This document shows, piece by piece, positions 1 through 64,000 of a DNA stretch of 64,000 nt; the stretch's first letter is position 1; the number at the start of each line of letters is the position of its first letter. The stretch spans positions 2,114-66,113 of the forward strand of contig DCVI01000150.1 in assembly GCA_002327315.1 (NCBI GenBank), in the 5' to 3' direction. This DNA comes from Syntrophaceae bacterium UBA2192 (lineage in GTDB: Bacteria; Desulfobacterota; Syntrophia; Syntrophales; UBA2192). The position numbers and the translations under genes are program-made. Under the pieces are notes generated by a model. It was not told where the DNA came from, did no database searches, and saw only the letters and a list, made by a program, of their open reading frames with translations.

Positions 1-1
1 G

Positions 2-304
2 GTTGCGAAGATCTTCGATGTCATCGTCGTGGCCCTTGCAGGCTATTTCGCGAAGCGAATGTGGAGAACGGCGGCGATCGTCGGGCTAGTCATGATGGGT
101 CCGGAGTTGGTTTTTGCCCTGCCCGGCGGGGTTTCCTTCCGGCTGGCCTCGGCGGCCATCCTCACGCTCATGTTTGTCAACGCCACCCGGGGCTGCTTCC
201 TCTATCATCGGTATGCCCAGGCAAAGCCCGCCCAGCCGACGGTGGAGATATTGCCGCCGGAGCCTCCTCCAACCCAGGAAAAAGAAAACCCGCCACAAGC
301 CTAG
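2..304 (+). CDS. 3' part of a membrane protein gene that starts upstream of the window
   Basis: Frame is open from base 2 (VAKIFDVIVVALAGYF...). Hydrophobic helices (AAIVGLVMMGPELVFALPGG; ASAAILTLMFV) precede a Pro-rich tail. Stop at 302-304, with a hairpin terminator downstream. Confidence 0.4.
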   Translation, partial: VAKIFDVIVVALAGYFAKRMWRTAAIVGLVMMGPELVFALPGGVSFRLASAAILTLMFVNATRGCFLYHRYAQAKPAQPTVEILPPEPPPTQEKENPPQA

Positions 305-365
305 AAGAACTGCATAAGTGACGAAGTGTAGAAGTGTCTGAGTGAAGAGGGAAAAACGTATTATA

Positions 366-404
366 AAGAAGCCCGCCGGATTTCTCCGGCGGGCTTCTTG
401 TTTC
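366..404. terminator. bidirectional rho-independent terminator between convergent genes
   Basis: 14-bp stem AAGAAGCCCGCCGG / CCGGCGGGCTTCTT with loop atttct. A-rich on one side and T-rich on the other. Confidence 0.6.
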
Positions 405-407
405 GGC

Positions 408-2375
408 TCAGTGGGTGAGCTTGCCGCGGTATTTCGTCGAGGGGAGGACCGTGGCGGGGACAACTTCCTGGCTGACCCAGTACGTCGTGTCGATCGTGAA
501 GGCCCTGTTCGTGTAGATCATGTAGCTGCGGCCGGGTTCCAGGGTTTTCAGGTTGCCGACGGTCTTGTGTCCGTGCAGCAGGAGGTACTGCATCGGCCTC
601 TCGAAACTGAAGAAGAGGCTCGCGTAGGGACTGCCCGCGTATGTCCCGAAAACAGCGTTGACGGATCGGTCCCCGGCGGGGAGCTTCTCGAACCGGACGG
701 TGTTGTAGCCCTTGTGGAATGTCATCTCCGTCTTGACGACGATCTTTTCCATGTAGGTTGTCAGTGCCGCGGAGGGTGCCGTCTCGGTCACCGTCACCTC
801 GTCGGGGTCCACCTGGGCCTTGTAGCCGATCTTGAGTTTGTGGACGAAATACCTGCCTGCCTTGGTGACTTTCGAGGCAAACTGGCCCGCCGAGTCGGTG
901 AGGTAATCCCCCACGACCTGCCCGAGTTCGTCCTTCACGGTGACGCTGACGCTCTCCAGCCCCGAGCCGGAAGGAACCTCCCTGATGTTGCCGTTGATGA
1001 AAAATTCCGTCACGGGGGGCGGGACGGGCCCGTCCTTGTCGTACTTGATCAGGACGGCGTCGATGACGCCGGGTGCCTGCTCCCCCAGCACGCCCTCCGT
1101 GGCGCCGGCAAGGTAGACGGTCCCCGAGGGGTCCACGGCGATCCCATAGGCCCAGTCCTGGGCGGCCGTGCCGAGCTGCCGGGTGAAGAGCTTCCGGCCC
1201 TCCGGCGCGAGGCGCGTCAGGAAGATGTCGGAGGCGCCCAGATAGCTCTGCCCGTCGAGACCCGGGCCGCCGGGGTAACCGGTAATTCCGGTCAGGTAGA
1301 TACTACCCTCGGCATCGACGGCAACCCCGTAGGCGACGTCATTGGTCGTCGTTCCGTACTGGTAGGACCAGAGCTTGCTGAGGTTTGCAGTGTATTTGAC
1401 GACGACGATGTCCTCATTGCCCGACCAGGCGTTCCCGTCGAAGGCCCCCAGGGTCGAGCCGGCGACGATGACGTTGCCCTTGCTGTCGACGGTGATGGCC
1501 CTGCCGATGTCGTTATCGCTTCCGTTGTTGGGGCCCCCCACCGTAGCGAGCTTTTTCAGCGTGCACCAGGCATCGAACTTGGCGATGAAGAGGGATCCGT
1601 TTTCATAAGCCCGGGCCAGGCCCGTGACGTAGATGTAGTCATAGGCCGTGCTGCTGTCGACGGCCACGCCGTAGGCATAGGTGTCCAGGGGGCGCGTTGC
1701 GACGCTGAACTGGTTGACGGGCATATCGACTCCGGTGGCGCTGAGCTGCAACAGGAAGGCGTTGCTATAGTCGCCGGGGTCGGTCACGCCGTCCATGGCG
1801 CCCTTCGTCGCCCCTACCGCATAGACCAGGCCGCTGCGGTCGGCGGCTACCGCGTAGGCGAAATCATCTTTGTCCGTGCCGAACTGCTTGATCCAGCGAA
1901 TCGTCCCCCCGGTGTGAATCTTTGCAACGAATACATCGGCGAGGCCGGCGTTTGCGTTCTCCGGCGGGACAACGGGCTGCTCGGCGCCTCCCGGCATGCT
2001 CCCCATCGTCCAGCCTGCGACATAGAGGAAGCCATATCGGTCGAGGGTGATCCCCTCGATGAAATCATCAGCCCCTGAACCGAACTGGACGACCCAGAGG
2101 AGCGCTCCCTGGGGGTCGAACTTGGCCACGAAGGCATCGGTGCCGCCCTTGTTGGTGTTCGGGACGAGCTGAGTCTCTGCGTTGATCGCGCCATGGGTTG
2201 TGCCTGCCACGTAGACGTTTCCAGAGGCATCCGTGACAAGCTCCTTGGCGTAATCGATCTGGGTCGAACCGAACTGCTTGACCCACTGAGGTGGGACGGG
2301 CGCCGTGGCGGCGAAAGCGGACCCGGCCAGCATGATGAAAAGGATGACGGTGACGACGAAATGACGGGTTTTCAT
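408..2375 (-). CDS. secreted SBBP-type beta-propeller repeat protein with a C-terminal Ig/CarboxypepD_reg-like region
   Basis: AGGAGG RBS before ATG at 2375. Signal peptide MKTRHFVVTVILFIMLAGSAFA. At least 7 repeats of the type D-[FW]-A-Y-[GA]-[VI]-A-V-D-x-x-G-x-[VI]-Y-[VL]-[AT]-G. The track ORF start at 2564 is rejected as an upstream extension. Confidence 0.8.
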   Translation of the reverse strand: MKTRHFVVTVILFIMLAGSAFAATAPVPPQWVKQFGSTQIDYAKELVTDASGNVYVAGTTHGAINAETQLVPNTNKGGTDAFVAKFDPQGALLWVVQFGSGADDFIEGITLDRYGFLYVAGWTMGSMPGGAEQPVVPPENANAGLADVFVAKIHTGGTIRWIKQFGTDKDDFAYAVAADRSGLVYAVGATKGAMDGVTDPGDYSNAFLLQLSATGVDMPVNQFSVATRPLDTYAYGVAVDSSTAYDYIYVTGLARAYENGSLFIAKFDAWCTLKKLATVGGPNNGSDNDIGRAITVDSKGNVIVAGSTLGAFDGNAWSGNEDIVVVKYTANLSKLWSYQYGTTTNDVAYGVAVDAEGSIYLTGITGYPGGPGLDGQSYLGASDIFLTRLAPEGRKLFTRQLGTAAQDWAYGIAVDPSGTVYLAGATEGVLGEQAPGVIDAVLIKYDKDGPVPPPVTEFFINGNIREVPSGSGLESVSVTVKDELGQVVGDYLTDSAGQFASKVTKAGRYFVHKLKIGYKAQVDPDEVTVTETAPSAALTTYMEKIVVKTEMTFHKGYNTVRFEKLPAGDRSVNAVFGTYAGSPYASLFFSFERPMQYLLLHGHKTVGNLKTLEPGRSYMIYTNRAFTIDTTYWVSQEVVPATVLPSTKYRGKLTH

Positions 2376-2680
2376 GACTCCCCTCCTGAAAAGCCCTTTT
2401 GTTCGCGCCTGAGCGGTTGTGCAGGTAGCGGTGACGGGAAAAAGGCATCCGGGAAGCGATGAGGGGATCCGCGGCGGGGTGCCGAAGACAGCCCCCGGGC
2501 CCGGTACTCCGGAACCGGAGGGTGCTCGGCTCGCCTGGCAGCCCTGCAACCCTATCCCGCGCAAGCGGGACGTAGGCCGGTGGCTTTGCGCCCCATCCTT
2601 TCGGATGGTTTGCCCTTTTCAGGCTCGTCAATCCCTATATCGGCAGGTCAGCGGAAAACTTTAGCGGGATGTCTCCTGCA

Positions 2681-2740
2681 AATAGGTAATGTCACTCGGA
2701 AAAAGATATTGTCACTGTCAAAAAGATAATGTCATTAGAA
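2681..2740 (+). repeat. three tandem 20-bp direct repeats (AAWAGRTAWTGTCAYTnnnA)
   Basis: aataggtaatgtcactcgga / aaaagatattgtcactgtca / aaaagataatgtcattagaa are exactly contiguous. They lie at the left edge of the AT-rich island. Confidence 0.75.
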
Positions 2741-2914
2741 CCTTCAAGAGCCATCGGGCATTACCTTGATCCATCAAACAATCGGCCCCGTCCATCCTGA
2801 AATCGGAGCAAAGACAATCATTCTTTCGAATGGAAGCTGTCTTTAAACATATGGACCACTCCAGATAGTAATGAAATAAGGCAACTTGAATACAGTAGCA
2901 TGCAGGAGGATTCG

Positions 2915-3421
2915 ATGCACAGGCGACAGATCAATGAATTAGAGTTGCATGACCTTTTCGCGACGATCGGCCGAGGCATTTGGTATCTTCTCTACGTTGA
3001 GGAAGCTTTGAACACATTCATCACGCTGAAGCACGGCATAGGAACCCCGGGTGCGGTATCAGCGGCGGAAGGTGAAGCGATCTTGGAGAAGCACCGCAGA
3101 AATACCTTGGGAAAATCTCTGAAGCTGTCCCGCGATGCTTCCGTACTGAGTTCCTCGCTGCAGGCGCGGGCGGAAGGATTCCGTAATGAGAGGAACTGGC
3201 TTGTCCATTATCTTCACATGCATCGTGAAGACCTGTATATCGATGAGGGCCGCGCAAAGCTGATGATGCGCCTCGAATCATTCGTGGAGGAAGCTATGGC
3301 TCTACAGAAGCTCATCGCGGAGGAAACGGTAGCCTTCATTGAGTCGAAAGGCCTTAGCAGAGAGGCCGGACTCCGCCTGGCATTGGATCAGATCCGCGGA
3401 TCGAAGGGAGAGAATCCTTGA
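2915..3421 (+). CDS. hypothetical protein with a HEPN-like RNxxxH motif
   Basis: AGGAGG at 2903-2908 sits 6 nt before ATG 2915. The protein looks all-helical and contains FRNERNWLVHYLH, which fits the HEPN Rx4-6H motif (RNxxxHxY as in DUF86/HepT). I recognise no other family. Confidence 0.55.
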   Translation: MHRRQINELELHDLFATIGRGIWYLLYVEEALNTFITLKHGIGTPGAVSAAEGEAILEKHRRNTLGKSLKLSRDASVLSSSLQARAEGFRNERNWLVHYLHMHREDLYIDEGRAKLMMRLESFVEEAMALQKLIAEETVAFIESKGLSREAGLRLALDQIRGSKGENP

Positions 3422-3508
3422 TCCAGTCCGCTTCGCGCATCCCGGAAAACCGCATGGAAGACGAAAAACATCTTGCGTGTCATGTGCGTTATGTTATATT
3501 ACATAGCC

Positions 3509-3718
3509 ATGGCGAGAGGAAAATCCGGCCGGATCGTCATCGAGATCGATCCCAAGGCAAAAAGCGATATCTACGCATGTCTGGCCAGGGACAACATGAC
3601 TATGAAGGAGTGGTTCGAGGACAGCGTTGATCGATACCTGAAGACGAGGGGGCAGCAACAACTGTTCGGCGACGAAATGATGGCAAGGAGGCGACGCAAC
3701 AGCAAAACCCGGGAATGA
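3509..3718 (+). CDS. ribbon-helix-helix (CopG/Arc/ParG-like) DNA-binding protein
   Basis: MARGKSGRIVIEIDPKAKSDIYACLARDNMTMKEWFEDSVDRYLK fits a beta-alpha-alpha RHH layout with a basic tail. TTGCGT-16nt-TATATT sits just upstream, so the transcript may be leaderless. There is no SD sequence. Confidence 0.5.
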   Translation: MARGKSGRIVIEIDPKAKSDIYACLARDNMTMKEWFEDSVDRYLKTRGQQQLFGDEMMARRRRNSKTRE

Positions 3719-4001
3719 ACTGTCCTTCCCCATTCGTTATAACTACATAAAAATAAACAATATTTCTCGGCATGAAAAAACACATGAACAGACGTCACGA
3801 CTTGTCGGTACATGGTTACCGGCACAGGTTGACCGAATGGACAAGTGGGTCGAAAAAAACAAGCAGCATGCATTTCTCCCATTCAGACTTCCAGTCCACG
3901 AGCCCCCTTTTCTAAAAAAAAGTATTCATTGAAAAAAAGATGTATAAGCAATAAGAAAAGATCAGCGGTTTTCCACCCACTTAGAAATTCGCGAGGATAT
4001 C

Positions 4002-5084
4002 ATGCCTTACGCGCGAGCAGAGTCGGAACTCTTCACCTTTGATCAATACGATTTCACGCTCCCCCCACAGGCTGGACTGTACCCGGAATTTCGCTACATG
4101 GGCTCGAAGAGCCGCCTTTTGCCATGGATCTACAGTGTTCTGAAAAGCCTAGACTTTGAAACGGCGGCCGACCCCTTCCTTGGGAGCGGCTGCGTTGCCT
4201 ACTTGCTGAAAAGCATGGGGAAGGAGGTCCTAGGAGCCGATTTCCTCAACTTTCCTACCGTAATCGCGAAAGCCTCAATAGAAAACAACACAACCCAAGT
4301 TGATGAAAAATCGTTAAAGCGCCTTTTGTCCACCCGGAAGAAAGCGCCTGATTTCATCCAAAAGAAATTCTCAGGCATTTTCTTCGATGCCGAAGATCGG
4401 GTGTTTCTCGACCGGGTCTGCGGGAATATCGAAAGCTTGGGAGATGATTACCGGCAGGCTATCGCTAGAGCAGCCCTGATCCGGTCTTGCCTTAAAAAAC
4501 AGCCCCGGGGCGTATTCACGGTATCCGGAGATCCCTCCAGATATGACGACGGCCGGCGCGACCTGCGGCTTTCCATAGAGGAGCACTTCCTTGAACAGGT
4601 TCAGGTGCTCAACGAGATCGTATTCGACAACGGGCACCGGCATAAGATTTTTCACAGCGACGTTTTCGATCTTCCGGCGGAAGGAATCGATCTCGTTTAT
4701 TTCGATCCGCCTTACGTCCCGCGATCGGACGACAATTGCTACGTGAAGCGATATCATTTTCTGGAAGGACTCTCCTGTTACTGGAGGGGACTCGAAATTA
4801 TGGAAAATACCAAGGTCAAAAAGATCGCCAAGCAATATACCCCGTTCAGTTACAGACGAACGGCCGTCGATGCCTTCCACAGGCTGTTCCGGCAATTCAG
4901 AAATTCAATCATTGTCCTCTCATACAGTTCAAACGGCTTCCCCGATTTGGGAGAGCTTGAATCCATCATGGGTCAATATAAAAAACGAGTGGTCACTTAC
5001 AAAAAGCCACACCGCTACCATTTTGGGACGCACAGTCGGGTTGAGCGTGCCCTGGTTGAAGAATTTCTGATTGTTGGTTGTTGA
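4002..5084 (+). CDS. DNA N6-adenine methyltransferase (Dam/D12-class)
   Basis: YMGSKSRLLPWI N-terminal motif, SAM-binding DPFLGSGCVAY, and catalytic FDPPYV. Confidence 0.85.
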   Translation: MPYARAESELFTFDQYDFTLPPQAGLYPEFRYMGSKSRLLPWIYSVLKSLDFETAADPFLGSGCVAYLLKSMGKEVLGADFLNFPTVIAKASIENNTTQVDEKSLKRLLSTRKKAPDFIQKKFSGIFFDAEDRVFLDRVCGNIESLGDDYRQAIARAALIRSCLKKQPRGVFTVSGDPSRYDDGRRDLRLSIEEHFLEQVQVLNEIVFDNGHRHKIFHSDVFDLPAEGIDLVYFDPPYVPRSDDNCYVKRYHFLEGLSCYWRGLEIMENTKVKKIAKQYTPFSYRRTAVDAFHRLFRQFRNSIIVLSYSSNGFPDLGELESIMGQYKKRVVTYKKPHRYHFGTHSRVERALVEEFLIVGC

Positions 5085-5920
5085 TGAAGCGCACACAGCA
5101 GACATTATCCGAAATTCTGTCCTCACTGCAGCCTCTTCAAGTCGATTGGCAGGATGATGTTGCCCTCCGGGTTATCGACTATCTGAAAACGATCCCACAA
5201 AAGAAAAAATACGGCCGGCCGGATATCAAACGCATCCTGAATCACAACTTCGATGATGCCCTCCTGATCTTCCGCTTATTTCTCGGTTTGTCCAAAGACC
5301 AATTCATTCCGATGCTCAATTCCGAGCTGGGTGGAGGCGGCAGCGGGATCAAACGCTATAATCAAGACCAGGATGCTTATATTCAGGCCTTGGTTTCTCT
5401 GGAAGTCCCCCAAGCCATGGCGGCCTGCATCAACCGGGTTCCGCACTGGTCGGACATTCTGGTGGAGCGACTGCGCAGCGGGCGTGGCAGCGCGATCAGC
5501 GGCATGAAACGCGGGCGCACGGTGGAAGACTTCGTCGAGGCGATCGTAAAGAGGATCTTCACATCGTATGATGTCCGTTGTGATTTCAGCGGTATTTCCG
5601 GAAAGAAAGCAAAATGCGATTTCGCAATCCCCAGCCGCGACTTGCCTAAAATCATTATCGAGTCGAAAGGCTATGCCGCAACCGGCTCCAAGATGACGGA
5701 CATCATGGGCGATCTGGAAAAAATCATGACAGCCAAACGCCACGACACCACGCTTCTACTCTTCACCGACGGTTTGTCCTGGAACCAGCGCCAGAGTGAC
5801 CTCGCAAAGATTATCAAGTTCCAGAATGAAGGCTACATCGAGCGGATCTATACGTTAAAGATGGCGGAGCAGCTTGAAGAGGATCTGAAGAGTTTAAAGG
5901 CGGAACTTGGGCTTGAGTGA
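5084..5920 (+). CDS. type II restriction endonuclease, DpnII/MboI-like (GATC-type suspected)
   Basis: Its start overlaps the methyltransferase stop (TGATG). KCDFAIPSRDLPKIIIESKGYAATGSKMTD resembles the DpnII core as I recall it (RFDFVI...LIEVNFYSGSGSKLNE). GRTVEDFVEAIV resembles GDAMENIV. Confidence 0.6.
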   Translation: MKRTQQTLSEILSSLQPLQVDWQDDVALRVIDYLKTIPQKKKYGRPDIKRILNHNFDDALLIFRLFLGLSKDQFIPMLNSELGGGGSGIKRYNQDQDAYIQALVSLEVPQAMAACINRVPHWSDILVERLRSGRGSAISGMKRGRTVEDFVEAIVKRIFTSYDVRCDFSGISGKKAKCDFAIPSRDLPKIIIESKGYAATGSKMTDIMGDLEKIMTAKRHDTTLLLFTDGLSWNQRQSDLAKIIKFQNEGYIERIYTLKMAEQLEEDLKSLKAELGLE

Positions 5921-5970
5921 TCTTTGCGAAATAACAGGGCCCCCGGAGCCCACGGAGCAATGCTTAAGCA

Positions 5971-7098
5971 ATGAAAAGGAATCCGAATACTTTCATAAGC
6001 TACTCCCATGATTCCGAGGAGCTTAAACGGATCATATTGGCTTTCGCAAATCAACTAAGACAACAAGGGATTAACTGTAACCTTGATCAATATGAAGAAT
6101 CGCCGGAGAATGGCTGGATTTCATGGATGGAAGCCGAGATACGCAGTAGCGATTACGTCCTTGTTGTGTGTACCGAAGGCTATACAGCAAAACTTCAGCC
6201 CGGAACCAAAAGCCCGCAAGGGAAGGGGGTCAAATGGGAAGGGGCAATCATCACACAGGAACTTTACGAATCTGAAGGAAGAAACAGGAAATTCATTCCC
6301 GTATTGTTGCACGAAGACGATAAGCCATGTATTCCGCGACCGCTCAAATCGTACACCTATTACATCCTGACTGACACGGGTTATGAAAAATTATATCGGA
6401 GACTTACAAAGCAAATCGCTATCGAGAAACCACCAGTAGGGGGAATCCTAGAATTTCCAAGGACAGGGAAGAATATCTCAAATCAGGCTTCCACACCTAA
6501 TCTCCAGCCCAAGAGCCTATCCCAGAATATTGTCGGAAACAATAACATACAGATCGGTGAATTAAGCATGCGGGCTGGCGCTACGGTACGCATCGCACTA
6601 TTGCCAGCACCGGGGACAATAGGTGCCAACCATCTATTGAAACAAGCGATGATGGATCGGTTCAATAAGTTAGGAGAGGAGCGGGAAAAACGATTTGGCA
6701 AAAGTGCATATCCGGTTATGTATAGTCTTTTCAAAAGAGCATTCGGTATAAAAAAGAAAAGGTCGTGGACCGATATTTGGAATTGGCCCGAAGCTGCGGC
6801 AGATGAGATCACAAAGTATCTAGATGAAAAATTCGCAAATACCATAGCGGGGAGAGTAGAGAGTGCTGCTCAAAAGGGAAGACGAATACCCAGTAAAGGC
6901 GACCTGTTTAGAAGAGAAAAGGAGTTGCTGGCCCAGTTGGATCTGGAGATATCGAGTCCTAAAGTAACAAATGCTTTGGTGAAATATTTTGGCGTCAACA
7001 GCCACACGAAGCTGGACTCTCTGAAACATTGGCACTGGGTAATGTATTTGGAGGAACTAGTGAGACAAGCAATCGGAGAACGGCCTTCTCGCTTTTAA
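5971..7098 (+). CDS. SEFIR (TIR-like) domain protein with an uncharacterised C-terminal domain
   Basis: N-terminus TFISYSHDSEELKRIILAFANQLRQQGINCNLDQY...GWISWMEAEIRSSDYVLVVCTEGY matches the SEFIR pattern (FISYSH, W..E, hydrophobic strand + C/S). I do not recognise any family for residues from about 190 to 375. Confidence 0.75.
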   Translation: MKRNPNTFISYSHDSEELKRIILAFANQLRQQGINCNLDQYEESPENGWISWMEAEIRSSDYVLVVCTEGYTAKLQPGTKSPQGKGVKWEGAIITQELYESEGRNRKFIPVLLHEDDKPCIPRPLKSYTYYILTDTGYEKLYRRLTKQIAIEKPPVGGILEFPRTGKNISNQASTPNLQPKSLSQNIVGNNNIQIGELSMRAGATVRIALLPAPGTIGANHLLKQAMMDRFNKLGEEREKRFGKSAYPVMYSLFKRAFGIKKKRSWTDIWNWPEAAADEITKYLDEKFANTIAGRVESAAQKGRRIPSKGDLFRREKELLAQLDLEISSPKVTNALVKYFGVNSHTKLDSLKHWHWVMYLEELVRQAIGERPSRF

Positions 7099-7118
7099 TG
7101 ATTCATCGCTAAGGACGA

Positions 7119-8387
7119 ATGAGAACTATCCAAAAGGTTATAGATTATGAAAGCGAGGAGAGCATAGTCGCAGATGTTTTCTTCGCCAAAGATGAAGCCG
7201 ATGTCTTTACGCAACGGTCCGCACTGGAGAAGGCTTATCATCAGCATAGAAAAATTTGGGTCTGCCCTGTTTGCCGGCAGCCCGTTAAAATCAGGGGGAG
7301 AAAAAACGGCATTCAATCCATGCATTTCGCGCATTTCGCAGACCTGCGTGATTGTCCGATAAAGACAGGGAAGAATTATACCAAAGGTGAAATCCTTAGG
7401 ATGGTCTACAATGGGCAGAAAGAAAGCCCGAGACATGACAGGCTGAAGAATCTCATCGCGGAACAAATATCAAAGGATGAAAGGTTTAAAGAAATCAATG
7501 TAGAGAAACGGTTTGTGGGAATCTGTAAAGACTGGAGAAAACCAGATGTCTCAGCAATTTTCAACGGGAAGAAAGTCGTCTTTGAGCTTCAGCTTAATAC
7601 AACCTTTCTCAGCGTTATAACTGAACGAAATCTGTTTTACCAAGATAATCAAACATACATTCTCTGGGTCTTCGACCACAAGCGAAAGAATATTGATGAT
7701 ATGCGGTTTATGGAAAAAGATATTGTTTATCCCAATCACCATAACGCCTTTTTCATCAATGAAGCAGTGAATGATGGCCAATTCAAGCTGTTTTGTTACT
7801 ACGAAGAACCCAATATAGTTGATGGATCAATCGAGAATGTCTGGCAGTTAAAGGAAATTGATTTTGGCGATCTGACATTTAGCGCAGATTTTCAGGTTTA
7901 TTGGTTCCATTATGAAAAGAAAAAGAAATCGCTACTTGAAGAAATAGAGCAAAACAAGTTTTTAGAATTTGGAAAGGTATGGCGATCCGCTTCTTATGAA
8001 GAGCGATCTCACCTGCTTGATAGATACAGCCATATTCTCAGAGGCCAATGTAAGGATTTTAATTTTCATGAGCTGTCGAATCTTCTGGATTGTTTATACT
8101 CAATCAAATTTAAAGAGCCCATAGGATACAAGTATGTTCGGGTCGTGCAATTATTGCATCAATATCTTGGGAAAGACACGGGCCAAGATTCGCACTTTGG
8201 TGAATATGTCTTTAAATCAATAAGAGTATACGCGCACGATCATATCAAAAAAGAAGATCGAACAAAGAAATTATCCGCTAAGGCAATAGATTACAGAAAG
8301 AAAGGGTTTAAACAATCTGACAAATACGACCCTTTTCTGAAACGGCTGTTTCCGGAGTTATTTTTAGAGGAAATGAAGAATAGGTGA
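7119..8387 (+). CDS. CoiA-like zinc-ribbon / PD-(D/E)xK nuclease family protein
   Basis: The ordered motifs CPVCRQPV...HFAHF...ESPRHDRLKNLI...WRKPDVSAIF...VVFELQLN...ERNLFY...YILWVF match the CoiA family order (CPxC, HFxH, ESxxH..K, rPDV, E.Q.S, R..Y, ilWv). The gene lies 21 bp after the SEFIR gene. Confidence 0.75.
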   Translation: MRTIQKVIDYESEESIVADVFFAKDEADVFTQRSALEKAYHQHRKIWVCPVCRQPVKIRGRKNGIQSMHFAHFADLRDCPIKTGKNYTKGEILRMVYNGQKESPRHDRLKNLIAEQISKDERFKEINVEKRFVGICKDWRKPDVSAIFNGKKVVFELQLNTTFLSVITERNLFYQDNQTYILWVFDHKRKNIDDMRFMEKDIVYPNHHNAFFINEAVNDGQFKLFCYYEEPNIVDGSIENVWQLKEIDFGDLTFSADFQVYWFHYEKKKKSLLEEIEQNKFLEFGKVWRSASYEERSHLLDRYSHILRGQCKDFNFHELSNLLDCLYSIKFKEPIGYKYVRVVQLLHQYLGKDTGQDSHFGEYVFKSIRVYAHDHIKKEDRTKKLSAKAIDYRKKGFKQSDKYDPFLKRLFPELFLEEMKNR

Positions 8388-8584
8388 ATTCGCCAGCCGA
8401 TGGGATTCTGTCAAAAGTAGACCAGATCTGGGATTAATCAATCAGGGCAGGGAATGCGCATCTGTTGCGGGAAAATGCGAACAGCCGTTTCAGCGTCTGC
8501 ATAGATAGTCCCATATGCTCCTCCAGGAATTAAAAGACTGCGCGTTAAGAGCGAGGCGAAGCCGCGTCTGCGCTGATGCCCTTG

Positions 8585-9421
8585 TTAGTCCGGCATTGCG
8601 AAGTACCGACCGCCAAGATAAGCCATGTACTCCTGATGCGCCGCCCCGGAGCCGGTCTGCATCTCAGCGAACACTGACTGGTAGCTGAGAGCCCTGAACT
8701 CGATTCCGTCGGCGACAGCTATGCGGGCGAACTCCGCCGCCTCCGCAGCGTGTTCAGCTGTCGAGGTGCCGAGGATTTCATACCATAGGTACACAAGCGC
8801 CCACTGCTTCCCCGAAGTGGCCAGTCCGAGTATGTGCTTTAGCAACTGCGCCGCGTTCAACAGCCGGAACGCCGCTTTGTCCGAGTACAGCCGTTCGGCA
8901 AGCTCCTGGCACCTCGGGTAGCCCGCTACCCGCCACAAGCCGGACTCAGACTCGAAATACTTCGCCTTGAAGCCCGATGCCGAGCCGTGGCCATAATACG
9001 GCTCGAGGAATTTGGACTCGATCGCCGTCACAGAACCGGACGGCGACGTCAGAACAACGTCCAGGTTGGGTGCGTTGCCGGGCAGTCCCGTTGGGTACTT
9101 TCGCTCGAAATCGACTCCGACGATTGGCGCCGGCAGGCGGAGAGTGGAGGCGAGCGGGGAGGCGTCGCGTCCGCGCCAGTATTCGAAGAAGTTGTATGCC
9201 AGTGCCGAAGAGGAATGCAGAGCCCGCATCTTCCCGCGGTTTCCGGGTCGACCGAGTTCACCGCCGTCGCCACTGCCGAACTCCGCAAGCGCTTGGGGCG
9301 ACATCTGCAGGAACAGGTTATCCGCGAGATCAACGACGTAACCTTGCGAGTCGGTGGCAATCCCTCGCTCACTCGCCCAGGCGCGCTGCTGGATACGCAC
9401 GAGTTTCGCCGGGGAAGGCAT
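8585..9421 (-). CDS. hypothetical protein, candidate PD-(D/E)xK-fold nuclease
   Basis: 278-aa ORF. NLDVVLTSPSGSVTAIESKFLEPY gives a D...(E)SK arrangement, preceded by HSSSALAYNFFEYW. It is more GC-rich than its neighbours. Confidence 0.55.
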   Translation of the reverse strand: MPSPAKLVRIQQRAWASERGIATDSQGYVVDLADNLFLQMSPQALAEFGSGDGGELGRPGNRGKMRALHSSSALAYNFFEYWRGRDASPLASTLRLPAPIVGVDFERKYPTGLPGNAPNLDVVLTSPSGSVTAIESKFLEPYYGHGSASGFKAKYFESESGLWRVAGYPRCQELAERLYSDKAAFRLLNAAQLLKHILGLATSGKQWALVYLWYEILGTSTAEHAAEAAEFARIAVADGIEFRALSYQSVFAEMQTGSGAAHQEYMAYLGGRYFAMPD

Positions 9422-9475
9422 CTGTCACCTCCAGATCAAGTTGTAACTAGGCAATTCTGTCCCTTAGTTGCGGAA

Positions 9476-10531
9476 TCAAGTGGGTCCCGTCCCCGAAATA
9501 ATGGCGATTGTATTGATGAGTGAACGAGTAGCTTCCGCGCACAGGGCGGCGTCACGAAAGCCGGCTGTACGACGGTGTTGTAGGCTCACGGCAAGGTCAT
9601 ACAAGGCCTTCATGAATCTTCTCTGTGCATCGTGTGAGCCACCGCTTAGCTGTTTCGTGATGAAGCCGTCAAGCATCCGCTTGGCATCAGCCTCGCTGGG
9701 AGTTACTCCGTCAGACAAGGCGTGCTGTTCTCGATCATAGACTGCTTGGGCAAGGGAGATCATCGACTCACGGCACAGCAATCCGATCGATTGAAAATCC
9801 TCTTCATCAGTTGCTGTTTCCAGAGCTCTGACTATCTTCTCTACGTTTCTGTCGACGCGTGCCCATCCAGTTGGCTCTATGGGTTGTATTGGCTTGGCTC
9901 TTGTACTGAGCTGCAATGCGTCTAACAAGGATTGATAGAGGGACGAGATGTACATTCTGCGCGATTGATATGTCGGCAAGCTTCCGTCGCTCCACTTACC
10001 GTACCAAGTCCATAGATTCGGATACGGGTTTGGATCTCCGATAGACAACGCTGCTAAATTTTCTTTTATTTGAAGTCGCCTGTCTTCGTACTCCCGGGCC
10101 ACATCTTTGATTCTTGGCCCACCTGTTGCCACAGAAATCATGAGCGCCTTCTGGGCTTCAACTGTCTGAATTAATTCATTCATCTCGGCCTGCAGCAGCG
10201 GGGAATCTACAGTTGACGCATTAGCATAGCTGATTGCTATCGCCCGCGTGCGAATACCTTTCAGATAAGCTCCGCTCGGTAAGGTTGCGGTGATTGCTCG
10301 TTCAATGCTTTTGGTCAGAGGATCCCGCTGGTTTGTCAGAATGTCGTATGATTTTCGGGGGCAGCTCAATTCAATCAGGACACCGTCCAACTGCCGATTA
10401 CCGTCCATCCAATGGTCGACAATGTCCCAGTCCTCGACTGTGCATGTCCGCAAAAGATTCGCCGCTTCTGCTTCGCCACCGTCAAAAAGGAACTGAATCG
10501 ACTGCTTGAGTAATTCTTCGTCAATCTGCAT
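9476..10531 (-). CDS. hypothetical protein (351 aa), no recognised catalytic motif
   Basis: ATG at 10531 has a GAGGA RBS, whereas the track start at 10579 is TTG. Conserved-looking segments are NPYPNLWTWYGKWSDGSLPTYQSRRMYISSLY and the C-terminal helical bundle WARVDRNVEKIVRALETATDEEDFQSIGLLCRESM. Confidence 0.55.
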   Translation of the reverse strand: MQIDEELLKQSIQFLFDGGEAEAANLLRTCTVEDWDIVDHWMDGNRQLDGVLIELSCPRKSYDILTNQRDPLTKSIERAITATLPSGAYLKGIRTRAIAISYANASTVDSPLLQAEMNELIQTVEAQKALMISVATGGPRIKDVAREYEDRRLQIKENLAALSIGDPNPYPNLWTWYGKWSDGSLPTYQSRRMYISSLYQSLLDALQLSTRAKPIQPIEPTGWARVDRNVEKIVRALETATDEEDFQSIGLLCRESMISLAQAVYDREQHALSDGVTPSEADAKRMLDGFITKQLSGGSHDAQRRFMKALYDLAVSLQHRRTAGFRDAALCAEATRSLINTIAIISGTGPT

Positions 10532-10703
10532 CCTTATTCCTCGAATCCGATGAAGTTCATCTATCGTCTCGGAGCGCAACGGAAGTGGTCAGATGCACCG
10601 TCGTGCTCGATCGAAAAACGCTATAAGACGGCGCTGTTTTGTTGTCCCCACGACTCGACAAGAAAAATAGCCGCTGCGCCCGCCAGGTTTATCTATAACT
10701 CAT

Positions 10704-11099
10704 TCAGTCGTTGCGGAACGCATCGCCTTTCGTAGCGCGGGTCACGGCGAGTTCAACGATTCGGTCCATGACGCGGTTAATGTCTTTCCACTTCATGACA
10801 AGCTTGCCTGGGTCCATTCCATACTGTGCGACAATATCGCGTAGCTGATCGAGAGTGAGCATGCTGATTTTAGCTCGTAGTTCGCTTTCTCCCTGACGGG
10901 CGAGTTCCACGGGATCAAGCACGGCGGGGGTACGTCTTCCCCCTTTTCGCCTTTTCGCCCCCCCTGCTCGCGGCTGTGGCACGCCAAGCGAATCGTTGAT
11001 CCCAAGTACACGCTCGACGTTGGCCCGAAACGACTCGTTTTTTTCGGTTTCCTCTATGATGGCAGAAACGAGAGCGGAAAGTCTTTTTTTGAGAGTCAT
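10704..11099 (-). CDS. small protein translationally coupled to ParA (candidate ParB/ParG-type adaptor)
   Basis: ATGA start/stop overlap with the ParA gene. It has a basic unstructured middle (PRAGGAKRRKGGRRTP) and a helical C-terminus (LTLDQLRDIVAQYGMDPGKLVMKWKDINRVMDRIVE). Confidence 0.55.
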   Translation of the reverse strand: MTLKKRLSALVSAIIEETEKNESFRANVERVLGINDSLGVPQPRAGGAKRRKGGRRTPAVLDPVELARQGESELRAKISMLTLDQLRDIVAQYGMDPGKLVMKWKDINRVMDRIVELAVTRATKGDAFRND

Positions 11100-12151
11100 T
11101 CATCCATCTCCAATTTCTTGAGAAGCTCCTTCGCTAGATCGACACAGCGCTCTGCTAGATCGCCGTATCCGTATTTCTGCTTAAGCGTTCGCCGCCCACC
11201 AGTTTGAAACTCGGCGGCGGTGGCAAACTGATCCGCCTGACGAAGGATGGTATCGAATACAGGGGGAGCATTCTCCTTGCGAAGGTTGTCCGTAACGTTC
11301 ACATGAGTTTTTGAGTTCGCTTGAAACTTTGTGATAACGATTCCGAGTGGTGTGATCTCCTCTGCAATCTCACGGGAGAAGTTACGCACTCGTTTGACGA
11401 TCTGCGGGATACCGTATGTTGACAGGAAGTCGGCCACAGTCGGAATAATATATCCCTCCGAGATGCGGAGCCCGTTGAGTGTGATGATCCCAAGATTTGG
11501 AGGACAATCCACGAGCACCAAGTCGTAGATGTCATCGTCCAGCTTTGCCTTGACAGCGAGGCGGAGTAGATCAATCGGAGTCACCGAATAGAATTGACCG
11601 GAAGGGGCGCTGGCCAGTTTGTCCTGAACATCTATGAGATCGATGCTTGACGGCAGAAGATCAACCTTTTCCGCGCCCTGCACGTCTGACACCTTCCGCT
11701 GTAATGTTTTCTCCAGATCGAATGTTCTGTTCTGCGGGTCTAAAGCGTCTTTGAACAGGGTGGCAAGAGTCCAGCCCTTTTCGTTAATCTGCTTCCAGCG
11801 CGTCTCCCCGATTAGCATGACTGTGGCATTGGTCTGCGGGTCCAGATCAATTACTAATACACGTTTGCCGAATCGTGCAGCGAGCGTTTCGGCCAGCGCG
11901 ACTGTCGTCGTCGTCTTTGCGACACCACCCTTGAGATTGATGAGAGAAATAACACGAGCCATTGGAAATTTCCTCCTTCTTAGCCAGCCCTGGACTTGTC
12001 TCGTCCGGAAGACCGGCCCTGCTTTAAGATCAGCAATGGGTTTCGGGAAATCAGGGAAGCGAGCACGCCAATTGGCCACTGCTTGCCGCGATACTCCCGC
12101 CAGTTCAGCAATCTCATTAATACCTAATAGGTCATCTTCTAGAAGAGCCAA
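11096..12151 (-). CDS. parA: ParA/Soj-type P-loop ATPase with N-terminal HTH (type Ia ParA-like)
   Basis: N-terminal HTH INEIAELAGVSRQAVANWRARF. Deviant Walker A KGGVAKTTTTVALA, plus VLVIDLDPQ and LVLVDCPP motifs. The start codon is TTG. Confidence 0.85.
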   Translation of the reverse strand: MALLEDDLLGINEIAELAGVSRQAVANWRARFPDFPKPIADLKAGPVFRTRQVQGWLRRRKFPMARVISLINLKGGVAKTTTTVALAETLAARFGKRVLVIDLDPQTNATVMLIGETRWKQINEKGWTLATLFKDALDPQNRTFDLEKTLQRKVSDVQGAEKVDLLPSSIDLIDVQDKLASAPSGQFYSVTPIDLLRLAVKAKLDDDIYDLVLVDCPPNLGIITLNGLRISEGYIIPTVADFLSTYGIPQIVKRVRNFSREIAEEITPLGIVITKFQANSKTHVNVTDNLRKENAPPVFDTILRQADQFATAAEFQTGGRRTLKQKYGYGDLAERCVDLAKELLKKLEMDE

Positions 12152-12187
12152 GCCACCACATCCTTGTGAGCTACGTTAACACTTACT

Positions 12188-12202
12188 GTGTACAACGTAC
12201 AC
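12188..12202. promoter_or_regulatory. palindromic operator candidate upstream of the HTH-ParA operon
   Basis: GTGTAC-AAC-GTACAC is a perfect 6-bp inverted repeat 37 bp upstream of the parA start. Confidence 0.4.
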
Positions 12203-12349
12203 ATACTATTGTCAAGTATTTTTTGCCCCTTCGGGGGAAAGCTTCTAACTATTGACAAAACAATACATTTTATCCAGTAATCAGGCGCGGCTTGGGATCA
12301 AAGGTAGGCAATCTTAATAGTGGTCCGCCCCGGGCCTTATCTGCAAAAT

Positions 12350-12479
12350 GCAAAAAGTTAGCGTCATCAGACTGAAAGCCAGACATTGACTGACATTAAC
12401 TTTTTGCTCCCTCCCGATGGCTAACTCATTGATTTTGTAAGATCACGAAGGACAATAACTTTTTGCAGTTCACATGTGA
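12350..12479. repeat. cluster of inverted/direct 11-mers and a 10-bp palindrome at the right edge of the island
   Basis: GCAAAAAGTTA (12350-12360) is the reverse complement of TAACTTTTTGC (12397-12407 and 12456-12466). GACATTGACTGACATTAAC at 12382-12400 carries TAATGTCA-type motifs in inverted orientation. TCACATGTGA lies at 12470-12479. Confidence 0.7.
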
Positions 12480-12719
12480 CCGGGAAAAAGGGTGAAATGC
12501 GTGGTACGGATATTGCTATTCTGCACGGTGGAAACACGCGTGAGCGTATCCTCGCAAATCGCTGCAAGGTGAGAAAGAAACGGAACAGACATAACGATTC
12601 ATTGAGTTTCTGAAGTCCCGGCGCCCTGGCGGGGGAAATCCATAATCCCGGAATGCAGGTGGGATATGAATCTGAAAGAATCGACAGCTGCGCGAGCTCC
12701 GATAGCAAGGGGAGGAGTC

Positions 12720-13103
12720 ATGACCCAGCGACCCAAAGTGCTCATGATCGACGACAACAAGGAAATCTGCCGGCTCATGAAGGAATACCTGGAAAGATCG
12801 GGCAGATACGAAGTGACGGTCTTCACCGATGCGAGAATGGGAGTCCGCTATGCCCAGATCGAGAAGCCCGATGTGATCCTGATGGATCTCATGATGCCCG
12901 ACATGGACGGCACGGAGGCGGCCGAGCATCTCCTCGAAGACGAAGCGACCTGCAACATTCCCATTATCTTCATCACGGCGGCGATCAAGAAAGCCGAGGT
13001 TGACGATCGCCTTGGCCGGATTCACGGGCACCCCATCCTGGCAAAGCCCGTCACCCCCATCGAGGTCATGAACGAGATCGAAAAGGTGTTGGCCTTCACC
13101 TGA
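12720..13103 (+). CDS. single-domain response regulator (CheY-like receiver)
   Basis: GGAGG RBS before ATG 12720. VLMIDDN...DVILMDLMMPDMDG...ILAKP receiver signature with no output domain. Confidence 0.85.
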   Translation: MTQRPKVLMIDDNKEICRLMKEYLERSGRYEVTVFTDARMGVRYAQIEKPDVILMDLMMPDMDGTEAAEHLLEDEATCNIPIIFITAAIKKAEVDDRLGRIHGHPILAKPVTPIEVMNEIEKVLAFT

Positions 13104-13132
13104 GAGGGAGCATTCCAGTGATATAAAACGAA

Positions 13133-13162
13133 GGGCAGGGTCCATCGACCCTGCCCTTTTTT
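13133..13162 (+). terminator. rho-independent terminator
   Basis: GGGCAGGGTC-catc-GACCCTGCCC followed by TTTTTT. Confidence 0.75.
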
Positions 13163-13186
13163 ACCATCGCGATCGGCTCTTGCGTC

Positions 13187-16054
13187 TCAGATCATCACCG
13201 CCGTCACGGCATCCTCGAGGCTGATAACCCCCTGGAGCACCTTGTTGACGGCATCCTGTTTCAGGCTTCGGAACGTGCCGTACCGCTCGGCGGCGGCGCT
13301 TATCTCGGCGGCGGCGGCCCCCTTCAGGATCATCTCCTGGATCCCGTTGTCGTTGACAAGGACCTCGAAGAGGGCGGTGTGCCCCTTGAATCCCGTGTTC
13401 TTGCAGGCGGGACACCCCGCGCCCCGGAAGAATCGTCCGCCCGCCATCGATTCGAGCCCCAGGGAGGCCAGGACTTGTTCCGTTGGTTCGTAGGGTTCAC
13501 GGCAGGCGGGGCAGATTGTCCGCACGAGCCGCTGTCCGATCGAGGCCGACAGGGCGGAGGCAACGGGGAAGCGCTCCACGCCCATTTCGAGGAGGCGGGC
13601 AATGACGCCTGCCGCATCGGGCGACTGGATCGTGCTCAGGAAACGGCGGCTGGAGAGGGCCGTCTGCACGGCGAGCGCAGCCGCCTCGGCGTCACGGATC
13701 TCCTTGAGATAGACCACGTCGGGGTCCTGCTTCAAAATGAGCCGGAGATTGCCCGCAACGGTCAGACCGGCCTTGCGGTTGAACTCGATCTGGGTCACTC
13801 CCGCCAGGGGGTGTTTGACGGAGTCCTCCAGGGTGAAGATCTCCGTATCGGGCTTGATCATCCCGCGCAGCAGGGTATAAATGGTGGTGCTTTTTCCGCT
13901 TCCCTCGGGCCCCGACACGAGGATGAGCCCCTGCGGCTTTTCCAGGACGGAAGAGAGGCTGTCCAGGTCCTTCGGGGAGAGTCCCAGCTGCTCCAGGCCG
14001 AAGGTGTTTGCGCTCAGATCCGTCAGGTGCAGGATCAGGTTCTCGCCGTTGACGCCCGGGATGGTGGAGACGAGCACGCTCAGCTCCCTCTCGCCTACCC
14101 GTTCGACGAACCGGCCTTCCTGGGGAATACCCCGGGTGCTGCTGTCGATGTTGGCGATATCCTTGACCCAGGAGATCACCGGGAGGGACATCGACTTCGG
14201 CAGATCGGGCAGGTCGTGGGTCTTTCCGTTGACACGGAACCGGACGCGGACGTTCTTCGCCTGGGGAGTGATGTGGATATCCGTTGCCCCCTCTCGGACA
14301 GCCTGGACGAGCAGCATTTCAAGAAGCCGGTCGGCAGGGGCTCCATTTTCCTGGACAGGCGCGGCAGGTGCCGGCTGGGGATGGGCCGCGGCGGCCGCCA
14401 TGGAAGGCGACCCCATCTCCTGGGCCGCAGCCCGGGGACGAGCCTCGGAGGAATAGCTCCCCATGGGCATGTCGTAGATGATGCCCATGAGCCGGTCGAA
14501 CTCGCGCTCCGTGCAGATGACCGGTTCCACCCCTTCCTCCGACTGCATCCTCAGCAGGTCGAGGGCATAGCGGTTGGTCGGATCCGGCATGGCCACGACG
14601 AGGTGGCGGGTGGTCTTTCTCAAGGGAGCCGCCTGGTGTTTCCTGGCGAAATCCATGGGGAGGAGTCTCGAGAGGCTCAGATCGACAGGGTACTTGTCGG
14701 GCAGGTAACGCTCGATCCGAAGCTGGCGACTGAGGATGTCCACGATCTGCGAATCCCGGAGGAACCCCTGCTGGACGAGAAGCTTGCCGAGCCGCAGGCC
14801 GGTGTAGCGCTGTGCTGCAAGGGCCTCCTCGAGCTGCAGCTCGTCGAGAAGCCGGGCCTCCAGGAGGAGCTCACCCAGCCTCTTCCACTGCCCGTCGACG
14901 ACCTCCAGGTCCAGCGACTCGGCCTTCCTGGTCTCAATCTCGGCGATGAAGTCGGGGAAATCGCCTTCGATCAGGGTCTGCTCCTTGGCCACCGATGCGG
15001 CCCTCAGGAGGATTTTCTCCAGTTCCGCCACGTTACCCGGCCAGGTGTACTCGACGAAACGGTCCATCACCTCCCGGGTGACGCCGAGGATGTTCTTGCG
15101 GAATTCCTGGTTGATGAGCTGAATGAAGTAGTCGACCAGCAGCGGGATGTCTTCCTTGCGCTCCCTCAGCGGCGGCATGTAGAGGGTGACCACGTTGAGA
15201 CGATAGTAGAGATCGTCCCGGAAGGTCCCTTCCTTGATCATTCCGCGGATGTCCTTGTCGGTGGCCGCCATCACCCGTGCGCTCAGCGCGATCTTTTCCC
15301 GGCTCCCGATCCGCTGGAATTCACCGGTTTCGAGGACCCTCAGCAGGCGCGCCTGAAGGTTCAAGGACAGCTCGTGCACCTGGTGGAGGAAGAGCGTGCC
15401 GAGGCCCGCCTCTTCGAACTTGCCGACCTTGCGGCTCGTGGCGCCCGTAAAGGACCCTTTTTCGTAGCCGAACAGTTCGGTCTCAAGGACCTGCTCGGAT
15501 AAGTCCTCGCAGTTGACGATGACGAAGGGCTCGTTTTTCGCGGCAAAATTGTGGAAGGTCTTCGCCAGGAGCGACTTGCCTGTCCCCGTCTCGCCCAGGA
15601 GGAGCACGGTCCGGTCTTCGGGCTTGATCATCATGATCTGGTTGAAGAGGATCCGGACGCGCTTGCTCTGCCCGATGAATTCCGGGAACAGGACCTTGCC
15701 CTCCACCTTGCTGAGCAGATCGCTTACCTGTTCGAAGACGGCATTGAATTCCTTGATGTCATCGCCTTTGCCCTGCTTTTTGCCCCTCGCCTGTCGCGAC
15801 ACGGCAGGAATGAGCTTCATCTTGGTAATGAAATTCTTCATGGGCTTCAGCAAAAGCCACGTGATGAGGAGCGCGCACGCAAATGCGAAGATCCCGATTC
15901 CCAGGCCCCACCATTTCAGGTAGAGCTCCGGATCGGGAATGAGCCTCGTGTATTTCAGGATCTGGTGCGTCGTGATGACGGAAAGAAGGGCAATCCCCCC
16001 GAAGATGATGGGGACGAGCACATAGAGACTGATGTTGAAACGCGGGTGTTTCAT
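13187..16054 (-). CDS. membrane-anchored sigma-54 AAA+ / MshEN / GspE-like ATPase fusion protein without an HTH
   Basis: Two N-terminal TM helices. EBP core with GETGTGKS and a GSFTGA loop, but Walker B reads LFLHQV instead of LFLDEI. Two MshEN-type motifs: [53 protein letters not shown]. GspE core has [21 protein letters not shown] and CPAC..CPAC, but the His box is replaced by [12 protein letters not shown]. Confidence 0.85.
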
Positions 16055-16471
16055 GGCATTCTCACCTTGGGTACTTCCTGTTCATCCGCAACATTTCAGC
16101 CGGACCCTTTCGGGCCATCCCCCCGGAAACAGGGCCGCCGCACCAGCCGGAGGCCTCTCCCGGTGTTCGTGGAGGCCCAGGGGGTACGGGGTTCCTGTTT
16201 GAGCATTTCGTACGATAACAGAGCCGTCCCGTTTTGCAATACGACGCCAGTATGATTTTAAACTACGAGAATAGTATGGCTTTTTCCGTTTATCGGACGC
16301 GTTCTCCCTCGATGATGTCGCGGGGTTTACCGAACGGAAGTCGCACGAAAAAGAAGTGATGAGGAACGCCGGCGTCGCGCTCGAGAAACGAACCTGTCAG
16401 TCATGGCGAGAATATTTGCACGAAGCGTACCAAAAAGCATCTGTTTTCAAGAAGATGGGAGAGACCGCCCC

Positions 16472-16894
16472 TCATTCGGCCAGCTTGACGGCCGTGCCGG
16501 CCAGGATCACCCGGCCTGTTTTCAGCTGGGTCTTGCCGGGGATGAGCCCTTCGTGGCGGACGTTGACGACGGCATCGGCCCCCAGCGCCAGGGCCTTTTG
16601 CATGAGGCTCAGGAGTGCCCTTTTTTCCGCCACGCGCAGAAAGCCCACACCCGCCACCCCCTCGGCGGTGACGGCGCCAAGCTCTCTGGCCACTCTTTTT
16701 CCGGGTACTTCCGGCGTCGTTGCGATGGAGATCTTCTGCCGGAGAGCCCCGAGATCCTCGTCGAGGGCTTCCAGGACCACCTGTCGGGCCCTTATTTTCC
16801 GGCTCTCGCGCAAGGCGAGGGCGAAAATGAAAAGGACGAAGACCGTGATGAGAACTACCGCGCCGAGATGCTCGAGGATCGCTTCCAGATTCAC
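16472..16894 (-). CDS. membrane-anchored YbjQ/UPF0145-like domain protein
   Basis: N-terminal TM helix (GAVVLITVFVLFIFALAL). C-terminal ALALGADAVVNVRHE...GTAVKL resembles the YbjQ family. Confidence 0.55.
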   Translation of the reverse strand: MNLEAILEHLGAVVLITVFVLFIFALALRESRKIRARQVVLEALDEDLGALRQKISIATTPEVPGKRVARELGAVTAEGVAGVGFLRVAEKRALLSLMQKALALGADAVVNVRHEGLIPGKTQLKTGRVILAGTAVKLAE

Positions 16895-16932
16895 GGTCCA
16901 GATCCCTCTTTGGCCGGGTCGACCTTTCCCGA

Positions 16933-18141
16933 TCAGGAATTCTTGTTCTTCGGGGATTTTTTATTCATCATATCCCCCAGGGAGCCGAAACTCCGGGAGC
17001 CCTTCTGGAGATAGGGACTGTAAGAGTCCTCCCGCTCTTCCTCGGGTGCCACCGGGGAGAGAGACAGGCGCCTCTTTTCCCGGTCCGTCGACTCCACCAC
17101 GACCTCGATCGTGTCGCCCTGAACAAGGACCTCCCGCGGATGACGGATCTTCTTGCCTTTCGAGAGCCTGGAGATGGGGATGAGGCCGTCGATGCCGGAC
17201 TCCAGGGTGATAAAGGCCCCGAAGTCGGCCAGCCGCGCGACGGTCCCCTGGTGGCGGGAGCCCTCGGGGTATCTCGTTTCCACGTTTTCCCAGGGGTCTG
17301 GAAGCGTTTCCTTGATGCTCAAGGTGATGCGGTCCTTGACCCAGTCGAGGTTGAGGATGACCGCTTCGACGGTCTGGCCTGCGGTGAAGCGCTCGCGGAT
17401 GTCCTCAATGCGCCCCCAGCTGACCTCCGAAATGGGGAGAAGCGCCTCGATGCCGCCGATGTCGATGAAGGCGCCGAAATCTCGTACGGACCTGACCGTG
17501 CCCGTCACCCTCATGCCCACCTGGAGGGTCGACTTGATGGCTTCCTTTCTCTGGCGCTCTTCCTCTTCGAGGATCCTGCGCCGCGAAACGATGAGCTTCC
17601 GACCCCCTTCGCCGTACTCGATGACGATGAAGGGAAGCCGCTGCCCCAGGATGGTCGCTGCCGTTCCTCCCCGGCCAAGGCCTGCCTGCGAGAAGGGGCA
17701 GAATGCCCGGTAGCTCCCCGCGATCCGGACCTCGAGCCCCCCTTTGATTTCTTTCTCCACGATGCCTTCCACGGGGATGCCGTTCTGCCAGGCCTCTTCG
17801 AGATACTGGCGGGCCGCGTCCCCGGAGACCCTCGTCGTGAAGATCCGCTCGCCATGCCGCGATGAGAGGAAATAGGCCTTGACGGTGTCCCCCTCCTTCA
17901 CGGTCAGTTGCCCTTCCTTGTCGAGGAACTCGTTTTTCTCGACGATCCCCTCCGTTTTTCCCCCGAGGTCGATGAACACCCAGTCCGTCGAGATCTTGGC
18001 GATCACGGCTTCCACGCTCTCCCCGGGTTTGAGCCGGGCCGGCATTCGGTCCGTCGCCTCCAGGAGTTCAGCGAAACTTTTTTCTTCTTCCATGATGATT
18101 TTCCGTCCGAAATTATTTTTAATTGCCTTCGCCTGGGCCAT
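16933..18141 (-). CDS. S1 RNA-binding domain protein (four S1 repeats)
   Basis: Repeated G-x-x-V-x-G-x-V...FGAFI-type S1 modules, for example VTGTVRSVRDFGAFIDIGG and HQGTVARLADFGAFITL. The start is ambiguous between 18141 and 18093. Confidence 0.8.
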   Translation of the reverse strand: MAQAKAIKNNFGRKIIMEEEKSFAELLEATDRMPARLKPGESVEAVIAKISTDWVFIDLGGKTEGIVEKNEFLDKEGQLTVKEGDTVKAYFLSSRHGERIFTTRVSGDAARQYLEEAWQNGIPVEGIVEKEIKGGLEVRIAGSYRAFCPFSQAGLGRGGTAATILGQRLPFIVIEYGEGGRKLIVSRRRILEEEERQRKEAIKSTLQVGMRVTGTVRSVRDFGAFIDIGGIEALLPISEVSWGRIEDIRERFTAGQTVEAVILNLDWVKDRITLSIKETLPDPWENVETRYPEGSRHQGTVARLADFGAFITLESGIDGLIPISRLSKGKKIRHPREVLVQGDTIEVVVESTDREKRRLSLSPVAPEEEREDSYSPYLQKGSRSFGSLGDMMNKKSPKNKNS

Positions 18142-18350
18142 ATGGGCAGGCGGCAGTGCAGGGGACTACTAATAGTCTGACTTGCTCCATTTGTCAAATC
18201 CTCACTGCAGGGGCAGGCATCCATGGAAAATTAGCGCTTGAAAGGGGGGCGGATTAAGGATATCCATAGGATAGACCGATAGTAATAGGGAACGGGTCCC
18301 GGCAGGCCGGAAAAACCTGTCGGGGCAGACATGACAAAGGAGTTGCCCGA

Positions 18351-18824
18351 ATGCGAAAGACCCTCTTCTCAATTGCCCTCATCCTCGCGGCCGCCCTGTG
18401 CGTTGCGATGACCGTAACCGTTTCCGACGCTGCGACCCTTTATCGATGGGTCGATGAGCAGGGCGTCGTTCACATCTCCGGGAATCCTCCCGAAGGAAAG
18501 ATGGAGGTTGCCCAGGCCGTTGTCGGTGAGGCAGAAGACAAGGGGCCTGGGGCAGGACCCGCCGGGGAGAAGAAGGTATTTCAAGTCCGTCCCGGGGAAG
18601 TCACCATATACACGACGCCCACCTGCCCCTGGTGCCACAAGGCGAAGGCCTGGTTTCGGGACAAGAAAATCCGCTATAAAGAGGTCGACGTGACAACCGA
18701 TAAAAGCGGCCTCGAGGAGATGGTGCGCATTTCCGGCCAGACAGGTGTTCCCGTGATCGTCGCGGGTGGCGAGGTGATCGTGGGGTTCAATCAGAACCGG
18801 CTGAACGAAATTTTCAAGGATTGA
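18351..18824 (+). CDS. exported DUF4124-glutaredoxin fusion protein
   Basis: Signal peptide, then YRWVDEQGVVHISGNPP (DUF4124-like), then a glutaredoxin fold with a CPWC active site and GVPVIV. Confidence 0.8.
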   Translation: MRKTLFSIALILAAALCVAMTVTVSDAATLYRWVDEQGVVHISGNPPEGKMEVAQAVVGEAEDKGPGAGPAGEKKVFQVRPGEVTIYTTPTCPWCHKAKAWFRDKKIRYKEVDVTTDKSGLEEMVRISGQTGVPVIVAGGEVIVGFNQNRLNEIFKD

Positions 18825-18866
18825 TTTTCTACACGCCGCGTCCATACGGAATAAGACAAAAGAAAC

Positions 18867-18995
18867 ATCACCCTCACCTCAATCCTCTGCCGGGATGGAA
18901 AGGAATCATTCCCCCTCACCCTGCCCCTCTCCCTCGTAGGGGAGAGGGAAATCAAGGAACTGGGTTTTCATAGGGAGAGGAAGATCGAGGTAATG
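18867..18995 (+). repeat. family-B ~130-bp MITE/REP-like element
   Basis: 5' end ATCACCCTCACCTCAATCCTCT, core palindrome CCCCTCTCCCTCGTAGGGGAGAGGG, and 3' end CATAGGGAGAGGAAGATCGAGG. Related copies lie at 44369-44495 and 58105-58245. Confidence 0.7.
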
Positions 18996-19247
18996 GGTCT
19001 TCTTCGGGCGGTTTTTCGTTGACTTGTAGGCCGCCCGGCGGTAATAAATAATTACATCGTTTCACCGCAGTCACCTTTCCAAACTCACTTTCGTAACCAA
19101 GCAGTTCAATCCCGGTATTTTCCACTCGTCAGCGTCACAAAAGGTCAACTCACCAGCAAACGATTCCCCGTCATCGGGGAGCGGGGCTCTTTTCGGAACC
19201 CGTCCGTTGCGCCCGTGCCGGGGAGAAGTCAAAAGGGAGGTGGTCAT

Positions 19248-19514
19248 ATGCTGTTCATGATGCTTTGCACCTGGGATCCGCAGGACGAACGGGAGGTCAG
19301 AACCAAGCGGGCAAACTGGGAGTGGCCGAAGGAGGTTCGGGTGATCTCGGAGTATTTTGATCTCCAAGGCTGCCGGACCATCTACGTAGTCGACTGCGAT
19401 GCGGTGGGGCTCATCGCCTGCCGCGCAGCCTGGATCAATCTCCTGATGTTCGAAATCTTCCCCGTCTGGCCCATCGGAGCAACCAAGGAATTGGTAAAGA
19501 AACAGGGGGCCTGA
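19248..19514 (+). CDS. DUF3303-like small protein
   Basis: GGGAGG RBS before ATG 19248. MLFMMLCTWDP...AAWINLLMFEIFPV resembles the DUF3303 pattern. Confidence 0.6.
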   Translation: MLFMMLCTWDPQDEREVRTKRANWEWPKEVRVISEYFDLQGCRTIYVVDCDAVGLIACRAAWINLLMFEIFPVWPIGATKELVKKQGA

Positions 19515-19549
19515 GGACGGCAAGTCCGCCGTGAAAGGAGGTACAGGAC

Positions 19550-19732
19550 ATGGGAAATCTGGAACTGACGCCTGTAGAGGAGAAGGAGCTTCTCTCCTTT
19601 ATCGAGCGATATTACCACGACCTTCGAGTCGAGATCGCCAACACCGATGACCGGGAATTCCGACGCTCCCTCAAGAACAAGGAGGCCGTAATCCGGAACA
19701 TCCTGGATCGCATGAAAGTCATGACCATCTGA
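19550..19732 (+). CDS. small hypothetical protein (60 aa)
   Basis: AAAGGAGG RBS and a helical, charged sequence. A terminator follows directly. Confidence 0.5.
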   Translation: MGNLELTPVEEKELLSFIERYYHDLRVEIANTDDREFRRSLKNKEAVIRNILDRMKVMTI

Positions 19733-19761
19733 TGATTTTGATCATGATCTTCCTCTGTTGT

Positions 19762-19795
19762 AAAAAAAAGACCCCGTTTTCAACGGGGTCTTTTT
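19762..19795. terminator. rho-independent (bidirectional) terminator
   Basis: AAAAAAAA-GACCCCGTT-ttc-AACGGGGTC-TTTTT. Confidence 0.8.
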
Positions 19796-20182
19796 AGCAG
19801 GGGGGGGAGGGAGACGACCCTTTCAAGAGTCGCCTCCCTGGAGGAGATCGTTTGTTTCTGGTTAACTTGCTCTTTGCTTTTTTCGGTTTCCTATTTTAAC
19901 TCGCGCTGTCGAACGAGTTGACTATGGGTATTGCACCTTCCGTGCCGGCCAGGCCAAAGAAAAATAAACAATTGATATATCTACGTTATTTGCTATTTTC
20001 TCCGTTCTTTGGTCCATGAATAGAAAGCCGAAAACGGCAATAAATGTCGAAACAGAAAAGACCACAACAGGGGGAAACCTTCGCGGAGCGGTGAAAAACC
20101 GGAGGAAAACGGCTGGCTTGACAAAATTGACGATGAAATACCGGGATTTTCGAAACAGCAGGCGAATGTCGTTATCCGGGCG

Positions 20183-20212
20183 TTGACAGACCCATGCCGG
20201 TGTCACTAGAAT
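20183..20212 (+). promoter_or_regulatory. sigma-70-type promoter giving a probably leaderless archease-rtcB mRNA
   Basis: TTGACA (20183-20188), an 18-nt spacer, then TAGAAT (20207-20212). The ATG at 20219 is 6 nt after the -10 box and there is no SD sequence. Confidence 0.4.
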
Positions 20213-20218
20213 GATGTT

Positions 20219-20635
20219 ATGAAGCCATACACCAATTTTAACCACACGGCCGACCTCGGCCTTGCCATCACGGGCGCAAGCGAAGAGAAGCTTTTTGCCA
20301 ACGCCGCCTTTGCCGTTTTCGACATCCTCACCGATCTCGGTCGCGTGGAGCCGCGCGAGACCCGCCGGATCCTGGTGGAGGGGGACAGCCGTGAGGATCT
20401 TCTGATCAACTTCCTCCGGGAGATCCTCTACCTTTACAATGGGGAGCGATGGCTCCTGAAGGAAATCCGCGTCATCAAGATCGACCAAAAGGCCCTCGAG
20501 GCGGAGGCCCGCGGCGAGCCCTTCGACGAGCATAAACACGAAATCTGCAAGGAAATCAAGGCCGTGACCTACCACCAGGCGGAAGTTCGCAAGTCCCCTG
20601 ATGGCTGGGCGGCCAGGGTGATCTTCGATGTCTGA
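20219..20635 (+). CDS. archease (RtcB activator)
   Basis: FNHTADLGL N-terminal motif and C-terminal KAVTYHQAEV...W. The gene overlaps the rtcB start. Confidence 0.9.
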   Translation: MKPYTNFNHTADLGLAITGASEEKLFANAAFAVFDILTDLGRVEPRETRRILVEGDSREDLLINFLREILYLYNGERWLLKEIRVIKIDQKALEAEARGEPFDEHKHEICKEIKAVTYHQAEVRKSPDGWAARVIFDV

Positions 20636-22070
20636 TATAAAGCTGCGACGCATCGACGAGTACCGATGGGAAATCCCGCGGGAGGGGGCCATGCGCGTCC
20701 CGGGGATTATCTACGCGAGCGACAAGCTCATGAAGGCCATGGGGAAGGATGAAAGCCCGAAACAGGTGGCCAACGTGGCCCAGTTGCCGGGGATCGTGAA
20801 GCACTCGCTAGCCATGCCCGATATGCACTGGGGTTACGGCTTTCCGATAGGCGGGGTGGCCGCTTTTGATATCGACGGCGGCATCGTCTCGCCGGGGGGT
20901 GTTGGTTACGACATCAACTGCGGCTGCCGCCTCGCGGTGACAAGCCTCCGCCGGGACGAGATCCGCCCGCAGATGGCGAAGATTGTCAATGCGCTGTTCC
21001 AGCATGTGCCTTCAGGCGTCGGCTCCAGGGGGGCTCTGAAACTCTCCCGCAGCGAGGAGAAGCGGGTTCTTGTCGAGGGGGCCCGATGGGCGGTGAAAAA
21101 CGGCTACGGCTCCCGGGGCGACCTGGAGTCCATGGAGGACGGGGGGTGTCTGCCCGGGGCAGACCCGGAGGCGGTGAGCGAAAGGGCCCTCGAGAGGGGG
21201 AAGGACCAGGTGGGCACCCTGGGCTCCGGCAACCATTTTCTCGAGGTGGAGATCGTCGAGGAGATCTTCGACAGGGACGTGGCCTCGGTCCTGGGGATCG
21301 AAGTCGGCCAGGTGGCCGTCATGATCCACAGCGGCTCCCGGGGCCTCGGTCACCAGGTCTGCGACGACTACCTGGCGAAGCTGGTGAAGCACGTCGACAA
21401 GATAGGCATCAAACTTCCCGACCGGCAGCTTGCCTGCGCCTATATTCAGTCGCCCGAGGGGCAGCAGTACCTCACGGCCATGGCCTGCGCGGCAAACTAT
21501 GCCTGGGCAAACCGGCAGATGCTCATGCACTGGACGGGCGAAGCCCTCGAGAAGGCCCTCGGCATGGGGCCCCGCGAGCTGGGCATGCGCCTTGTCTACG
21601 ATGTCTGCCACAACATTGCCAAGATCGAGGAGCACATCGTCGACGGGAAGAAGATGACCCTCTGCGTCCACCGCAAGGGGGCGACCCGCGCATTCCCTCC
21701 CGGGCACCCGGCCCTTCCGCAGAAATTCCGCAAGACGGGACAGCCCGTGCTGATCCCCGGTGACATGGGGACGGGCTCTTACGTTCTCGTGGGGACCGAG
21801 AAGTCCATGGAAATGACCTTCGGGAGCACCTGCCACGGTGCGGGGCGGGTGCTGAGCCGTGCCGCGGCCATCAAGGCGAGCAAGGGCCGGTCGATCCGCC
21901 GGGAGATGGAGGACCGCGGGGTCCTCGTCATGTCCGCCGCCAAGGGCACTCTCGCCGAGGAGATCCCCGAGGCCTACAAGGACATCGACGAGGTCGTCAA
22001 CGTTGTACACGGCGCAGGACTTTCAAGGAAAGTCGCCAGGCTCCGCGCCGTCGGCTGCATCAAGGGGTGA
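20628..22070 (+). CDS. rtcB: RNA-splicing ligase RtcB
   Basis: MPDMHWGYGFPIGG, GYDINCG, GSGNHFLE and HSGSRGLGHQ motifs, at the full 480-aa length. Confidence 0.95.
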   Translation: MSDIKLRRIDEYRWEIPREGAMRVPGIIYASDKLMKAMGKDESPKQVANVAQLPGIVKHSLAMPDMHWGYGFPIGGVAAFDIDGGIVSPGGVGYDINCGCRLAVTSLRRDEIRPQMAKIVNALFQHVPSGVGSRGALKLSRSEEKRVLVEGARWAVKNGYGSRGDLESMEDGGCLPGADPEAVSERALERGKDQVGTLGSGNHFLEVEIVEEIFDRDVASVLGIEVGQVAVMIHSGSRGLGHQVCDDYLAKLVKHVDKIGIKLPDRQLACAYIQSPEGQQYLTAMACAANYAWANRQMLMHWTGEALEKALGMGPRELGMRLVYDVCHNIAKIEEHIVDGKKMTLCVHRKGATRAFPPGHPALPQKFRKTGQPVLIPGDMGTGSYVLVGTEKSMEMTFGSTCHGAGRVLSRAAAIKASKGRSIRREMEDRGVLVMSAAKGTLAEEIPEAYKDIDEVVNVVHGAGLSRKVARLRAVGCIKG

Positions 22071-22170
22071 GCCACGAGCCACTAGCCGCAAGCCACGAGG
22101 CATCAAATGCCACGAATAGAAAATCTTGTTCTGCCTTGCGGCTTGAGGCTGAGCCCTGCAGACTGCAGGG
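22069..22170. repeat. long imperfect hairpin with AGCCRCRAG arms plus the CCCTGCA/TGCAGGG stem-loop
   Basis: Left arm GAGCCACGAGCCACTAGCCGCAAGCCACGAGGCA; right arm TGCCTTGCGGCTTGAGGCTGAGCC. Then CCCTGCA-gac-TGCAGGG at 22154-22170, between convergent genes. Confidence 0.6.
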
Positions 22171-22182
22171 CGACTATACGTC

Positions 22183-22389
22183 TCACGTCCCGCCGTACCC
22201 CACCGTCACCTTCCCCGCCTCGACGATGACGGGGACGGCGCGCCTGCCGCCGGAGAGCTTCAGCATCTCGGGAAGTCTCGCCGCATCCTTTTTCACGTCC
22301 ACATACTCCGCCTTGTCGCCATAGGCCGACCTGGCCTTGTCCGTGTAAGGTCAGCCGACCTTGCCGTAGATGATCAACTTGTCTGCCAT
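22183..22389 (-). CDS. glutaredoxin-like selenoprotein candidate (UPYT in place of CPYC), Sec codon at 22351-22353
   Basis: GGAGGG RBS. Translation: MADKLIIYGKVG-U-PYTDKARSAYGDKAEYVDVKKDAARLPEMLKLSGGRRAVPVIVEAGKVTVGYGGT. The UGA falls exactly where the Grx CxxC first Cys sits. The frame stays open for 55 more codons and carries the Grx VPVI motif. Confidence 0.7.
22323..22337 (-). promoter_or_regulatory. candidate SECIS hairpin
   Basis: AGGCC-AGGUC-GGCCU begins 13 nt after the UGA. The loop contains GGU. Confidence 0.35.
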
Positions 22390-22435
22390 GAGTGCACCCT
22401 CCATCATCTTTTTGCTGTTATCCCCGTGCCTCCTG

Positions 22436-23152
22436 CTAAGGCCGGACGGGTCCCGCGATCGGATCCTGGTACCCGTGATCGAAGAACGCCCCGTCCAGGG
22501 CAGGATTGATCCTGTAGTTGCTGAAAATCGTGAACTCCAGGGCAGTGCCAGCCAGGTCGAACCGCTCGAACCGTGCAGGGAGCCAGAGCCTGCTGTCGAT
22601 ATAAATGCGGTATCGTTCCGGCACCTGCCCCTTGACGTAATCCTTTGCATTGAGCCGGAAGGACAGAATCTCCCCGTCGAATTTGAAATCGGCGTTTTCC
22701 TGGGGCAGGTTCCTGGCATTATCGCGCAGGAAGCCCAGGAAGTAACGGAGGTGCAGCTGGTTTACGGCCTGTCCCGAGGGGGACTTGAACAGCGGGTTGT
22801 TGACCGAAAGACGGAACTGGACCGAAGGGAACACGGCAAGGGGCCTTGAGGTCACTTCATTCTCCCCCTCGGTGTAGAAGATCGTCACCCCCGGGTAAGG
22901 GCTTCGGAACTCGATCCGAAAGCGGTCCGGCTTCCGGAAATAGAACCTGAAGTCGTAGCGTTCGGACTCCCTGCTTGACTTGAAATAGATCCCTTCGATA
23001 TCGCAGGCGTAGGAGCGGAGCTTGCCGTATGCCTCCTCGATCCGGTTTGCCACCTCGAGGATCCGCTCCCGGTCCATACCGCCCTGGGCCCGGCAGTCCA
23101 GGGGATGCAGGGTCAGCAGGGCTATTGCAATCATAAGGATGCAGCGCTTCAT
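22436..23152 (-). CDS. LolA-like / outer-membrane lipoprotein-sorting-fold protein
   Basis: Signal peptide MKRCILMIAIALLTL. DRFRIEF...TIFYTEG resembles the LolA/DUF1571-like beta-sheet pattern. The start abuts the upstream stop. Confidence 0.55.
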   Translation of the reverse strand: MKRCILMIAIALLTLHPLDCRAQGGMDRERILEVANRIEEAYGKLRSYACDIEGIYFKSSRESERYDFRFYFRKPDRFRIEFRSPYPGVTIFYTEGENEVTSRPLAVFPSVQFRLSVNNPLFKSPSGQAVNQLHLRYFLGFLRDNARNLPQENADFKFDGEILSFRLNAKDYVKGQVPERYRIYIDSRLWLPARFERFDLAGTALEFTIFSNYRINPALDGAFFDHGYQDPIAGPVRP

Positions 23153-23153
23153 C

Positions 23154-24692
23154 TCACCTGAACACGAAGTAATGCTCGAACAGACCCGGTTCATCAAAAA
23201 GGGTCCGCCCCGACAGGGTGATGGCGTGGTGGCCCCGCTGCCTCATGCTCCCGATGGAAGGAATGCCCGTGGGGAAGAAGATAAACCGCTCGACCCTCCC
23301 GGAACCTTTGGCAATGCCCTCGGCGTCGAAGATGCTTGCGCCCCGGCCGTCCCCCCGGGGCAGGGCCTCCAGCATCTCGTAGGGGAGCAGCTCATAGGGA
23401 GTGCCTTCGGGCGGAGGTGCCAGGGCCAGGAGCCTCTGGACCTGGTGCCATCCCGAGATGATCCGTACGGCGGGGGATTGTCCCGCCGCCATCTCCGGGA
23501 GTCCCTGGGGGGCGAAGGGGTCGTTTGGGTAATAGCGCTGGATCGTCCGGAGCACCCGGTCCTTCGCCGGGATGAATACGTGATAGCAGCCGCAGTTGTT
23601 CATGAGATCGATCATGAACAGCCGTCCCCCTGGTTCGAAGGACAGGCGAAGGGTGAGGCCGTCGAGACGGCCGTGCTCGATTGAAGGCGCCCGGTCTCCC
23701 GCCCAGGCCGGGTACCAGAAGGCATAATTGATCTGGAGGACCGGTTCGCCCTTCACGCGGGCATGGGAGAGGTAATAATAGACCGCGGGCTTGTCCCCGT
23801 CGACGGTCAGTTCATCGCCCTTCCAGGTGATCCGCCCGACGCGGTCATAGGGGGCTGCCTCGTCCTGGATGATGACGGGCGCGTAGTGCACCGCGAGCTC
23901 CCTTGCCTCGCTGGCGGAGGGCCTGGGGATGTTGAGGGGGTTGTGCCTCGAGGCCGCGATCACCTCGCGGGCATCCCTGCCGGTGCCCTGCGGCGGCCTG
24001 TAGAAACGCAGCCTCCCCTCCACGGGGAGTTTTTCGTAAGGCATTTCGTACCAGGCGCGGAAGCGTTCGCGCACCCTCTCGGTGATTTTGTACTCGGGGA
24101 TCGTGACCAGGGGATAGAGCCCGGCGATCCGCAGGGCATTGGAGTACTCGTCGGGGACCTCGACACGGGGCGTGAGCTCGTCGTAAAAATCGGGCCGTAC
24201 CCGGTCGGCATCGTAAAGAGACTGCGAACAGGCCGCCACCCGCCGGGCAAGCTCTTCACGGCTCGCCGCGAGCGTCCTTGCGGCAACGTCGGGCAGGGTT
24301 GCAATTTCCCGATTCCTTGCCTCCAGGTCGAGCTCCCGCATCCACTGCACCCAATCCGTTTTCGCGGCCGGTTCTGAAAGACCTCCCGCAAGCGATGCCA
24401 CGAAACGATTCGCCCTCAGGTAGGGAAAGCCGGGGACGGGCGCATCCGCCGCGTTGTGCACCCCCCTCTCGAGGACGACGGCATCGAGTCTCTCGAAAAA
24501 CGCCCGGCACCCGTCAGGGCGCTCTGTCTCCCAGGGGACCCTCGTTGCCGAAAGGGTCCCGCAGCCGGCGAGGGAGAGGATCAGCAGGACGGAAAAAAGT
24601 GCACTCAGCGACGAGCATCCGCAGACCCTCGTGCCGAGGGGGTTACGGGGGGACGCCTTTAAATTTTTGTTCAACACCGTTGAACGTTCCAT
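23154..24692 (-). CDS. lipoprotein of unknown function (512 aa)
   Basis: Lipobox LILSLAGCGT. Long uninterrupted ORF with native codon bias. No recognised domain. Confidence 0.65.
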   Translation of the reverse strand: MERSTVLNKNLKASPRNPLGTRVCGCSSLSALFSVLLILSLAGCGTLSATRVPWETERPDGCRAFFERLDAVVLERGVHNAADAPVPGFPYLRANRFVASLAGGLSEPAAKTDWVQWMRELDLEARNREIATLPDVAARTLAASREELARRVAACSQSLYDADRVRPDFYDELTPRVEVPDEYSNALRIAGLYPLVTIPEYKITERVRERFRAWYEMPYEKLPVEGRLRFYRPPQGTGRDAREVIAASRHNPLNIPRPSASEARELAVHYAPVIIQDEAAPYDRVGRITWKGDELTVDGDKPAVYYYLSHARVKGEPVLQINYAFWYPAWAGDRAPSIEHGRLDGLTLRLSFEPGGRLFMIDLMNNCGCYHVFIPAKDRVLRTIQRYYPNDPFAPQGLPEMAAGQSPAVRIISGWHQVQRLLALAPPPEGTPYELLPYEMLEALPRGDGRGASIFDAEGIAKGSGRVERFIFFPTGIPSIGSMRQRGHHAITLSGRTLFDEPGLFEHYFVFR

Positions 24693-24748
24693 TCAACTGC
24701 AGCCCCTTTTTTCGTGAAGTTACCCGGAATGCCCCGGGGGTGCCATCA

Positions 24749-24819
24749 ATAATTGTTTAATGATATTGAACAATTATAAATTTTCTTTTCGACATCCCCG
24801 AATTGGCACGATCGTTTCA
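24749..24819 (+). promoter_or_regulatory. 9-bp inverted repeat plus a sigma-54-like -24/-12 element
   Basis: ATAATTGTT (24749-57) and AACAATTAT (24769-77) are perfect reverse complements. TGGCAC-gatcg-TTTCA at 24804-24819 has a perfect -24 box and TC instead of GC at -12. It lies 53 nt upstream of ATG 24872. Confidence 0.35.
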
Positions 24820-24871
24820 ATATCATAAGGCAAAGATCGGAAATAAACCAGTCGCAAGGAGGACATAAAAA

Positions 24872-25147
24872 ATGAAAAAGTCGCTTTCGATGCTGGCCCT
24901 GACCGCTTTGATCGTTCTCATCACCGGAACCTTCAGCTATGCCGAGTACGCTGCAGCCGGCGCCGACAACTTCCCCTACTTCCACCTTGGCGCCATCGTG
25001 ATCGGCGGGCTCACGATCCTCTCGCTCAAGCAGAAGTATGAGAAGATCTACCTGAGCGAAGCCGCCGGGTCCTTCGCCCTCTACGCGGTGATGATCGCCC
25101 TGTTCACCTCCCCGGTTTCCGAGGCGATCAAGAACCTGATCGGTTAA
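24872..25147 (+). CDS. small membrane protein (91 aa)
   Basis: AAGGAGG RBS, a signal/TM segment and two further hydrophobic helices. Confidence 0.6.
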
Positions 25148-25350
25148 GAAAGAAAATCCGGGGCTCCCCGCTCGATAAGGCGGGGAGCCTGCAATGCAGG
25201 AATCAAAATGAAACGCCTCGAACGCCACATGGAAAAAACAATCCGCAAGCTCCAGTCGCAGCCGCTTCTGCTGCTTCTCGTCGCGATCTTTTTCATGGGC
25301 GGCATGATGAAGCAGGTAAAGAAGAGCTTGCCGAGCTGGGCCGTCCAGGC

Positions 25351-25494
25351 ACTATAACGACTTTCCCCTATCTGCTGAACCTTTCGCCGTCCACCGTGGA
25401 TTTCCACCGGAACAACATCCGCTCCAAGCTCGGCCTGAAAAACAAGGAAGAAAGCCTGAAGGCCCGCCTGCTGTCGCTGTCGCGGGAAGCGTAG
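25351..25494 (+). pseudogene. remnant of a LuxR-type HTH C-terminal domain
   Basis: The frame reads ...[44 protein letters not shown], which matches the LuxR/GerE recognition helix pattern (LS..TV..H..NI..KLG). No start codon or N-terminal domain exists in this frame. Confidence 0.35.
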
Positions 25495-25500
25495 AAATAC

Positions 25501-25594
25501 AAATCCCCCTTCCTCCCCCTTTATAAAAGGGGGAAAGAGGGGGATTTTCTCTTGTTACTCTTTCCTTGTGGCTTGCGGCTCGTGCCTTGAGGCT
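25501..25594 (-). repeat. family-A repeat (GGGGGATTT palindrome + AAGCCRCAAG arm), inverted copy
   Basis: Its reverse complement is nearly identical to 28032-28113 and 47647-47724. It overlaps, and supplies, the last 12 codons and the stop of CDS 25555-26283. Confidence 0.75.
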
Positions 25595-26283
25595 CTCCGG
25601 AGGTATTTCCGTGTCCACGGGCAGGCCTCGATGCAGATGCCGCAGATCGTCGAATCGATTTGCTCCCTCTCGCAGAATTCCGTTGCCTTGCGGCAGCAGG
25701 CCCAGGCGTCGAAGAACTCGTCCCGGTCAAGCCCCAGGCGCCAGTTCGTCCCCGACGGGGCCGCCGCGGGGCAGATCTCGACGCAGGCCGAGCAGGTCCC
25801 GCATCTCGACTCGTCGAGGGGATGGCCTGTCTCGAGAGGGGCGTCGGTGAGGACCGTCGTAAGCCGGATTGCCGAACCGAAGGGCTTGGTGATCACCAGG
25901 GCATTCTTCCCGATCCAGCCCAACCCCGAGCGCGTCGCGGCGATCTTGTGGGAAAGCCCCGCGCGAAGCTGAACCGCATCGAATTCCTCCGTCGTCGGTT
26001 CAAGCGCGACGGCCGCAAACCCCCGCTCCCGCAGCAGCGTTGCCGCCCGGTGCGAGAGCTCCGAGAGCTGGGTGTTTGCCCGTTGGTATTCCCGGAAGTA
26101 CTCCTTCGTCGGCCCTTTCGTGATCCGTGAGACGATCCCGGGGCTGAGGGCCACGGCAATCGAGAGGGCGCGGCCCATATCCCTGCGGTCCTCTGCCGGG
26201 ACGGCCGTCATGTCGGCAAAGCCCACGAGGGCTGCCCCGTTTTCGATAAGCATTTTCCGGATCTTTTCAGAAGAACCTGCCAT
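25555..26283 (-). CDS. QueG-related 4Fe-4S ferredoxin-domain protein
   Basis: CGTCSACVEICP and CGICIEACP cluster motifs. The N-terminal LVGFADM...SHKIAATRSGLGWIGKN resembles epoxyqueuosine-reductase-like proteins. Confidence 0.65.
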   Translation of the reverse strand: MAGSSEKIRKMLIENGAALVGFADMTAVPAEDRRDMGRALSIAVALSPGIVSRITKGPTKEYFREYQRANTQLSELSHRAATLLRERGFAAVALEPTTEEFDAVQLRAGLSHKIAATRSGLGWIGKNALVITKPFGSAIRLTTVLTDAPLETGHPLDESRCGTCSACVEICPAAAPSGTNWRLGLDRDEFFDAWACCRKATEFCEREQIDSTICGICIEACPWTRKYLRRASRHEPQATRKE

Positions 26284-26286
26284 CGG

Positions 26287-27177
26287 TCACGACCCCTTCT
26301 TCCGGCTTGCGTACTGCTGGATGACAACGCCCGCCACGATGAGGACAAGCCCCACCACGGTGGAGGGAAAGATCTCCTCGCCGACGATGAAGTGGATGAG
26401 GAAAAGCGACAGGAATGGCGAGGCGTAGACGAGGTTGCTCACCTGTGCCGTCGTGCGGGAGAGCTGCAGGGCCTTGAGCCATGTGACGAAGGTTATCCCC
26501 ATCTCGAAGAGCCCCACCCAGATGACCCCCAGGATGCCGGCCGCCGGCGGGACGCGGATCTCCCCGAAGAGAAGAACGGCAGCGAGTGTGAAGATCGAGC
26601 CGAAGACGAAATTGAGGAAGAGCTTGACGATCTCGTCGCGCCTGTCCTTCACGTTGTAGATCCAGAAGAGGGCCCAGATGACGGAGCTTCCAAGCGCAAG
26701 CAGCGCCCCCGGGAGGTTCGTGAACCTGAAGCCCAGCACATCGCCCCGGGTGGAGATGACGAGGACGCCTAAAAAGCTGACGACGATGGCCAGCACGCTG
26801 GCCCAGCGGATGGGCTGCTTGAGAATCGCGATGGAGAGCAGCACCAGCATGATGGGCCAGGTCCAGTTCAGGGGCTGGGCCTCCTGGGCGGGCAGCAACG
26901 AGTAGGCCTTGAAGAGGATGACGTAGTAGAGAAAGGGGTTGAGAAACCCGAGGGCCGCCGAGCGTGCAAGATCGGCCCCCGTGCAGGTCCTGACGGCGGC
27001 GAGTTTCCCCTGGGCAAGAAGGATGATGAACAGGACCGCCAGGGACACGAGGGATGCCCCCAGGAGCATCTCGATGAAGCTCAGATGGGCCAAGGTGAGC
27101 TTGAAGGCGGAGGCCACGGTGGACCAGAGCAGAACGGTGGCACCGGCGTAGAGATAGGCCTTCGTCTGTCGCTCCAT
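26287..27177 (-). CDS. DMT-superfamily (EamA) transporter
   Basis: About 10 TM helices in two EamA-like halves. ATG at 27177; the track start at 27201 is TTG. Confidence 0.8.
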   Translation of the reverse strand: MERQTKAYLYAGATVLLWSTVASAFKLTLAHLSFIEMLLGASLVSLAVLFIILLAQGKLAAVRTCTGADLARSAALGFLNPFLYYVILFKAYSLLPAQEAQPLNWTWPIMLVLLSIAILKQPIRWASVLAIVVSFLGVLVISTRGDVLGFRFTNLPGALLALGSSVIWALFWIYNVKDRRDEIVKLFLNFVFGSIFTLAAVLLFGEIRVPPAAGILGVIWVGLFEMGITFVTWLKALQLSRTTAQVSNLVYASPFLSLFLIHFIVGEEIFPSTVVGLVLIVAGVVIQQYASRKKGS

Positions 27178-27199
27178 CGGCAGGGTCCTTTTCCGGATC

Positions 27200-27236
27200 A
27201 AATCCCCCTTTTACAAAGGGAAAAAGAGGGGGAATT
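27200..27236. repeat. family-A palindrome core (short copy)
   Basis: AAATCCCCCTTTTACAAAGGGAAAAAGAGGGGGAATTT. Confidence 0.6.
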
Positions 27237-27356
27237 TTTCTTCAATCTGCTAATCACAGAACGAAACCGGAAGCAACGGGAATGTGGAGAATGCCCTTGT
27301 CTTCGATCCGTCTATCGGCTATAGACTTGACGATTGCACAGCATAAGGAGATGCCA

Positions 27357-28022
27357 ATGAAACTTGCCGACAGCCTCTATGTCTACGAGTGGACGAACTA
27401 CTTCGAGAACAACTGCAACAGCTTCTTCATCGGGGGCACCATCGGGGCGCTCGTCGACCCGGGGCTCAGTAAGCACCTGCCCGATCTGCTGAAGCGGATG
27501 GCCAAGGACGGGATTAAAAAGGAAGACATTCATTACGTCGTCAATACCCACTCGCACCCCGATCACTACGAGGCCTCGGCGCTTTTTGACAGCTCGCAGG
27601 TGAAGATTGCCCTTTCGGAAATCGAGATGGAATTCATGCAGGGCCCCGGCGCACACCTCTACCAGCTCTTCGGCCTGAAAGCCCCGGTCGTGGACGTGAA
27701 CCTGCCCCTCAAGGAAGGGGAGGTGAAACTGAACGGCGAGACCTTCGAGATCTCCATCGTGCCGGGCCATTCGCCGGGATCCATCGGCCTTTACTGGCCG
27801 GCGAAGAAGGCCCTCTTCCCCGGGGACGTGATCTTCCAGATGAACGTGGGCCGCTCCGATTTCCCCGGCGGCGACAGCAAGCTCCTGAAGAAGAGCATCC
27901 AGAATCTCGCCAAGCTCGACGTGAAATACCTGCTCCCTGGCCACATGGGCATGGTCACGGGCAAGGCGAACGTGAAGAAGAATTTTGAAAAGGTGATCGA
28001 GGGGATATTCCCGTATCTTTGA
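27357..28022 (+). CDS. MBL-fold metallo-hydrolase
   Basis: AAGGAG RBS. THSHPDH zinc motif, plus GHSPGS and LLPGH downstream. Confidence 0.8.
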   Translation: MKLADSLYVYEWTNYFENNCNSFFIGGTIGALVDPGLSKHLPDLLKRMAKDGIKKEDIHYVVNTHSHPDHYEASALFDSSQVKIALSEIEMEFMQGPGAHLYQLFGLKAPVVDVNLPLKEGEVKLNGETFEISIVPGHSPGSIGLYWPAKKALFPGDVIFQMNVGRSDFPGGDSKLLKKSIQNLAKLDVKYLLPGHMGMVTGKANVKKNFEKVIEGIFPYL

Positions 28023-28031
28023 GAAATAGGC

Positions 28032-28113
28032 AAAAGCCACAAGCCGCAAGCATCAAGGCAAAAGAAAATCCCCCTCTTTCCCCCTTTTGCAAAGGGGGAA
28101 GAAAGGGGGATTT
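28032..28113 (+). repeat. family-A repeat
   Basis: AAAGCCACAAGCCGCAAGCATCAAGGCAAAAG followed by the palindrome AAATCCCCCTCTTTCCCCCTTTTGCAAAGGGGGAAGAAAGGGGGATTT. Confidence 0.75.
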
Positions 28114-28153
28114 GATTTTCCAGCCCGAATCCGGAAGCCCGCGGCGTCAGCCG

Positions 28154-28558
28154 CTATTTCCATCCGATCGGCTCGTACCCTTTCTCCCTCAGGCACCGCT
28201 CGACAAATTGCTTGTGGACGGGGCTTGGCTCTGCGGCCTGAAAGAGCCCGCCGAAAAATCCCCAGATGCCGCCGCTCGAGGCCCCGATCGCCAGTCCCTG
28301 GCCGAAGTCGCCTGTGATGGCGCCGACGGCGGCCCCCACGGTGGCCCCGACAACGGCGCCCGTCGCGGTGCTTTTCGCCACGTCCCCGGCGGGATTTTCT
28401 TTCACGTAGGCCTCGGCCTTCCGGGTGCACTCGTCGATGTCCTGCTGGGCCCGTGCCTCACCGGCCTGCTGCACCTGCATATTGGGGTACAGGACGGGGC
28501 GGGCAGTCCCGCATCCCGCAAGGATCAACGCAATAATCGGGATCAGAGCTTTTTTCAT
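28154..28558 (-). CDS. glycine-zipper lipoprotein
   Basis: Lipobox LILAGCGT, Gly-zipper GAVVGATVGAAVGAITG and C-terminal RCLREKGYEPIGWK. It is a paralogue of the next gene. Confidence 0.7.
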   Translation of the reverse strand: MKKALIPIIALILAGCGTARPVLYPNMQVQQAGEARAQQDIDECTRKAEAYVKENPAGDVAKSTATGAVVGATVGAAVGAITGDFGQGLAIGASSGGIWGFFGGLFQAAEPSPVHKQFVERCLREKGYEPIGWK

Positions 28559-28601
28559 GACATCGTCTTCCCGTTGTTCCTGCTAAGTCTGCCAGGTCAC
28601 G

Positions 28602-29018
28602 CTATTGCCAGCCCATCGGCTCGTAGCCCTTTTCCTTGAGACAGCGGTTCGTGAACTGCTTGAAAACAGGGCTTGGCTCGGCCGCCTTGAACAGCCCGTA
28701 CGTTGCACCGCCTGCCGCACCGCCTGCCGCTCCCGCGGCAAGCCCCCTGCCGAAGTTTCCCGTCACGGCCCCTACTGCGGCGCCCGTCGCGGCGCCAACG
28801 GCGCCTCCCTTTACGGCACCTTCGGCCACCTTGGAGTCCTGGTTTTTCTTGACGTAGGTCTCCGCCGTCTGCATGCAGTCGTTGATGTCCCGATCGGCCT
28901 GCGCACTTCCCACAGTCTTCAGGTAGTTGTTGGGGTACAGGACGGGCCTTTGCGAGGCGGCGCAGCCGATGAGGGTCAGGGCGAAAAGAAACAGGACGGG
29001 CAAGGCGATTTTTCTCAC
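28602..29018 (-). CDS. glycine-zipper lipoprotein (paralogue)
   Basis: Lipobox LTLIGCAAS, GGAVGAATGAAVGAVTG and C-terminal RCLKEKGYEPMGWQ. Confidence 0.7.
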   Translation of the reverse strand: MRKIALPVLFLFALTLIGCAASQRPVLYPNNYLKTVGSAQADRDINDCMQTAETYVKKNQDSKVAEGAVKGGAVGAATGAAVGAVTGNFGRGLAAGAAGGAAGGATYGLFKAAEPSPVFKQFTNRCLKEKGYEPMGWQ

Positions 29019-29022
29019 GATC

Positions 29023-29397
29023 TTATTCCTTTTCGATGCGGATTTTCGAAGCCCCTTTGGCCTTTTTAAGTATTAACGCATCACCGGCAATTTGGCCGAC
29101 AAGGTTCACCTCGCTTGCCGGCACGGGGTCCGGGCCCGTGCTCATGGGCGTGCGGCCAAAGAAAAGGGCCAGGGCCTGTCCCGGGGGCCAGTAGCCGATG
29201 TCCCCGATTTTTACCTTCCCCGTGGCCGTTGCGTCAAGGGGAAGCTTCACGGGGATCGTGAAGTAGAATTCGTCGCCCCACTCGTTGGGGACGGCCTCGA
29301 TGGGGAGTTTCCCGGCGATGGCTTTTGCGCAGTCCGTGTCGGACAGCTCCGCCGAAACGGTAACCGGGCCGATAATGATCCTTATTTTTTGCGGCAT
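29023..29397 (-). CDS. cyclophilin-like-fold protein
   Basis: GDEFYF...GDIGYWPPGQALALFFG is the pattern of the cyclophilin-like (PF04126-type) family. Confidence 0.6.
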   Translation of the reverse strand: MPQKIRIIIGPVTVSAELSDTDCAKAIAGKLPIEAVPNEWGDEFYFTIPVKLPLDATATGKVKIGDIGYWPPGQALALFFGRTPMSTGPDPVPASEVNLVGQIAGDALILKKAKGASKIRIEKE

Positions 29398-29411
29398 GGC
29401 AATCTTTCCTT

Positions 29412-30137
29412 TTACTTCGAATCGGCGATGGCGTAAGTCACCGTCACGGTGACGCTGAATGTCTGCTCCCCCGGTGCGATCGGCACCGCAGAGGCCGCAG
29501 CGGCTTCCATGCGCGCAACAGGGTACGGACCCGGACGGCCGCCTGCCTGCTCGTCGATCCGTATCGGCTTTCCGAGCTTCAGACCCGCCGCTTCCGCATA
29601 GACCCGGGCGCGGCGTTGCGCATCGGCAATGGCCTTCTTGCGCGCCTCGTCCGTGAGCTGCACAGGATCGGCAACCCCGAAGCTGATCCCCCGGACCTGG
29701 TTGGCCCCCTGGGAAACCGTTTCATCCAGAAAGGCCCCCAGCGCCAGGAGATTTCGGACCTTCACGTGGACCTCGTTTGTGACCCGGTAGCCGGCGATCT
29801 TCGGGGGCTCCTGCTGGGTCTTGTCATACTTGTAGCGGGGCGAGACGTTGAACTGGACGGTCTGCAGGTCCCTGTCCTCGATCCCGCGCTTGCGGATCAT
29901 GACGATGAGCTGGCTCACGGCCTCGTTGTTTTTCCTGAGCGCCTCGGCTGCCGTGGGGGCCTCGGTGACAACGCCCACCTGGACCTGGGCGAAGTCCGGT
30001 TTGCCGTGGGATTCGCCTGTGCCGGCCACGGTGATGGAGGACGGTCGGGCGCCTGTGAGATCCGACGTCTGCGCAATTGCCGTAACTGCCGCGAAAACGG
30101 CCAGTACCAGGACAACAAAGGCGGACAAATTCTTCAT
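29412..30137 (-). CDS. SIMPL (DUF541) periplasmic protein
   Basis: Signal peptide. Overall SIMPL pattern, with GKPDFAQVQVGV..., ...RKKAIADAQRRARVYAEAAGLKLGKPIRI... and a TVTVTY end. Confidence 0.75.
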   Translation of the reverse strand: MKNLSAFVVLVLAVFAAVTAIAQTSDLTGARPSSITVAGTGESHGKPDFAQVQVGVVTEAPTAAEALRKNNEAVSQLIVMIRKRGIEDRDLQTVQFNVSPRYKYDKTQQEPPKIAGYRVTNEVHVKVRNLLALGAFLDETVSQGANQVRGISFGVADPVQLTDEARKKAIADAQRRARVYAEAAGLKLGKPIRIDEQAGGRPGPYPVARMEAAAASAVPIAPGEQTFSVTVTVTYAIADSK

Positions 30138-30369
30138 GATGCCCCCCCCTCCGGAAGGTTTTTAGGACGGTGCCCCGTCCGGGAATCCTTTAGTGAACGG
30201 CCCCGACAACAGGGTCAATGCGAGGAGCAAAGCGACGCGGCAATCCCGTGATATTGCTTCACTTCGCTTGCAGTGACCCCTCGATTCATCTATGGTGCTG
30301 ACTATATCACAGCCCCGTCCGATGCAAAAAGTTTTTCACGGGCATGGTTTCACAGCTCAATACCTCGCC

Positions 30370-30618
30370 CTAGGCCTTCTTCATGGCGAAGAAGGTCCCC
30401 AGACTGTTTCCCCCCGCAAAGGCCATGATGCTGAAGGCGCCGTCCATGGCGCTGTCCTTGAGGATCACGGTGAGCAGAAGGAAATTGGCGACCGTGATCA
30501 ACCCGCTCAAAACCGTTGCCCGCCCGATGCGTTTCTCGGCGACGTCTCCCGTGTACTTGGTGATGAGCAGGTCGATGACAAACCCCGCGATGAAGATCAA
30601 AAGAAGCTTCGTGATCAT
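30370..30618 (-). CDS. DUF5698/UPF0316-like small membrane protein
   Basis: GGAGG RBS 9 nt before ATG 30618. FVIDLLITKYTGDVAEKRIGRATVLSGLITVANF...FAGGNSLGTFF resembles the UPF0316 N-terminal domain. Confidence 0.55.
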   Translation of the reverse strand: MITKLLLIFIAGFVIDLLITKYTGDVAEKRIGRATVLSGLITVANFLLLTVILKDSAMDGAFSIMAFAGGNSLGTFFAMKKA

Positions 30619-30952
30619 GACACACACCTCCCCTGAAGAAACATGCGGTTTGGATGGGATTCCGGGAGGACGGGAAAGACAATCCCGTGCCGGGCGGGCA
30701 CAACTCTGCCGTCCGGTGAAGAGTTCAGAAAGTTTCTCAGAAGGTTACGGGCGGGAAAGATCCCGGTAATGGAAGGGAAAGACAGGCGGCCCGGGCTTAC
30801 ACCCCGTAACCTGCCGGTTGCTCACCAGCGCTCACTCCAGCCTCCCTCAATTGAGTTGCCTATATGATCCCCCGGGCGAGGGGGAAAAGTCAAGGCGGAG
30901 ATTGTTGAGCAATTTCAATTAAATAAGGCCAAACCTGTGCAGGGGATATGCT

Positions 30953-31237
30953 TCAGTCGGCTATGGTGTCCTGCATGGACCTCACTTGATTCAGGGCCTT
31001 CTCGACGATGGTCATGAAGAACTCGTAGCTCTCCCGGCAGGCCCGGTGAACGACAGGCGTGACGAGGTCCTGGTTCTCCTCGTAGAACTGGTCCACCAGC
31101 TGCTGGTACTCCAGCGTGTCGAAGACGATCGGCGTTGCATCCGCCGAAAAGGCGTAGCCATGCAGGTACAACCCCCTGAGCTTGATGTCCTCGAGGGCCT
31201 CGATGCGTTCCTTCGGAGACTGCGTTTTCTTTTCCAT
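30953..31237 (-). CDS. hypothetical protein (94 aa)
   Basis: ORF with native codon usage and an acidic, helical sequence. No recognised motif. Confidence 0.45.
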   Translation of the reverse strand: MEKKTQSPKERIEALEDIKLRGLYLHGYAFSADATPIVFDTLEYQQLVDQFYEENQDLVTPVVHRACRESYEFFMTIVEKALNQVRSMQDTIAD

Positions 31238-31255
31238 GTCGAACTCCTTGCTTCA

Positions 31256-31298
31256 AATCCCCCCTGCCCCCCTTTGCGAAAGGGGGGAAATGGGGAGT
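31256..31298. repeat. family-A palindrome core (variant)
   Basis: AAATCCCCCCTGCCCCCCTTTGCGAAAGGGGGGAAATGGGGAG. Confidence 0.55.
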
Positions 31299-31304
31299 GT
31301 TCGT

Positions 31305-32012
31305 TCATCCGCCCAGGTAGGCCTTCTGGACCTCGGGGTTGGTCAGCAGCGCCGCCGCCGAGTCCTCCAGGACGATGTTCCCCACTTCCATGATATAGCC
31401 CCGGTTGGCGAGTTTGAGGGCTGCCTTCGCATTCTGTTCGACGAGCACGATGGTCACGCCCGCCTTGTTGATCTGCTCGAGCGTCCGGAAGATGGCCCTC
31501 GCCAGAAGCGGTGCAAGACCGAGCGAGGGCTCGTCGAGAAGCAGGATCTTCGGCTCGGCCATGAGGCCCCGGGCGATGGCCAGCATCTGCTGCTCTCCGC
31601 CGGAAAGGGTCCCGCCAAGCTGATCGCGCCTTTCCTTCAGAATGGGGAAAAGCTCGTAGATCCACTCCCTGGTCTTTGCGATCCCTGCGGTGCCGGTGCG
31701 CACGAAGGAGCCCAGAGCGAGGTTTTCCTCGACGGTGAGGGTGCCGAAGATTCGCCTTCCCTCGGGAACCTGGATCACGCCCTCTTTGACGACATCGTGG
31801 GCCTTGAGCCTGTGCAGCGCCTTGCCGCCGAATTCGATGGATCCTGCCGAGGACTTCACGATTCTGCTGATGGCCATCAGCGTCGTCGATTTCCCCGCCC
31901 CGTTGGCCCCCAGGATGGCGACGATCTCCCCCTCATTGACCGCGAGGTGGATCCCGTGGAGGACTTCCACGTTGCCGTATTTGACTCGAAGGTCCCGGAT
32001 TTCGAGCAGCAT
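31305..32012 (-). CDS. livF: branched-chain amino acid ABC transporter ATP-binding protein
   Basis: GANGAGKST Walker A, LSGGEQQMLAI signature and LLLDEPS Walker B. Confidence 0.9.
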   Translation of the reverse strand: MLLEIRDLRVKYGNVEVLHGIHLAVNEGEIVAILGANGAGKSTTLMAISRIVKSSAGSIEFGGKALHRLKAHDVVKEGVIQVPEGRRIFGTLTVEENLALGSFVRTGTAGIAKTREWIYELFPILKERRDQLGGTLSGGEQQMLAIARGLMAEPKILLLDEPSLGLAPLLARAIFRTLEQINKAGVTIVLVEQNAKAALKLANRGYIMEVGNIVLEDSAAALLTNPEVQKAYLGG

Positions 32013-32015
32013 CGG

Positions 32016-32777
32016 CTAGTCCTCCATCCCCAGGTAGGCCTCGATGACCTTCGGGTCGCCCTTGATGGCTTCCGGCGCGCCTTCGGCGATCTTGGAGCCG
32101 AACTCCAGAACGACGATCTTCTCGCAGGCCTTCATGACGAGCGACATGTCGTGCTCGATGAGCAGGGTCGTGATCCCCCTGTTCTGGATCCTGCGAATCG
32201 TGCCAATCAGTGCCGCCGTCTCCTGCTCGTTCATCCCGCCTGCGGGTTCGTCGAGAATGACGAGCCGGGGCTCCGATGCCAGGGCCCGGGCGATCTCGAG
32301 GAGCCGCTGGCTGCCGTAGGAGAGATTTTTTGCCAGCTGCATCTCCTGGCCCTGCAGGCCCACGAAGGCAAGCTCGTCGAGGGCCCTGGCGAGGGCCGCG
32401 CGCTCTTCCCTGCGCTCGCCCGGCATGCGGAGCATGGCCGTGAAGGAGCCCGATTTCATCCGGCAGTGGCAGCCGGCCAGCACGTTCTCGAGCACGGAGA
32501 GATTCTGGAAGAGGCGAATCGTCTGGAAGGTCCGGGCGATGCCGAGCTTGACGATGCGGTAGGTGGGCCAGTTCGTGATGTCTTTGCTTTCGAAGCGGAC
32601 AGCTCCGCTGTCGGAGCGGTGATTGCCGGTGATGAGGTTGAATACGGTCGTCTTGCCCGCCCCGTTCGGGCCGATGAGCCCGACGATGGCCCGTTCCTCC
32701 ACGTCGAAGGAGACTTCGTTTACGGCCATCAGTCCGCCGAAGGACTTGGTAATGCTCTCAAGCTCCAGCAGGCTCAT
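32016..32777 (-). CDS. livG: branched-chain amino acid ABC transporter ATP-binding protein
   Basis: GPNGAGKTT, LSYGSQRLLEIA and LVILDEPAGG motifs. ATG at 32777 overlaps the livM stop (ATGA). The longer track ORF extending to 33491 is rejected. Confidence 0.9.
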   Translation of the reverse strand: MSLLELESITKSFGGLMAVNEVSFDVEERAIVGLIGPNGAGKTTVFNLITGNHRSDSGAVRFESKDITNWPTYRIVKLGIARTFQTIRLFQNLSVLENVLAGCHCRMKSGSFTAMLRMPGERREERAALARALDELAFVGLQGQEMQLAKNLSYGSQRLLEIARALASEPRLVILDEPAGGMNEQETAALIGTIRRIQNRGITTLLIEHDMSLVMKACEKIVVLEFGSKIAEGAPEAIKGDPKVIEAYLGMED

Positions 32778-33733
32778 GGGGCCCCCCCGGCATTGCGTGC
32801 CTCGGGAAGCGCGTATGTCCGCGGCCGCTGCGGCAGGATGCCCTCGGTCCGGACGATCATCATGACGACCATGGCGGCGCCGAAGATCAGCATGCGTGCA
32901 TCGGCGAAGTCCCGGAAGACCTCGGGCAGGCCCACGAAGAGTACCGCCCCGAGCAGCACACCGGGGATGCTCCCCGATCCGCCCAGGATGACGATGGCGA
33001 ACATGACGACGGATTCCCAGAAGTTGAAGGACTCGGGGGCGATGATGGTCATCTTGGCGGCGAAGATGTCGCCGGCCATTCCCGCCCAGGCGGCGCCCAG
33101 GACGAATACGGCGAGCTTGTAGTGCGACGTGTTGATCCCGCTTCCCTCGGCGGCGGTCTCGTCCTCGCGAAGGTAGTTGACGGCCCGGCCGAAGCGCGAG
33201 TTCTCCAGGCGGTGGAAGAGAAAGATCGTGACCATGAGGAATGCCCCGATGAGGTAGTAGAACTCGTGGGGCCTGCGGATCACGTACCCGAAGACGGTGG
33301 GCCTCGAGATGCCGAAGATGCCGTTGGGCCCGCCGGTGATCCCGAAAAGATCGTTGGTCAGGGCGATGCGCAGGATCTCGCCTACGCCGATCGTGACGAT
33401 GCACAGGTAGTCGCCGCGCAGGTGGATGATGGGCCGGGCGATGATACCGGCGAAAAGGCCCGCCGTAAGAGCGCAGACGGGAAGGAGCCACAGCACGGGG
33501 ATTGCGAACTGCGTGTTGAGGATGGCCGCCGTGTAGGCCCCCACGGCGAAGAAGGCCGCGTGCCCCAGGTTGAAAAGCCCCGCGTGGCCCACGATGAGGT
33601 TGAGCGAGAGCCCCAGGATGGCATAGAGGCCCACGTTGTTGAGCACATCCACCCAGTAGGGGTTGAGAAAAGTTGGGGCCACGGCCAGCACGGCGAATAT
33701 GACCCCGTAGATGTACATGCTCTTATTTTTCAT
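32774..33733 (-). CDS. livM: branched-chain amino acid ABC transporter permease
   Basis: Polytopic BPD_transp_2-type permease. LSLNLIVGHAGLFNLGHAAFFAVGAY motif. Confidence 0.9.
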   Translation of the reverse strand: MKNKSMYIYGVIFAVLAVAPTFLNPYWVDVLNNVGLYAILGLSLNLIVGHAGLFNLGHAAFFAVGAYTAAILNTQFAIPVLWLLPVCALTAGLFAGIIARPIIHLRGDYLCIVTIGVGEILRIALTNDLFGITGGPNGIFGISRPTVFGYVIRRPHEFYYLIGAFLMVTIFLFHRLENSRFGRAVNYLREDETAAEGSGINTSHYKLAVFVLGAAWAGMAGDIFAAKMTIIAPESFNFWESVVMFAIVILGGSGSIPGVLLGAVLFVGLPEVFRDFADARMLIFGAAMVVMMIVRTEGILPQRPRTYALPEARNAGGAP

Positions 33734-33765
33734 TGTGCCGTCTGTTTCGTTCCTTCTTTTCCTGC

Positions 33766-33796
33766 CTACACGCTACACCCTACGCCCTACACGCTA
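33766..33796 (+). repeat. tandem heptamer CTACRCS x4.4
   Basis: ctacacg ctacacc ctacgcc ctacacg cta, in the livM-livH spacer. Confidence 0.7.
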
Positions 33797-33801
33797 TCTT
33801 T

Positions 33802-34707
33802 TCAGACTTTCTCCGCCACCCTCTCGCCCAAAAGCCCCGTGGGCCTCACGATGAGAATGAGGATGAGGACGAAGAAGGCGATGGCGTCCTTCCAGGCAAT
33901 CGAGATGTAGGCCGACCCCATGGCCTCGATGACCCCGAGAAGCAGTCCGCCCAGCATGGCGCCGGGGATGTTCCCGATTCCGCCCAGGATGGCCGCCGTG
34001 AAGGCCTTCATGCCGTAGGTCCAGCCCATGGTGAAGTTAATCTGCCCGTACTGGAGCCCCACCATGAGCCCCGCGGCGCCTCCCAGGGCCGGGCCGATCA
34101 GGAAGACGAGCAGGATCACCCGGGTGACGTCGATTCCCATGAGCCTTGCCGCGTCCTGGTCAATGGCGGCGGCCCGGATGGCCGTCCCGATCCGCGTTTT
34201 CTGGATGAAGGTGTAGAGTGCGGCCATGAGGACGAGCGACGCGGCGAGGACGAGGATTCGTACCAGGGGTACGTAGAGGCCGAAGAGGTCGATGGCGGTC
34301 TCCGGGATGAGGTCCTCGGGGTAGACCTGGAAGCGGGCCCCGTAGATGAGCATGACGGCGTTCTGCAGGAAGATGGAGGCCCCGAGGGCCGAGACGACGG
34401 CGGAGAGACGCGGAGATTCGCGCAGCGGCCTGTAGGCCGTCCGTTCCACGATGGCCCCCAGGATCGCCACGAGCCCCATCACCATGAGGGCGAGAACGAC
34501 GAGACCGATGAAAGGCCCGATGGTCTCGTGGAGCGCAAAGGAGGCCAGCAGGGTCATCCCCAGGTAGGCACCGATCGTGAAGAGGTCCCCGTGGGCGAAG
34601 TTGATGAGCTTCAGCACCCCGTAGACCATGGTATAGCCCAGCGCAATGAGCGCGTAGATGCTCCCCACCGCGAGGCCGTTTGTCAATTGCTGGAAAAACT
34701 CTTCCAT
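33802..34707 (-). CDS. livH: branched-chain amino acid ABC transporter permease
   Basis: The LTNGLAVGSIYALIALGYTMVYG N-terminal motif is typical of LivH. Confidence 0.9.
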   Translation of the reverse strand: MEEFFQQLTNGLAVGSIYALIALGYTMVYGVLKLINFAHGDLFTIGAYLGMTLLASFALHETIGPFIGLVVLALMVMGLVAILGAIVERTAYRPLRESPRLSAVVSALGASIFLQNAVMLIYGARFQVYPEDLIPETAIDLFGLYVPLVRILVLAASLVLMAALYTFIQKTRIGTAIRAAAIDQDAARLMGIDVTRVILLVFLIGPALGGAAGLMVGLQYGQINFTMGWTYGMKAFTAAILGGIGNIPGAMLGGLLLGVIEAMGSAYISIAWKDAIAFFVLILILIVRPTGLLGERVAEKV

Positions 34708-34712
34708 AAAAA

Positions 34713-34802
34713 TGGCTTATGGCTAAGGGCATATGGCAAAAGGAATGAAAAGACCCCTCAAAATTGACTTATGCCTTTAGCCTTAAGCCCTATGCCTTTC
34801 CT
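34713..34802. repeat. long imperfect hairpin (GGCWWAKGGC arms)
   Basis: GGCTTATGGCTAAGGGCATATGGCAAAAGG ... CTTATGCCTTTAGCCTTAAGCCCTATGCCTTTCC, in the livH-livK spacer. Confidence 0.6.
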
Positions 34803-34922
34803 TGATTCAACCTCCGTGTCAGGGGCTCAGGGGGATTCGATGTCCCGGCGACTCTCGCCGGCAGGGCCGATGAAAAAGACGGTCCATGGGGCCGGAGCCC
34901 CATGGACCGGTCGCCTTTTCCT

Positions 34923-36041
34923 TTACTTCTGCAGTACGATTTCTCCCTTGGAATCGAACTTGAAATACCGATAGACATCGCCGACCCGGTCGCCCTTGGC
35001 GTTGAAGGAAATCGTGCCCGTCAGGGCGTCCTTGTCCTTGAACTGGGTCTTCATGTAGTTGGCGAGCTTGTCGGGATCCGTCGTCTTTGTCTGGGCGATG
35101 GCCGCCGCAACCACGCGGAACCCGTCACCGGCCAGGACGGAATAGGGGGAAGAAGGCTCGTTGCCGTACTTTTTCTTGAAGTCAGCCAGGAAGGATTTCG
35201 CCTGCTTCGAAGGCAGGTATTTGGGCAGGGGGGGCATGACGAAGGAGAAGCCCGTAACCGCCTCTCTGCCGGCCAGCTTCACCAGGTCGGTATTGTAAGT
35301 GGCATCGCCGCCCAGGAAGGGGACCTTCCAGTTCATCTGCTTGGCCTGCTTCAGCAGAAGCCCGGCCTCGCTGTAGTAGCCCGTGAAGAAGACGAGATCG
35401 GGGCCGGCGCCCTTCATCTTGGTGAGCACCGCCGTGTAGTCGCTCTGCTTCGGGGTGAGGGCGTCGAAGAATACGATCTTGATGCCCTTCTTCTCGAGCT
35501 GCGGCTTCACCTCGTCGGCAAGCCCCTTGGCATAGGTGCTGTTGTCGTGCAGGATAGCCACTTTTTTCGCCTTGGTCTTCACGATGGCGTCGACGGCCAC
35601 CTTGCCCTGCTCGTCGTCGCGGGGGCATGTCCGGAAGAAGTACTTGAGACCCTTTTCAGTGAGCCGGATGGCCGTGGAGCCGTTGGCGACCTGTATGATC
35701 TTGGCCTCGTTGAAGATGTTCTGGCTGGCCTCGGTTACGGAGGAGCCGTAGGTGCCGATAACGGCCACGACACCCTTTGTCGTGAGTCTCTGGGCCGCCA
35801 GGGCCGCCGTGCGGGCATCGCTGCCGTCATCATCGGTGATAAGCTCTACTTTCTTGCCGAGAAGGCCTCCCTTGGCATTCAGCTCGGCGTTGAGCAGCTC
35901 GAGGACCTGCTTCATCTCCGCGCCCTCGCTGGCGAAAGAGCCCGTCAGCGGAGCCATCAGGCCGATCTTGATCGTGTCCTGGGCGTAGGCTGTTGCGGTG
36001 AGCAGGCAGACCGTCATCAGGACGAAAACGATTTTTTTCAT
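34923..36041 (-). CDS. livK: branched-chain amino acid ABC transporter substrate-binding protein
   Basis: AAGGAGG RBS and signal peptide MKKIVFVLMTVCLLTATAYA. Type-I periplasmic binding pattern IKIGLMAPLTGSFA. Confidence 0.9.
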   Translation of the reverse strand: MKKIVFVLMTVCLLTATAYAQDTIKIGLMAPLTGSFASEGAEMKQVLELLNAELNAKGGLLGKKVELITDDDGSDARTAALAAQRLTTKGVVAVIGTYGSSVTEASQNIFNEAKIIQVANGSTAIRLTEKGLKYFFRTCPRDDEQGKVAVDAIVKTKAKKVAILHDNSTYAKGLADEVKPQLEKKGIKIVFFDALTPKQSDYTAVLTKMKGAGPDLVFFTGYYSEAGLLLKQAKQMNWKVPFLGGDATYNTDLVKLAGREAVTGFSFVMPPLPKYLPSKQAKSFLADFKKKYGNEPSSPYSVLAGDGFRVVAAAIAQTKTTDPDKLANYMKTQFKDKDALTGTISFNAKGDRVGDVYRYFKFDSKGEIVLQK

Positions 36042-36125
36042 GAATTCCCCTCCTTGAGAAATCGGGTTGATAAGGGCTTGATGCTTGGTTTGCAACCTGC
36101 GGGACTGGCGGAAAATAGCAGAGAA

Positions 36126-36584
36126 TCATGCACCTGTCAACGGTCCGCCTCTTTTCTTAAATTGCGGGCAGATCTCCGACGAACCGGGCTCGAATTCGCG
36201 GCAGACCCGGGGCCGCGTCTCATAGATCGTACAGGCAAAGGAACCTTCCCGGAAGTCCAGAAACGGGCAGTCGTGGATGGTCATGCCCGTGGTGACGGAC
36301 ACGAAGTGATCGCCCACCCAGCGCGCGTCTCGGTATCTTTGCAGGATGTCGTCTCGGCCTTCGCACCTCCAGCGCTCGAGGTCCTCGGCGTCGGCATCGG
36401 CGATCATGTCGGCCATGCAGCACGTCCCGCAGCGCAGGCAGGGGATGTGTGGGTTGTCGGTCAATGAATCCTCCGGGCTTGACGGGGGGATGCGGATCTT
36501 GATATGGCGTGAAAAGGTATTTGCCGTACATTTCCTATACACCCGCACCTCGCCGTGACGAAAGGAAAAAGGTCGCCGCCGCAA
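36126..36584 (-). CDS. YkgJ-family (UPF0153) cysteine-cluster protein
   Basis: CLRCGTCC motif and a second cluster CPFL...CTIYETRPRVCREF. The start is uncertain. Confidence 0.6.
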   Translation of the reverse strand: MRRRPFSFRHGEVRVYRKCTANTFSRHIKIRIPPSSPEDSLTDNPHIPCLRCGTCCMADMIADADAEDLERWRCEGRDDILQRYRDARWVGDHFVSVTTGMTIHDCPFLDFREGSFACTIYETRPRVCREFEPGSSEICPQFKKRGGPLTGA

Positions 36585-37492
36585 TGCCCTCCCTTCACGA
36601 CACCCGCCATTACCACCTCCACCACCCCATCGATCTCATGACGGAATTCACCATCTGCGAGTCCCTGGGCCATCCCCGGTCACCTTATCTCCCTGCGCTG
36701 GCGATGGAGAGAACCTACGGTGCAGTCCTGGGCGATCGCCTGCGGGAGAAAGGACTTCTCCGGCAGGGGTGCCGCCTCTGCGAGATCGGCGGCGGGTATG
36801 GAAGCCTCATGCGGGGACTTGTGGAAGCCCACGGGGATCTCGTGGAACGGGTGGTCATGGTGGATCTTTCCCGGGCCCTTCTCGGGAGGCAGCAGCGCGC
36901 ACTCAATCCCTGGATAGACCGTGTGAGATTCGTCCTGGGCGATGCCCTCGAAGTCCTGCCGGCCATTTCCGGCGTGGATCTTTTCCTGATCAACGAGATG
37001 ATCGGCGACCTGCCGGTCTGGACGGACTTCCACCCGAGAGGTCTTCCTCCCGAAGCGGCGGCCCTTATCGAACGCTACCGGCTGGCCATCCCGGAAGACG
37101 GGTTATTCCATTTCAACATCGGGGCGATACGGCTCGTCGAGGCTGTCTGCCTAAAGAACATCCCGGCATTTATCTCGGAGCATGCAAGCGATCCCATCAT
37201 CCCCCGGGAAATGCCTTTTCTCGTGAAGGGTCTCGCAACGGGCGGCTGGCCCCGGGAGATCCGGCTTACGGCCCACTCGGAATACACCATCCGGTTTTCC
37301 CATCTCGAACAGGTTGCCCGCGCCCTGGGCCGGAAGGTCGAGACGGGGAGCCTCCTCGAGTTCATCGGGTATACCAACGTGGAGAAGGCCCGCTTCATCT
37401 TCAACGCCCGGGCGTGCGCCACGGACGAGCAGGCACTCGTGTTCGAATTTCTGGATCATGTGAGGGAATACCGCTGGCTCATCATCAGTTAG
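36584..37492 (+). CDS. class I SAM-dependent methyltransferase
   Basis: Motif I LCEIGGGYGSL, an acidic loop VVMVDLS and post-I GDALE. The start is uncertain (36584 or 36638); the track start at 36509 overlaps the divergent gene. Confidence 0.6.
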   Translation: MPSLHDTRHYHLHHPIDLMTEFTICESLGHPRSPYLPALAMERTYGAVLGDRLREKGLLRQGCRLCEIGGGYGSLMRGLVEAHGDLVERVVMVDLSRALLGRQQRALNPWIDRVRFVLGDALEVLPAISGVDLFLINEMIGDLPVWTDFHPRGLPPEAAALIERYRLAIPEDGLFHFNIGAIRLVEAVCLKNIPAFISEHASDPIIPREMPFLVKGLATGGWPREIRLTAHSEYTIRFSHLEQVARALGRKVETGSLLEFIGYTNVEKARFIFNARACATDEQALVFEFLDHVREYRWLIIS

Positions 37493-37612
37493 GCTGTTGA
37501 AAAACGCCCATCTGCGGCGTTCCCTCATCCCTCGTCGCTCGACGTACACCCAAAGTAAGCCTGCGCTCCTCGGGATTTCGGAGGCCTTGCATCTGGGCAT
37601 TTTTGAACAGCC
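37492..37612. mobile_element. 121-bp MITE-like element with imperfect terminal inverted repeats (family C)
   Basis: GGCTGTTGAAAAACGCCCATCTGC ... GCATCTGGGCATTTTTGAACAGCC. A partial copy of one end lies at about 54345-54392. Confidence 0.6.
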
Positions 37613-37717
37613 TAATAAGGCGCTCCCGTTGGGTAACCTGCGTTTGTAACCAGCAGGAAGTCTCGTGTTGAGCGTTCTAGGATTAGACGAAATACAAGAA
37701 GAGAGGTTGAGGGAGTA

Positions 37718-39091
37718 TCAGACTTTGATGCCGTATTTTTCGATGCGGTAGATCATGGTGGGGCGCGACATGCCCAGAAGCTTTGCCGCCTTGGCCCTGT
37801 TCCCGCCACTGCGCTCCAGGGCCTGGACAATGAGATCCCGGTCCAGCTCGTCGAGGATGAGGCCTTCCGGCGGGATCTTCCACGTCGTACTGTCCGTCTC
37901 GCCGGAAAGTGGGGCCGCTTTCGTCAGGAAGTCCAGATGGCCCTTCGTGATCTCGGGCCCCTCCTCCATCAGCATGACCCGCTCAATGGCGTTGCGAAGC
38001 TCCCGGACATTGCCCGTCCAGGGGTGCTCCATGAGAAGGCGTCCGGCATCATCCGTGACTTTCTGGAAATTCTTCCGGAATCGCTGGTTGAACTTGTCCA
38101 TGAAAAAAAGAGTGAGCGCCGCGATGTCCTCCTTGCGCTCCCTCAGGGGCGGGATGGTGATCCGGGCGACGTTGAGGCGGTAATAGAGATCCTCGCGGAA
38201 GGAGCCTTCCCGGATGCACTCTTCGAGGCTCTTGTTCGTGGCGGCGATGATCCGCACGTCGACGTGCTTCTTCTCGGAGCCGCCCACGGGGTAGAAGGCC
38301 TTTTCCTCCAGAAAGGTCAGCAGCTTGACCTGTGCCGCAGGCAGAAGCTCGCTGATCTCGTCGAGGAGCACCGTGCCCCCGTTTGCCGCCTCGAACTTCC
38401 CCTTCTTCCCCTCCTGGAGCCCGCCGGTGAAGGTGCCCTTTTCGTAGCCGAAGAGCTCGCTCTCCACGAGGTCCTTGCTGATGGCCCCGCAGTTGATGCT
38501 CACGAAGGGCTTGTCGAAGCGGTCGCTGCGATGGTGGATGAGACGCGCGATGACCTCCTTGCCCGTGCCCGTTTTCCCCTCGATGAGGACCGTCGTGTCG
38601 TAGCTTCGGGCGATGGTGTCGGCCAGCCGCAGGGCGAGCTTCATGGTCGGGCTCTGGGCGACGATGTTCTCGAGGTTGTAGTCCTTGACGAATTGTTTCC
38701 GGAGCTCTTCCACCTCCCGCTTGAGCTTGAGGGTCTCCAATGAGCGCTCGATGATGAGATCGAGTTCCTCGATGTCGAGGGGCTTCACCAGGTAGTCGAA
38801 AGCGCCCAGCTTCATGGAGCTGATGACGGACTTCACGTCCTCGTAGGCCGTCATCATGATCACCACGGCTTCCCCGTTGAGCTGCCGGATGCGGCGGAGG
38901 GTCTCGATGCCGTTGATGCCCGGCAGGCGGATGTCCAGCAGGACGAGGTCAAAATTGTGCGACGGGATCAGCCGCAGGGCCTCCTCACCGCTTCCGGCGA
39001 TCCGCGTGTCGTATTTCTCCGACAGGATCGTGTCCAGGGAGTTTTGAAGAAGCTTGTCGTCATCGACGATGAGGATCTTATACCGGTACAT
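37718..39091 (-). CDS. sigma-54-dependent response regulator (NtrC family)
   Basis: Receiver domain (ILIVDDD, LVLLDIRLP). AAA+ domain (GKTGTGKE, GTFTGG loop, canonical VLLDEISEL). Fis-type HTH (AKAAKLLGMSRPTMIYRIEKYGI). Confidence 0.9.
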   Translation of the reverse strand: MYRYKILIVDDDKLLQNSLDTILSEKYDTRIAGSGEEALRLIPSHNFDLVLLDIRLPGINGIETLRRIRQLNGEAVVIMMTAYEDVKSVISSMKLGAFDYLVKPLDIEELDLIIERSLETLKLKREVEELRKQFVKDYNLENIVAQSPTMKLALRLADTIARSYDTTVLIEGKTGTGKEVIARLIHHRSDRFDKPFVSINCGAISKDLVESELFGYEKGTFTGGLQEGKKGKFEAANGGTVLLDEISELLPAAQVKLLTFLEEKAFYPVGGSEKKHVDVRIIAATNKSLEECIREGSFREDLYYRLNVARITIPPLRERKEDIAALTLFFMDKFNQRFRKNFQKVTDDAGRLLMEHPWTGNVRELRNAIERVMLMEEGPEITKGHLDFLTKAAPLSGETDSTTWKIPPEGLILDELDRDLIVQALERSGGNRAKAAKLLGMSRPTMIYRIEKYGIKV

Positions 39092-40757
39092 GGCCCCTCC
39101 CGTCGTCGATGGGGAACCGCAGCGTGAACGTCGTTCCCTGCCCTTCACGGCTTTTGACCTCGATCACGGCGCGGTGCTGCTCCAGGATCTTGTGGGCGAT
39201 CGAGAGCCCCAGCCCCGTCCCCTCGGGTTTGGTCGTGAAGAAGGGGTCGAAGATCTTCGAGAAATCATCCTTCGGAATCCCGACACCGCTGTCGCTGATG
39301 GTGACACAGAGCTGCCGGCGCGGTTTTTTCGCATCCCGCTCGATGCGGCTCTCCACCCGGACGGTGCCTCCCTTCGGCATGGCCTGCATGGCGTTGAGCA
39401 GGATGTTGACGAAGACCTGGTGGATCTGCTGGTTGTCGAAGACGATGTCGGGGGCGTCCTGTACGAGGGACAGCAGCACGCGGATTTCGTGCTTCCGGAA
39501 CTGGGACTCCAGCAGGGAGACGGCATCCTCGATGCACTGGCGGATGGAGTCGCTCTTCAGCTTCGGGGGGGCCGGCCGGCAGAAATCCAGCATGCCCTTG
39601 ACGAGATCCTTGATCCTGTCGACTCCGGTCAGCGTGTCGTCGATGATCCTTCGGGTCTTTTCGTCCGGGTCGAGCTGCCTGGCGAGGAACTGGACGTTGA
39701 AATTGATGCTGGCCAGGGGGTTGCGGATCTCGTGGGCGATGCCGGCCGAAAGCTGTCCCAGCGATGTGAGCCGGTCCATCCGCCTCATCCACTCCTCCGA
39801 TCGCTTGGCCTCCGTGAGATCGCGGGCAATCAATACGGCACCCAGTATGGTCCCGTCCCGGCTCTTAAGCTGGGAGGAGCTGACGCCGAGGACGGCCCTG
39901 CCCCCCTGCTTTCGCCTGATGATGAGCTCCCTGCTTTCCGTGATCTGGCCGTTGATGGCCTCCCGGATGATCGCGGCGACGGGTCCCTCGAAGACCTCCG
40001 AGGCGGCCCTGCCCTGCACCTGCTCCTTTTCCAGTCCGAAGAAGTCCCCCGTCATCTCGTTGATGGTGCGGATCGTTTCGTCGCAGTTCACGACAAAGAT
40101 GCAGTTCGGCGAGCTCTCCACGACATTTTCCGCGAAGTTGCGCTCGTTGACGAGCTGCTCGTAGAGGCGCGTGTTTTCGATGATGATGCTTGCCTGGTTG
40201 GCGAAGATGGACAGGTGCTGGATGTCCTCCTCGGTGAGGACCAGGGGGTACCCGCCCCGGTCCGCCTCGATAAGGCCGATGACGGACTCCCTTAAATGCA
40301 GGGGAACGGCGATGGTGGCAAAACGGTTCTGTTTTGCGCTGACCTTCCGGTCCAGATAGGTCACCCGGCTGTCGGCATCGTAGTCCCGGATATAAACGGT
40401 CTGGCCGGTCTTGACCACCAGGGTTTCGATGCACTCGTGGCGCACCAGATGAAAGGGGCGCTGAAAGGCAATCTCCATCTCCTCGGGCGTGAAGCCGATC
40501 TCATACTTGCACTCGAGTAGCTTGCGGTCCTTGTTGACCAGGTAGATTGCCACGCGGTCATAACCGAAGACATGCGCGGTTTCCTCGACGATGGCGGTCA
40601 GGACGGTGTCAAGGGCTACAGGTCGGGTGAGCAGGCTGCTGATCTTGTGGACGGAGGAGAGGAGCCGGTCCTTTGCATGAAGATCGCCCTGATACTCCTG
40701 GGGCTTCCAGGACGATGTCTCCTGATTATTTTTTGAAGTTTCGGATGTACGGCTCAT
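39078..40757 (-). CDS. GAF-like/PAS sensor histidine kinase
   Basis: H-box SAGIAHEIRNPL, N-box NILLNAMQAM and G-boxes DSGVGIP and GTGLGLSI. It overlaps the RR gene by 14 bp. The alternative TTG start is at 40787. Confidence 0.85.
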   Translation of the reverse strand: MSRTSETSKNNQETSSWKPQEYQGDLHAKDRLLSSVHKISSLLTRPVALDTVLTAIVEETAHVFGYDRVAIYLVNKDRKLLECKYEIGFTPEEMEIAFQRPFHLVRHECIETLVVKTGQTVYIRDYDADSRVTYLDRKVSAKQNRFATIAVPLHLRESVIGLIEADRGGYPLVLTEEDIQHLSIFANQASIIIENTRLYEQLVNERNFAENVVESSPNCIFVVNCDETIRTINEMTGDFFGLEKEQVQGRAASEVFEGPVAAIIREAINGQITESRELIIRRKQGGRAVLGVSSSQLKSRDGTILGAVLIARDLTEAKRSEEWMRRMDRLTSLGQLSAGIAHEIRNPLASINFNVQFLARQLDPDEKTRRIIDDTLTGVDRIKDLVKGMLDFCRPAPPKLKSDSIRQCIEDAVSLLESQFRKHEIRVLLSLVQDAPDIVFDNQQIHQVFVNILLNAMQAMPKGGTVRVESRIERDAKKPRRQLCVTISDSGVGIPKDDFSKIFDPFFTTKPEGTGLGLSIAHKILEQHRAVIEVKSREGQGTTFTLRFPIDDGRGHVPV

Positions 40758-41012
40758 GAGTGCCTTGGGGCCGTGGGTTCCCGGCAATGCGAAGAAATAA
40801 TACGCTTTTTACCGCATTGTGCAAGGGTTTTCTGGTCCGGGTATCCCTGTGCAGGTCACTGAGAAGTGCTGTGATCCGATGGCAGGTGCGTGCCTGGAGG
40901 GGTGAGGCGATTGCGACTTCAGCGGCCCCTTCAAGGGGGTGTCCGGGGCTCTTGGTGGCGCTCCCCCAACCGCCGGCCCCTCCGTAAAAATGCTCTTAAA
41001 GTGGAGATTCTT

Positions 41013-41135
41013 TCAGTGGATCTCCCCATCCTGGATCATCCGCTCGAGTTGGGCCATGGCCTTCCTCATATCTTCCAGGTATTTTTCCAGCTCCCTTTGT
41101 TTTTGAACTCTTCTCGCCGCTTCGTAAAAGCTCAT
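41013..41135 (-). CDS. small helical protein (40 aa)
   Basis: Strong RBS (AGGAGGAAACC-ATG). MSFYEAARRVQKQRELEKYLEDMRKAMAQLERMIQDGEIH. Confidence 0.4.
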   Translation of the reverse strand: MSFYEAARRVQKQRELEKYLEDMRKAMAQLERMIQDGEIH

Positions 41136-41217
41136 GGTTTCCTCCTGCTTTGCCGCATTGCCTCCCGTCGCTCCGCGGAGAGTTTTCCGCCCCGCAGTTA
41201 TTGCTCCGGGCCTGCCC

Positions 41218-41433
41218 TCAGCGAATGGGAAGCGAGGCAAAAAGCCCGTTCAGGGTGTATATGGCTACAGCCTGGATATCCTTGTCCCTTTCGACCTCGT
41301 CGAGCAGGGCGTCGATCTCGTCGTAGACTTCGCCTACATTTTGTACCTTCGCGGTGATGATCCCGAGATGGCCCCTCTTTTCATAACGGACGAACCGGCC
41401 GGCTGCCTTCCGTAACCCCTCCGGCGGGAACAA
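41218..41433 (-). CDS. small ORF (71 aa, TTG start), possibly the C-terminal half of a frameshifted gene
   Basis: The coding-looking sequence GHLGIITAKVQNVGEVYDEIDALLDEVERDKDIQAVAIY has no ATG. It overlaps ORF 41381-41560. Confidence 0.35.
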   Translation of the reverse strand: MFPPEGLRKAAGRFVRYEKRGHLGIITAKVQNVGEVYDEIDALLDEVERDKDIQAVAIYTLNGLFASLPIR

Positions 41434-41560
41434 AGATTCTTCCCGGGATGGGATCGGCTACCATGACTTCGGCCACGCGGGCTCTCGTCTGTCCAAGGCA
41501 AGCTTTTGTCGGGTCGTTCACGAGTTGAAGGATTATCGAGGGTTTGTTCGGCGCTTTCAT
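41381..41560 (-). CDS. small ORF (59 aa, below the track threshold), possibly the N-terminal half of a frameshifted gene
   Basis: AAAGGGGG RBS before ATG 41560. MKAPNKPSIILQLVNDPTKACLGQTRARVAEVMVADPIPGRIF... Confidence 0.3.
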   Translation of the reverse strand: MKAPNKPSIILQLVNDPTKACLGQTRARVAEVMVADPIPGRIFVPAGGVTEGSRPVRPL

Positions 41561-41775
41561 GATGCCGCCCCCTTTCGCGTTATTCTATTCAACCCCAGAT
41601 AGAGCAATCGCCGTGCCTGGATGGACAATATTGTAACATGCTGAAATAACTAATAATTATTGTTGTGCTCCTCGCGCGCCAGCCGTGGAAAATGAAGCAC
41701 ATCCTTTGTTTGGAGGAGGGTCCGAAGAGAAGGCAGGGGAAATATGTTATAAATCGGCAAGTTACGGCGATGCAA

Positions 41776-41801
41776 CATTTGCTTCACCTGCGAAGCAAAT
41801 G
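41776..41801 (+). promoter_or_regulatory. 10-bp perfect inverted repeat with an overlapping alternative hairpin
   Basis: CATTTGCTTC-acctgc-GAAGCAAATG. Its 3' arm also forms GAAGCA-aa-TGCTTC with the following bases. Confidence 0.4.
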
Positions 41802-41908
41802 CTTCGCCTTTGTAACCCCTGTCCAGAGCCGGGGGGATGTGGTATGGGAAAAACAGGCTCAAGGCTAAAGGCTAAAGGCGGGGAGAAGGCATCTCTTCTT
41901 TAAATACG

Positions 41909-42232
41909 ATGAAGTATGCTGATGGAGAGGAATATCCAGTGCAGAGAATGGAGGTTCTGGAGAGGCAGATCGCTGCCATCGGAGCGTTAACGGGGAAATC
42001 TGTTGCGTCGGGGGAATTTGGCCAGTGGCGAAGACAGACGGAGGATATCCTCAAGGTCTTTTTTGGGGAAAATTCCGCCGAGGTCCAGGAATTCAACGCG
42101 ATCTACTACACGCCCGTCTTTCTCACCTGCCGCATGGGCGACGAGGCCTTTGACGAGGCGTTTCGCGGCGGCCTTGCAGAAGCCCGCCTTTTTCTTCAGT
42201 CGTTAATGGAAAAAATCAGGCGGCCCGATTGA
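41909..42232 (+). CDS. hypothetical protein (107 aa)
   Basis: ORF in a locally AT-rich patch. No motif recognised and no clear RBS. Confidence 0.4.
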   Translation: MKYADGEEYPVQRMEVLERQIAAIGALTGKSVASGEFGQWRRQTEDILKVFFGENSAEVQEFNAIYYTPVFLTCRMGDEAFDEAFRGGLAEARLFLQSLMEKIRRPD

Positions 42233-43163
42233 CGGTCTTCCGGCGAAAGGACACCCATAGCGTGAGAAGCCGGGTGGCCGCCATGGCTGTGATCAGCCTC
42301 GGCACCCAGAGCCACAAGGCGCTGATTCCGAAGGGCATGAACAGGAAGGGGTCCTCGACCATGGAGTGGTTGATCCCGATGGAGAGCTGAAGCTCCTCGA
42401 GTTCCTCCCGCGAGATGTGTCCCTGCCGCGCCTCCTCGACGATCACCGCCCCGCCATAGGTCAGACCGAAGACAACGGCCGTCATCCAGAGGATCCCCAC
42501 CTTCTCGCTCAGCCCCAGGATTCTCAGGAAGGGCGACAGGGCCTTCACGACGGGCATGACCCAGTCCATGCTCTTGGCGATCTCGAGGAGCGTGAGGATT
42601 GTCATGATGATGAAAAAGACCTTCACGGACAGGTCCAGCGTCGAGACCCCCCAGTCGGCCACCATCAGCTGAAAAGACTGCGCGGAGGCACCCAGGGCGC
42701 CCGCCTGCATCGCGGCGGCGGGATCGGTCTTGATGAAAAAAGTCATGGCATAAACGGTGATCACGGCGGCGGCAATCCGGAACAGGGTTGCCTTGACGGG
42801 GTTGAGACCGGATTTGGCCTGGATGACCCCTTCCTGGATGAGGTTGTGGCTGATGAGCAGGAAGTTGGCCAGCAGCGTCATCTCCGCGACGGTGAAGGGC
42901 AGAACCGCCATGGCCGCAATACCGCCGTAGATGCCCGTGAGCGCCCCGATCACGATGGGAAGGGTCGCCATGGACGGCAGACCCATGAACCCCATGAGGG
43001 GCGCAAGCAGAAAATCAATCCTGCCGAGCCAGCCGGTCCAGGCGAGCACGGCCGTCAGAAAAGACATGGGGATGACGATCTTCATGAGCCAGAGAAACGC
43101 GCTCCACCCCCGCTTCAATCCGTTGAGAAACCCTTCCTTGAGCTTATACCGAGTATCGTTCAC
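42216..43163 (-). CDS. nucleoside-recognition (Gate) domain membrane protein
   Basis: A polytopic membrane protein with two Gate-like halves (LAPLMGFMGLP...; ALSPFLRILGLSEK...). Confidence 0.7.
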   Translation of the reverse strand: MNDTRYKLKEGFLNGLKRGWSAFLWLMKIVIPMSFLTAVLAWTGWLGRIDFLLAPLMGFMGLPSMATLPIVIGALTGIYGGIAAMAVLPFTVAEMTLLANFLLISHNLIQEGVIQAKSGLNPVKATLFRIAAAVITVYAMTFFIKTDPAAAMQAGALGASAQSFQLMVADWGVSTLDLSVKVFFIIMTILTLLEIAKSMDWVMPVVKALSPFLRILGLSEKVGILWMTAVVFGLTYGGAVIVEEARQGHISREELEELQLSIGINHSMVEDPFLFMPFGISALWLWVPRLITAMAATRLLTLWVSFRRKTVNRAA

Positions 43164-43636
43164 GACAGCTTGATGATCCCTTTCAGCCCCCGCTCGATTT
43201 CATCGCCCGACTGGACACCGACCATCCTCTTGAGGAGTTTTCCCTCGCGGAACAGCAGCAGCGTGGGGACTCCTTGAATGCCGTACTGCGCAGACACGAC
43301 GGGATTCACGGTGGTGTTGAGACGCGCGATGAGGGCGGCCCCCTCGAATTTGACGGCAAGCTGATCGATGACCGGAGACAGCATCCGGCAATAAGGACAG
43401 CTCGGTGAGTAAAAGAAGACCAGGACAGGCTCCGCCGCAGCCAGAACATCCCGGGCGAAGGTCCCGTCGGCCGTTTCCAGCGGCCTGATCGCAAAGGCCT
43501 CCAAAGATAGCGGTGCGTGGCACTGCCCGCAGCTCGGCCGGTCATGGATGCGCGACCGGGGGACGCGGTTTTTCGTCCCGCAGCGCAGGCACTCGATGAT
43601 TACCGTTTCCTGATCCATGGCTTTTTTGAACTTCAT
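43160..43636 (-). CDS. thioredoxin with an N-terminal zinc-finger (Trx2/TrxC-like), SCPYC active site
   Basis: CLRCGTKNRV...CGQCHAPL zinc ribbon. Thioredoxin fold with FYSPSCPYCRML and GIQGVPTLLLF. Confidence 0.85.
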   Translation of the reverse strand: MKFKKAMDQETVIIECLRCGTKNRVPRSRIHDRPSCGQCHAPLSLEAFAIRPLETADGTFARDVLAAAEPVLVFFYSPSCPYCRMLSPVIDQLAVKFEGAALIARLNTTVNPVVSAQYGIQGVPTLLLFREGKLLKRMVGVQSGDEIERGLKGIIKLS

Positions 43637-43678
43637 CGGTACGCCCGGTCTACCTTCTTTACAGCGTATAAGGGTCAC

Positions 43679-43773
43679 GAAGGTGAGAGGGTAAGAAGGT
43701 TGGATAAGCCTGCGGTATCCGCTTGGTCTCCGCCCCTCCAACCTTCATATCTTCTTACCTTCTCAACTTCTCA
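43679..43773. repeat. long imperfect purine/pyrimidine-arm hairpin
   Basis: GAAGGTGAGAGGGTAAGAAGGTTGG ... CCAACCTTCATATCTTCTTACCTTCTCAACTTCTC. Confidence 0.6.
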
Positions 43774-43777
43774 TTTT

Positions 43778-44260
43778 TCAGCGTGCCACCCTTACCGGCG
43801 TCGCTTGCAGAATCCGCACGAGCTCCGCGGGTGTCATCTCCACGAGGAGCCCCTTGCGGCCCGCGTTGATGTAGATAACGGGAAGACGCAGGATCGTTTC
43901 CTCCACGTAGACTGGCAAGGCCTTCTTCGTGCCGAAGGGCGACGTCCCCCCCACGATGTAGCCTGTGTGGCGGTTGGCCGCGGCCGGCTCGCAGGGTTGA
44001 ACCGTCTTCACGCCGAGGACGCGCGCGAGCTCCTTCGTGGAGACCTCCCTGTCGCCGTGCATGAGGACGATGAAGGGTGCCTTTTTCTCGTCTTCCATGA
44101 CAAGCGTCTTTACGGTGAGGTGCTCGTCGACGCCGAGCTCCCTCGCGGCCACCTCCGTGCCGCCCCTCTCTTCGTACTTGTAGGGTCGCGGGACGAAGTC
44201 GACCTGCTTGTCCTTGAGGACCCGGATGGCCGGCGTTGCCGGGAGATGATCCTTGCTCAT
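43778..44260 (-). CDS. ybaK: Cys-tRNA(Pro)/Cys-tRNA(Cys) deacylase YbaK
   Basis: Overall YbaK/EbsC pattern including KTLVM and GYIVGGTSPFG. Confidence 0.85.
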   Translation of the reverse strand: MSKDHLPATPAIRVLKDKQVDFVPRPYKYEERGGTEVAARELGVDEHLTVKTLVMEDEKKAPFIVLMHGDREVSTKELARVLGVKTVQPCEPAAANRHTGYIVGGTSPFGTKKALPVYVEETILRLPVIYINAGRKGLLVEMTPAELVRILQATPVRVAR

Positions 44261-44368
44261 GGGCTGCCCCGGTGCATCGAAAACTCCGAAATCTCCAAAT
44301 CACTTAACACGTTTCAGGGCGGTTTTGCCATCGCTGAATCGCTGTGCATGCGCCAAGGGATGCGATAA

Positions 44369-44495
44369 ATCACCCTCACCTCGATCCTCTCCTGGAAAAG
44401 GAACGGGATCCTTCCCCCTCCTCCACTTCCTCCTCCCACCAGGGGAGGAGAACAGAGGAAAAGGTCTCCATAGGGAGAGGAAGATCAAGGAAGGG
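44369..44495 (+). repeat. family-B ~130-bp MITE/REP-like element
   Basis: ATCACCCTCACCTCGATCCTCTCC ... CCTCCTCCCACCAGGGGAGGAG ... CATAGGGAGAGGAAGATCAAGG. Confidence 0.7.
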
Positions 44496-45576
44496 GTTTT
44501 TTACAGGACGGGAGCGCCTTCAGGATCTTCTTCTCGAGCCTTGAGACGGCAAGGCGGGAAATACCCGTTATCCCGACCCAGCGCAATTGCACATCGCCCC
44601 CGGAATCAGGGATGGCCCCCCGGATCCTGCAGGGAAAGACGTGCACGGTAACGGAGAAGTGGGAATATCCGTGTTCGACGGAGAACATTTCCCTGCCGGG
44701 GATTGCCTTCAGGGCCAATTCCTCCCGCAGCGACCTGCGCAGGCCTGCGGAAGGTGCATCCCCTTCCTTGAGGAAGCCCCCCGGAAAACTCCAGAGACCC
44801 CCGAGAAGCCCCCTCCCCGGCCTCTTGACGAGGAGGATCTCCCCCCGGTCATTGCGAATCACCGCAACGGCGGCCTCGCGGTGAGGGACTGCGGCCGCCT
44901 TCTTTTTTGCGGGAATCGATTCCTGATTCCCTTTCTTTCGGGCCCTGCACGCCGCGGCCAGGGGGCAGGCCGGGCAGGCGGGGCTCCGGGGCGTGCAGAT
45001 GCCGGAGCCGAGATCCATGAGGGCCTGGTTGTAATGGCCGGGCTCGCTCGCCGGGACGAGCCTCTCCGCGATTGCCCCGATCCGGTTTTTTGCCGTGCTC
45101 CCGTCGACGGGGTCCTCGATCGCGAAGAGTCGGGCGATGACGCGGATCACATTGCCGTCGACGGCCGCAAAGCGCCTTCCGAAAGCGATGCTCAGGATCG
45201 CCCCGGCGGTGTAGGCGCCCACGCCGGGCAGTTTCCGAAGATCCTCCATCTCTTCGGGGATCGTCCCGCCGAATTTTTTCACGACGACGCCGGCCGCCTC
45301 ATGGAGCTGTCGGGCGCGGGAATAGTAGCCGAGGCCTTCCCAGGCCTTGAGGACGTCGTCCACGCGGGCCCGGGCGAGCGCCCTCACGTCGGGAAACCTC
45401 TTCAGGAACCGCTCATAGTAGGGGATGACCGTGTCGACCCGGGTCTGCTGGAGCAGGACCTCGGCCACCCAGGTCCTGTAAGGGTCTCTCGTCTTCCGCC
45501 AGGGAAGATCTCTTTTATTCTTCTTGTACCAGTCGAGAAGCAGGCGGGGGATTTCCGTGTCGCGGTTGCTTGGCAT
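44485..45576 (-). CDS. mutY: A/G-specific adenine DNA glycosylase MutY
   Basis: LPWR...DPYRTWVAEVLLQQT, HhH LPGVGAYTAGAI, four-Cys cluster CTPRSPACPACPLAAAC and a C-terminal Nudix-like domain. Confidence 0.9.
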   Translation of the reverse strand: MPSNRDTEIPRLLLDWYKKNKRDLPWRKTRDPYRTWVAEVLLQQTRVDTVIPYYERFLKRFPDVRALARARVDDVLKAWEGLGYYSRARQLHEAAGVVVKKFGGTIPEEMEDLRKLPGVGAYTAGAILSIAFGRRFAAVDGNVIRVIARLFAIEDPVDGSTAKNRIGAIAERLVPASEPGHYNQALMDLGSGICTPRSPACPACPLAAACRARKKGNQESIPAKKKAAAVPHREAAVAVIRNDRGEILLVKRPGRGLLGGLWSFPGGFLKEGDAPSAGLRRSLREELALKAIPGREMFSVEHGYSHFSVTVHVFPCRIRGAIPDSGGDVQLRWVGITGISRLAVSRLEKKILKALPSCKKPLP

Positions 45577-45580
45577 GACG

Positions 45581-45669
45581 GTAAGGATAAAGGATAAAGG
45601 TGAAAGGACAAAGTAAAAAGGCGGGACAAGAATTTTTCGCCTTTAACCTTTTTCCTTTAGCCTTTGACC
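45581..45669. repeat. long imperfect hairpin (AAAGGNNA arms)
   Basis: GTAAGGATAAAGGATAAAGGTGAAAGGACAAAGTAAAAAGGCG ... CGCCTTTAACCTTTTTCCTTTAGCCTTTGAC. Confidence 0.6.
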
Positions 45670-45682
45670 TGGCGCTTCGCGC

Positions 45683-46639
45683 CTAGACGTGGTTGCGGAG
45701 CATCAGCTCCGAGGGGTGCGGGTTCAAATAGGTCTGCTCTTTCAGGTAGGGTTGGTTGTACTTCCGGACATAGTGGCCAAGCAGGGTGACGGGGACGATC
45801 AGAGGGATGAGCCCTCTCTTGTATTCAGTGATGATCTCCAGGAGCTCCCGCTTCTCGTCTGCACTGAGATCTTTCTTGAAGTAGCCCATGATGTGCATCA
45901 GGACATTCTCGTGCTTGGCCGCCGTGGGCTTGAGCGCCATGGCCTCCATGAGATGCCCCTCGTAGCGCTCGACAAGTTCACGGACCGGAATCTCCTTCGC
46001 ATGGGCCACGAGGCTTCCCATTTCCTTGAGGTGCCTGGGGCTGTGTGCCATGAGGAGAAGTTTGTTCTTCGCGTGGAAGTTCATCAGGCGCCTCGCCTGC
46101 TTCGTGCCCTCCATGATGTCGCAGTAACGCTTGCAGGTGAAGATGCGCTCGATGAAGTTCTCCCGAAGGACGGGGTCGTGGAGACGCCCTTCCTCTTCCA
46201 CGGGAGTGAGCGGAAAGTGCTCCATGAAGATACGGGCGAACACCCCCACGCCGACCTTCGACGGGATGCCCTTGTCGCCGTACACCTTGACGCGCTCCAT
46301 GCCGCTCGAAGGCGAATCGCTCTTGAAGACGTAGCCGCAGAGGTCTTCCTTCTCCAGCTCCTCAACGCGCTTGCGTGCCCAGGCCTCCATCCTCTCTGTG
46401 TGATCGGCACCGGTCTTGTGGATCACGAGTCGCGGCCGCTTCGGGTCGCCGATGAGACGGAAGGTGTCACGAGGGATGCCGAAACCGCACTCCACCTCGG
46501 GGCAGACGGGGACATACTCAACGTACTTGCCCAGGGTGTAGGCGAGGAACCGGTCCAAGGCGTGCCCGCCGTTCCAGCGGACATTCTGGCCGAGCAGTCA
46601 GCTGCTGATTCCGAGACGGATCTTGTCCATGTTGGTCAT
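45683..46639 (-). CDS. DUF523(TudS-like)-DUF1722(YbgA-like) fusion protein, selenoprotein candidate; Sec codon at 46598-46600
   Basis: Reading through the UGA gives MTNMDKIRLGISS-U-LLGQNVRWNGGHALDRFLAYTLGKYVEYVPVCPEVECGFGIPRD. This matches the DUF523 N-terminus (kIgiSACLLGe.vRydGgh ... vCPEv) with U at the conserved Cys. The track ORF starts only at an internal TTG (46558). Confidence 0.65.
46563..46583 (-). promoter_or_regulatory. candidate SECIS hairpin
   Basis: UGUCCGC-UGGAACG-GCGGGCA (7-bp stem including one G.U pair) begins 14 nt after the UGA. Confidence 0.35.
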
Positions 46640-46779
46640 GGTAGCACACATCGACTCGAAGGAAAACCAAATCATGGGTTGAACACCGATTCCCCCCGGA
46701 TTGTCTTTCTTGCCTCGAAGGTCGGAGGCATGCTAGAAATGGAGCCGAATGAAACGCTGACGGGACACGGAGGAGGCGC

Positions 46780-47154
46780 ATGGCGAAGATCAGGCGCGTT
46801 GCGATCGGGGACAGGGCATGGACGGATGCCAGGGGTTGGGTTCTCAACCCGCTTCCCCTGGCGGGGCTCGAGGGAAGACCCCTTGGGAATCTTCACGTGG
46901 CGTCCATGCAGCCCGGGGCCGTCCGGGGAAACCATGCCCACGCCGGCGCCGCGGAGTGGATTCTTTTCTGCGGGGGCCCGGCGTCGCTGACTACGGGGAC
47001 GGAGGAGATCCTCGTCGGCGGCGGGGAGCCGGAGCTTTTCGAAATCCCGGCAGGCCTTCCCCACGCCATCTTGAACCGCTCCGAGCGGGAGATCTTCCTG
47101 GTCGTTTTCTATGAAGAGAAGGAACTGGAGACGACGCCCGCGAAGGTTCTCTGA
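46780..47154 (+). CDS. cupin-fold protein (WxcM/FdtA-like)
   Basis: VRGNHAHAGAAEWILFCGG and FEIPAGLPHA are cupin motifs. Confidence 0.55.
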   Translation: MAKIRRVAIGDRAWTDARGWVLNPLPLAGLEGRPLGNLHVASMQPGAVRGNHAHAGAAEWILFCGGPASLTTGTEEILVGGGEPELFEIPAGLPHAILNRSEREIFLVVFYEEKELETTPAKVL

Positions 47155-47206
47155 GAGGGCCCGCACCCCGAACTTTTTCTTACGACTGTTTCCGTGGAGG
47201 AATCCC

Positions 47207-47644
47207 ATGCTCAAGAAGATGAAGAAGCTCGTGAAGGACAAGGATGTCTGCGTGCTCGCAACCGTGATGGACAACGTTCCCCACTGCTCGCTCATGTCCT
47301 ACGTGCCCGACAGAGACTGCCGCGAGATCTACATGATGACCCGAAAGGGGACGAAGAAGTTCCGCAACCTCGCCGCCAACAGGACGGTGAGCCTCCTCAT
47401 CGACACCCGCGAGGAGGACTGCGGGGCCGATCGCGCCCGGATCAAGGCCCTCACGGTAAGCGGCGTCTTTAAAACCATCGGCGACAAAGCCAAAAAGAAA
47501 CTCGTCCGGCAGAAGCTGCTGAAAAAACACCCTCAGCTCAAACCGTTTGCGGAAGACCCCGACACAGAGATATTCGCCGTGAAGGTAAAGACCTTCCAAC
47601 TTCTCGACGGGGTGATGGACTCCTACTTTGAAAAGGTAAAGTAA
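47207..47644 (+). CDS. pyridoxamine 5'-phosphate oxidase-family FMN-binding protein
   Basis: GGAGG RBS before ATG 47207. The VCVLATVMDNVPHCSLMSY...RTVSLLID split-barrel pattern is present. Confidence 0.7.
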   Translation: MLKKMKKLVKDKDVCVLATVMDNVPHCSLMSYVPDRDCREIYMMTRKGTKKFRNLAANRTVSLLIDTREEDCGADRARIKALTVSGVFKTIGDKAKKKLVRQKLLKKHPQLKPFAEDPDTEIFAVKVKTFQLLDGVMDSYFEKVK

Positions 47645-47646
47645 AA

Positions 47647-47724
47647 AAGCCGCAAGCCTCAAGCCACAAGGCAAAATAGAATCCCCCTCTTTCCCCCTTT
47701 TGCAAAGGGGGATGAAGGGGGATT
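47647..47724 (+). repeat. family-A repeat
   Basis: AAGCCGCAAGCCTCAAGCCACAAGGCAAAATAG plus the palindrome AATCCCCCTCTTTCCCCCTTTTGCAAAGGGGGATGAAGGGGGATT. Confidence 0.75.
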
Positions 47725-47741
47725 TGTATAATTATAGCTGT

Positions 47742-48470
47742 TCAGGACCGGAGCTTCAGGAGGGCCGCCTCGTATTCCTGCATGAGCTGCGGGGGCCGAG
47801 TAGCGCCCAGCGCTTCCCGGAGCACCCCTTCGGCCCGCGATGGATCGATTGCTGCCAGGGTCTTGACGGCAAGGACTTCCCTCAGGGTCCGAGGTGGGAA
47901 GACCCGGGTGACGGTCTTTTTCTCCGGGTCGAAGAACTGGATGTAACCCTGGCGGATCGTTTTCCCGTATACGTTGATGCTCGCGGCGATCCCGTCGGTG
48001 GGGTTGTCCATGGCGTGGATGCCCTTGTTGAGGGGCCGGACAAAGGTCGTCTCCCCGGGCCCGCACACCCCGTGCCCGGTCTCGCGAAGCTCCGCGCAGC
48101 CCTCACGCTTCCCGTCGTCGGTCCGCTCGTACTTCCTTTCCCCCAGCTTTCCGCAAAGCGTGCCGATGATGCCCCAGGAGCCGTGGTCATGGATGATGTC
48201 GGCAAGCTTCGCATCCCAGATGTAGGCCAGGACAACGAAAGACCTCTCGGGGCTGCGGTAGAGTGTGTACTCGTTGGGCCATATGCCGGGCCTGCGGCTT
48301 TCGAAAGAGGACGGCTCGAGAATCATTTTTTTCAGATACTCGAAAAACCAGTCCTGCCGGGACAGGAGTTCCGACACCAGCTCGCGGCCGTTTTCGATCT
48401 TTCGGGACATGGTCTTCTCGTCGGCGATCATCCTCTGGATCCGCCCGCAGAAGGCCTCGAACCGCTCCAT
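47742..48470 (-). CDS. cysteine-dioxygenase-like cupin protein
   Basis: AAGGAG RBS before ATG 48470. Cupin His motif DIIHDHGSWG, with NKGIHAMDNP downstream. Confidence 0.55.
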   Translation of the reverse strand: MERFEAFCGRIQRMIADEKTMSRKIENGRELVSELLSRQDWFFEYLKKMILEPSSFESRRPGIWPNEYTLYRSPERSFVVLAYIWDAKLADIIHDHGSWGIIGTLCGKLGERKYERTDDGKREGCAELRETGHGVCGPGETTFVRPLNKGIHAMDNPTDGIAASINVYGKTIRQGYIQFFDPEKKTVTRVFPPRTLREVLAVKTLAAIDPSRAEGVLREALGATRPPQLMQEYEAALLKLRS

Positions 48471-48474
48471 GGCG

Positions 48475-49341
48475 CTACTCCTTGTCTTTGCTTTTTTCCC
48501 TGGGCTTTTGCGGTGCCCCATATTTGCGGATGTGGGTCCACGATTTGTACTCGGGCGCATCGGGGTTGGCCGCCAGGGTCTCCTGCTCTTTCCCGTATTT
48601 CTTCCGGATTCCCTTGCTCTTGTAGAGCAGCCTGTCTTTTCCGATGGGGCAGACCTTCGTGCAGATGCCGCAGGGGTAGCAGCGCCGCTTCACCAGCTCC
48701 TCGTGCATCTCCAGGCAGGCCGTCTTGTCGTAGTCCCCGACGACACGGTCCTCTCTCGGCTTGATGGCATTCTTGGGGCAGCACTCGGCGCAGAGCTTGC
48801 AATGGATGCACAGCTCCTTGCCCTGCATCGGGTCGGGCGGGATCTCGGCGGCAGTGAGAACGGAAACAAAACGGACACGGGGCCCGAACTCGGGAGTGAG
48901 GATGCACTGGTTCATCCCGATCGTGCCCAGGCCGGCATACTTTGCCGCCGGGACGTGGCCGAAGGCGGCCAGGTTATTCTCCCGGAGGGCCCGCATGGTG
49001 GTGTAGGTGTCGCGGGTGAAGGGGAACGAGGCGTGCCCCATGCGGTTGAGATAGCGTGTGAGCTCCACGGCCAGGTCGTCGAGCTGGCGGTTCGTCGTCG
49101 TGTAGAGCTCCTGGTGGAGTGCCGACGGTGTCGTCTCCACGACGGGCAGCGGCATGGACATGCCGATGACGATGACGGTGCGCGCCTGCGGGAAGATCGC
49201 CCTGGGCCGGAAATCCGGCGGCACTTCTCCGTACTCGTCCCAGCGCTCCACGGGGGCAAACCCCACGAGATCCGTGTTTCGGTCCCTGCAGAATCGGATG
49301 ACGTCGTCCTTGAGTGCCTGGTCCTTGAGGGGGATAGTCAT
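48475..49341 (-). CDS. QueG/reductive-dehalogenase-related 4Fe-4S protein
   Basis: CIHCKLCAECCP and CYPCGICTKVCP motifs. N-terminal LVGFAPVERW...AAKYAGLGTIGMN. Confidence 0.65.
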   Translation of the reverse strand: MTIPLKDQALKDDVIRFCRDRNTDLVGFAPVERWDEYGEVPPDFRPRAIFPQARTVIVIGMSMPLPVVETTPSALHQELYTTTNRQLDDLAVELTRYLNRMGHASFPFTRDTYTTMRALRENNLAAFGHVPAAKYAGLGTIGMNQCILTPEFGPRVRFVSVLTAAEIPPDPMQGKELCIHCKLCAECCPKNAIKPREDRVVGDYDKTACLEMHEELVKRRCYPCGICTKVCPIGKDRLLYKSKGIRKKYGKEQETLAANPDAPEYKSWTHIRKYGAPQKPREKSKDKE

Positions 49342-49455
49342 TTCAGTTCTCCGTGAATAATGATATTAACGCATTTTCCCCTCAAAGGAAAGTTGATGTC
49401 TCGAAGGTGAAGAATTGCTTAAGTTGATACCTCTTCGGGTCGATAATTTAGACAG

Positions 49456-49479
49456 GACCGGAAATTTGCCGGTCTTTTT
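49456..49479 (+). terminator. orphan rho-independent terminator-like hairpin
   Basis: GACCGG-aaatttg-CCGGTC-TTTTT. There is no plus-strand gene upstream. Confidence 0.4.
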
Positions 49480-49621
49480 ACTGCAAAAAAAGTAATGTAT
49501 GCAATTGATATCGTTCAGCAATTAATTTTTATCTTGATTTTTCTTTTCTGGCCGGGGTAAAAGAGCATCACTTTTGCGTCATTGGCGCATGCTTTCTAAG
49601 GAAAAAGCAAAGGAGGGGACG

Positions 49622-50299
49622 ATGCGTTCCTTTAGAAAACATGGCGATCTTCTTTGCCAGCCGTTCAGCCGCCGCTCCTTTCTCAAGATAGGCATCTTCA
49701 GCGCCGCCATGCTGGCGCTGCCCCATAAGGTCCTTGCATCTCTCGAAGAAACTCCCGCACCGGAGTTGATCACCCCGGACTGGCGGGAAGGCGCCGGCCT
49801 TATTCTCGAACCCTGCGAGGAACGCAGGCTCCATCTGTACAGCACCAATACGGGCGAGACGTTCAACCGGGTTTACTGGGCCGATGGGGATTACGTACCC
49901 GAGGCGCTTGCGGAGGTTAATCACCTCCTGCGCGATTACCGGGCCAACCAGATCAAGGAAATCGACCCCAACCTGCTCGACCTGCTCTACACTCTCAACC
50001 AGAAGCTGGAATGCGACAGCCCCTACCACGTCATCTCGGGCTACCGTTCGCCCAGGACCAATGCGGCCCTTCGCAAGCGCAACCGCAAGGTTGCCCGCAA
50101 CAGCCTGCACATGTCCGGGATGGCCGTCGATCTGCGGGTGCCTGATGTGCATGTCAAGAACATCTGCAATGCGGCTCTGGAAATGCGCGGCGGCGGTGTC
50201 GGCTACTACGCGAGGCGCGGGTTCGTCCACCTCGACGTGGGTGACGTACGCACGTGGCAGGACAGCAAGAAGAGAAAGAAGAAGGTGAAGAAGACCTAA
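49622..50299 (+). CDS. DUF882 / peptidase M15A family murein endopeptidase (YcbK/MepK-like), Tat-exported
   Basis: AGGAGG RBS. Twin-arginine-type signal FSRRSFLKIG. SGYRSP, HMSGMAVD and FVHLDVG metal-ligand motifs. Confidence 0.85.
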   Translation: MRSFRKHGDLLCQPFSRRSFLKIGIFSAAMLALPHKVLASLEETPAPELITPDWREGAGLILEPCEERRLHLYSTNTGETFNRVYWADGDYVPEALAEVNHLLRDYRANQIKEIDPNLLDLLYTLNQKLECDSPYHVISGYRSPRTNAALRKRNRKVARNSLHMSGMAVDLRVPDVHVKNICNAALEMRGGGVGYYARRGFVHLDVGDVRTWQDSKKRKKKVKKT

Positions 50300-50373
50300 C
50301 GCGGCCTGAAGGCCGCAGGCATCGGGCGCCAGGCTTCAGGCGTCAGGAAGAAAGAAAAAACCATATCGGCCTG

Positions 50374-52071
50374 CTAGGGTTTTACTGCCTTGGCAGGCTT
50401 TATTTTGGGCTGGAGGGCCCTGTCGAGCCGCTCGTCGCGGCGGTAGATGTCTTCCAGGAAGTGGGTCGCCCCGTCGCCGTTTCCCCAGGCCGTGAAGTAG
50501 AGGATATGCACGGGTATGGGCTTCGGCAGGTTGGCCACCGTCGTCTCTTTCGTCTTCAGAACCGCCTTGATTTTCTCAATCGGCCACTCCTTGCTGCCCC
50601 TCATGACGAAGGCCGCCATCTCCATGGGCTTCTCGATCCGGATGCAGCCGTGGCTGAACTCGCGCCGTTCCTTGCGGAAGAGCTGGGGGTCGGAGGTGTC
50701 ATGCAGGTAGACACTGTGCTTGTTGGGGAACATGAACTTGATCCGGCCCAGGGGGTTCCGGGGGCCTGGTTCCTGGCGAAGCCTGTAGGGAAAGTTGTTC
50801 TCCGAATGCTGCGACCAATCGATGGTGGCGGGGCTCACCTCCTCGCCGTTTTGCCCTGCCGTGAAGACCCTCATGTTCTCCTTGGCGAAGAATTCCGGGT
50901 TCTGCCGGATCTTTTTGAGGGTTTCCTCCGTGGCGATGCTGTGGGGGACGTTCCAGTAGGGATTCATCTCGATGTAGGTCATCTTCCCGCTGAAGACGGG
51001 CGTTTTCTGGTAGGCCGTTCCAACGATGATCTTCATGGTCAGGACGGGGGACTCGTTTTCGACGACCTCGAGGCCGTAGCCCGCGATGTTGACCATGATG
51101 TAAGGGTTCCCCATGTTCTGGGGCAGCCAGCGCCAGCGCTCCATGTTGAGCTCGATCTGACGGATGCGCTTTTCAACGGGTACGTTGAGGGCCCGAAGTG
51201 TCCGGGTGCCCACGATCCCGTCATCGAATAGACCATGGCTCAGCTGGAACCGCTTCACCGCCTCTTCAACGGCCTCGTCGAAGAGATCGCTTGCGCTGTC
51301 CGCCGATGCCGGCATATCGCCGGTGACCTTCAACCGGCTGCGGAGCACGGGGACCCGGTCGCTTTTCATGCCCTTCTCGAGCCTGCCGTCTCCCGGGATG
51401 ACGGGCCAGCCGCCCCGTTCGGCAAGTCCCCGGTAAACGATCAGCGCTGTCTTGAGCCTGCCGTAGCCCTGCTGAGCCTGCAGGAGGCCCTTCAGGCTTC
51501 CTTCGACATCCCCGCCGTTCAGTGCCGTCGAGAGATGGCGCACCAGGTTGAAGCGCGCGGGATAGATCGTCCACTCGTCGGCATGGAGCGTCTCGGGGTT
51601 GACACGGCCGTTGAGCAGATGGGCCGCGTAGACGAGGTAGGCATCGGACAGGAGAAATTCCATCTCGAGGATCTTTCCCGTATCCGGCCGCTCACTGCGG
51701 GCCAGGTCCTGCCGGATATTGCCGAGGGAGGATTCGATGCGCTCCAGGTGATAGTTCTTAGGCTGCAGGCCCTCGGCATCGGCCCCTTTAACGGCCTTCG
51801 CCAGGGCTTCCGCGACGGGCAGCGGGTAGCCGTCCCGAGTCCAGGCCGGCTCGTACTTGCGCATCTGGTAAAAACGGGCAACCGATGAGGGGTTGCAGTA
51901 GGGCGACTGCGGGCATACGGTTTTCTGGATTGCGCCGGACTTGACGGCCCTCTCCAGGCTTTTTCGGACATCCTCAGGCGGGGCTTGGGCCTGGGCGTTG
52001 CTTGCTAAGCATGCGAGCAGGGCGATGAGCAGCAGGAGCCGGATCAGTTTTCGAGAATGTGGGGGAATCAT
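50374..52071 (-). CDS. L,D-transpeptidase (YcbB-type) with a peptidoglycan-binding domain
   Basis: Signal peptide. PG_binding_1 (VKRFQLSHGLFDDGIVGTRTLRALN). YkuD catalytic FSHGCIRI. Confidence 0.85.
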   Translation of the reverse strand: MIPPHSRKLIRLLLLIALLACLASNAQAQAPPEDVRKSLERAVKSGAIQKTVCPQSPYCNPSSVARFYQMRKYEPAWTRDGYPLPVAEALAKAVKGADAEGLQPKNYHLERIESSLGNIRQDLARSERPDTGKILEMEFLLSDAYLVYAAHLLNGRVNPETLHADEWTIYPARFNLVRHLSTALNGGDVEGSLKGLLQAQQGYGRLKTALIVYRGLAERGGWPVIPGDGRLEKGMKSDRVPVLRSRLKVTGDMPASADSASDLFDEAVEEAVKRFQLSHGLFDDGIVGTRTLRALNVPVEKRIRQIELNMERWRWLPQNMGNPYIMVNIAGYGLEVVENESPVLTMKIIVGTAYQKTPVFSGKMTYIEMNPYWNVPHSIATEETLKKIRQNPEFFAKENMRVFTAGQNGEEVSPATIDWSQHSENNFPYRLRQEPGPRNPLGRIKFMFPNKHSVYLHDTSDPQLFRKERREFSHGCIRIEKPMEMAAFVMRGSKEWPIEKIKAVLKTKETTVANLPKPIPVHILYFTAWGNGDGATHFLEDIYRRDERLDRALQPKIKPAKAVKP

Positions 52072-52100
52072 CGTTGCTACACGCAGTGAGGGATTACCAT

Positions 52101-52127
52101 AAAAAAAACCGCCAGTCGCCACTGGCG
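52101..52127 (-). terminator. rho-independent terminator after the photolyase gene
   Basis: On the minus strand: CGCCAGT-ggcg-ACTGGCG followed by GTTTTTTTT. Confidence 0.7.
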
Positions 52128-52209
52128 ATCGCAGCGGTTAAGGGCCTACGACGCTCGTGCAAGCTTTATACCGGCATCGAAGGGAAAAGTCGACAGGTAT
52201 TTTCAAATC

Positions 52210-53580
52210 TCACCGGCTTTTGCGCTCCAGGGCGGACACCTTTTTCAGGTAGGCATCCATGTCGAACTTGCGCTTGAGCCCCGCATCGTTCATGTAGCGA
52301 ATCTTTCCGAAGACCTTCCGCTCGGACCAGGCCCGGTCGTGCTTGCCGAAGCACCAGGCCACGCCGGCAAACCCGTTGGGGTCCCTTCCGTCGAGTTCGT
52401 AGCGGTTGTTGAGGGTAATGGCCGTCCGGAAGGCCTCCGCCGGGGTCCGGCTCCACTCGAGGATCTTCTTCCCCCAGTACATGCGCATGTAATTGTGCAT
52501 CTTGCCGGTGATCATCATCTCCCGCTGGGCGGCGTTCCAGTAAGGGTCATGGGTCCCGGCGCGCTCCCACTGTTCAGGGCCATAGATAACTTCGCGGCGG
52601 TCCTTTGCGTGCTCGGCGAGGGTCTTTCTCGCCCAGTCCGGCAGGCACTCGTACTCGTCGTAGCGGTCGTTGTAAAAAACGAAGTTCATGCCGAGCTCGC
52701 GCCGCACGATGAGCTCTTCCAGGAAGGACTCCCTTGCCGCGGCGGGGACCGATCTCTCACCGGATATGCGAAGGGCGACGGCGAGCGGTGAGATCTGCCC
52801 AAAGTGCAGGTAGGGGCTCAGATGGGAGGAGTAGTCGAGGCCCGGGTCGTTCCGAAGCTTGTCGTAGTGGCGGATCTTCTTTGCGATGAATCCCTCCAGC
52901 AGGGCGTTGGCCCGGGCCGTACCGCCCCGGAAGGCCATCACGGGCGAAACGCTGCGGTCGATTTTCATTTTCTTGAGCAAAGACGTGAGCTCCCCTTCCG
53001 AGTCCACGTCGAGGCGAAGGGAGAGAGAGTCCTTCCTGACCGTTTTTTCCTTCAGCGGGACGAGGTATCCCTCGAGGATTCGCTGGAGCTTGGGCCTCAG
53101 GGTCCCCGCGGTGTATTCCTCCTTCGGCGAGGCCGTCTCCACGGGGACGACAGTCTCGGACTCCACCTGCACGACGGAGCAGGGGGCGTTTTTTGCGACG
53201 TGGTTTCTCCACTGCCGCTGGATGCGCAGATAGCCCCGGTCGGCGACGACAAGGGCCGCCTCCTCGGCCATCGCCGTTGCGGCCAGCTCGGGCGAGCGGT
53301 GAACGAGCACGAAACGGATGCCCCGGCTGTTCAGCCTCTTTCGGACCTCCTCGAGCCCTTCCACCATGAAGGCGTAGTGGCGCAGGTTGGCCTCGGGGAA
53401 CTGCCCGGTGAGGCCGAAGACGACAACGACGGGAAGGTTGCGCTCGTTTGCCTCTCCCACGGCGTATTCGAGGGCATGGTTGCACTCGACCCTCTGGGAG
53501 GCCTGCATCCAGTAAAGGATGTAGCGGCCGTCCTGGATGCTTCGGCTGTTGAGCGGCTGGATACGCGAGGCATGGATCAT
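52210..53580 (-). CDS. phr: class II CPD deoxyribodipyrimidine photolyase
   Basis: YILYWMQASQRVECNHAL N-terminus and C-terminal GKMHNYMRMYWGKKILEW. Confidence 0.9.
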   Translation of the reverse strand: MIHASRIQPLNSRSIQDGRYILYWMQASQRVECNHALEYAVGEANERNLPVVVVFGLTGQFPEANLRHYAFMVEGLEEVRKRLNSRGIRFVLVHRSPELAATAMAEEAALVVADRGYLRIQRQWRNHVAKNAPCSVVQVESETVVPVETASPKEEYTAGTLRPKLQRILEGYLVPLKEKTVRKDSLSLRLDVDSEGELTSLLKKMKIDRSVSPVMAFRGGTARANALLEGFIAKKIRHYDKLRNDPGLDYSSHLSPYLHFGQISPLAVALRISGERSVPAAARESFLEELIVRRELGMNFVFYNDRYDEYECLPDWARKTLAEHAKDRREVIYGPEQWERAGTHDPYWNAAQREMMITGKMHNYMRMYWGKKILEWSRTPAEAFRTAITLNNRYELDGRDPNGFAGVAWCFGKHDRAWSERKVFGKIRYMNDAGLKRKFDMDAYLKKVSALERKSR

Positions 53581-53598
53581 CAGCGGAACGCCTTACCC

Positions 53599-54171
53599 TT
53601 ATCGGAGGTACGTCGTTTTTTCACGGAAGTCCTTCCGTTTCGTCGCGCCAGTAGAAACGGGCTTTCCGATGCACAGAAGTGCTACGGGTTCCTTTCCCGC
53701 ATCCATACTGAGGATCTGCCGCACCACCCCCGCCTCGTAGAGGCTGAACCAAAGGCTCCCCAGCCCCAGGGCGTGAGCAGCGAGCATCATGTTCTGAACG
53801 GCGGCCGAGCAGCCCTCCAGGTATCCCCGGCCGGCGCCTTCGTCGAGAAACATGTCGGCGCCGCTCTTTTTCGGGTCGCCCGCCACCACGATGATGACAG
53901 GGGCGTCCTTTACGAAGTCGAGGGGGAACTTCTCGAGCCATTTCCAGCCGCTGCGTTCGAAGAGCTTCTTCTTGCACACCTCGCTTTCGGAAAAGATCCT
54001 TTCCTTGATGCCCGTGTTCGTGATGACGATGAATTCCCAGGGCTGCTGATTGGCGGGCGATGGGGCCCAGTTGCCTGCCTCGAGGATTTTTTCGATTTCC
54101 GCATCGCTCACCGCTTCGGGATGGAATTTCCGGCAGCTTCTCCTGCCGCTGATCGCTGTGAAGACATCCAT
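53599..54171 (-). CDS. nitroreductase-family protein
   Basis: AAGGAGG RBS before ATG 54171. ISGRRSCRKF, APSPANQQPWEF and GLGSLW motifs. The track start at 54393 runs through a repeat and is rejected. Confidence 0.85.
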   Translation of the reverse strand: MDVFTAISGRRSCRKFHPEAVSDAEIEKILEAGNWAPSPANQQPWEFIVITNTGIKERIFSESEVCKKKLFERSGWKWLEKFPLDFVKDAPVIIVVAGDPKKSGADMFLDEGAGRGYLEGCSAAVQNMMLAAHALGLGSLWFSLYEAGVVRQILSMDAGKEPVALLCIGKPVSTGATKRKDFREKTTYLR

Positions 54172-54242
54172 ACGTTCCTCCTTTTCTTCAGGTCGTCGGA
54201 ATCCTTTCTTTTTACCTTGTGCCAGCTTTGAGCTTCGGGCAT

Positions 54243-54392
54243 GCGAAGATCGGAAGAGCAGAAGTGAGGAAGAGCGGATCAGAGAAGAAAAGAATCCCCC
54301 ATCCACTCCGATCTTCCGCTCTTCATAACTTCCTCGCTTCGCAAGCCTGTGCAGGGGGCCTTGCATCCAGGCATTTTCAAATAGCCCGGGCA
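54243..54392. repeat. purine/pyrimidine-arm hairpin (GAAGAGCGG family) followed by a partial family-C end
   Basis: GCGAAGATCGGAAGAGCAGAAGTGAGGAAGAGCGG ... CCGATCTTCCGCTCTTCATAACTTCCTCGCTTCGC. This is followed by CCTTGCATCCAGGCATTTTCAAATAGCC; compare 37586-37612. Confidence 0.6.
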
Positions 54393-54409
54393 TGTTATTT
54401 ACTCCGGGT

Positions 54410-55243
54410 TCAGATGAAACCGTGACTTTTCAAAAATTCCGTGACGACCTCCCGAAACCCGTCCGGGTTGTCCAGATGGGCGGGGTGGGTTGCCCTGGGA
54501 ATCTCCACCATCTCGCCTGCCGGGATGGCCCCGGCCATCTGCTGTGCGGCCTGGCGTCCGAGAACGCGGCTTTCGGCGCCGCGGACGACAAGGGCGGGAC
54601 AGCGGATGTCGGAGAGATTCCCCAGCAGGTCGTAGTGGTCAAACCGGGCAAGGATCTCCCGGTCATAAGTCCTGTACCACCGGGCATCCCTCTGGATAAG
54701 GGATTTTTCGGCCAGGCGCCGCAAGTGTTCCGGCCGGGCGTAGGGGGCATTTTTCTCGATCTCTGCGATGAAATCCTCCGGGGCGGCGTACGAGTCGGGG
54801 AGGTTTTTGTAGAGCCCGAGAAGGTATTTCCGGTTCCAGTCCGGCGGGCGGGGCTCGATGTCGACGTGGATGAGGGCGGCCACCCTGTCGGGGTTGAGCG
54901 CGGCATAGAGGCTGGCGTGCAGGGCCCCCATGGAGTGCCCCAGCAGGATCATGCCTTCCAGGCCGAGAGAATCGATCAAGGCGGCCAGATCAAGCATATA
55001 ATCAGCGCATTGGTAAGACGGTGGCACGGCCCAGCCGCTCTTGCCGTGTCCGCGCTGATCCAGGGCGATGACCCGGAAGCCCGATGCCAGACGAGGAGCG
55101 ATCAGGTCCCATGTGCGGGCATTGTCCCCGGTGCCGTGAAGGAAGACCATGGGCCGTCCGTCCACCGGGCCCCGCTCGAGGAATCGGAGCCGGAGGCCGT
55201 TAAGCATGAGGGTTTGCTCCCTCGGGGCCTCATCGACGGGCAT
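54410..55243 (-). CDS. alpha/beta-fold hydrolase
   Basis: VFLHGTGDN oxyanion motif, nucleophile elbow LLGHSMGAL and C-terminal catalytic His (ATHPAHLD). Confidence 0.8.
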   Translation of the reverse strand: MPVDEAPREQTLMLNGLRLRFLERGPVDGRPMVFLHGTGDNARTWDLIAPRLASGFRVIALDQRGHGKSGWAVPPSYQCADYMLDLAALIDSLGLEGMILLGHSMGALHASLYAALNPDRVAALIHVDIEPRPPDWNRKYLLGLYKNLPDSYAAPEDFIAEIEKNAPYARPEHLRRLAEKSLIQRDARWYRTYDREILARFDHYDLLGNLSDIRCPALVVRGAESRVLGRQAAQQMAGAIPAGEMVEIPRATHPAHLDNPDGFREVVTEFLKSHGFI

Positions 55244-55246
55244 CGC

Positions 55247-55666
55247 TTACATCCCTTCAATCAGAAGTTTCGCAATCGGGATATCGGCCGCGGAAAAATC
55301 ATGGGAGGCAAGGTCAGCCGGCGATACCCAGCGGATTTCCTCGTGATCATGGAGTTGAAAATCCCCGGAGAGATGGATGACCCGGTAGGCCAAGAGCTCG
55401 ATCTCCCCGTGGGGGTAACAATAACAGCTGCGGCCGACAAAGCCGACCACGACGACGTCGATGCCTAACTCCTCCTGCAGCTCTCTCCGGAGGCACGCCT
55501 CCGGGGTCTCTCCCTCCTCGAGCTTCCCGCCGGGGAATTCCCATTTGTCCGCCAGTCGGTCCCCGCGTTTGCGGCGGGCGATGAGGACCCTGCCGTCCTT
55601 TTCGAGGACGGCGGCAGTGACGGTGATTCTTTTGATATCGGAGCTCGAGAATGTCATCCGTTTCAA
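55247..55666 (-). CDS. Nudix hydrolase (MutT / 8-oxo-dGTP diphosphatase-like)
   Basis: Nudix box GGKLEEGETPEACLRRELQEELGI. Confidence 0.8.
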   Translation of the reverse strand: MKRMTFSSSDIKRITVTAAVLEKDGRVLIARRKRGDRLADKWEFPGGKLEEGETPEACLRRELQEELGIDVVVVGFVGRSCYCYPHGEIELLAYRVIHLSGDFQLHDHEEIRWVSPADLASHDFSAADIPIAKLLIEGM

Positions 55667-55782
55667 ACCCTAACAACTCGCCTCAACAGCGTCAAGGCGA
55701 AAACCCTTGAATCGGGGCGCATTCTATGGAATAAAAGGCCTTCCTTTTGGAGAAAACCCTACAAAAAATGTAGGAGCGGCAC

Positions 55783-56280
55783 ATGAGAAAGTGGATCTGG
55801 GGGCTTCTTTACCTCCTGAGCATCCTTCTGGGCAATGCCTTCGTCATCTGGTTCGGCATCGTGACCATAGCCGGACTCACCTTTCCGGCCGGCGTGGTCT
55901 GGATCGGGTTGACATTTTCCTTTCGGGATTTTGTTCAGCGCTACTGGGGCGACCGGGCCACCTGGGGCTGGATGGTTGCAGCGTCGGTCATCACTCTTTT
56001 CTTCAATATGGATATAGCGTTAGCCTCGATGGCGGCCTTCTTCGTATCGGAGAGCCTCGACTGGCTCTTATTCAGGGTGCTCAAGCGCTCCTTTTCCTCC
56101 CGGATCATCTGGTCCAACCTCGTCTCCTGCCCGGTCGATTCTCTTGTTTTTGTCCTGCTTGCCTTTGGGCCTGTCTGGCCTGCCATCATCGGGCAGGCTG
56201 TTATCAAGTATCTCTCGGGACTTGTCGTTCTTCCTTTCCTGGCGACCCAGCGACCGACACCCGCGATCCCTTCCACGTAA
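55783..56280 (+). CDS. VUT-family (YhhQ/DUF165-like) membrane protein
   Basis: TAGGAG RBS and 5-6 TM helices. PAGVVWIGLTFSFRDFVQRYWG resembles the queuosine-precursor transporter family. Confidence 0.6.
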   Translation: MRKWIWGLLYLLSILLGNAFVIWFGIVTIAGLTFPAGVVWIGLTFSFRDFVQRYWGDRATWGWMVAASVITLFFNMDIALASMAAFFVSESLDWLLFRVLKRSFSSRIIWSNLVSCPVDSLVFVLLAFGPVWPAIIGQAVIKYLSGLVVLPFLATQRPTPAIPST

Positions 56281-56330
56281 CCGGAGAATCCCACGTCCTT
56301 CAATCCAATCACGGCCATCGCCAGATGCTA

Positions 56331-56416
56331 GTGAAGATCGGAAGATAGGAGGCGCGGAAGAGCGGAACTTGGAGTAGTTTTTCCGATTTTCTGCTCTTCC
56401 TCACTTCATAACTTCA
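56331..56416. repeat. purine/pyrimidine-arm hairpin related to 54243-54341
   Basis: GTGAAGATCGGAAGATAGGAGGCGCGGAAGAGCGGAA ... TTCCGATTTTCTGCTCTTCCTCACTTCATAACTTCA. Confidence 0.6.
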
Positions 56417-56484
56417 TGATCGCTGACCTCCAAACGAGAGTTCATGGCGACATTTCTGCGAGCCCCAAAATTATTTTGGCCGGC

Positions 56485-56605
56485 TGGCACAAGTTGTCAC
56501 ACTTGTTGCATAATCAATAAAGCGAATTCGATAACTTGAAACCCCATTTATCTCTCTCTGGGTGCCAGTTTCCCCTCCTTCACCTGGCACCCAATCTTTT
56601 TTTTT
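56485..56605 (+). ncRNA. candidate small RNA: promoter-like element plus a strong orphan terminator
   Basis: TGGCAC/TGTCAC-N5-TTGCA and CATAAT at 56485-56514. About 45 nt further is TGGGTGCCAG-tttcccctccttcac-CTGGCACCCA followed by a T9 run. No ORF is present. The loop CCCCUCCUU is anti-SD-like. Confidence 0.4.
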
Positions 56606-56888
56606 GCCCTTTTTATTTTCCCTTCCCTTTTGTCTTTACAAGCTCAGGGTTTTGTCAGATATAGGTATTGTCGCGCACGATGCGCGTCAGTACAGGGACA
56701 TCAACGGCGGGAATCGTGGGGCTTCTGGAGAAGATAGAAAAACGTCTGGTCCTCCGGCTGATGAAGAGTTCGGGCAAGCAGCCATTTCTCCTCGTGTTCA
56801 TCATCGTGTTTCTGTCCATGAACAAGAAGGGAAAGAAAAAGGTCGAGCCCGAAAAGGACGAAAACTACTGGCGGGTGCTCGGAGGATT

Positions 56889-56906
56889 GTGACGGAATTC
56901 CGTCAC
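56889..56906. repeat. perfect 18-bp palindrome
   Basis: GTGACGGAATTCCGTCAC. Confidence 0.8.
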
Positions 56907-57110
56907 TTCAACCGTTCAACTTGCCGGAAATTTGACTCTTTCCTGCCCACCGCCAACACTTTCAATGCGCCAGCAAGGAATCCGAAAGGTGCATTTCGGC
57001 GTTTTCCGGTAACCACTCTTATATCGAAGCCCTTCGGCACCCTTCGCTGAACTCAGGACAGGCGCTCAGGGTAAACTCCGCATCCGCTGTTTATGTCCGA
57101 TACCGGGTGT

Positions 57111-57177
57111 CATGGTGAGCAGCCATCGTGAGCGGTCATGGTGAGCCTGCCGAACCACGAACGACGAACCATGAGCC
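57111..57177. repeat. CATGGTGAGC / GAACCATGAGC-type repeat cluster
   Basis: catggtgagcagccatcgtgagcggtcatggtgagcctgccgaaccacgaacgacgaaccatgagcc. The related GTGAGCCTGTCGAACGG lies at about 58212. Confidence 0.5.
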
Positions 57178-57271
57178 CGCAGGGCGAGTTTTTGAGCCGC
57201 AGCGAAGCGAGAGTTAGAGTGGTCGGAAAATGTCGACGCGTCCGAGGGTTGCTTGCTGACGCCTTTCCCTG

Positions 57272-58102
57272 CTAACGCATCATGATGCACTTCGTGTTCA
57301 GAAGCCGCGCCACGGCATCCTCCGCGACGGGCTTGCGGAACATCTCCTTGCCTTCCCGGCAGACGAATTGCTCATCCCGCCAGAAAATTCCGATAGGGAT
57401 CCGCTCGCCCCAGGTCTGTGCCGTCCGTATGGCTTCGCTCCGTTCTCGCAGAGGTTCCTCCACCCGGTAGACTCTTTCGCGGTACCAGGGATAGGTGTTT
57501 ACCTTGTTGAAGCTCACGCAGGGCTGCAGGATATCGACGACGGAGGTGCCCTTGAAGAGGATCGCCTCGCGGAAGACCTTCTCCATGTGCTGGGGGTCGC
57601 CGGCAAAGGTCCGCGCGACGAAGGGGGCCCCTACGATGAGAGCCACGGCCAGCGGATCGAGGGGGGTGTTGAGGTTTCCCTGGGGGTCCAGGGCGTTTTT
57701 CATGCCCGCATCCGTCGTGGGGGAGCTCTGCCCCTTTGTGAGGCCGTATACCTTGTTGTCGCAGGCGAGGATCGTGATGTCGAGCCGGCGCCGTATCGTG
57801 TGGATGAAGTGATTTCCGCCTTCTCCATACTGGCACCCGTCACCGGAGACGGCAATCACGGTCAGCTCCGGGCGAGCCAGCTTGATGCCCACGGCGAGCG
57901 GCAATGACCGGCCGTGAAGGCCGTTGAAGTAGCTGTACGGCAGATAGTGGGGCATCTTGGCCGCCTGGCCGATCCCCGAAGTCAGGACGATGTCCTTTCC
58001 CGGGAGTGGCAGCTCTTTCAGAACTTTTTCCAGGGTGGCCCGGATGGGGAAATCCCCGCAGCCCGGGCACCAGGCGATGTCCTGTCTAGACACGGGAACC
58101 AT
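57272..58102 (-). CDS. korB: 2-oxoacid:ferredoxin oxidoreductase beta (TPP-binding) subunit
   Basis: WCPGCGDF N-terminus and TPP motif VSGDGCQYGEGGNHF. Confidence 0.9.
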   Translation of the reverse strand: MVPVSRQDIAWCPGCGDFPIRATLEKVLKELPLPGKDIVLTSGIGQAAKMPHYLPYSYFNGLHGRSLPLAVGIKLARPELTVIAVSGDGCQYGEGGNHFIHTIRRRLDITILACDNKVYGLTKGQSSPTTDAGMKNALDPQGNLNTPLDPLAVALIVGAPFVARTFAGDPQHMEKVFREAILFKGTSVVDILQPCVSFNKVNTYPWYRERVYRVEEPLRERSEAIRTAQTWGERIPIGIFWRDEQFVCREGKEMFRKPVAEDAVARLLNTKCIMMR

Positions 58103-58104
58103 CC

Positions 58105-58245
58105 TTTCAGTTCCCTCTCCCTTGAGGGGAGAGGGCTAGGGTGAGGGTGATGTTTTCCTTTCCTCTCAGGCTCCCTGTCCCCGCCGAGGGAGAGCGGTGT
58201 CGTGAGCCTGTCGAACGGGATTGAGGTGAGGGTGAAATTCTTCCT
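58105..58245 (-). repeat. family-B element (inverted copy) inside the korA-korB spacer
   Basis: CCCTCTCCCTTGAGGGGAGAGGGCTAGGGTGAGGGTG ... GGATTGAGGTGAGGGTGAAAT, which is the reverse complement of the ATTTCACCCTCACCTCAATCC end. Confidence 0.7.
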
Positions 58246-58248
58246 CCT

Positions 58249-59871
58249 TCAGCCGACAATCTTCCTGACCTTCTCGACCAGTTCCGCGACGGTGAAGCAC
58301 TCGCCGTTGTATTTAAGGATCCGATGATTCACCTTCAAACCCAGTTCGCGCCTGAGCAACTGCGCGAACTGGCCTGTCGCATTGTTCTCGATGCATATCA
58401 AGCGCTTGCGGGAAAGCCCTCTCGCCATTTTCGGCGCCAGGGGGTAGACCTGGCCGAAATGCAGGGCCGCCACTGCGATCCTTTCGGCCTGGAGGGCCTC
58501 GACAGCCTCCTGGACAATGAGGTGGTTCGATCCCCACGAGATGAGAACCGTAGCGGCCTTTCGATCCCCGAAGCGGGAGGGCATGACGGCTTCCTGTTTG
58601 ATTCCTTCCATCTTCCGGAGCCGCTTTTCGACCATCCGGACCCTCAGATCGAGATCTTCCGTGATTTTCCCATCCTCGGTGTGCTCGTCGGAGTCGACCT
58701 CGACGCGTGCCTCCGAAAGGCCGGGGTAAGTCAGGGGCGAGACCCCGTCGGCCGTGATCGCATAGCGTTTGTATCCGGCCTCGAAGACGGGGTACTCCCG
58801 GCGAAGCATTTTTGTCGGGACCCGTCCATCCATGACCTGGACGGAGTCGGCGAGGTACTGGTCCGTCAGGATGAAGACGGGAACCTGCCATCGGTCGGCC
58901 AGATCAAAGCCCTTCCGCGCCAGTGCGATGGCCCCCTCGATGGATCCCGGGGCGAAGATCACCCTGGAAAACTCGCCGTGGCCCGCGTGAAGGACGAAAT
59001 TCAGGTCGGCCTGCTCGGTCCTGGTCGGAAGCCCCGTTGCCGGTCCCGGCCGCTGGGCGTCGATGATGACGATCGGCGTCTCCGTCATGCCGGCAAGCGA
59101 GACGGCCTCCGTCATGAGGGCAAATCCCCCGCCCGAGGTGGCCACCATGGAACGCAGCCCTGCGTACGAGGCGCCCAGGGCCATGTTCAGGGCCGCGATC
59201 TCGTCTTCGGCCTGCTCGAAATGCACGGGAATCTCCGCCGCAACGGTTGCGAAGTAATGCAGGATCGACGTGGCGGGCGTCATGGGGTAGCCGGCCATGA
59301 ACTGACAGCCGCCGAGAAGCGCCCCCAGGGCGAGGGCCTGGTTCCCGTCGAGTTTGCAGTGATCGCCCGCCTTCGGGGCTATGACCATGCGGCCCGCAAG
59401 CTCCCAGCGGGCGGCAAAATCCCGGCCCTTCGCCAGGGCGCTGCGAGCCGGTTCATCGGCGGCCGACTTCGTTTCTGCGGGGTCCGCACCGATGAACGCG
59501 AGGATGAGGCCGACGAGGATGGTGCTTGTGGCCGAAACATCCTGGAAAGAACCCTTTGCCTCCGCCTCGATCTGCCCCACCCGGTCGGCGCCGATGAAGA
59601 CGCCGCCCGTCCCCAAAGAGGGGCGGTGCCTTCGCTCCGTCTCGCCGTCGTCCATGGCGACGATCAAGTCCCAGGGTCTGCCGCTCAATGCATGAACGGG
59701 CTTGTCAGCCACACGGATCATGTGGAAGTTGTGGCCGCCCCGTATGCGCGACATGTAGTTCTTCGTGGCGAAGAAATGGTAGCCCATCTCGGAGAGAAGC
59801 TCCGAGAGCTCCATCTCGACGGAAAACATCCCCTGCCCGGCTTCCCCACCGATCAGTACATTGAATTCCAT
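58249..59871 (-). CDS. korA: 2-oxoacid:ferredoxin oxidoreductase alpha subunit with a fused N-terminal gamma domain
   Basis: Gamma-type N-terminus LIGGEAGQGM...RGGHN, then alpha GNQALALGALLGGCQFMAGYPMTP. Confidence 0.9.
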   Translation of the reverse strand: MEFNVLIGGEAGQGMFSVEMELSELLSEMGYHFFATKNYMSRIRGGHNFHMIRVADKPVHALSGRPWDLIVAMDDGETERRHRPSLGTGGVFIGADRVGQIEAEAKGSFQDVSATSTILVGLILAFIGADPAETKSAADEPARSALAKGRDFAARWELAGRMVIAPKAGDHCKLDGNQALALGALLGGCQFMAGYPMTPATSILHYFATVAAEIPVHFEQAEDEIAALNMALGASYAGLRSMVATSGGGFALMTEAVSLAGMTETPIVIIDAQRPGPATGLPTRTEQADLNFVLHAGHGEFSRVIFAPGSIEGAIALARKGFDLADRWQVPVFILTDQYLADSVQVMDGRVPTKMLRREYPVFEAGYKRYAITADGVSPLTYPGLSEARVEVDSDEHTEDGKITEDLDLRVRMVEKRLRKMEGIKQEAVMPSRFGDRKAATVLISWGSNHLIVQEAVEALQAERIAVAALHFGQVYPLAPKMARGLSRKRLICIENNATGQFAQLLRRELGLKVNHRILKYNGECFTVAELVEKVRKIVG

Positions 59872-59974
59872 GGTTTCCTCCCGCGGTCTTTCATGAACCT
59901 GCGATCGGTAATGTGTGCTGGGGTTTGCCGCCCCCGGAATGGGTCATTTACCGGTGGCGACGGGAACTCAGTCC

Positions 59975-60217
59975 TCAGGAAAGGCCCTCGCGCTCCATCT
60001 CGGCGATGAGGTCCAGGTAGGTCTTTGCAAGCAGGTCCTCGAGGATCTGGCTTTTCTTCCACGAAGGAAACCAGTCGATCTCGGATGCGTTGTCCGCCTC
60101 GATTTGTTCCCTGCTCTGCCAGAATTTTTCCTGGATGGCCGAGGCCTTCTCCTGGCCGAATCTTTCCTGGTACTGCATCAAGGCGTGGAGGAATCTTTCT
60201 CGAGTAGAGCCTTCCAT
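59975..60217 (-). CDS. hypothetical protein (80 aa)
   Basis: Acidic, helical ORF downstream of the selenoprotein pair. No motif recognised. Confidence 0.45.
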   Translation of the reverse strand: MEGSTRERFLHALMQYQERFGQEKASAIQEKFWQSREQIEADNASEIDWFPSWKKSQILEDLLAKTYLDLIAEMEREGLS

Positions 60218-60310
60218 GGGATGCCTGCCTGCAAGAAGAAGTTACGAAAGTGGAAAGAGGCACAGGGACGGAGGCCGTCTTTCGGCCCCCGCCCCGGCGA
60301 GTTGTGCGAA

Positions 60311-60619
60311 TTACTGCAGAATCTTCGGCGGCCCGGAGAGCGGAAACCCCGCCTTTTCGAGGGCATCGACGATCTTTTCGATACTGGTTACTTCGTCATC
60401 GAAGTGGATGATCGCCATGTGGGTGAACTCATTGACATCCGACTTTCCGGCCTTTGCAACGTTTGTGAGGGTCCAACTGACCCTGTCCCGGGTGAAGGGT
60501 CACTCGCAGTTCGGCAGCATGACCTGGATGATCCGCTCCTTGGCCATGGCGGTTGAGGCGCCGATCAGGATGACAAGCACAACCGTGAACAGCACCAGGA
60601 GAATCGATCTTGATCTCAT
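60311..60619 (-). CDS. exported HMA-like ferredoxin-fold selenoprotein candidate (C-E-U motif); Sec codon at 60500-60502; absent from the ORF track
   Basis: AAGGAGG RBS. MRSRSILLVLFTVVLVILIGASTAMA signal peptide. KERIIQVMLPNCE-U-PFTRDRVSWTLTNVAKAGKSDVNEFTHMAIIHFDDEVTSIEKIVDALEKAGFPLSG follows the HMA layout (metal-binding loop, ...V.fD....s.e.i..ai..aGf). Confidence 0.6.
60468..60484 (-). promoter_or_regulatory. candidate SECIS hairpin
   Basis: AGGGUC-AGUUG-GACCCU (6-bp stem) begins 15 nt after the UGA. Confidence 0.4.
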
Positions 60620-60682
60620 GGATGAACCTCCTTTTCAATTTGCATTATTTTAATCACTCCGGCGGCCAAAATCCACTCAAAT

Positions 60683-61222
60683 CTATTTGCCTCCGTTGAG
60701 GTCTTTCAGCACCCTGAGGATCTCTTCATAGTCGGGCGACCCGTCCCGCACGTAGCGGATGGTTGCCTTTTTGTCGATAATGACGGTTCGCCGCTCAAAG
60801 GGGAACCTACCCTCCTTCACGACTCCAAAGGAGCTTCCCAGGTAACCGGAGATGTTCGACAGCAGGGGAAAGGACAGTCTTAAATGTTTTTTCCAGTATT
60901 GGAGGGTCTGCACGTCGTCACGGCTGACGCCCACGACCTGGGCGTTGAGGGACCTGTAGGCTTCCAGGTTCGCCTGGTGTCCCTGCATCTCGCCCGTTCA
61001 GGTGGGGGTGTAGGCTGCCGGGAAGAATGTGACGATCAGGAAGGCCTTGTCGTAGTATTCCGGTCCGTAGTTGATCGCCCGGTCCTCCGTTGAGGAGAGG
61101 GTGAAATTGACGGTCTGCTTGCCGATCAGGGGATCCTGCTGACCGGCTGCCCGGATCGTCAGAGGGATCATCAGCAGCGCGACCAGAAGGAGAAGCCCAA
61201 CGGTAAATCGCCGAGTCATCAT
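60683..61222 (-). CDS. exported PrxQ/Bcp-type peroxiredoxin, selenoprotein candidate; Sec codon at 60998-61000
   Basis: AAGGAGG RBS. Signal peptide MMTRRFTVGLLLLVALLMIPLTIRA. FLIVTFFPAAYTPT-U-TGEMQGHQANLE matches F-[YF]-P-x3-T-P-x-C-T-x-E, with U at the peroxidatic Cys. Both track ORFs are in the same frame across the UGA. Confidence 0.75.
60964..60977 (-). promoter_or_regulatory. weak candidate SECIS hairpin
   Basis: CCAGG-CGAA-CCUGG lies 20 nt after the UGA. A wider AGGGAC...GUCCCU pairing is also possible. Confidence 0.25.
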
Positions 61223-61281
61223 GGGATACCTCCTTTGCGGGTTGATGGGACACAGTTGCGGAGTTGACGGGATGCCCGATA

Positions 61282-62571
61282 TCAGGTCGGGGGCTTTGCC
61301 TTTCGCACCACGGCCTCGAAAAAAGCCGAGCGAAGAGGATCGATGGCCATGAGCGCCCGGGCCGGCGGAGTTTTTTCCAGGGCGGCCGCAATGCGTCCGA
61401 AGGCGCGCCAGCCCCACTGCTCGTGGCCTTCGAAAACGAGGTTGGCGAGCTTGCCGCGCTCGATGGCCATGGCGATCACCTTGTCGAAGGTCGTCTCCGG
61501 CGTGAACACCCTCTTGGGCCGGGGCTTCATCCGGATCGCCCCGGTCTTGCATCCCGTGTAGCACACGCCGCAGCCGAGGCAGAACTCCTCCTGGTGACGG
61601 GCCTTCTTCGCGTTCTTTTTCCCGCCCTCGGCCTCAACGGGGACCATGTCGATCAGCTCGACGGGGCAGAGTTTGGCGCACTTGCCGCAGCCCTTGCATT
61701 TTGTCTCGTCGATCTCGACGGTCCAGTTCGACGTGACGATGGCGTTGCGCTGACCCATGACCCGGATGGCCTTCATCATCTCGCAGCAGCAACCGCAGCA
61801 GTTACAGATGTAGGCGGCGTTTTTCCGGACATTGTCGCCCGTCTGGGCAAGCCCCAGCTCCTTGCACTGCTCGAGGATCTTGAGCGCCTCCGCCGTCGAA
61901 ACGGGCCGGGCAAAACCGTTTTTCACGAGGATCTCCGCCCCCATGTTGAGGGCAATGCAGTTCTCCATGGGCCTGTCGCATGCCTTCCCCAGGTGGGAGG
62001 CCTTGTGCCGGCAGGCGCAAAGCGACACGGAGGCCGCCGAGGCCGATTCGATGAGCCGGGTGGCCCGCTCCCAGTCGAGGATCTCCGTGTGGTCCCCCTC
62101 CGGGAGGGCCTCCTCGCGCACGAGCGATCGGCCGATCTGTGTGTCGGCCCCGAAGACGGACCGGGCGAAGCGGTCATCGCCGTGCATGTAGGCATCGAAG
62201 AGTCGCGCCAGCTCCTTCAGGGGGAGCTTGTCGTCGGCGCGCATGAAGGTGTACTCGAAGAAGCCGATGACGACGGGTGCCAGCGACACGTAACGGCGCC
62301 CGCCCCTGCCGATGTCGATGACGAGCCCCCGATGGGCCATCTCGGTGATCCAGCCATCGAGGGCCGCGGGCTCCATGCCCAGCTTCTTGGCGAGCCGTCC
62401 CACGGTGGTAAAGCGCGTCGGAATCTGCCGGGCGATATTGGCATCCTCAGGCGAGAAGAGAATTTTCAGGATCTCCATGAAATGGGGCGAGTCGGGCGCA
62501 CCGGTCACGTTGCGGTCGAGGCGCTGCTGGAGGAGGCGGTATTCGCGGTCAGGGTTAACGATGTGTCCCAT
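61282..62571 (-). CDS. Fe-S protein with a CCGCCC motif and two 4Fe-4S ferredoxin motifs
   Basis: ICNCCGCCCEMM, CKGCGKCAKLCP and CLGCGVCYTGC. Confidence 0.75.
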   Translation of the reverse strand: MGHIVNPDREYRLLQQRLDRNVTGAPDSPHFMEILKILFSPEDANIARQIPTRFTTVGRLAKKLGMEPAALDGWITEMAHRGLVIDIGRGGRRYVSLAPVVIGFFEYTFMRADDKLPLKELARLFDAYMHGDDRFARSVFGADTQIGRSLVREEALPEGDHTEILDWERATRLIESASAASVSLCACRHKASHLGKACDRPMENCIALNMGAEILVKNGFARPVSTAEALKILEQCKELGLAQTGDNVRKNAAYICNCCGCCCEMMKAIRVMGQRNAIVTSNWTVEIDETKCKGCGKCAKLCPVELIDMVPVEAEGGKKNAKKARHQEEFCLGCGVCYTGCKTGAIRMKPRPKRVFTPETTFDKVIAMAIERGKLANLVFEGHEQWGWRAFGRIAAALEKTPPARALMAIDPLRSAFFEAVVRKAKPPT

Positions 62572-62731
62572 AGGAAATACTTATCATCCTGGGCTGTTGA
62601 CCGGGGGCGCGTCCCGTCAGGGGGCGCAATCATGTCCTGTTTAGGACCTTGCCGGGAAGCACCGCAGGTGCTTCAAAATAAACCCATCTGCAGTTTCTTG
62701 CAACCTTTCCTTAATCTCCCTCTCCCTTGAG

Positions 62732-64000
62732 AGACTGTGTCACAACAGCCAGGAGGGAACCGGGGGTCGGTTGTTTAAGCGTTCTTTGACAACAAAATAT
62801 CCGTAACGTCTATCCGCGAACTGCCCGGCGGGCAGGTAAGGATGGTTCAGGGCCCTTCGGCGAGTGCCGTTGAGTCTTATGCCGGGGTGAAGCAGGGTCT
62901 TCCGAGGACCCGGAGCTTCTCGATGAGCCCGTTGACCCCCAGGATCCCGATCAGGCGCGCCACATTGAAGCAACTGGCCAGCACCGAGATCTCGGCTCGC
63001 GCCCCCTCGAGTTCCCGCAGCAGGAAGGCATCGACCTTGAGGTTGCGTTTGATGTGCCCGAAGGGATGCTCCGCCCGGGTTTTTCGCCTCTCGTAGACGG
63101 CCTGGGAGGCGGCCTCCTCGTACTGGGCCTCCAGCTTGAGCTTGACCTCTTCGTTGGACAGCCGGATGATCTTGCGCCCCTTGCGCGCCTTGGTGCAGGT
63201 TCCGTAGTGCCGGCACCTCTGGCAGATCGTCCCGTTGGCGATCACGTAGTGCCGCTTGCCCGTGCGCTTCTCCGTCGTTTCGTAGCGAAGCCGATGACCT
63301 TCGGGGCAGAGGTAGACATCGAGCTCGGGGTCGTAGGTAAAATGACTCTTGCTGAAGGGCCCCTCGGGCTCCTTCAGGGCCTGCCGCTGCGAGGGGACGA
63401 TCACCCGGATGCCCTGGTTGTCGATCTTCTCGAGTTCCGTCGTGTCGGCATAGCCGGCATCGGCGCAGGCCGTCTCGCAGGGGGTCCGCAGTAGGGCATT
63501 GGCCGCTTCGATCTGCCGGGCGAACTGGTTGACATCGCTGACCTGCTCGACCGCGTCGGCCTGCAGCAGAAGCCCCTGCTTGTCATCCACCACCAACTGT
63601 ACGTTGTAGGCCGCGTGGCTGCCCTGGACGCTCTTCATGAGGGCACAGTCCGGATCGGTCTGGTTGACGTACCTGCGGGTGCTTCCCTCGAAGCCCCGCA
63701 GGGCCCCCTGGACCCGGTCCTTGAGCGTGCGGCTCCGGGTCAGCTCCTTCTGCATCCGCACCCAGGAGCCCTGCTGCTGCTCCCGGCGGTCGATGGCCTC
63801 GCAGTCCTTCAGCAACTGCTCGATGCGCCGATCCGGATCGGCCAGCTTCTTCTCGTACCAGGCCCGCTCATGGCTGCGGTACCGCGAGGCGTTGGCCCGG
63901 ATCTTCGTGCCGTCCACAAACAGCACGTTGCCCGCGATCAGGTCCAGCCGGATGCAGAGCCGGGCGCAGTGCCGAAGCACCTGCTTGAGGGCCGGCTTGT
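62732..64000 (-). mobile_element. IS1182/IS5-type insertion sequence (one end only; it continues past the window)
   Basis: A family-B palindrome is truncated at 62731/62732 (TCCCTCTCCCTTGAG|agactgtg versus the intact CCCTTGAGGGGAGAGGG). The transposase gene follows. Confidence 0.6.
62877..64000 (-). CDS. IS1182-family DDE transposase (N-terminus outside the window)
   Basis: FVDGTKIRANAS, DAGYADT and the Cys-rich YLCPEGH...CQRC...C segment, plus C-terminal RKTRAEHPFGHIK. The frame is still open at 64000. Confidence 0.85.
   Translation of the reverse strand, partial: KPALKQVLRHCARLCIRLDLIAGNVLFVDGTKIRANASRYRSHERAWYEKKLADPDRRIEQLLKDCEAIDRREQQQGSWVRMQKELTRSRTLKDRVQGALRGFEGSTRRYVNQTDPDCALMKSVQGSHAAYNVQLVVDDKQGLLLQADAVEQVSDVNQFARQIEAANALLRTPCETACADAGYADTTELEKIDNQGIRVIVPSQRQALKEPEGPFSKSHFTYDPELDVYLCPEGHRLRYETTEKRTGKRHYVIANGTICQRCRHYGTCTKARKGRKIIRLSNEEVKLKLEAQYEEAASQAVYERRKTRAEHPFGHIKRNLKVDAFLLRELEGARAEISVLASCFNVARLIGILGVNGLIEKLRVLGRPCFTPA

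What the first reader, a model, noticed from the sequence alone, without database searches (positions are those of the whole stretch)
60311..60619. Hidden gene: exported HMA-like ferredoxin-fold protein with a C-E-U motif, invisible in the six-frame ORF track
Both halves of this gene are under 60 aa, so no track ORF covers it. With UGA read as Sec it encodes 102 aa: a signal peptide ending TAMA, then IIQVMLPNCE-U-PFTRDRV...IIHFDDEVTSIEKIVDALEKAGFPLSG. This follows the beta-alpha-beta-beta-alpha-beta heavy-metal-associated layout. The metal-binding loop is C-x-U rather than CxxC. The cleanest hairpin of the four candidates (AGGGUC-AGUUG-GACCCU) starts 15 nt after the UGA. The gene lies 63 bp downstream of the Sec-peroxiredoxin on the same strand. 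This suggests a periplasmic selenoprotein pair, either a redox partner or a metal/selenium carrier.
Basis: partly seen in the sequence, partly recalled or inferred. Interest (0 to 1): 0.68.

Follow-up and report, generated by a model that had tools for sequence, protein, structure and literature searches.

The report
Exported MerP-like selenoprotein with Cys-x-Sec loop
This is a real but unannotated gene for a small exported protein that resembles the bacterial mercury-binding protein MerP and places the rare amino acid selenocysteine in its metal-binding loop; it belongs to a small, uncatalogued family seen so far only in environmental anaerobes.

Summary
It encodes 102 aa with one in-frame UGA (60502-60500) in a P-N-C-E-U-P loop. 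Thirty-three related loci keep the UGA and the frame. dN/dS after the UGA is 0.20. TGA is a normal stop elsewhere in the window, and a curated selenoprotein (UXX-star family 1) lies in the same window. A 6-7 bp hairpin 15 nt after the UGA, with an invariant G in its loop, shows strong covariation across 12 lineage representatives (97.6% paired; 5 of 7 pairs changed on both sides). It is absent from all five Cys homologues tested. The AlphaFold model is beta-alpha-beta-beta-alpha-beta and best matches MerP (TM 0.84), but no curated HMA, MerP or selenoprotein model reaches its threshold. The wider family (about 80 clusters) alternates CxC/CxU and CxxC/CxxU. The Sec-peroxiredoxin neighbour is facultative (11 of 30 loci). 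However, thioredoxin-fold genes sit immediately upstream of family members in three independent lineages. Identity as an exported MerP-like selenoprotein is about 0.9 likely. Function is inferred: soft-metal binding by the Cys/Sec pair (about 0.5) or a periplasmic redox relay (about 0.25). I class it as a new variant of a known kind, of moderate interest.

The parts
60311..60619 (-). CDS of the exported MerP-like selenoprotein (102 codons plus TAA stop at 60313-60311; Sec at codon 40)
   Evidence: Translation. The frame and the UGA are conserved in 33 related loci. dN/dS is 0.20 downstream of the UGA.
60627..60634 (-). Shine-Dalgarno sequence AAAGGAGG, 7 nt upstream of the ATG
   Evidence: Read from the sequence. 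AAGGAGG is conserved in every orthologous locus aligned.
60542..60619 (-). Signal peptide, codons 1-26 (MRSRS / ILLVLFTVVLVILIG / ASTAMA, predicted cleavage before KER)
   Evidence: Sequence features. AlphaFold gives an N-terminal helix at residues 4-22, followed by the domain. Family members all carry signal peptides, and one (P0014) has a lipobox, LLSC. dN/dS is higher here (0.56) than in the mature part. No SignalP run was available.
60500..60508 (-). Reactive loop codons: Cys38 (TGC 60508-60506), Glu39, Sec40 (TGA 60502-60500)
   Evidence: TGA is invariant in 27 of 27 full-length orthologues. The column aligns with the second Cys of the CxC and CxxC homologues.
60468..60484 (-). Bacterial SECIS-like hairpin: 5' stem AGGGUC (60484-60479), loop AGUUG (60478-60474), 3' stem GACCCU (60473-60468); 15 nt after the UGA, 21 nt from the UGA to the loop
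   Evidence: Covariation: 97.6% of cells paired against 29-49% in slid controls, 5 of 7 pairs changed on both sides, 0 of 500 shuffles reach the observed score. The hairpin is present in all 7 Sec representatives and absent in all 5 Cys homologues, and is also seen in L047 and L049. Synonymous diversity is halved over codons 41-52.
60647..60680 (-). Conserved 5' element (TGWGTGGATTTTG ... GATTAAAAT), a candidate own promoter for the gene
   Evidence: Conserved in loci with and without the upstream Prx (alignment). The consensus promoter scan did not call it, so its function is inferred only.
60683..61222 (-). Facultative upstream neighbour: exported AhpC/TSA peroxiredoxin with Sec at the peroxidatic position (UGA 61000-60998) and no Cys residue
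   Evidence: Pfam AhpC-TSA, E = 2e-22. The UGA is conserved in 9 other loci; the protein has no Cys in 8 of those 9 loci, and none in the window copy. Present in 11 of 30 informative loci.
59975..60217 (-). Conserved downstream neighbour hyp80 (80 aa, no signal peptide, no family match). It co-occurs with the gene but is not shown to belong to the same function.
   Evidence: Downstream of the HMA gene in nearly all loci of the clade that extend far enough; absent in L025 and L018. No Pfam or NCBIfam hit.

Best explanation
A genuine selenoprotein gene. The mRNA has its own strong ribosome-binding site. Translation reaches UGA-40, and a SECIS-type hairpin 15 nt downstream (loop AGUUG) recruits SelB/Sec-tRNA so that selenocysteine is inserted instead of terminating. 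The 102-aa precursor is exported through the Sec pathway and cleaved after A-M-A. This leaves a mature periplasmic protein of about 76 aa with a MerP-like HMA (beta-alpha-beta-beta-alpha-beta) fold.

Its reactive centre is the pair Cys38/Sec40, in the loop between strand 1 and helix 1 where HMA proteins bind metal.

Most likely function (inferred, not shown): the thiolate/selenolate pair binds a thiophilic metal or metalloid ion (Hg(II), Cu(I) or similar) in the periplasm, as MerP and CopZ do with two cysteines. The selenolate would give tighter and faster binding at low pH and low redox potential. The pair can also close to a selenenylsulfide, so its redox state probably has to be maintained. 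That would explain the recurrent thioredoxin-fold neighbours.

Shown: the gene, the recoding signal, conservation, fold, export signal, and Cys/Sec alternation in the family.
Inferred: Sec insertion in vivo, cleavage site, metal binding, identity of the metal, and any coupling to the Prx.
For: Gene and recoding:
- Frame and UGA are conserved in 33 related loci.
- dN/dS is 0.20 after the UGA, and third-position variation dominates (57 variable sites against 26 and 20).
- Pfam-verified genes in the window end in TGA, so the genetic code is standard.
- A curated selenoprotein (NF041114, 103 bits against a cutoff of 72) and a Sec-Prx lie in the same window.

SECIS:
- The register is the same (15-nt spacer, 6-7 bp stem, 5-nt loop with G at position 2) in lineages whose stems differ: AGGGUC, AGAGUC, AGGAUA, AGUAUA, AGGGUA, ACGAUA.
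- 97.6% of cells are paired and 5 of 7 pairs are changed on both sides.
- No hairpin is found in the 5 Cys homologues.
- It matches the published criterion of a stem-loop immediately downstream of the UGA with a small G-containing apical loop (PMC1088965).

Fold and homology:
- AlphaFold pLDDT is about 85 over the domain.
- The best PDB matches are MerP 1osd (TM 0.84, rmsd 1.6 A, 31% identity) and 1afi, followed by CopZ, Atx1 and ATPase HMA domains.
- The sequence hits MerP (PDB E = 2.8e-5; TIGR02052 E = 2e-8).

Cys/Sec alternation at the same column: CxC/CxU and CxxC/CxxU.

Metal hints in the family:
- CC-motif relatives carry His-rich tails (P0028).
- A CxC relative sits next to arsR-arsD-arsA.
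- Other HMA-type selenoproteins are already curated as metal-binding (NF041115, NF045683).
Against: - No mer, cop or other metal-resistance genes are adjacent here or in most relatives.
- The canonical GMTCxxC motif is lost. The Met and Thr are replaced, and the ligand spacing is one residue shorter.
- The alignment register to MerP is ambiguous. Ungapped alignments put Sec40 on MerP Cys14 and Cys38 on Met12.
- Pfam HMA and MerP scores are below their curated cutoffs.
- Selenocysteine is far more often a redox catalyst than a metal ligand.
- Thioredoxin-fold neighbours in three lineages fit a redox role at least as well.
- There is no expression, 75Se-labelling or binding data.
- selA, selB, selC and selD were not seen in the window (no tRNA in the window).
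Confidence: 0.55

Rival explanations
1. Periplasmic redox relay. The Cys38-x-Sec40 pair cycles between the dithiol/selenol form and a selenenylsulfide, and acts as the resolving or reducing partner of the Cys-less 1-Sec peroxiredoxin encoded 63 nt upstream, or of other thioredoxin-fold envelope proteins. On this view the HMA scaffold serves as a redox carrier rather than a metal binder.
For: - The adjacent exported Prx has the P-x-x-x-T-x-x-U active site and no Cys at all, so it needs an external reductant.
- Prx and the HMA gene travel together into a different genomic context in L025 and L018.
- A distant C-V-U family member (P0020) lies directly downstream of a different exported AhpC/TSA/Thioredoxin_8 selenoprotein with a U-x-x-C motif.
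- The closest Cys form (P0013, CxC) is translationally coupled to a PF00085 thioredoxin with WCPYS.
- From general knowledge: CxC motifs are typical of redox-active sites (Mia40 CPC, Erv2 CGC, CCS CXC), and most selenoproteins are redox enzymes.
Against: - 19 of 30 informative loci of the same clade lack the Prx.
- The gene keeps its own 5' element.
- Most other family members are stand-alone.
- To my knowledge no HMA-fold protein is known to act as a thiol-disulfide oxidoreductase.
- No recycling system (DsbD/CcdA-type) is seen nearby.
- Whether Prx-lacking genomes encode the Prx elsewhere could not be checked.
Confidence: 0.25
2. Carrier of a chalcogen species. The Cys/Sec pair holds sulfane sulfur, selenide or polysulfide, forming a persulfide or selenotrisulfide, for periplasmic delivery or detoxification rather than binding a metal ion.
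For: Only circumstantial. The protein is exported, it has a closely spaced nucleophile pair, and it comes from a sulfide-rich anaerobic habitat. Nothing addresses this directly.
Against: There are no neighbouring sulfur or selenium metabolism genes, and no homology to known sulfur or selenium carriers (rhodanese, DsrE, YedF). The best homology is to metal binders.
Confidence: 0.07
3. Not a selenoprotein. Either the UGA is a true stop (a pseudogene or two unrelated short ORFs), or it is read as Trp or Gly under an alternative genetic code, as some JGI gene calls (P0001, P0002) imply.
For: Automated callers produced 39-59-aa truncated products (P0003-5, P0009, P0011, P0012) or W read-throughs (P0001, P0002, P0010, P0014 and others). 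No tRNA-Sec or sel genes were seen in the 64-kb window.
Against: - The UGA is invariant, and both halves stay in frame under purifying selection in 27 orthologues.
- There is no start codon or ribosome-binding site for the second half.
- The hairpin is specific to UGA-containing members.
- Cys occupies the same column in homologues.
- Verified genes in the window stop at TGA, which excludes code 4 or 25.
- A code-4 call produces an obvious artefact that fuses the gene to hyp80 (P0094).
- Two other UGA-containing genes with curated or classical selenoprotein signatures are in the window.
Confidence: 0.03

Closest known systems
MerP, periplasmic Hg(II)-binding protein of mer operons (NCBIfam TIGR02052; PDB 1osd, 1afi)
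   Same: It has a signal peptide plus a single HMA domain of about 72 aa. MerP is the best structural match (TM 0.84, rmsd 1.6 A, 31% identity) and the best sequence match. Both share the ...TFDD.KT... core and a reactive pair in the loop between strand 1 and helix 1.
   Different: It scores 34.5 bits against a cutoff of 92.55. GMTCxxC is replaced by LPNC-E-U, with one residue fewer between the ligands and Sec as the second ligand. It has a family-specific C-terminus, G-x-P-x-[FYW]-[LIV]-[KNQ]. There is no merR, merT or merA context.
NF041115 'UxxU metal-binding (seleno)protein' and NF045683 'MerT/CopZ fusion-like heavy metal transport selenoprotein' (curated HMA-type selenoproteins)
   Same: These also carry an HMA-type domain with selenocysteine in the metal-binding loop. 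They show that Sec can replace Cys in this motif.
   Different: The matches are only faint (14.5 and 13.9 bits against cutoffs of 95 and 375). Those families have a UxxU or fusion architecture, and NF041115 is a 74-position model with no signal peptide region. The protein here is exported, has one Sec, and has C-x-U spacing.
CopZ/Atx1 copper chaperones and N-terminal HMA domains of P1B-type ATPases (including the UxxC 'cation-transporting ATPase' selenoprotein form listed in PMC13188914)
   Same: The fold is the same (ranks 3-50), as is the logic of a two-ligand soft-metal site.
   Different: Those proteins are cytoplasmic, use CxxC, and deliver metal to a partner ATPase. No ATPase or partner is encoded nearby here.
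TlpA-ScoI/CoxB and ScsB-TlpA-PprX envelope systems (thioredoxin-fold reductases that keep Cys-based periplasmic copper sites reduced, or that feed a periplasmic peroxiredoxin); recalled from the literature, not tested here
   Same: They show a recurrent pairing of an exported thioredoxin-fold protein with an exported protein that carries a closely spaced Cys (or Sec) pair.
   Different: The components are not homologous to those systems. Here the thioredoxin-fold partner is in one case a peroxidase (Prx) rather than a reductase. The coupling is inferred from gene order only.

Membership tests
Bacterial selenoprotein gene (SelB/SECIS-dependent UGA recoding) | An in-frame UGA conserved among orthologues, with the coding frame maintained on both sides | tested here: met
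   33 loci keep the UGA and the frame. TGA is invariant in 27 of 27 orthologues. dN/dS is 0.26 before the UGA and 0.20 after it.
Bacterial selenoprotein gene (SelB/SECIS-dependent UGA recoding) | A stem-loop immediately downstream of the UGA with a small apical loop containing G (criterion from PMC1088965) | tested here: met
   The hairpin lies at 60484-60468 with loop AGUUG. It shows covariation (97.6% paired, 5 of 7 pairs changed on both sides). It is specific to Sec forms. Folding energy alone is not significant.
Bacterial selenoprotein gene (SelB/SECIS-dependent UGA recoding) | Homologues with Cys aligned to the Sec position | tested here: met
   CxC forms: P0013, P0015, P0024, P0027, P0037, P0041, P0051, P0075 and about 14 CTCG clusters. 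CxxC forms: about 35 CRPC clusters, set against CSSU and CFSU forms.
Bacterial selenoprotein gene (SelB/SECIS-dependent UGA recoding) | Sec-decoding machinery (selA, selB, selC, selD) in the same genome | tested here: inconclusive
   No tRNA-Sec is present in the 64-kb window, and the sel genes were not searched for specifically. Indirect support: two other UGA-containing genes in the window, including a curated UXX-star selenoprotein and a Sec-Prx. Syntrophus and Syntrophobacter are known to be selenoprotein-rich (PMC1794560).
Bacterial selenoprotein gene (SelB/SECIS-dependent UGA recoding) | Selenium actually incorporated into the polypeptide | not testable with these tools
   Requires 75Se labelling or mass spectrometry.
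HMA domain (Pfam PF00403) | The beta-alpha-beta-beta-alpha-beta ferredoxin-like fold | tested here: met
   The AlphaFold elements are E28-34, H42-53, E59-63, E68-74 and H80-89, followed by a short final strand at residues 99-100. The top 36 PDB matches are all HMA domains.
HMA domain (Pfam PF00403) | Score at or above Pfam's gathering threshold | tested here: not met
   16.6 bits against 24.8, and only residues 50-92 match. Several relatives do carry a precomputed PF00403 hit.
HMA domain (Pfam PF00403) | The G-M-x-C-x-x-C metal-binding motif | tested here: not met
   The loop is L-P-N-C-E-U-P, which has C-x-U spacing and lacks the Met and Thr. The distant relatives L033 and L034 have C-S-S-U.
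MerP (NCBIfam TIGR02052 equivalog) | A signal peptide plus a single HMA domain of about 90 aa in total | tested here: met
   The match covers residues 15-94 of the protein and positions 10-88 of the 92-position profile. Signal-peptide features come from the sequence.
MerP (NCBIfam TIGR02052 equivalog) | Score at or above the curated cutoff (92.55 bits) | tested here: not met
   34.5 bits. Other family members score 40-61 bits.
MerP (NCBIfam TIGR02052 equivalog) | Location in a mer operon (merR, merT, merA) | tested here: not met
   The neighbours are a 4Fe-4S protein, a Sec-Prx, hyp80 and a 2-oxoacid:ferredoxin oxidoreductase. No mer genes are present in any related locus inspected.
MerP (NCBIfam TIGR02052 equivalog) | Binds Hg(II) through the two loop ligands | not testable with these tools
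   Needs biochemistry.
NF041115 UxxU metal-binding (seleno)protein and NF045683 MerT/CopZ fusion selenoprotein | Score at or above the curated cutoff, and the UxxU or fusion architecture | tested here: not met
   14.5 bits against 95, and 13.9 bits against 375. The protein has a single Sec, a C-x-U loop and no MerT domain.

The most novel reading that the evidence does not exclude
The HMA scaffold has been recruited as a periplasmic selenol/thiol redox carrier. On this reading the Cys38-x-Sec40 protein is the dedicated resolving or reducing partner of the Cys-less 1-Sec peroxiredoxin next door. In other lineages it would partner UxxC or WCxxS thioredoxin-fold proteins. Together these would form a largely selenium-based peroxide-reduction relay in the envelope of strict anaerobes. 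This would be the first HMA-fold oxidoreductase. A still more speculative variant is that the protein captures Hg(II) in the periplasm for the Hg-methylating Syntrophales.
Probability: 0.2. Interest if true: 0.75.

Novelty: new variant of a known kind. Interest (0 to 1): 0.5.

Why it matters
- **Annotation.** The gene is invisible to standard annotation. Gene callers truncate it at the UGA, split it, or read the UGA as Trp under the wrong genetic code. It is absent from the curated selenoprotein resources I could check: no NCBIfam model reaches threshold, and the 2026 review table has no PF00403 or MerP-type entry.
- **Catalogue of metal-site selenoproteins.** It adds an exported, MerP-like member with an unusual C-x-U spacing to the short list of selenoproteins in which Sec sits in a metal-binding motif.
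- **A natural comparison set.** The family provides CxC/CxU and CxxC/CxxU series for asking what selenium contributes at a soft-metal or redox site.
- **A testable hypothesis.** The repeated adjacency to exported thioredoxin-fold proteins, including a peroxiredoxin with no cysteine, suggests how envelope selenoproteins in anaerobes are recycled.
- **SECIS model.** The hairpin alignment is a compact SECIS set with good covariation, usable for building a search model.

Tried and rejected
1. Plus-strand reading of 60311-60619: it gives no sensible protein. The gene is on the minus strand.
2. Thermodynamic significance of the hairpin: not significant (z = +0.87), so I relied on comparative evidence instead.
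3. RNAalifold's preferred structure (UGACCC pairing upstream with GGGUCA): it has no compensatory changes and breaks in L003, L017, L033 and L034. Rejected in favour of the downstream hairpin.
4. Rfam scan at gathering threshold: nothing at this locus, only a c-di-GMP-I riboswitch elsewhere in the window. The tRNA scan found no tRNA-Sec in the window.
5. The 'MerP' selenoprotein listed in the 2008 GOS survey: it is a 33-residue read fragment (APAGTUCQSG) unrelated to this family. It is not a precedent.
6. Other literature checks: searches for HMA, MerP or CopZ selenoproteins, plus checks of the deep-Sep paper and the 2022 and 2026 reviews, found no description of this family.
7. Mer or cop operon context: none found.
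8. Sigma-70 and terminator scan of 59800-62800: no promoter called, and the terminator count was not above background. A sigma-54 reading of the conserved 5' element was considered by eye and dropped, because the spacer is not conserved.
I used P0001 and P0002 (W at the Sec position) instead.
10. P0046 contig: no DNA was available.
11. In one search the row for the window's own Prx used a wrong offset and should be ignored.
12. P0008 (a 722-aa repeat protein) is a spurious low-complexity match.
Full report
**1. What is in the sequence**

The finding's coordinates are right, but the gene is on the minus strand; the plus-strand translation is meaningless.

- Read from 60619 down to 60311, the frame gives MRSRSILLVLFTVVLVILIGASTAMAKERIIQVMLPNCE-[TGA]-PFTRDRVSWTLTNVAKAGKSDVNEFTHMAIIHFDDEVTSIEKIVDALEKAGFPLSGPPKILQ-[TAA].
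- The ATG is preceded at 7 nt by AAAGGAGG (60634-60627).
- The in-frame TGA is codon 40 (60502-60500), two codons after Cys38 (60508-60506).
- The mechanical ORF list contains only a 39-aa and a 35-aa fragment here. That explains why the gene is invisible in an ORF track with a 60-aa minimum.
- The upstream gene (61222-60683, minus strand) ends 63 nt before the ATG. It is an AhpC/TSA peroxiredoxin (Pfam E = 2e-22) with its own in-frame UGA at 61000-60998, in the Prx signature P-A-A-Y-T-P-T-U.

**2. Is the UGA read through?**

- A scan of one genome per species found six loci, all MAGs labelled Syntrophales, Syntrophaceae, Syntrophobacterales or 'delta proteobacterium'.
- A metagenome scan found 28 more loci.
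- Every locus that covers the site has TGA at the same codon, with both halves in frame.
- Over 27 full-length orthologues (26 distinct sequences), the TGA is invariant.
- dN/dS is 0.26 for mature codons 27-39 and 0.20 for codons 41-102.
- Variable sites after the UGA fall mainly at third positions (57, against 26 and 20). The downstream half is therefore translated in this frame.
- TGA is an ordinary stop in this genome. Pfam-verified genes such as the 2-oxoacid:ferredoxin oxidoreductase alpha subunit and the 429-aa Fe-S protein end in TGA. A general UGA reassignment is excluded.
- Database proteins that show W at this position (P0001, P0002, P0010, P0014 and others) are gene-calling artefacts. 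I checked the DNA for P0014, P0016, P0017, P0020 and P0055, and for the P0010 type. Each 'W' is TGA.
- One such call even fuses the gene to its downstream neighbour through a second TGA (P0094).
- Sec decoding in this organism has independent support from the same window: a gene at 22389-22174 (minus strand) scores 103 bits against the curated model 'UXX-star selenoprotein family 1' (cutoff 72). It has both expected UGAs, G-U-P-Y-T and a C-terminal U-D-V-stop.

**3. The recoding signal**

On energy alone the hairpin is unremarkable (z = +0.87). RNAalifold even prefers an alternative pairing of UGACCC with GGGUCA, but that alternative shows no compensatory change and is broken in four lineages. 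The comparative evidence for the downstream hairpin is strong:

- Within the clade, the third stem pair changes from G-C to A-U in L003 and L017, through two synonymous third-position substitutions. L012 shows a G-U intermediate.
- Across verified Sec lineages the stem sequence changes almost completely: AGGGUC/GACCCU, AGGAUA/UGUCCU, AGUAUA/UAUACU, AGGGUA/UAUCCU and ACGAUA/UGUCGU.
- The geometry stays the same: a 15-nt spacer (12 nt in the CxxU form L042, where the Sec codon lies one codon later), a 6-7 bp stem and a 5-nt loop. The second loop base is G in all 12 representatives.
- On those 12 representatives, 97.6% of cells pair, against 29-49% when the 3' partner is slid by 1-3 nt. Five of seven pairs show changes on both sides, and none of 500 shuffles reaches the observed covariation.
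- As a control, five Cys-containing homologues have no stem longer than 4 bp at the equivalent place. All seven Sec representatives tested have 6-8 bp.
- Synonymous diversity over codons 41-52 is less than half that of the rest of the gene (0.23 against 0.52). This is expected for an RNA structure embedded in coding sequence.
- The element fits the published description of bacterial SECIS elements: a stem-loop immediately downstream of the UGA with a small G-containing apical loop (PMC1088965). From memory, the distance of 21 nt from the UGA to the loop lies inside the range used by bSECISearch; I did not verify that number.

**4. The protein**

- The N-terminus has a basic n-region, a 15-residue hydrophobic core and an A-M-A motif before K-E-R. 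These are the features of a signal peptidase I substrate. No signal-peptide predictor was available.
- All family members have such leaders, and one (P0014) has a lipobox instead.
- AlphaFold (alignment of P0001 and P0002, W at the Sec site) gives a leader helix followed by strand 28-34, loop 35-41, helix 42-53, strands 59-63 and 68-74, helix 80-89 and a short final strand at residues 99-100. pLDDT is about 85 over the domain.
- Foldseek against the PDB returns MerP first (1osd: TM 0.84 normalised to the target, rmsd 1.6 A, 31% identity; then 1afi). It then lists the general HMA set: Ccc2a, HMA7, ATP7B, CopZ and Atx1.
- By sequence the best hits are again MerP (PDB E = 2.8e-5; NCBIfam TIGR02052 E = 2e-8, covering residues 15-94).
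- All scores are below curated thresholds: 34.5 against 92.55 bits for MerP, and 16.6 against 24.8 bits for Pfam HMA.
- The curated HMA-type selenoprotein models NF041115 (UxxU) and NF045683 (MerT/CopZ fusion) are only faintly matched.
- The protein therefore works on the MerP/HMA scaffold but is not a member of any curated family.

**5. The loop and the family**

- A full HMMER profile search of 1.84 billion representatives gave only 76 hits at E <= 0.001.
- A family-only profile against 5.8 billion clusters gave 78 hits at E <= 1e-6.
- All come from metagenomes or MAGs. They carry generic names ('copper chaperone CopZ', 'mercuric ion binding protein', 'hypothetical'), and none is flagged as a selenoprotein.
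- Members are about 100 aa, carry a signal peptide, share the ...TFDD.KT... core, and end in G-x-P-x-[FYW]-[LIV]-[KNQ].
- The first Cys (Cys38) is invariant in the family alignment. The second ligand varies in both position and chemistry:
  - C-x-C: P0013 ACDCP, P0015 ECECQ, and about 14 'CTCG' clusters.
  - C-x-U: this clade; also P0014, P0016, P0020 and P0055 (all verified), and probably P0019, P0050, P0089 and P0134.
  - C-x-x-C: about 35 'CRPC' clusters.
  - C-x-x-U: L033, L034 and P0017 (verified); about 9 'CSSW' or 'CFSW' clusters (inferred).
  - (for this classification)
- Sec always replaces the second Cys of the pair.
- Many 39-63-aa database entries are the N- or C-terminal halves of Sec forms.
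- The register relative to MerP is ambiguous. Ungapped HMMER and MAFFT alignments place Sec40 on MerP Cys14 and Cys38 on the Met of GMTC. The motif match C-S-S-U-P = C-S-A-C-P in the CxxU relatives would instead place Sec on Cys17. Either way, the pair lies in the HMA metal-binding loop at the start of helix 1.

**6. Genomic context**

- In this clade the common arrangement is Fe-S protein (429 aa, two 4Fe-4S motifs), then the HMA gene, then hyp80, then 2-oxoacid:ferredoxin oxidoreductase.
- The Sec-Prx is inserted between the Fe-S gene and the HMA gene in 9 loci, including this window. It is absent in 19 loci.
- In L018 and L025 the Prx-HMA pair occurs without the Fe-S gene and without hyp80. 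In L025 it lies next to a Cys-loop-channel-like protein and a two-component system.
- A conserved motif (TGWGTGGATTTTG ... GATTAAAAT, about 60680-60647) precedes the HMA gene whether or not the Prx is present. In Prx-containing loci it starts right after the Prx stop codon. The HMA gene therefore probably has its own promoter, although the consensus scan did not call one.
- The 'selenoprotein pair' is thus facultative. However, the Prx has no cysteine: none in the window copy and in 8 of 9 other loci. It must therefore be recycled by an external partner.
- Two unrelated lineages of the HMA family also have a thioredoxin-fold gene immediately upstream on the same strand:
  - In L047 and L048 it is an exported AhpC/TSA/Thioredoxin_8 protein with its own UGA in S-T-U-A-V-C. 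It has no BLASTP similarity to the window's Prx.
  - In L043 it is a PF00085 thioredoxin with WCPYS, whose ORF overlaps the start of the CxC gene.
- The other contexts inspected show no such neighbour and no metal-resistance operon. These are GltB-like plus TRAP transporter; a sigma-54 regulator with divergent arsR-arsD-arsA; a porin-like gene; a formate-dehydrogenase-like cluster; and housekeeping genes.
- Three thioredoxin-fold neighbours in about nine independent contexts is more than I would expect by chance. The sample is small, and this is not a formal test.

**7. Mechanism**

Shown by the evidence:
- a translated gene;
- a SECIS-type element that is specific to the UGA-containing members;
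- an export signal;
- a MerP-like HMA fold;
- Cys/Sec alternation at the second position of a closely spaced pair in the metal-binding loop.

Inferred:
- Selenocysteine is inserted by SelB at UGA-40.
- The precursor is exported and cleaved.
- The mature protein of about 76 aa uses the Cys38 thiolate and the Sec40 selenolate as its reactive centre.

I consider soft-metal binding the most likely function (about 0.5). Every characterised bacterial protein with this fold that I know of binds metal at this loop. MerP is the closest relative. Other HMA-type selenoproteins are curated as metal binders. Near relatives with CC motifs carry His-rich tails.

The main rival (about 0.25) is a redox-relay role, in which the pair cycles through a selenenylsulfide and serves the Cys-less Sec-Prx or other thioredoxin-fold proteins. 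It is favoured by the neighbour pattern and by the loss of the GMTCxxC spacing. It is disfavoured by the many stand-alone members and by the lack of any precedent for an HMA-fold oxidoreductase.

The two are not exclusive. Thioredoxin-fold partners may simply keep a metal site reduced, as TlpA does for ScoI (from the literature, not tested here).

Minor rivals are a chalcogen carrier (about 0.07) and 'not a selenoprotein' (about 0.03).

**8. Novelty and verdict**

- Selenocysteine in an HMA-type motif is known: NF041115 UxxU, the MerT/CopZ fusion, and the UxxC P-type ATPase.
- The searchable literature and NCBIfam contain no exported MerP-like C-x-U or C-x-x-U family.
- The 'MerP selenoprotein' of the 2008 GOS survey is an unrelated 33-residue fragment.
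- I therefore rate this a new variant of a known kind. It is a solid, previously uncatalogued selenoprotein family with an unusual ligand spacing and an intriguing, testable link to envelope thioredoxin-fold proteins.
- Interest is 0.5. The most novel reading not excluded by the evidence (an HMA-fold selenol redox carrier feeding a Cys-less Sec-peroxiredoxin) has a probability of about 0.2 and would merit about 0.75.

Noticed in passing
window 22174-22389 (minus strand); UGAs at 22353-22351 and 22185-22183: A small glutaredoxin-like double selenoprotein, MADKLIIYGKVG-U-PYTDKA...GYGGT-U-D-V-stop. It scores 103 bits against the curated NCBIfam model NF041114 'UXX-star selenoprotein family 1' (cutoff 72). 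It is invisible in a standard ORF track. It serves as independent evidence that this organism decodes UGA as Sec.
   Followed up: yes
window 60683-61222 (minus strand); UGA at 61000-60998: An exported AhpC/TSA peroxiredoxin with Sec at the peroxidatic position (P-A-A-Y-T-P-T-U) and no cysteine anywhere, so there is no resolving residue. Its UGA is conserved in 9 other loci. It is a presence/absence insertion between the Fe-S gene and the HMA gene (11 of 30 loci).
   Followed up: partly
L047 153-773 and L048 511-1086: An exported AhpC/TSA/Thioredoxin_8/Redoxin-type protein with an in-frame UGA in ...EFSNST-U-AVCQKN... (a U-x-x-C motif). It lies directly upstream of a distant C-V-U member of the HMA family. 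It has no BLASTP similarity to the window's Prx.
   Followed up: partly
window about 60647-60680 (minus strand): A conserved motif, TGWGTGGATTTTG-N(~10)-GATTAAAAT, about 30-65 nt upstream of the HMA start codon. It is present in loci with and without the Prx. It may be a promoter (TGGATT, 17 nt, TAAAAT), but the consensus scan did not call it.
   Followed up: partly
window 61282-62571 (minus strand): A 429-aa protein with two 4Fe-4S ferredoxin motifs (residues 284-348) and an unusual Cys-rich stretch, ...YICNCCGCCCEMM.... It is always upstream of the HMA gene in this clade. Only generic ferredoxin-domain matches were found, including a sub-threshold match to the HgcB ferredoxin model.
   Followed up: no
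window 59975-60217 (minus strand): An 80-aa protein with no signal peptide and no Pfam or NCBIfam match. It is conserved directly downstream of the HMA gene in nearly all loci of the clade.
   Followed up: no
window 2534-2624 (minus strand): A c-di-GMP-I riboswitch aptamer (Rfam RF01051, 74 bits against a gathering score of 35).
   Followed up: no
window 62877-63980 (minus strand): A DDE transposase (Pfam DDE_Tnp_1_6 and DDE_Tnp_1) just upstream of the Fe-S gene, near the end of the window.
   Followed up: no
proteins P0001, P0002, P0010, P0014, P0016, P0017, P0020, P0055, P0094 (public gene calls): Public metagenome gene calls translate the Sec UGA as Trp, apparently by using genetic code 4 or 25. 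In P0094 the call reads through a genuine TGA stop and fuses the HMA gene to hyp80. Other calls truncate at the UGA (39-59 aa) or start after it. This is a systematic annotation artefact for this family.
   Followed up: yes
L025 33-1235: A 400-aa protein with a neurotransmitter-gated ion-channel ligand-binding domain (Pfam Neur_chan_LBD, E = 6e-13) and C-terminal transmembrane helices, so a prokaryotic Cys-loop-receptor-like protein. It lies directly upstream of the relocated Prx-HMA pair.
   Followed up: no
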